A stretch of DNA of 10,491 nucleotides from the NCBI GenBank assembly GCA_043822705.1, contig JBDRBK010000093.1:1-10491 (forward strand), written 5' to 3'. The notes under the pieces were generated by a model, which did no database searches, was not told the DNA's origin, and saw only the letters and a list, made by a program, of their open reading frames with translations. This document shows, piece after piece, positions 1 to 10,491 of the stretch (the first letter of the stretch is position 1; each line of letters opens with the position of its first letter). This DNA is from Fidelibacterota bacterium. Lineage in GTDB: Bacteria; Fidelibacterota; Marinisomatia; Marinisomatales; TCS56. The position numbers and the translations under genes were made by a program.

Positions 1-27
1 GTCAGGTTCCAGGATGTGCCAGTTCAT
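1..27 (-). CDS. 5' end of a probable CDS running off the window (MNWHILEPD...)
   Basis: ATG at 27-25 with 9 open codons to the window edge and AT-rich sequence upstream. Too short to identify. Confidence 0.4.
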
Positions 28-140
28 GGTTTAAAATTGACTCGTTTTAGCAATGTTTTCTTTCGTATGGAGCGACATAATTTAATTATTAAGATTCAGA
101 AAATCCGGTCATAAAAGAAAGGTTCGGTAGATCAATTGAA

Positions 141-533
141 AGACTGAGTCGGTCTATAAGCCGAGTTTTGTCCACCCGCCAAGCGGCGGGTTGTGTGACC
201 ATTCACCTGGACCCGACCTCACGATCGGGTTCACGCGACCTACCCGTCTCTTATTGTTCCGTCACCGGAACGGAAATGCGGACCACATCTGGAGACTACT
301 TGATCTTGCACCGGGTGGGGTTTACAAGCTCCCGCCGTCGCCGACAGGACTGGTGGTCTCTTACACCACCGTTTCACCCTTACTCCGATAAATCGGGGCG
401 GTCTGGTTTCTGTTGCACTTTCCATGCCCTCGCGGACTCCTCCCGTTAGGAGGCACCCTGTCCTGCGGTGCTCGGACTTTCCTCCCCGAACCGGAGTTAC
501 CGGCCCAGGGCGATCACCCAACCAACTCAGTCT
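141..533 (-). ncRNA. rnpB: RNase P RNA (bacterial type A), about 393 nt
   Basis: Minus strand has GAGGAAAGTCCGAGC near the 5' end and ACAAAACTCGGCTTA near the 3' end (P4 halves). It also has GGAAAGTGCAACAGAAA and AGGGTGAAACGGTGGTGTAAGAGACCACC. The termini AGACTGAGTTGGT / ACCGACTCAGTCT pair as P1. Confidence 0.98.
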
Positions 534-547
534 GTCAAAGATCACTG

Positions 548-555
548 CAAATTTA
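548..555 (-). promoter_or_regulatory. Candidate -10 element for rnpB (TAAATTTG)
   Basis: TAAATT(TG) lies about 15 nt upstream of the rnpB 5' end, the same hexamer as in the tRNA promoter. No convincing -35. Confidence 0.4.
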
Positions 556-579
556 CATAACGATGGCCGAAATCCGCAC

Positions 580-1281
580 TTATTCCGGTCCGATCAGGAA
601 CCGGCTGCAGACATCGCAGATGCGGATTCCCTTGCCATCCTTGATTTCGGCTACGATCTGACGCGGCACCCCCGATCCGCAGCCGCCGCAGGAACTGCCG
701 GAAAGGGCCACCACCGCCACACCGTCGCGGGCTTCCAGGACACGCTCATAGCGCGACAGCCAGGCCGGCGATATGCCCTGAATCTGCTCCTGCCGCTGCC
801 GTTCCAGTTCGGCCTTCTTCTCGGCCGATTCGGCGATTGTTCGTTCCAGCTTGATCCGCCTTTCCAGAAGATCGCTACTGAGCGATTGCAGATTGAGTTC
901 CTGGCTTTTGGTGGTCTCTTCCAGTGTTGATTTCTCTTCCCGGAGTTCTAGGTCATGGGTCTCGGATTGATCCAGTTCGGCTTTCAAATGGTCGATTTCA
1001 TGCATCAGGGCGTCATATTGCTTGTTGTTGGTTACCAGAAAAAGCTGATTCTTATATTTATCAATTTTTTCCGTGTAATCTATTTCCTGCACACTGATTT
1101 TATGGATTTCCAGATCGATTTCCTTCAATCTCCGCTTGCCCTGTTCCAGCGTCTCGATTAACGCCTGCTCTTCGGATTTCAAGGTCATGACCCGGGCTGG
1201 CAGGTCACCCAGCAGATCATTTATCTTCTTCAGTTGCGTATCAATTTTCTGCAAACCGGCCAATTTCTTTAAATCGCTCAT
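580..1281 (-). CDS. Coiled-coil protein with C-terminal C4-type zinc ribbon (DUF164 / CT398-HP0958-like), 233 aa
   Basis: Long heptad-rich helix (LQKIDTQL...NNKQYDALMHEI) followed by YERV...GVAVV...CGGC...CDVCSRFL. Start moved from 1323 to ATG 1281 because GAGG lies 5 nt upstream and the longer start sits inside a terminator-like hairpin. Confidence 0.9.
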   Translation of the reverse strand: MSDLKKLAGLQKIDTQLKKINDLLGDLPARVMTLKSEEQALIETLEQGKRRLKEIDLEIHKISVQEIDYTEKIDKYKNQLFLVTNNKQYDALMHEIDHLKAELDQSETHDLELREEKSTLEETTKSQELNLQSLSSDLLERRIKLERTIAESAEKKAELERQRQEQIQGISPAWLSRYERVLEARDGVAVVALSGSSCGGCGSGVPRQIVAEIKDGKGIRICDVCSRFLIGPE

Positions 1282-1301
1282 TATTACCTCATGCTGAAAT
1301 G

Positions 1302-1326
1302 AAAAATGCACCGGGCGGTGCATTTT
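1302..1326 (-). terminator. Rho-independent terminator-like hairpin after the tRNA
   Basis: AAAATGCACC-GGGC-GGTGCATTTT is a perfect inverted repeat with T runs on both strands. Confidence 0.65.
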
Positions 1327-1406
1327 AAGATTTTATTGCTGGAGTACTGTCGAGTCGCTTGACTGTCTATTTTCAAACGACACCCCCGGATGGTACGCGA
1401 GTCTTG

Positions 1407-1480
1407 TGGGCGATATCCGACTCGAACGGATGGCCTCTGCGATGTGAACGCAGCGCTCTAACCAGCTGAGCTAATCGCCC
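1407..1480 (-). tRNA. tRNA-Val (anticodon CAC), CCA not encoded
   Basis: Acceptor stem GGGCGAT/ATCGCCC, D arm TAGCTCAGCTGGTTAGAGC, anticodon arm CTGCG-TTCACAT-CGCAG, T arm ATCCG-TTCGAGT-CGGAT. Discriminator A is followed by CAA. Confidence 0.97.
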
Positions 1481-1522
1481 GTTATTACCTAATGGTTTTT
1501 TTATTTCGTGCACAGCAGGGGA

Positions 1523-1551
1523 AATTTACGCCGACGGTACCCGGGAATCAA
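1523..1551 (-). promoter_or_regulatory. Candidate sigma70 promoter for tRNA-Val
   Basis: TTGATT (1551-1546), 17 bp spacer, TAAATT (1528-1523), about 40 nt upstream of the tRNA. Confidence 0.6.
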
Positions 1552-1748
1552 CAACCGTGCCGACTAGAAACGGAATCAATTTATGACGGTGCCGTGACCT
1601 CCGTCAAAATTGTTGTCAGCGGCACTGATTCATCATGCTATGACCACTATTTAAATAGAATCCTATCCGCGGTTCAGGGTAATTTCAATGCCAATATATT
1701 CGAAAACAGAAACAGTGCGGATTAATTACAAATTATGAGGTATCAGTT

Positions 1749-3074
1749 ATGTCCGGTTCACTAACCGCCGCCATCAATGAAAAATCAGCCCGGATCGGTA
1801 TCATCGGTCTCGGCTATGTCGGTCTGCCGCTGGCAATGGAATTCAACCGTTCCGGGTTCGCCGTAACCGGTATCGATATCGATGCCGAGCGCGTCGCCCG
1901 GTTGAACCGTGGAGAAAATTATATTCAGGATGTCGACGACGATTTCTTCCGCGCTCAGGTTGCTACGGGCCGGTTTCGGGCGACTACGGACTTTGCCGCG
2001 ATCCGGGAACTGGACGCGCTGTCGATTTGCGTACCCACTCCGCTGAACAAGCTCAAGGATCCCGATATATCCTATATCGTGGCGGTACTGGACGAACTGG
2101 TCAGGTACCTGCATCCCAACCTGCTGATCGTCCTGGAAAGCACCACCTATCCCGGCACCACCCGGGATTTGATCCTGCCGCGTTTAGCGGAAACCGGACT
2201 GACCGTCGGCCAGGATTTCTACCTGTGTTTTTCGCCCGAGCGCGTGGACCCCGGTAATCCGGTGTATCAGATAAAAAATACGCCCAAGGTTATCGGCGGC
2301 ATCACGCCGGCCTGCACCGCGGCCGGCAGCGCCCTGTATTCGCTGGTGGTGGATCAGGTCATACCGGTGACATCGCCCGAATCGGCTGAGCTGGTGAAGC
2401 TGCTGGAAAACACCTTCCGGTCGATCAATATCGGACTGGTCAATGAAATGGCGCTGATCTGTGAAAAACTGGGCGTGAACGTCTGGGAAGTGATCGATGC
2501 CGCCGCCACCAAACCTTTCGGCTACATGAAATTCGTACCTGGTCCCGGCCTGGGCGGGCATTGCATTCCCATCGACCCCCATTACCTGGCCTGGAAACTG
2601 AAATCGCTGGATTACAAGGCCCGCTTTATCGAGCTGGCCGGCGAAATCAATACATCCATGCCGCTGCACGTGATCGACCTGATCGGCCAGGGCCTTAATC
2701 ATTTCCGGAAGGCCATTAACGGCAGCAGCATCCTGATTCTGGGAATCGCCTACAAAAAGGACATCGACGATGTTCGGGAATCGCCGGCGCTGGACGTGCT
2801 CCGTCTGCTGGAGGCCCAGGGTGCCCGGGTGGATTATTACGATAATTTCGTGCCTTCGATCAAATGGAACGGCGCTACGAAAACCAGTCTGCCCGAATTA
2901 TCCCCCGCCATCCTGAAATCCTATGCTGCCGTCGCCATCATTACCGACCATTCCGCGGTCGACTACGATGCGGTACGCCGGCATGCGGCGCTGGTGATCG
3001 ACACCCGCAACGCCGTGAAACAGGGACCGACAGCCAATGTGATCAAACTGGGTGTCGGTTCGATCAGTCACTGA
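1749..3074 (+). CDS. Nucleotide-sugar dehydrogenase, UDP-N-acetyl-D-hexosamine 6-dehydrogenase type (WbpA/WecC-like)
   Basis: Motifs GIIGLGYVGLP (Rossmann), ICVPTP, LESTTYPGTT, FSPERVDPGN, KLLENTFR, catalytic GGHCIPIDP and GIAYKKDIDDVRESP. GAGG RBS at 1737-1740. Confidence 0.93.
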   Translation: MSGSLTAAINEKSARIGIIGLGYVGLPLAMEFNRSGFAVTGIDIDAERVARLNRGENYIQDVDDDFFRAQVATGRFRATTDFAAIRELDALSICVPTPLNKLKDPDISYIVAVLDELVRYLHPNLLIVLESTTYPGTTRDLILPRLAETGLTVGQDFYLCFSPERVDPGNPVYQIKNTPKVIGGITPACTAAGSALYSLVVDQVIPVTSPESAELVKLLENTFRSINIGLVNEMALICEKLGVNVWEVIDAAATKPFGYMKFVPGPGLGGHCIPIDPHYLAWKLKSLDYKARFIELAGEINTSMPLHVIDLIGQGLNHFRKAINGSSILILGIAYKKDIDDVRESPALDVLRLLEAQGARVDYYDNFVPSIKWNGATKTSLPELSPAILKSYAAVAIITDHSAVDYDAVRRHAALVIDTRNAVKQGPTANVIKLGVGSISH

Positions 3075-3075
3075 C

Positions 3076-4263
3076 ATGTATGATGTAGCGGTCATCGGGG
3101 CCGGAATCGTCGGCCTGGCCACAGCCTTCCAATTGCAGGAGAAGCGCCCTGGAATCCGATTACTGGTAGTCGATAAAGAACAATCACTGGCGGCCCACCA
3201 GACCGGGCACAACAGCGGCGTGATTCATTCCGGCATTTATTACAAACCCGGCTCGCTCAAGGCCCGCAACTGCCGCTCGGGCGTCAACCAACTGCTGGAA
3301 TTCTGCCGCCAGAATGACGTGGAATACCGCCTGTGCGGCAAGGTGATCGTGGCAACCTCCGCGGAAGAACTGCCGCGGCTGCAGGACCTCCATGAACGCG
3401 GACTGGCCAACGGCGTACCGGACCTGGAGTTGATCGGCCCGGAGCGGTTGCAGGAACTGGAACCACAGGCCGCCGGTCTGCGGGCGCTGCATTCGCCGTC
3501 CACCGGCGTGATCGATTTTTCCGCGGTGGCGTCGGCCCTGGGACGCAATATCCGCAACAACGGCGGGGAAATCCGCCTCGGGGCCAAAGTCATCGGCCTT
3601 TCGGTAAGCAGTAATGAATGTACGATCGAGACCACCGCCGGCGAGTTCCATAGCCGTAAGATCGTCAATTGCGCCGGACTCTATTCCGACCGGGTCGCCA
3701 CAATGTGCGGCTCCAAACCGGACCTTCAGGTGATTCCATTCCGCGGCGAATATTATGTGCTGAAACCGGAGAGCCGGCAGCTGGTGCGGACACTGATCTA
3801 CCCTGTTCCCGATCCCCGGTTCCCCTTTCTGGGCGTTCATTTCACCCGCGGAATCGACGGAGTGGTCGAGGCCGGACCGAACGCCGTTCTGGCCACAGCC
3901 CGGGAAGGTTATCAGAAAACCACGATCAATTTACCGGAGTTATGGGAGACTATCACCTACCCGGCGTTCTGGTCCATGGCCGGGAAATTCTGGCGGATGG
4001 GCTGTGGCGAGATCTACCGCTCCTGTTACAAGCCGGCCTTCGTTAAGGCGCTGCAGAAGCTGGTACCAGCAATCCAGAGCAGCGACCTGGCCGCGGGCGG
4101 TGCCGGCGTACGGGCCCAGGCCCTGTTGCGCGACGGCCGTCTCAGCGATGATTTCGCCATCCTGCAAAACGACCGGATCATTAATATCCTGAATGCGCCC
4201 TCGCCGGCGGCCACGGCCTGCCTGGCGATTGGCGAGACCGTTGCCGGGCTGGTCCTGAATTAA
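3076..4263 (+). CDS. lhgO: L-2-hydroxyglutarate oxidase family FAD-dependent oxidoreductase, 395 aa
   Basis: Motifs YDVAVIGAGIVGLA, HQTGHNSGVIHSGIYYKPGSLKA, PFRGEY, IYPVPDPRFPFLGVHFTR, GVRAQA and NAPSPAATA. ATG 3076 lies 1 nt after the upstream stop (TGA-C-ATG). Confidence 0.92.
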   Translation: MYDVAVIGAGIVGLATAFQLQEKRPGIRLLVVDKEQSLAAHQTGHNSGVIHSGIYYKPGSLKARNCRSGVNQLLEFCRQNDVEYRLCGKVIVATSAEELPRLQDLHERGLANGVPDLELIGPERLQELEPQAAGLRALHSPSTGVIDFSAVASALGRNIRNNGGEIRLGAKVIGLSVSSNECTIETTAGEFHSRKIVNCAGLYSDRVATMCGSKPDLQVIPFRGEYYVLKPESRQLVRTLIYPVPDPRFPFLGVHFTRGIDGVVEAGPNAVLATAREGYQKTTINLPELWETITYPAFWSMAGKFWRMGCGEIYRSCYKPAFVKALQKLVPAIQSSDLAAGGAGVRAQALLRDGRLSDDFAILQNDRIINILNAPSPAATACLAIGETVAGLVLN

Positions 4264-4332
4264 CCGGCTGGTGTAACGCCCGGCCGCTAACATCTTGTCC
4301 CGCTGAACCGGTTTTTAAGCGTACTTTCCGCT

Positions 4333-5061
4333 GTGTACAATTCCGATTTATTCACGCTGGAACAGGTATCCTACACGGTCCGCTCAACGGTCATTCTTAA
4401 CCATTTATCGTTTTCCGTAGCCCACGGTGAATTCCTGGGATTGCTGGGACCGTCCGGTTCCGGCAAGACATCCCTGCTGCGCCTGTTCAACGGGCTGGAT
4501 CAGCCTTCCACCGGCAATATCGAATACAGCGGTAAAAGTATCGCTCGCTGGGATATCCGACTGCTGCGGCAGCAGGTGGGAATGGTCTTTCAGGAACCGG
4601 TGATCCTGGCCGGCAGCGTTCGCGACAACCTGCTGCTGATCCAGCGCTGGGATAAGACGCTGGCGCCGGTTTCCGATCTGGATCTGTATCAAACCCTGGA
4701 AAAAGTCGGTCTGCAGACGATCGAGCTGAAGACCGACGCCCGTTCCCTCTCCGGCGGTGAAAAACAGCGCCTGGCCCTGGCCCGGGTGCTGCTGAACCGG
4801 CCGCAGGTACTGCTGCTGGATGAGCCGACCGCCAGTCTCGACCGCAACCTGGCCCGCCGGATCGTCCGCCGGATCGCCGATCTGCACCGGGAAATGAACC
4901 TGACTATCATCATGGTTTCCCACGATCCCGAGCTGGTGCGCCGGTTCGCCTCGCGGGTGCTATTCCTGGCGGCGGGACAGATCGTCGAGGACGGTCCGAT
5001 CGCTATTCTCGACCATCCCGTCACGACCGCGCTGCAGGCCTACCTGGCGGAGGAGCACTGA
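4333..5061 (+). CDS. ABC transporter ATP-binding protein (FetA/YbbL-like)
   Basis: Walker A GPSGSGKT, Q-loop VFQEP, signature LSGGEKQR, Walker B LLLDEPT, H-loop VSHD. GTG start is uncertain. Stop overlaps the permease start. Confidence 0.9.
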   Translation: MYNSDLFTLEQVSYTVRSTVILNHLSFSVAHGEFLGLLGPSGSGKTSLLRLFNGLDQPSTGNIEYSGKSIARWDIRLLRQQVGMVFQEPVILAGSVRDNLLLIQRWDKTLAPVSDLDLYQTLEKVGLQTIELKTDARSLSGGEKQRLALARVLLNRPQVLLLDEPTASLDRNLARRIVRRIADLHREMNLTIIMVSHDPELVRRFASRVLFLAAGQIVEDGPIAILDHPVTTALQAYLAEEH

Positions 5062-5861
5062 TGGAAAATTCCTTCTACGCCATTACCTGGACCGACGTGC
5101 TGGTGGCGCTGGTGCTGATGGCGGTGGCGCTGTTCCTGATCCACTGGTGGAAGATCGGCCTGGAAAAGACTTTATTGATCGGCACCCTGCGAACCTTTGT
5201 CCAGTTGTCGGCCATGGGGTATGTGCTGACCTGGTTTTTCCGCCAGGACGACTGGTTTTTCATGGTCGGACTGGTGCTGATGATGATCCTGATCGCCGCT
5301 TACGAAGGCTACCGCCGGCAGCGACAGCAGCCGATTCCCAATTATTTCCTGATCCTAGCCGGCTCGATGCTGGTGACGATCTGTTTCGTGCTGGGCATGA
5401 TCCTGAAATTCATCCTGCACGTCCAGCCCTGGTATTATCCCTACGCCATGATACCGATCGCCGGAATGATCATCGGCAACGCCCTCAATTCCTCGACACT
5501 GACGGTGAATCGCTTCATCGGCGAAATGAATCACCGCGAAAAGGAAATCGAAATGCTGCTGAGCCTGGGAGCGCCCCCGCGCGCCGCCGTCCACGATGCG
5601 CTGCGCGATTCGATCCGGGCTGCCCTGCTGCCCAATGTCAACGCCCTGATGACGGTGGGACTGGTCCAGTTGCCCGGCGTCATGACCGGTCAAATCCTGT
5701 CGGGGATCGATCCCCTGATCGCCGTGCGCTACCAGATCATGATCATGTATATGTGGGTTACCACCAGCACGTTGATGAATATCCTGGTTTTGGCCCTGGT
5801 GTACCGGCGCTTTTTCACGCCCCAATGGCAGTTAAAACGGGAGCTGCTGCGGGTGGAGTGA
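5061..5861 (+). CDS. fetB: UPF0014/YbbM family ABC permease (FetB-like)
   Basis: Multi-TM protein with RTFVQL..GYVL, PWY.P...IPIAGMIIGNA, GLVQLPGVMTGQILSG.DP..AVRYQI. TGATG overlap with the upstream gene and GGAGGAG RBS. Confidence 0.88.
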   Translation: MENSFYAITWTDVLVALVLMAVALFLIHWWKIGLEKTLLIGTLRTFVQLSAMGYVLTWFFRQDDWFFMVGLVLMMILIAAYEGYRRQRQQPIPNYFLILAGSMLVTICFVLGMILKFILHVQPWYYPYAMIPIAGMIIGNALNSSTLTVNRFIGEMNHREKEIEMLLSLGAPPRAAVHDALRDSIRAALLPNVNALMTVGLVQLPGVMTGQILSGIDPLIAVRYQIMIMYMWVTTSTLMNILVLALVYRRFFTPQWQLKRELLRVE

Positions 5862-5942
5862 GCGAAGAGCCGGGGAGATAAGGGGATGAGGAGCAGAGGA
5901 GAAATCAGGGGCTGAATAGTTTTTAGATTGTTTTGTACCCCT

Positions 5943-6073
5943 GCCACGGTCCAACTAAAAAGTGGGCTGTAATATTCGGACTGGGACACAAGAGCGTAAA
6001 GACAACGATGGTCTACACCCATGGATTAAGATCAAGTACTCATTATATTAAAGGCCCAACCGATTTACTATGA
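5943..6073 (+). pseudogene. intI: 3' remnant of an integron integrase (tyrosine recombinase box II and C-terminus)
   Basis: 5981-6073 translates as LGHKSVKTTMVYTHGLRSSTHYIKGPTDLL*, in register with the IntI consensus LGHxDVxTTMIYTHVLxxxxxGVxSPLDxL*. Upstream in other frames are ATVQLKSG (5943-) and GCNIRT (5965-), matching ATHLLExG and GYDIRT. The VQEL codons are missing. Confidence 0.85.
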
Positions 6074-6094
6074 CAGGGAATTTTTTCAGAGCGT

Positions 6095-6127
6095 GGAATC
6101 TTATCAAACACTGATAAGATTCCTTTT
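6095..6127 (+). terminator. Perfect 12-bp inverted repeat plus T run after the intI remnant (terminator or operator)
   Basis: GGAATCTTATCA-AACAC-TGATAAGATTCC followed by TTTT, 21 nt after the intI stop. Confidence 0.5.
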
Positions 6128-6234
6128 GGATTACTAAAAATAGTCCTTTAACTTTTGTTAGACAATGAATTACGCAAGTATACCCAAGAATGTTACTCAA
6201 CACAAAACCTCACATATAAGCTCTTATCCAAGTC

Positions 6235-6253
6235 GGATAAGCTTATGTTATGT
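6235..6253 (+). mobile_element. Candidate attI simple site
   Basis: GGATAAG, 5 bp CTTAT, then GTTATGT. It lies between the intI remnant and the first cassette ORF. GTTATGT is the exact reverse complement of ACATAAC at the end of that ORF. Confidence 0.65.
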
Positions 6254-6266
6254 TTCCAATTGAACT

Positions 6267-7070
6267 ATGACGAAACTCAGAATCAAAATTCCTGCTGATA
6301 TTGCTGCTGAAGTGATGTTTAATTCAGACAGTACTTGTTGCTTCTGCCGGGAAAGAGGTAAAGCGGTGCAAATACATCATATTGATGAAAATCCAAGAAA
6401 TAACTCAATAGATAATTTATCTGTTCTTTGCCTTCATTGTCATAACGACGCACAAGTGAAAGGCGGGTTTGGTAGAAAGCGAAATGCTTCACTTGTTATA
6501 AAGTATAGAGATGAATGGATTTCAAGAGTTGCTCTCAGAAGGGATTTAGCAGATAAAAGAGCTGTAAATCGGCATGTTGGTTCATCAAGCATAAGTGAAG
6601 TTATAGAAGTAGGGCCAGAACCAACTACACATCATGAAGAATTAAGGGAGCCGCCTATCAATTACATTAACGCGCTTCCTGAATTTAAGGCTGCTTTGTT
6701 AAAGCAGGCACAACCAAAATGGGATACAGGTGTAACTGCCACAATGATACAGGCCAACTATGACTATATAGATTCTCTAACTGGCATCTTAGTCACTTTG
6801 GCCAAATATATCTCACCAAAACAATTCGAAGGCAAAGACCCTCACGAGTATTTTTCCGAAGCGATTTCATTTCGATTCATGTGGCATCGGACAATTAATG
6901 AACCATTTGGGCCAGGGACGGGAGGCACAATTGTAAATGTCCTTGTAGGGGGTGGGGTAATCGGAGATGTCGAAAAAATGGTTGAAGATTTAGTTATGGG
7001 GCTTGTTGGTTACGATGACTCTTTTGATTGGAAAAATTGGCCTAAGCGTTGGCAGGGAAAGGAAACATAA
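6267..7070 (+). CDS. Cassette protein: N-terminal zinc-binding HNH endonuclease domain plus uncharacterised C-terminal domain, 267 aa
   Basis: CCFC...QIHHIDENPRNNSIDNLSVLCLHCH fits the CxxC-HH-N-N-LCxxCH HNH pattern. The C-terminal ~150 aa are not recognised. Confidence 0.8.
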   Translation: MTKLRIKIPADIAAEVMFNSDSTCCFCRERGKAVQIHHIDENPRNNSIDNLSVLCLHCHNDAQVKGGFGRKRNASLVIKYRDEWISRVALRRDLADKRAVNRHVGSSSISEVIEVGPEPTTHHEELREPPINYINALPEFKAALLKQAQPKWDTGVTATMIQANYDYIDSLTGILVTLAKYISPKQFEGKDPHEYFSEAISFRFMWHRTINEPFGPGTGGTIVNVLVGGGVIGDVEKMVEDLVMGLVGYDDSFDWKNWPKRWQGKET

Positions 7071-7133
7071 CAAGGCGCTCGTTGGAACATTTCACCGATA
7101 CACGGCTCGTGCCCCACAGCTTAAACGTTAGCC
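7065..7133 (+). mobile_element. attC site of cassette 1 (69 bp)
   Basis: R'' ACATAAC, 5 bp AAGGC, L'' GCT(C)GTTGG ... L' CCCACAGC, 6 bp TTAAAC, R' GTTAGCC. L''/L' pair with the typical extra C, and there is an inner CCG/CGG stem. Confidence 0.88.
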
Positions 7134-7151
7134 AGATACATGGAGATAAAT

Positions 7152-7928
7152 ATGAAAAGTGAAAAACTTTGGTCCTCATTTGGAAAACTCTCCTTAGTCG
7201 TTGGCGTTATCGCTGGAGTCCTTTACGTCTCGTCTGAAGTAAATAGCAAGCAACCAGATATTTCAGCGATTTGTAGTTATAATGCTTTTGATATTCCCCC
7301 TGATATACACTCAACTCTCCTTACAACTTGGGATTATGATACATGGACGAATTTGGAGACGTTTATCGATACGGTTAAAAGCGAGCGATATTATACTCAT
7401 TCCATAGTCAACCATCTCAGAACCTATGTTCAATCTTTATTCCCTGAAACAGTCAGTGGTGGGATGTCTCCATACTCAGCATTCTTCAGTTTCACGATTA
7501 TCAATGAGGGTGATTTAATTGCCGATGATTTGGTGCTTGATGGACCATCAACTGGAATATGCCGAGTAATAAATAGAGATAATTCTCAAACTGTATCTGA
7601 ATTTAATTATACTCTTGAACTCGGATCCATTCGGCCTGGTGATGAAATCAAGGTATATCTGTGGGCAACGAGTTCGGTTTACAGACCCGAAGGTGACTTT
7701 CGGCTGACGTATTCAGAAGGGCTTGGCGAGATCAGATTTCCGAGTACTCACTACGGTTTCAGACGCTGTGTTGCCGACAATTTGGAACTTATAATTGTAA
7801 TATTAATTTGTGCTTCGCTCATAATTGCGTTAGTCATGGCTGTCTATCTCCCTGACTCATCAAAGGACGAATCAAGCAAAGAACAAAATACTGAAAATGA
7901 CGAAACAGTAAATCCTGCTACTGGCTAA
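7152..7928 (+). CDS. Cassette protein: hypothetical membrane protein with two hydrophobic helices flanking a soluble domain, 258 aa
   Basis: N-terminal LSLVVGVIAGVLYV, C-terminal LIIVILICASLIIALVMAVYL and an acidic tail. GGAGA at 7142-7146 favours ATG 7152 over 7140. Confidence 0.75.
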   Translation: MKSEKLWSSFGKLSLVVGVIAGVLYVSSEVNSKQPDISAICSYNAFDIPPDIHSTLLTTWDYDTWTNLETFIDTVKSERYYTHSIVNHLRTYVQSLFPETVSGGMSPYSAFFSFTIINEGDLIADDLVLDGPSTGICRVINRDNSQTVSEFNYTLELGSIRPGDEIKVYLWATSSVYRPEGDFRLTYSEGLGEIRFPSTHYGFRRCVADNLELIIVILICASLIIALVMAVYLPDSSKDESSKEQNTENDETVNPATG

Positions 7929-8056
7929 CATGCGCCTAGACCAGACGAGGAAACGGCACTATCTGTTATTTAAGAGGGGGTTATGAGTAATCACCACGAA
8001 ATAGTCAATAAACGCATCGGTTTTTCCCCCGCTGTTCAGTCGCAGATCCGGTAAAC
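7923..8056 (+). mobile_element. Degenerate attC site of cassette 2 (134 bp)
   Basis: R'' GGCTAAC, then TGCG-CCTAGACCAG-ACGAGGAAA pairing imperfectly with TTTCCCCCG-CTGTTCAG-TCGCA. The expected R' position reads GGTAAAC instead of GTTRRRY. Confidence 0.7.
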
Positions 8057-8128
8057 ATTCAATAACCCAGACCAATATCTGCAAGCACAATAGGTCAAGC
8101 TCATTTAATCGATTGGCTCCTTAAGGGT

Positions 8129-8166
8129 GATGTGGTGATCCGGTATCAGATTCACCGCCATCTTTT
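8129..8166 (+). terminator. Imperfect hairpin plus TTTT between the cassette array and convergent gpmI
   Basis: GATG-TGGTGA-TC...GA-T-TCACCG-C-CATC followed by TTTT. Confidence 0.4.
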
Positions 8167-8249
8167 GAGAACTGAAACATTTTGGTGTTACACTATAAAA
8201 TGATTGGTGTTCTCAGTGCTCCTGGTGTCTCCGGGTTAAATATTTCCAA

Positions 8250-9806
8250 TCATTCCGCCAACAACACCGGCGCCGTCATTCCAGCCGGAATTTCCAGTCC
8301 CAACAATTTCAGCAAGGTTGGACCGATACTGGGTAAAATTCCTTTTTCCATGATCGAAAACCGGTCGGCGTCACCGGCGATGTAAAAACATTCCACCGGG
8401 TTGAGCGAGTGGCTGGTCCGGACCTGGCCGGTGATGTAATCGATCATCTGGTCGGAATTGCCGTGGTCGGCGGTCAACAGGATTTTACCGTCCAGTTCCA
8501 GAACCCGGCTGACAATTTTACCGACATTCTCATCGACGATTTCCACCGCCCGCCGGGCGGCCTCGAATTCGCCGGTGTGCCCCACCATGTCGCCGTTGGC
8601 GTAATTCACCAGAATAAATGCATAGGGATTATCCGCCAATCGCCGCAGCAATTCCGCAGTTACATTATAAGCTTCCATTTCCGGATGCAGGGCGAAGCTG
8701 GCGGGATCGAAACGGCTGGGCACGTCCACCTGCTCTTCACCCGCGAAGGGAGTCGTCGATTTACCATTAAAGAAGCTGGTTACGTGGCGGAATTTCTGGG
8801 TCTCGGCGATACGTAACTGCCGCAGGCTGGCCGCAGCGATCACCTCGCCCACCAGACCCGACACTTTTTCTGCTTTAATTGCCGTAGTACCCAGCAGGAA
8901 ACTGTCGAATTCATCATAATAGCGGGTCAGGCCGACATAGACCACCTGCGGGCGGCGAATTCTTTGCCCGGGATACCCGGGATCGACAAAAGCGCGGGTC
9001 AACTGGATCGCCCGGTCCTGACGGTAGTTGGTATGCAGAATGACGTCGCCGTCCTGTACGCCGGTGTAATCGCCAATCACATGCGGCGGGATATATTCGT
9101 CGAACATCGGCACTCCCGACGGTGTCTGATCGCCGTCATAGGACGCCCGAATCGCCGCTTCGGCCTGTTCCGCCCGGCGACCATTGCCATCCACGATGCA
9201 GGCGAATGCGGCGTCGGTCAAGGCCCATTGCCGGGCCCGGTCCATACCGTAATAACGGCCCATAACCGTGCCGATGGTACAGTTGCCGATAGCCTTCATC
9301 ACCCGCCGCAGGTGATTCAAATACTCCAGGGTGCTGCGGGGCGGCGTGTCACGGCCGTCAAGAAACGGATGGATTACGATCCGGCCGGACGGATTTTCGG
9401 CGCGGGCCTGATGCATAAACTTGAACAGGTGATCCTGATGCGAATGGACGCCTTCGTCCTGGAGTAAACCGAAGAAATGAAATTGCGACTGATTGGTCCG
9501 CCAGGTGGAAACCAGGTTTTCCCAGGCGGCGGTGCGGTACAAACTGCCGTCGGTCAGTTGATCGTTGATCCGTTTCAGTTCCTGTTTCACGATCCGTCCG
9601 GCGCCCATGCTCAGATGGCCGACCTCGCTGGAGCCCTGAAATCCGGGCGGCAGACCTACTGCTTCACCGGAGGCGTCCAGCAAACCGCGCGGGTATTTCT
9701 CCCGGTAATGATCCAGGTTGGGGGTGGCGGCGGCGGCCACAGCGTTGCCACTGAGATTTTCATTGTAGCCGATGCCATCCATGACGATCAATACGACCGG
9801 TTTCAT
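8250..9806 (-). CDS. gpmI: 2,3-bisphosphoglycerate-independent phosphoglycerate mutase, 518 aa
   Basis: Motifs MKPVVLIVMDG, VGLP..QGSSEVGH, GVHSH, FLDGRDTPP, GRYYGMDR, NYRQDRA, AETQKFRHVT, NYANGDMVGHTG, TADHGN and TSHS. Start moved from 9980 to ATG 9806 (GGAG RBS at 9817-9814). Confidence 0.96.
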   Translation of the reverse strand: MKPVVLIVMDGIGYNENLSGNAVAAAATPNLDHYREKYPRGLLDASGEAVGLPPGFQGSSEVGHLSMGAGRIVKQELKRINDQLTDGSLYRTAAWENLVSTWRTNQSQFHFFGLLQDEGVHSHQDHLFKFMHQARAENPSGRIVIHPFLDGRDTPPRSTLEYLNHLRRVMKAIGNCTIGTVMGRYYGMDRARQWALTDAAFACIVDGNGRRAEQAEAAIRASYDGDQTPSGVPMFDEYIPPHVIGDYTGVQDGDVILHTNYRQDRAIQLTRAFVDPGYPGQRIRRPQVVYVGLTRYYDEFDSFLLGTTAIKAEKVSGLVGEVIAAASLRQLRIAETQKFRHVTSFFNGKSTTPFAGEEQVDVPSRFDPASFALHPEMEAYNVTAELLRRLADNPYAFILVNYANGDMVGHTGEFEAARRAVEIVDENVGKIVSRVLELDGKILLTADHGNSDQMIDYITGQVRTSHSLNPVECFYIAGDADRFSIMEKGILPSIGPTLLKLLGLEIPAGMTAPVLLAE

Positions 9807-10149
9807 TTTTCTACTCCAAATCTTTGGTCCGGGACCAAGGCTCTTGTCAATATTAACAGGATAATTATCATTCAATTTTATCAATAATTCAATACCACCT
9901 GCCACTGCCCTGTTCCCGCGGCACTGAAAATAATACCAATTCATTATCAAGCTAATCGGACAAACAGAAATTGTTGACAACCTTATCCGCTTTTAACAGT
10001 CATATTTACCATTACTGTATTAAAATTACAGAGGGACAAACATAATCAATATCGAACATTCGTTGTAGGGTCGACAACAGGTTCAATTAAACCAAGAATT
10101 CCGATTGACTAAATAACCGCACTATTCCAAACCGAACCAGAGAACAAAA

Positions 10150-10491
10150 ATGGACCGCAAGATCGAGAAGAAGAAATGGCCGCCGAAGAAGATCGCCGGC
10201 ATCGCCGGAGGTGTTATCGTGGGAGCGCTGCTGATCTGGCAGATCGGCTTCAGCGACAAGCGTTCGCGCCTTAACGTCACCCGCGAGCGGCTGGTGATCG
10301 CCACCGTCAAACGCGGTGATTTCCAGGAATTCATTCCCGTCATCGGCACCGTCATCCCGATCAAGACGATCTACCTGGACGCCATCGAAGGCGGCGCCGT
10401 GGAACACCTGTTCCTGGAAGCGGGCAGTTTCGTCAAAGCCGGCGATCCGATCCTGCGGCTGGCCAACACCAACCTGCTTTTGGACATCATG
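10150..10491 (+). CDS. HlyD-family / efflux periplasmic adaptor subunit, 5' part (runs off the window)
   Basis: Not in the ORF track because there is no stop in the window. Reads MDRKIEKKKWPPKK, a TM helix, then VKRGDFQEFIPVIGTVIPIKTIYLDAIEGGAVEHLFLEAGSFVKAGDPILRLAN (lipoyl-like half motif of membrane fusion proteins). Confidence 0.88.
   Translation, partial: MDRKIEKKKWPPKKIAGIAGGVIVGALLIWQIGFSDKRSRLNVTRERLVIATVKRGDFQEFIPVIGTVIPIKTIYLDAIEGGAVEHLFLEAGSFVKAGDPILRLANTNLLLDIM

What the first reader, a model, noticed from the sequence alone, without database searches (positions are those of the whole stretch)
5943..8056. Hidden relic integron with the integrase co-oriented with its cassettes (inverted-integrase architecture)
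Seen: between fetB and gpmI the plus strand reads intI 3' fragment, hairpin, attI-like site, cassette 1, attC, cassette 2, degenerate attC. Established: in most integrons intI is divergent from the array with attI at its 5' side. Co-oriented intI with attI past the 3' end is the rarer arrangement known from Treponema denticola and the inverted-integrase clade. Inference: this is a sedentary chromosomal integron of that type, caught decaying into a CALIN (attC cluster without integrase). Pipelines would probably report two hypothetical genes and miss the integrase.
Basis: partly seen in the sequence, partly recalled or inferred. Interest (0 to 1): 0.85.

Follow-up and report, generated by a model that had tools for sequence, protein, structure and literature searches.

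The report
Satellite integron dock with integrase stub
This is a real but broken gene-capture site (integron): the last codons of its recombinase gene, its docking site and two captured genes sit between two housekeeping genes, but it is one of six such docks scattered through a genome assembly with no intact recombinase, so it was likely a satellite loaded by an enzyme once encoded elsewhere rather than the home locus.

Summary
The + strand carries an IntI C-terminal stub (5981-6073), a hairpin, an attI (crossover G6247), two cassettes whose ends are 7/7 complementary, attC1 (covariance-model hit at exactly 7065-7133) and a damaged attC2 whose GTT is lost. A third, truncated cassette (8051-8190) was missed. 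Co-orientation is confirmed by a relative (G004) with the intact integrase and the same downstream platform. 'Sedentary integron decaying in place' is not supported: fetB-gpmI has no such element in 7 of 7 informative relatives; the ancestral locus is after smc, where this genome's intI is deleted. The platform occurs seven times at six loci here and three times in G004. A co-binned sister population has a different gene and attC before the same third-cassette remnant, so this dock likely swapped cassettes. Best reading (0.55): a satellite dock served in trans, now frozen; rival (0.33): a whole relocated integron later eroded. The scan reported scattered docks earlier on other DNA of this genome and in other genomes; new here are the longest integrase stub and the cassette swap. 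New variant of a known kind; interest 0.5.

The parts
5061..5861 (+). fetB-like UPF0014 membrane gene (left native flank)
   Evidence: PF03649 E 8e-80; present in 8 of 8 family relatives
5943..5980 (+). possible further, frameshifted intI remnant (A-T-H...Y-D-I-R codons); marks the approximate left edge of foreign DNA
   Evidence: weak: 84 of 5000 shuffles as good; no similarity further upstream
5981..6073 (+). 3' end of an integron integrase gene (last 30 codons and stop), co-oriented with the cassettes
   Evidence: TIGR02249 E 8.6e-5; 73% to G004 IntI, best of 79
6095..6123 (+). 12-bp hairpin with T run, likely intI terminator; its arms repeat the TTATC-N7-GATAA motif of the attI region
   Evidence: z -6.9; terminator-like; repeat family D4; similar hairpin in G004
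6126..6154 (+). candidate cassette promoter (-35 at 6126-6131, 17 nt, -10 at 6149-6154); weak inference
   Evidence: same spacing in 8 of 8 aligned copies, but no more conserved than neighbouring columns; not called by the consensus scan
6192..6229 (+). two imperfect GTTA-type direct repeats (6192-6198, 6223-6229), candidate accessory IntI sites
   Evidence: sequence and alignment A1; role inferred by analogy with attI1 DR1/DR2 (figure legend)
6235..6253 (+). attI simple site: L box, 5-nt spacer, R box; crossover between 6247 and 6248
   Evidence: same position is followed by a different cassette in each copy, R/R'' 7/7 in window, G004 master, G004 satellite and C199, 5/7 in C17 and C60
6248..7127 (+). 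cassette 1; ORF 6267-7070, 267 aa, N-terminal Zn-binding HNH nuclease domain plus helical domain, candidate anti-phage nuclease
   Evidence: HNH_3 E 2.7e-5; ZorE HNH part only; 559 homologues; 0 of 400 other sampled phylum genomes; best folds Cap5/McrA HNH, none with E<=0.001; GC 0.40 vs 0.58 flanks
7065..7133 (+). attC1, mildly decayed (bottom strand is the folded one)
   Evidence: CM hit; rank 2 in genome; related attC with other upstream DNA, starting exactly at 7065, in contigs of two public runs
7128..8050 (+). cassette 2; ORF 7140-7928, 262 aa, hydrophobic segment near each end, no known family
   Evidence: 1 homologue at 60%; only 'hypothetical protein' clusters; R/R'' 7/7
7923..8056 (+). 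attC2, degenerate: two arm mismatches and R' GTT lost, predicted non-recombinogenic
   Evidence: 13/15 stem; left end 0 of 152,094; no CM hit; ends resemble the attC of the C199 copy
8051..8190 (+). likely third cassette, truncated: 5' remnant of a gene whose full-length relatives lie on contigs C117 and C186
   Evidence: tblastx E 4e-6 and 9e-5; 85% identical to sister contig C126, where it follows a different ORF and attC and begins with an intact GTT
8250..9806 (-). gpmI (right native flank)
   Evidence: iPGM_N E 1e-58; beside fetB in 7 of 8 relatives

Best explanation
This is the integrase tail, docking site and cassette row of a co-oriented integron, and it is likely a satellite copy of the docking platform, likely loaded by an integrase made in trans at the smc locus and now likely frozen. 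Shown: the parts and their order; an intact co-oriented integron with this platform after smc in G004; the same smc locus in this genome with intI deleted and a long array; seven platform copies at six loci here and three in G004; no such element at fetB-gpmI in relatives; a different gene and attC before the same third-cassette remnant in a sister population. Inferred: about 300 bp (intI tail, terminator, promoter, attI) were copied here after the genus split from its relatives; IntI inserted cassettes at G6247 by attI x attC recombination and swapped at least one after the two populations (about 90% identical) diverged; the platform promoter expresses the cassettes; after intI was lost the att sites decayed. 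Least certain step (about 0.3 on its own): the piece travelled as an IntI-made circle, excised between an attC and a secondary site in the intI 3' end and reinserted at a chromosomal GWT (attG) site.
For: G004 has intact IntI after smc followed by the same hairpin, attI and cassettes. G000's smc copy keeps the upstream 62 nt (84%) and the last 87 nt before attI but no intI; G002 has smc directly beside the TetR gene that closes G000's array. Profile search seeded with four copies finds five unseeded copies at E 1e-10 to 1e-21; best hit in the reversed genome E 0.29; 0 of 80 metagenome integron loci. G004 holds a young satellite (91% to its own master over the platform) with an intI tail starting within about 20 nt of the window's, one cassette and an attC junction 8 nt from a native stop codon, coexisting with intact IntI, plus an old third copy. 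No trace of the intI 5' part or its upstream region near any satellite in G000. No IntI over cut-off in G000. Cassette difference at this locus in contig C126, junction at the GTT. A second family shows the same pattern: G009 has an intI-deleted master and a platform copy after marC.
Against: Nothing shows that a full intI was never here: one deletion could remove its 5' part. Whole co-oriented integrons lie at different loci in G024, G038, G009 and G110, and G010 has five intI matches over the family cut-off, so whole-element relocation happens in this order; divergent integrons there also leave attI-side intI stubs (G003, G010). Left edges of copies vary from about 130 to 300 nt before the crossover. 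The window's left junction shows no G|TT, its right end is a truncated cassette, and the C122 copy is flanked by a 20-bp duplication of the host gene end, none expected from IntI insertion. Platform identities are star-like (89 shared columns: window 0.69 to G004, 0.60 to the smc relic), so descent from G000's own master is not shown. The left side of the sister locus is not assembled, and its attC is degenerate (no CM hit, right end 53 of 152,094). The assembly is 93% complete and has 122 kb duplicated at 91%: an intact intI may be missing and the six loci may be split between two populations. The promoter is a weak inference.
Confidence: 0.55

Rival explanations
1. A complete co-oriented integron (extra copy or incoming relative) once inserted between fetB and gpmI, captured cassettes in cis, and later lost the 5' nine tenths of intI; selection or chance spared the promoter and attI. 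Each scattered copy is such a relic.
For: Whole integrons at different loci in related genomes and several intI per genome; mirror-image relics with intI N-terminal stubs beside attI in divergent integrons; variable left edges; star-like platform distances.
Against: Needs at least seven separate insertions in G000 and G004, each followed by a deletion that left no 5' intI or upstream sequence (for G000), whereas both deleted masters (G000 smc, G009) keep the upstream region; the young G004 copy, 91% like its master, already lacks it.
Confidence: 0.33
2. One reading: the lineage's sedentary integron lives at fetB-gpmI and is decaying in place into a CALIN.
For: Anatomy of a co-oriented integron; att sites decayed; precedent in Treponema phagedenis, which keeps attC sites without intI at the syntenic place (PMC3607928).
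Against: No integron at this interval in 7 of 7 informative relatives; the locus shared with G004 is smc, with the long array.
Confidence: 0.06
3. The multiplicity is an artefact of a mixed bin: each population or contaminant has one integron, and the window contig may be chimeric.
For: 6% contamination; 47 blocks (122 kb) duplicated at 91%; no public contig bridges fetB and the intI tail.
Against: Two copies lie on one 90-kb contig (C60); both populations share the DedA copy (C122, C140); G004 (1% contamination) has three copies; error-free short contigs from fetB, the platform and cassette 1 occur in one sample, and one from another study spans the remnant-gpmI junction.
Confidence: 0.05

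Closest known systems
Co-oriented ('inverted-integrase', 'reverse') chromosomal integrons, e.g. Treponema denticola (PMC3607928, parts 1-2 of 4 read; PMC4889954, passages)
   Same: intI transcribed toward attI and in the direction of the cassettes; T. phagedenis keeps attC sites after losing intI
   Different: Treponema loci are described as single and syntenic; here the platform occurs at six loci, and this copy is not at the shared locus. Phylogenetic kinship with Treponema IntI untested.
CALIN (Cury et al. 2016, PMC4889954, passages)
   Same: attC array without a working integrase; intI pseudogene nearby, as in 15 of 279 CALINs in that paper
   Different: Keeps an attI and upstream platform, repeated around the genome; of the four origins listed there (cassette genesis, secondary-site insertion, intI loss, rearrangement) none names a copied docking platform; only one attC here passes a model.
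SALIN / cassettes inserted at attG sites (bioRxiv 10.1101/2022.09.11.507474, passages)
   Same: cassettes outside the main integron, placed by IntI acting elsewhere; excision at nearby genomic sites is shown there and is the step my dispersal model borrows
   Different: attG sites are bare GWT sites unlike attI; here cassettes sit in a true attI copy with intI tail
IMU- or MITE-flanked defective class 1 integrons (PMC3575428, passages)
   Same: an integrase-defective integron moved to a new place
   Different: no flanking inverted-repeat elements or transposase seen here

Membership tests
Integron (complete) | intact IntI tyrosine recombinase beside attI | tested here: not met
   only the last 30 codons; none over cut-off in G000; intact in G004
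Integron (complete) | attI with L and R boxes 4-5 bp apart and GTT crossover | tested here: met
   L 6235-6241, 5-nt spacer, R 6247-6253; constant across copies with different first cassettes; spacing rule from PMC12614218. Sequence evidence only
Integron (complete) | cassettes ending in attC with R''-L''-L'-R' and extrahelical bases | tested here: met
   attC1 CM hit; attC2 degenerate; R/R'' 7/7 twice
Integron (complete) | cassette promoter Pc | tested here: inconclusive
   candidate hexamers conserved in spacing only; no RNA holder listed
Integron (complete) | IntI-dependent recombination at these sites | not testable with these tools
   only indirect: different cassette in sister contig C126
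Inverted-integrase architecture | intI on the cassette strand, attI past its 3' end | tested here: met
   window and intact G004 locus
Inverted-integrase (Treponema) clade | IntI groups with Treponema/Chlorobium/Kuenenia integrases | not tested
   no named Treponema IntI was in my set; in a quick tree of 78 rows G004 IntI falls in a 96-support group with both co-oriented (G024, G038) and apparently divergent IntIs of its order; nearest named relatives 59-61% from Latescibacterota, Bacteroidota, Calditrichota
Sedentary chromosomal integron at this locus | locus conserved across relatives | tested here: not met
   absent at fetB-gpmI in 7 of 7 informative relatives of other genera; no second species of the genus was available except co-binned contig C126
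CALIN | two or more attC sites without intact intI nearby | tested here: inconclusive
   two attC by anatomy, one by my model; IntegronFinder itself could not be run

The most novel reading that the evidence does not exclude
Co-oriented integrons seed their own docking platforms around the chromosome: IntI cuts out a circle carrying the intI tail, promoter, attI and first cassette and drops it at new sites, so one integrase runs a distributed network of independently loading, self-expressing docks; many small CALINs and SALINs would be such satellites rather than dead integrons or random insertions.
Probability: 0.3. Interest if true: 0.75.

Novelty: new variant of a known kind. Interest (0 to 1): 0.5.

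Why it matters
The origin of integrase-less cassette clusters is an open question (PMC4889954 lists four routes). Current tools look for intI and attC, not attI, so satellite docks are invisible to them. If docks are copied and served in trans, an integron is a genome-wide system, captured genes gain several promoter-first positions instead of one, and losing the single integrase freezes them all. This window is a good test case: it keeps the longest integrase stub of the copies in this genome, has an intact cognate integrase in a relative, and shows a cassette difference between two close populations.

Tried and rejected
Rfam on 5800-8300: 1 chance hit, E 3.8. Free folding of both attC sites: no better than shuffles. 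Two strict home-made attC scans missed both window sites. Exact attI pattern: 2 matches in GTDB species genomes, both G004's contigs, 0 in metagenomes. Platform DNA across 233 genomes of the order: apart from one 24-nt match in G220, non-coding platform matches only in G000 and G004; the other matches are to the recombinase-coding part, and only 3 candidates per genome were scored. Metagenome search with the IntI tail sampled 2 of 64 parts and gave no close relative of the platform; of its 80 loci my scan called 9 co-oriented (2 of them duplicates), 9 divergent, 62 unknown. The careful tree did not finish; quick tree only, one row left out. Cassette 1: no plasmid match, 3 viral loci, partial, no fold match at E<=0.001; cassette 2: no PADLOC family. 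No RNA holder listed. Public contigs cover the locus only in short pieces. A fixed GTT breakpoint in intI: G004's satellite alignment starts at a GTT in the G-Y-D codons and has the same 6-mer at both junctions, but the window's stub extends further and lacks it; two other tails starting at model position 268 (G040, G011) gave no attI or ended at a contig edge. The cbb3 oxidase operon displaced from G004's satellite site carries no integron sequence at its new place. C165's hit is a generic recombinase beside a tRNA. Literature: ten-term sets found no paper on multiple or orphan attI platforms ('multiple attI' 0 papers; 'orphan/solo attI' 0 occurrences); the library lacks most subscription papers, and supplements (e.g. 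the integrase tree of PMC4889954) were not read.
Full report
1. The observation. Between fetB (ends 5861) and the convergent gpmI (ends 8250) lies a 2.4-kb stretch of about 40% GC against 58-59% in the flanks. Its first open piece, 5981-6073, reads as the last 30 codons of an integron integrase: TIGR02249 positions 286-313, E 8.6e-5, XerC only E 0.042. At 22 bits against a cut-off of 265, and Pfam E 0.19, annotation would miss it. Among 79 recombinases that I assembled (77 IntI from relatives and metagenomes, plus this genome's XerC and XerD) it matches the IntI of relative G004 best by far (73%, 69.8 vs 44.8 bits). A 12-bp hairpin with a T run follows (z -6.9), then an attI-like site: L box 6235-6241, 5-nt spacer, R box 6247-6253, the geometry given for attI in PMC12614218 (passages).

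Both cassettes have the signature of excised-and-inserted circles: the seven bases at the cassette start are the exact reverse complement of the R'' box at its end (7/7 twice). I built a covariance model from 22 attC sites taken from unrelated metagenome integrons (22 of the 34 sites my scan found, duplicates and some long ones left out). An end-profile scan ranks this site 2nd of 33 in the genome, above the top shuffled score. Public contigs of two studies carry a related attC that starts at 7065 behind other DNA. attC2 (7923-8056) is not hit by the model and neither site folds better than shuffles, but its arms pair 13 of 15 with two extrahelical bases (0 of 5000 shuffles) and its left end beats 152,094 background positions. 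Its R' has lost the GTT, so it is predicted dead. After it, 8051-8190 is the 5' remnant of a gene with full-length relatives on C117 and C186: likely a third, truncated cassette.

2. Relatives. IntI over the family cut-off occurs in 16 of 41 genomes searched, not in G000. G004 (same family, other genus) has a 314-331 aa IntI directly after smc, followed on the same strand by the same hairpin, attI and two cassettes; 270 nt align with the window at 72%. This proves the co-oriented layout. G000 has the same smc locus, with 62 nt of the upstream region (84%) joined to the last 87 nt before attI, intI gone, and a long array (five model hits) ending at a TetR gene that in G002 follows smc directly. 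At fetB-gpmI, 7 of 8 family relatives have both genes on one contig: six have 26-259 bp between them, G002 has a leucine-rich-repeat gene on the other strand, none has the platform. So the shared, 'sedentary' locus is smc; the window is a later insertion.

3. Scattered platforms. A profile seeded with four copies finds seven in G000: window, C199, C17, C122, C140 (the same locus as C122 in a second population), C60 at smc and C60 at 45.8 kb; the five unseeded ones score E 1e-10 to 1e-21, the reversed genome gives E 0.29 at best. Each is followed by a same-strand gene, mostly of low GC; where an attC is visible its R'' matches the bases after the crossover (7/7 in C199, 5/7 in C17 and C60). G004 has three: the master, a young copy (91% over the platform) with intI tail, one cassette and an attC ending 8 nt from a native stop codon, and an old copy. 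In another family G009 has an intI-deleted master and a second copy after marC. No satellite in G000 keeps any 5' intI or upstream sequence. The scan's earlier notes e1-9520115 and e1-8507503 reached this picture on other contigs of this genome, and five notes report the like in other genomes; I read them after my own, and they are not independent support. The attC on C66 (top hit) had no platform hit in my profile searches.

4. Activity at this dock. The bin holds 122 kb of a second population at about 91% identity. Its contig C126 matches the window from 8049 to the end (gpmI 90%, remnant 85%). Directly before the shared remnant it has an intact GTT, a different, degenerate attC (right end 53 of 152,094; no model hit) and a different 29%-GC ORF. 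The two versions part at the crossover, which is what IntI-type exchange gives. Its left side is not assembled, so whether intI was then in cis is unknown.

5. How it likely works. Shown: parts, order, intact counterpart, multiplicity, empty sites, cassette difference. Inferred: the platform supplies a terminator, a promoter (candidate hexamers 6126-6131 and 6149-6154, same spacing in 8 of 8 copies but no more conserved than their neighbours) and attI; IntI from the smc locus loaded cassettes here; with intI lost the sites decay. I put this satellite reading at 0.55. The main rival (0.33) is a whole integron that moved here and lost most of intI: whole integrons do sit at different loci in this order, some genomes have several intI, and divergent integrons leave attI-side stubs too. 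How the piece moved is the weakest step. IntI can insert cassettes at GWT sites and excise them at nearby genomic sites (10.1101/2022.09.11.507474, passages); an attC x secondary-site excision would make a circle of intI tail, attI and cassette. G004's young copy fits (alignment starts at a GTT in intI, ends at an attC junction); the window's left edge, the variable edges and the 20-bp host-gene duplication around C122 do not.

6. Cargo. Cassette 1 is a 267-aa protein with an invariant Cys/His HNH domain and a helical second domain; 559 homologues, named ones from Desulfobulbaceae and Shewanella, none in 400 other sampled genomes of the phylum. Fold neighbours are Cap5 and McrA HNH domains, none at E<=0.001; PADLOC matches cover the HNH part only. 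An anti-phage role is a guess that leans on 10.1101/2024.07.02.601686 (listing and start of abstract). Cassette 2 has one homologue and no family.

7. Known kinds. It works like a co-oriented integron platform (PMC3607928, first half of the text) and is in practice a CALIN with an intI pseudogene (PMC4889954, passages). It is not a complete integron and not the conserved locus. Clade membership was not tested, and the inverted group is paraphyletic in that paper. PMC9668308, PMC8876359 and PMC3575428 were read as passages and describe no multiplied attI platform. My searches (and others listed under Tried and rejected) found none in print; the library is partial and no supplements were read.

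8. Verdict. Real; correctly spotted; wrongly placed as the home locus. The relic alone is a new member of a known kind. The scattered-dock arrangement appears undescribed but has been seen repeatedly by this scan; this window adds the clearest link between dock and integrase and a cassette swap. Novelty: new variant of a known kind. Interest 0.5.

Noticed in passing
G000 contigs C126, C140, C184, C186 (e.g. L057, L061): The bin contains a second population: 47 blocks, 122 kb, duplicated at 91% identity, including a second gpmI.
   Followed up: partly
L056 (G000:C122), about 4300-5960: The platform-plus-cassette insert after a DedA-family gene is flanked by a 20-bp duplication of the gene's 3' end; the right copy matches the empty site in G002, just before tRNA-Pro.
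   Followed up: partly
L052 (G004:C69) 5200-6520 versus L205, L206: G004's young satellite stands where G002 and G005 have the 9-kb cbb3 oxidase operon, which in G004 lies on another contig.
   Followed up: partly
L054 and L056, just before attI: The C17, C122 and C140 copies carry 23 extra bases at the same place before the L box, a second attI subtype with an extra repeat.
   Followed up: no
window 6149-6172 and all platform copies: An imperfect palindrome (TAACT...AGTTA type) overlaps the candidate -10 box and is the best-kept part of the oldest copies; the G024-type platform has one too. Possible protein-binding site.
   Followed up: no
G000:C66 13115-13178 (minus strand): A canonical 64-nt attC with one small low-GC gene amid housekeeping genes; top attC in the genome scan, no platform hit in my profile.
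   Followed up: partly
L226 (G003:C16) and L227 (G010:C16): Divergent integron relics keeping only the first 90 codons of intI next to attI: the mirror image of the window.
   Followed up: partly
L232 (G110:C5): A complete co-oriented integron 79% like that of G024 in a different family, suggesting lateral movement of this type.
   Followed up: no
window 136-530: Non-coding stretch on the minus strand that looks like the RNase P RNA gene (recalled motif, not tested); first 141 nt repeat on contigs C15 and C116.
   Followed up: no
window 1405-1480: tRNA-like sequence on the minus strand (matches C13 at 77%); not run through a tRNA finder.
   Followed up: no
G002:C12 37133-39119 (L036, L047): The fetB-gpmI interval independently holds a low-GC leucine-rich-repeat protein gene on the opposite strand, so the interval tolerates insertions.
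   Followed up: partly
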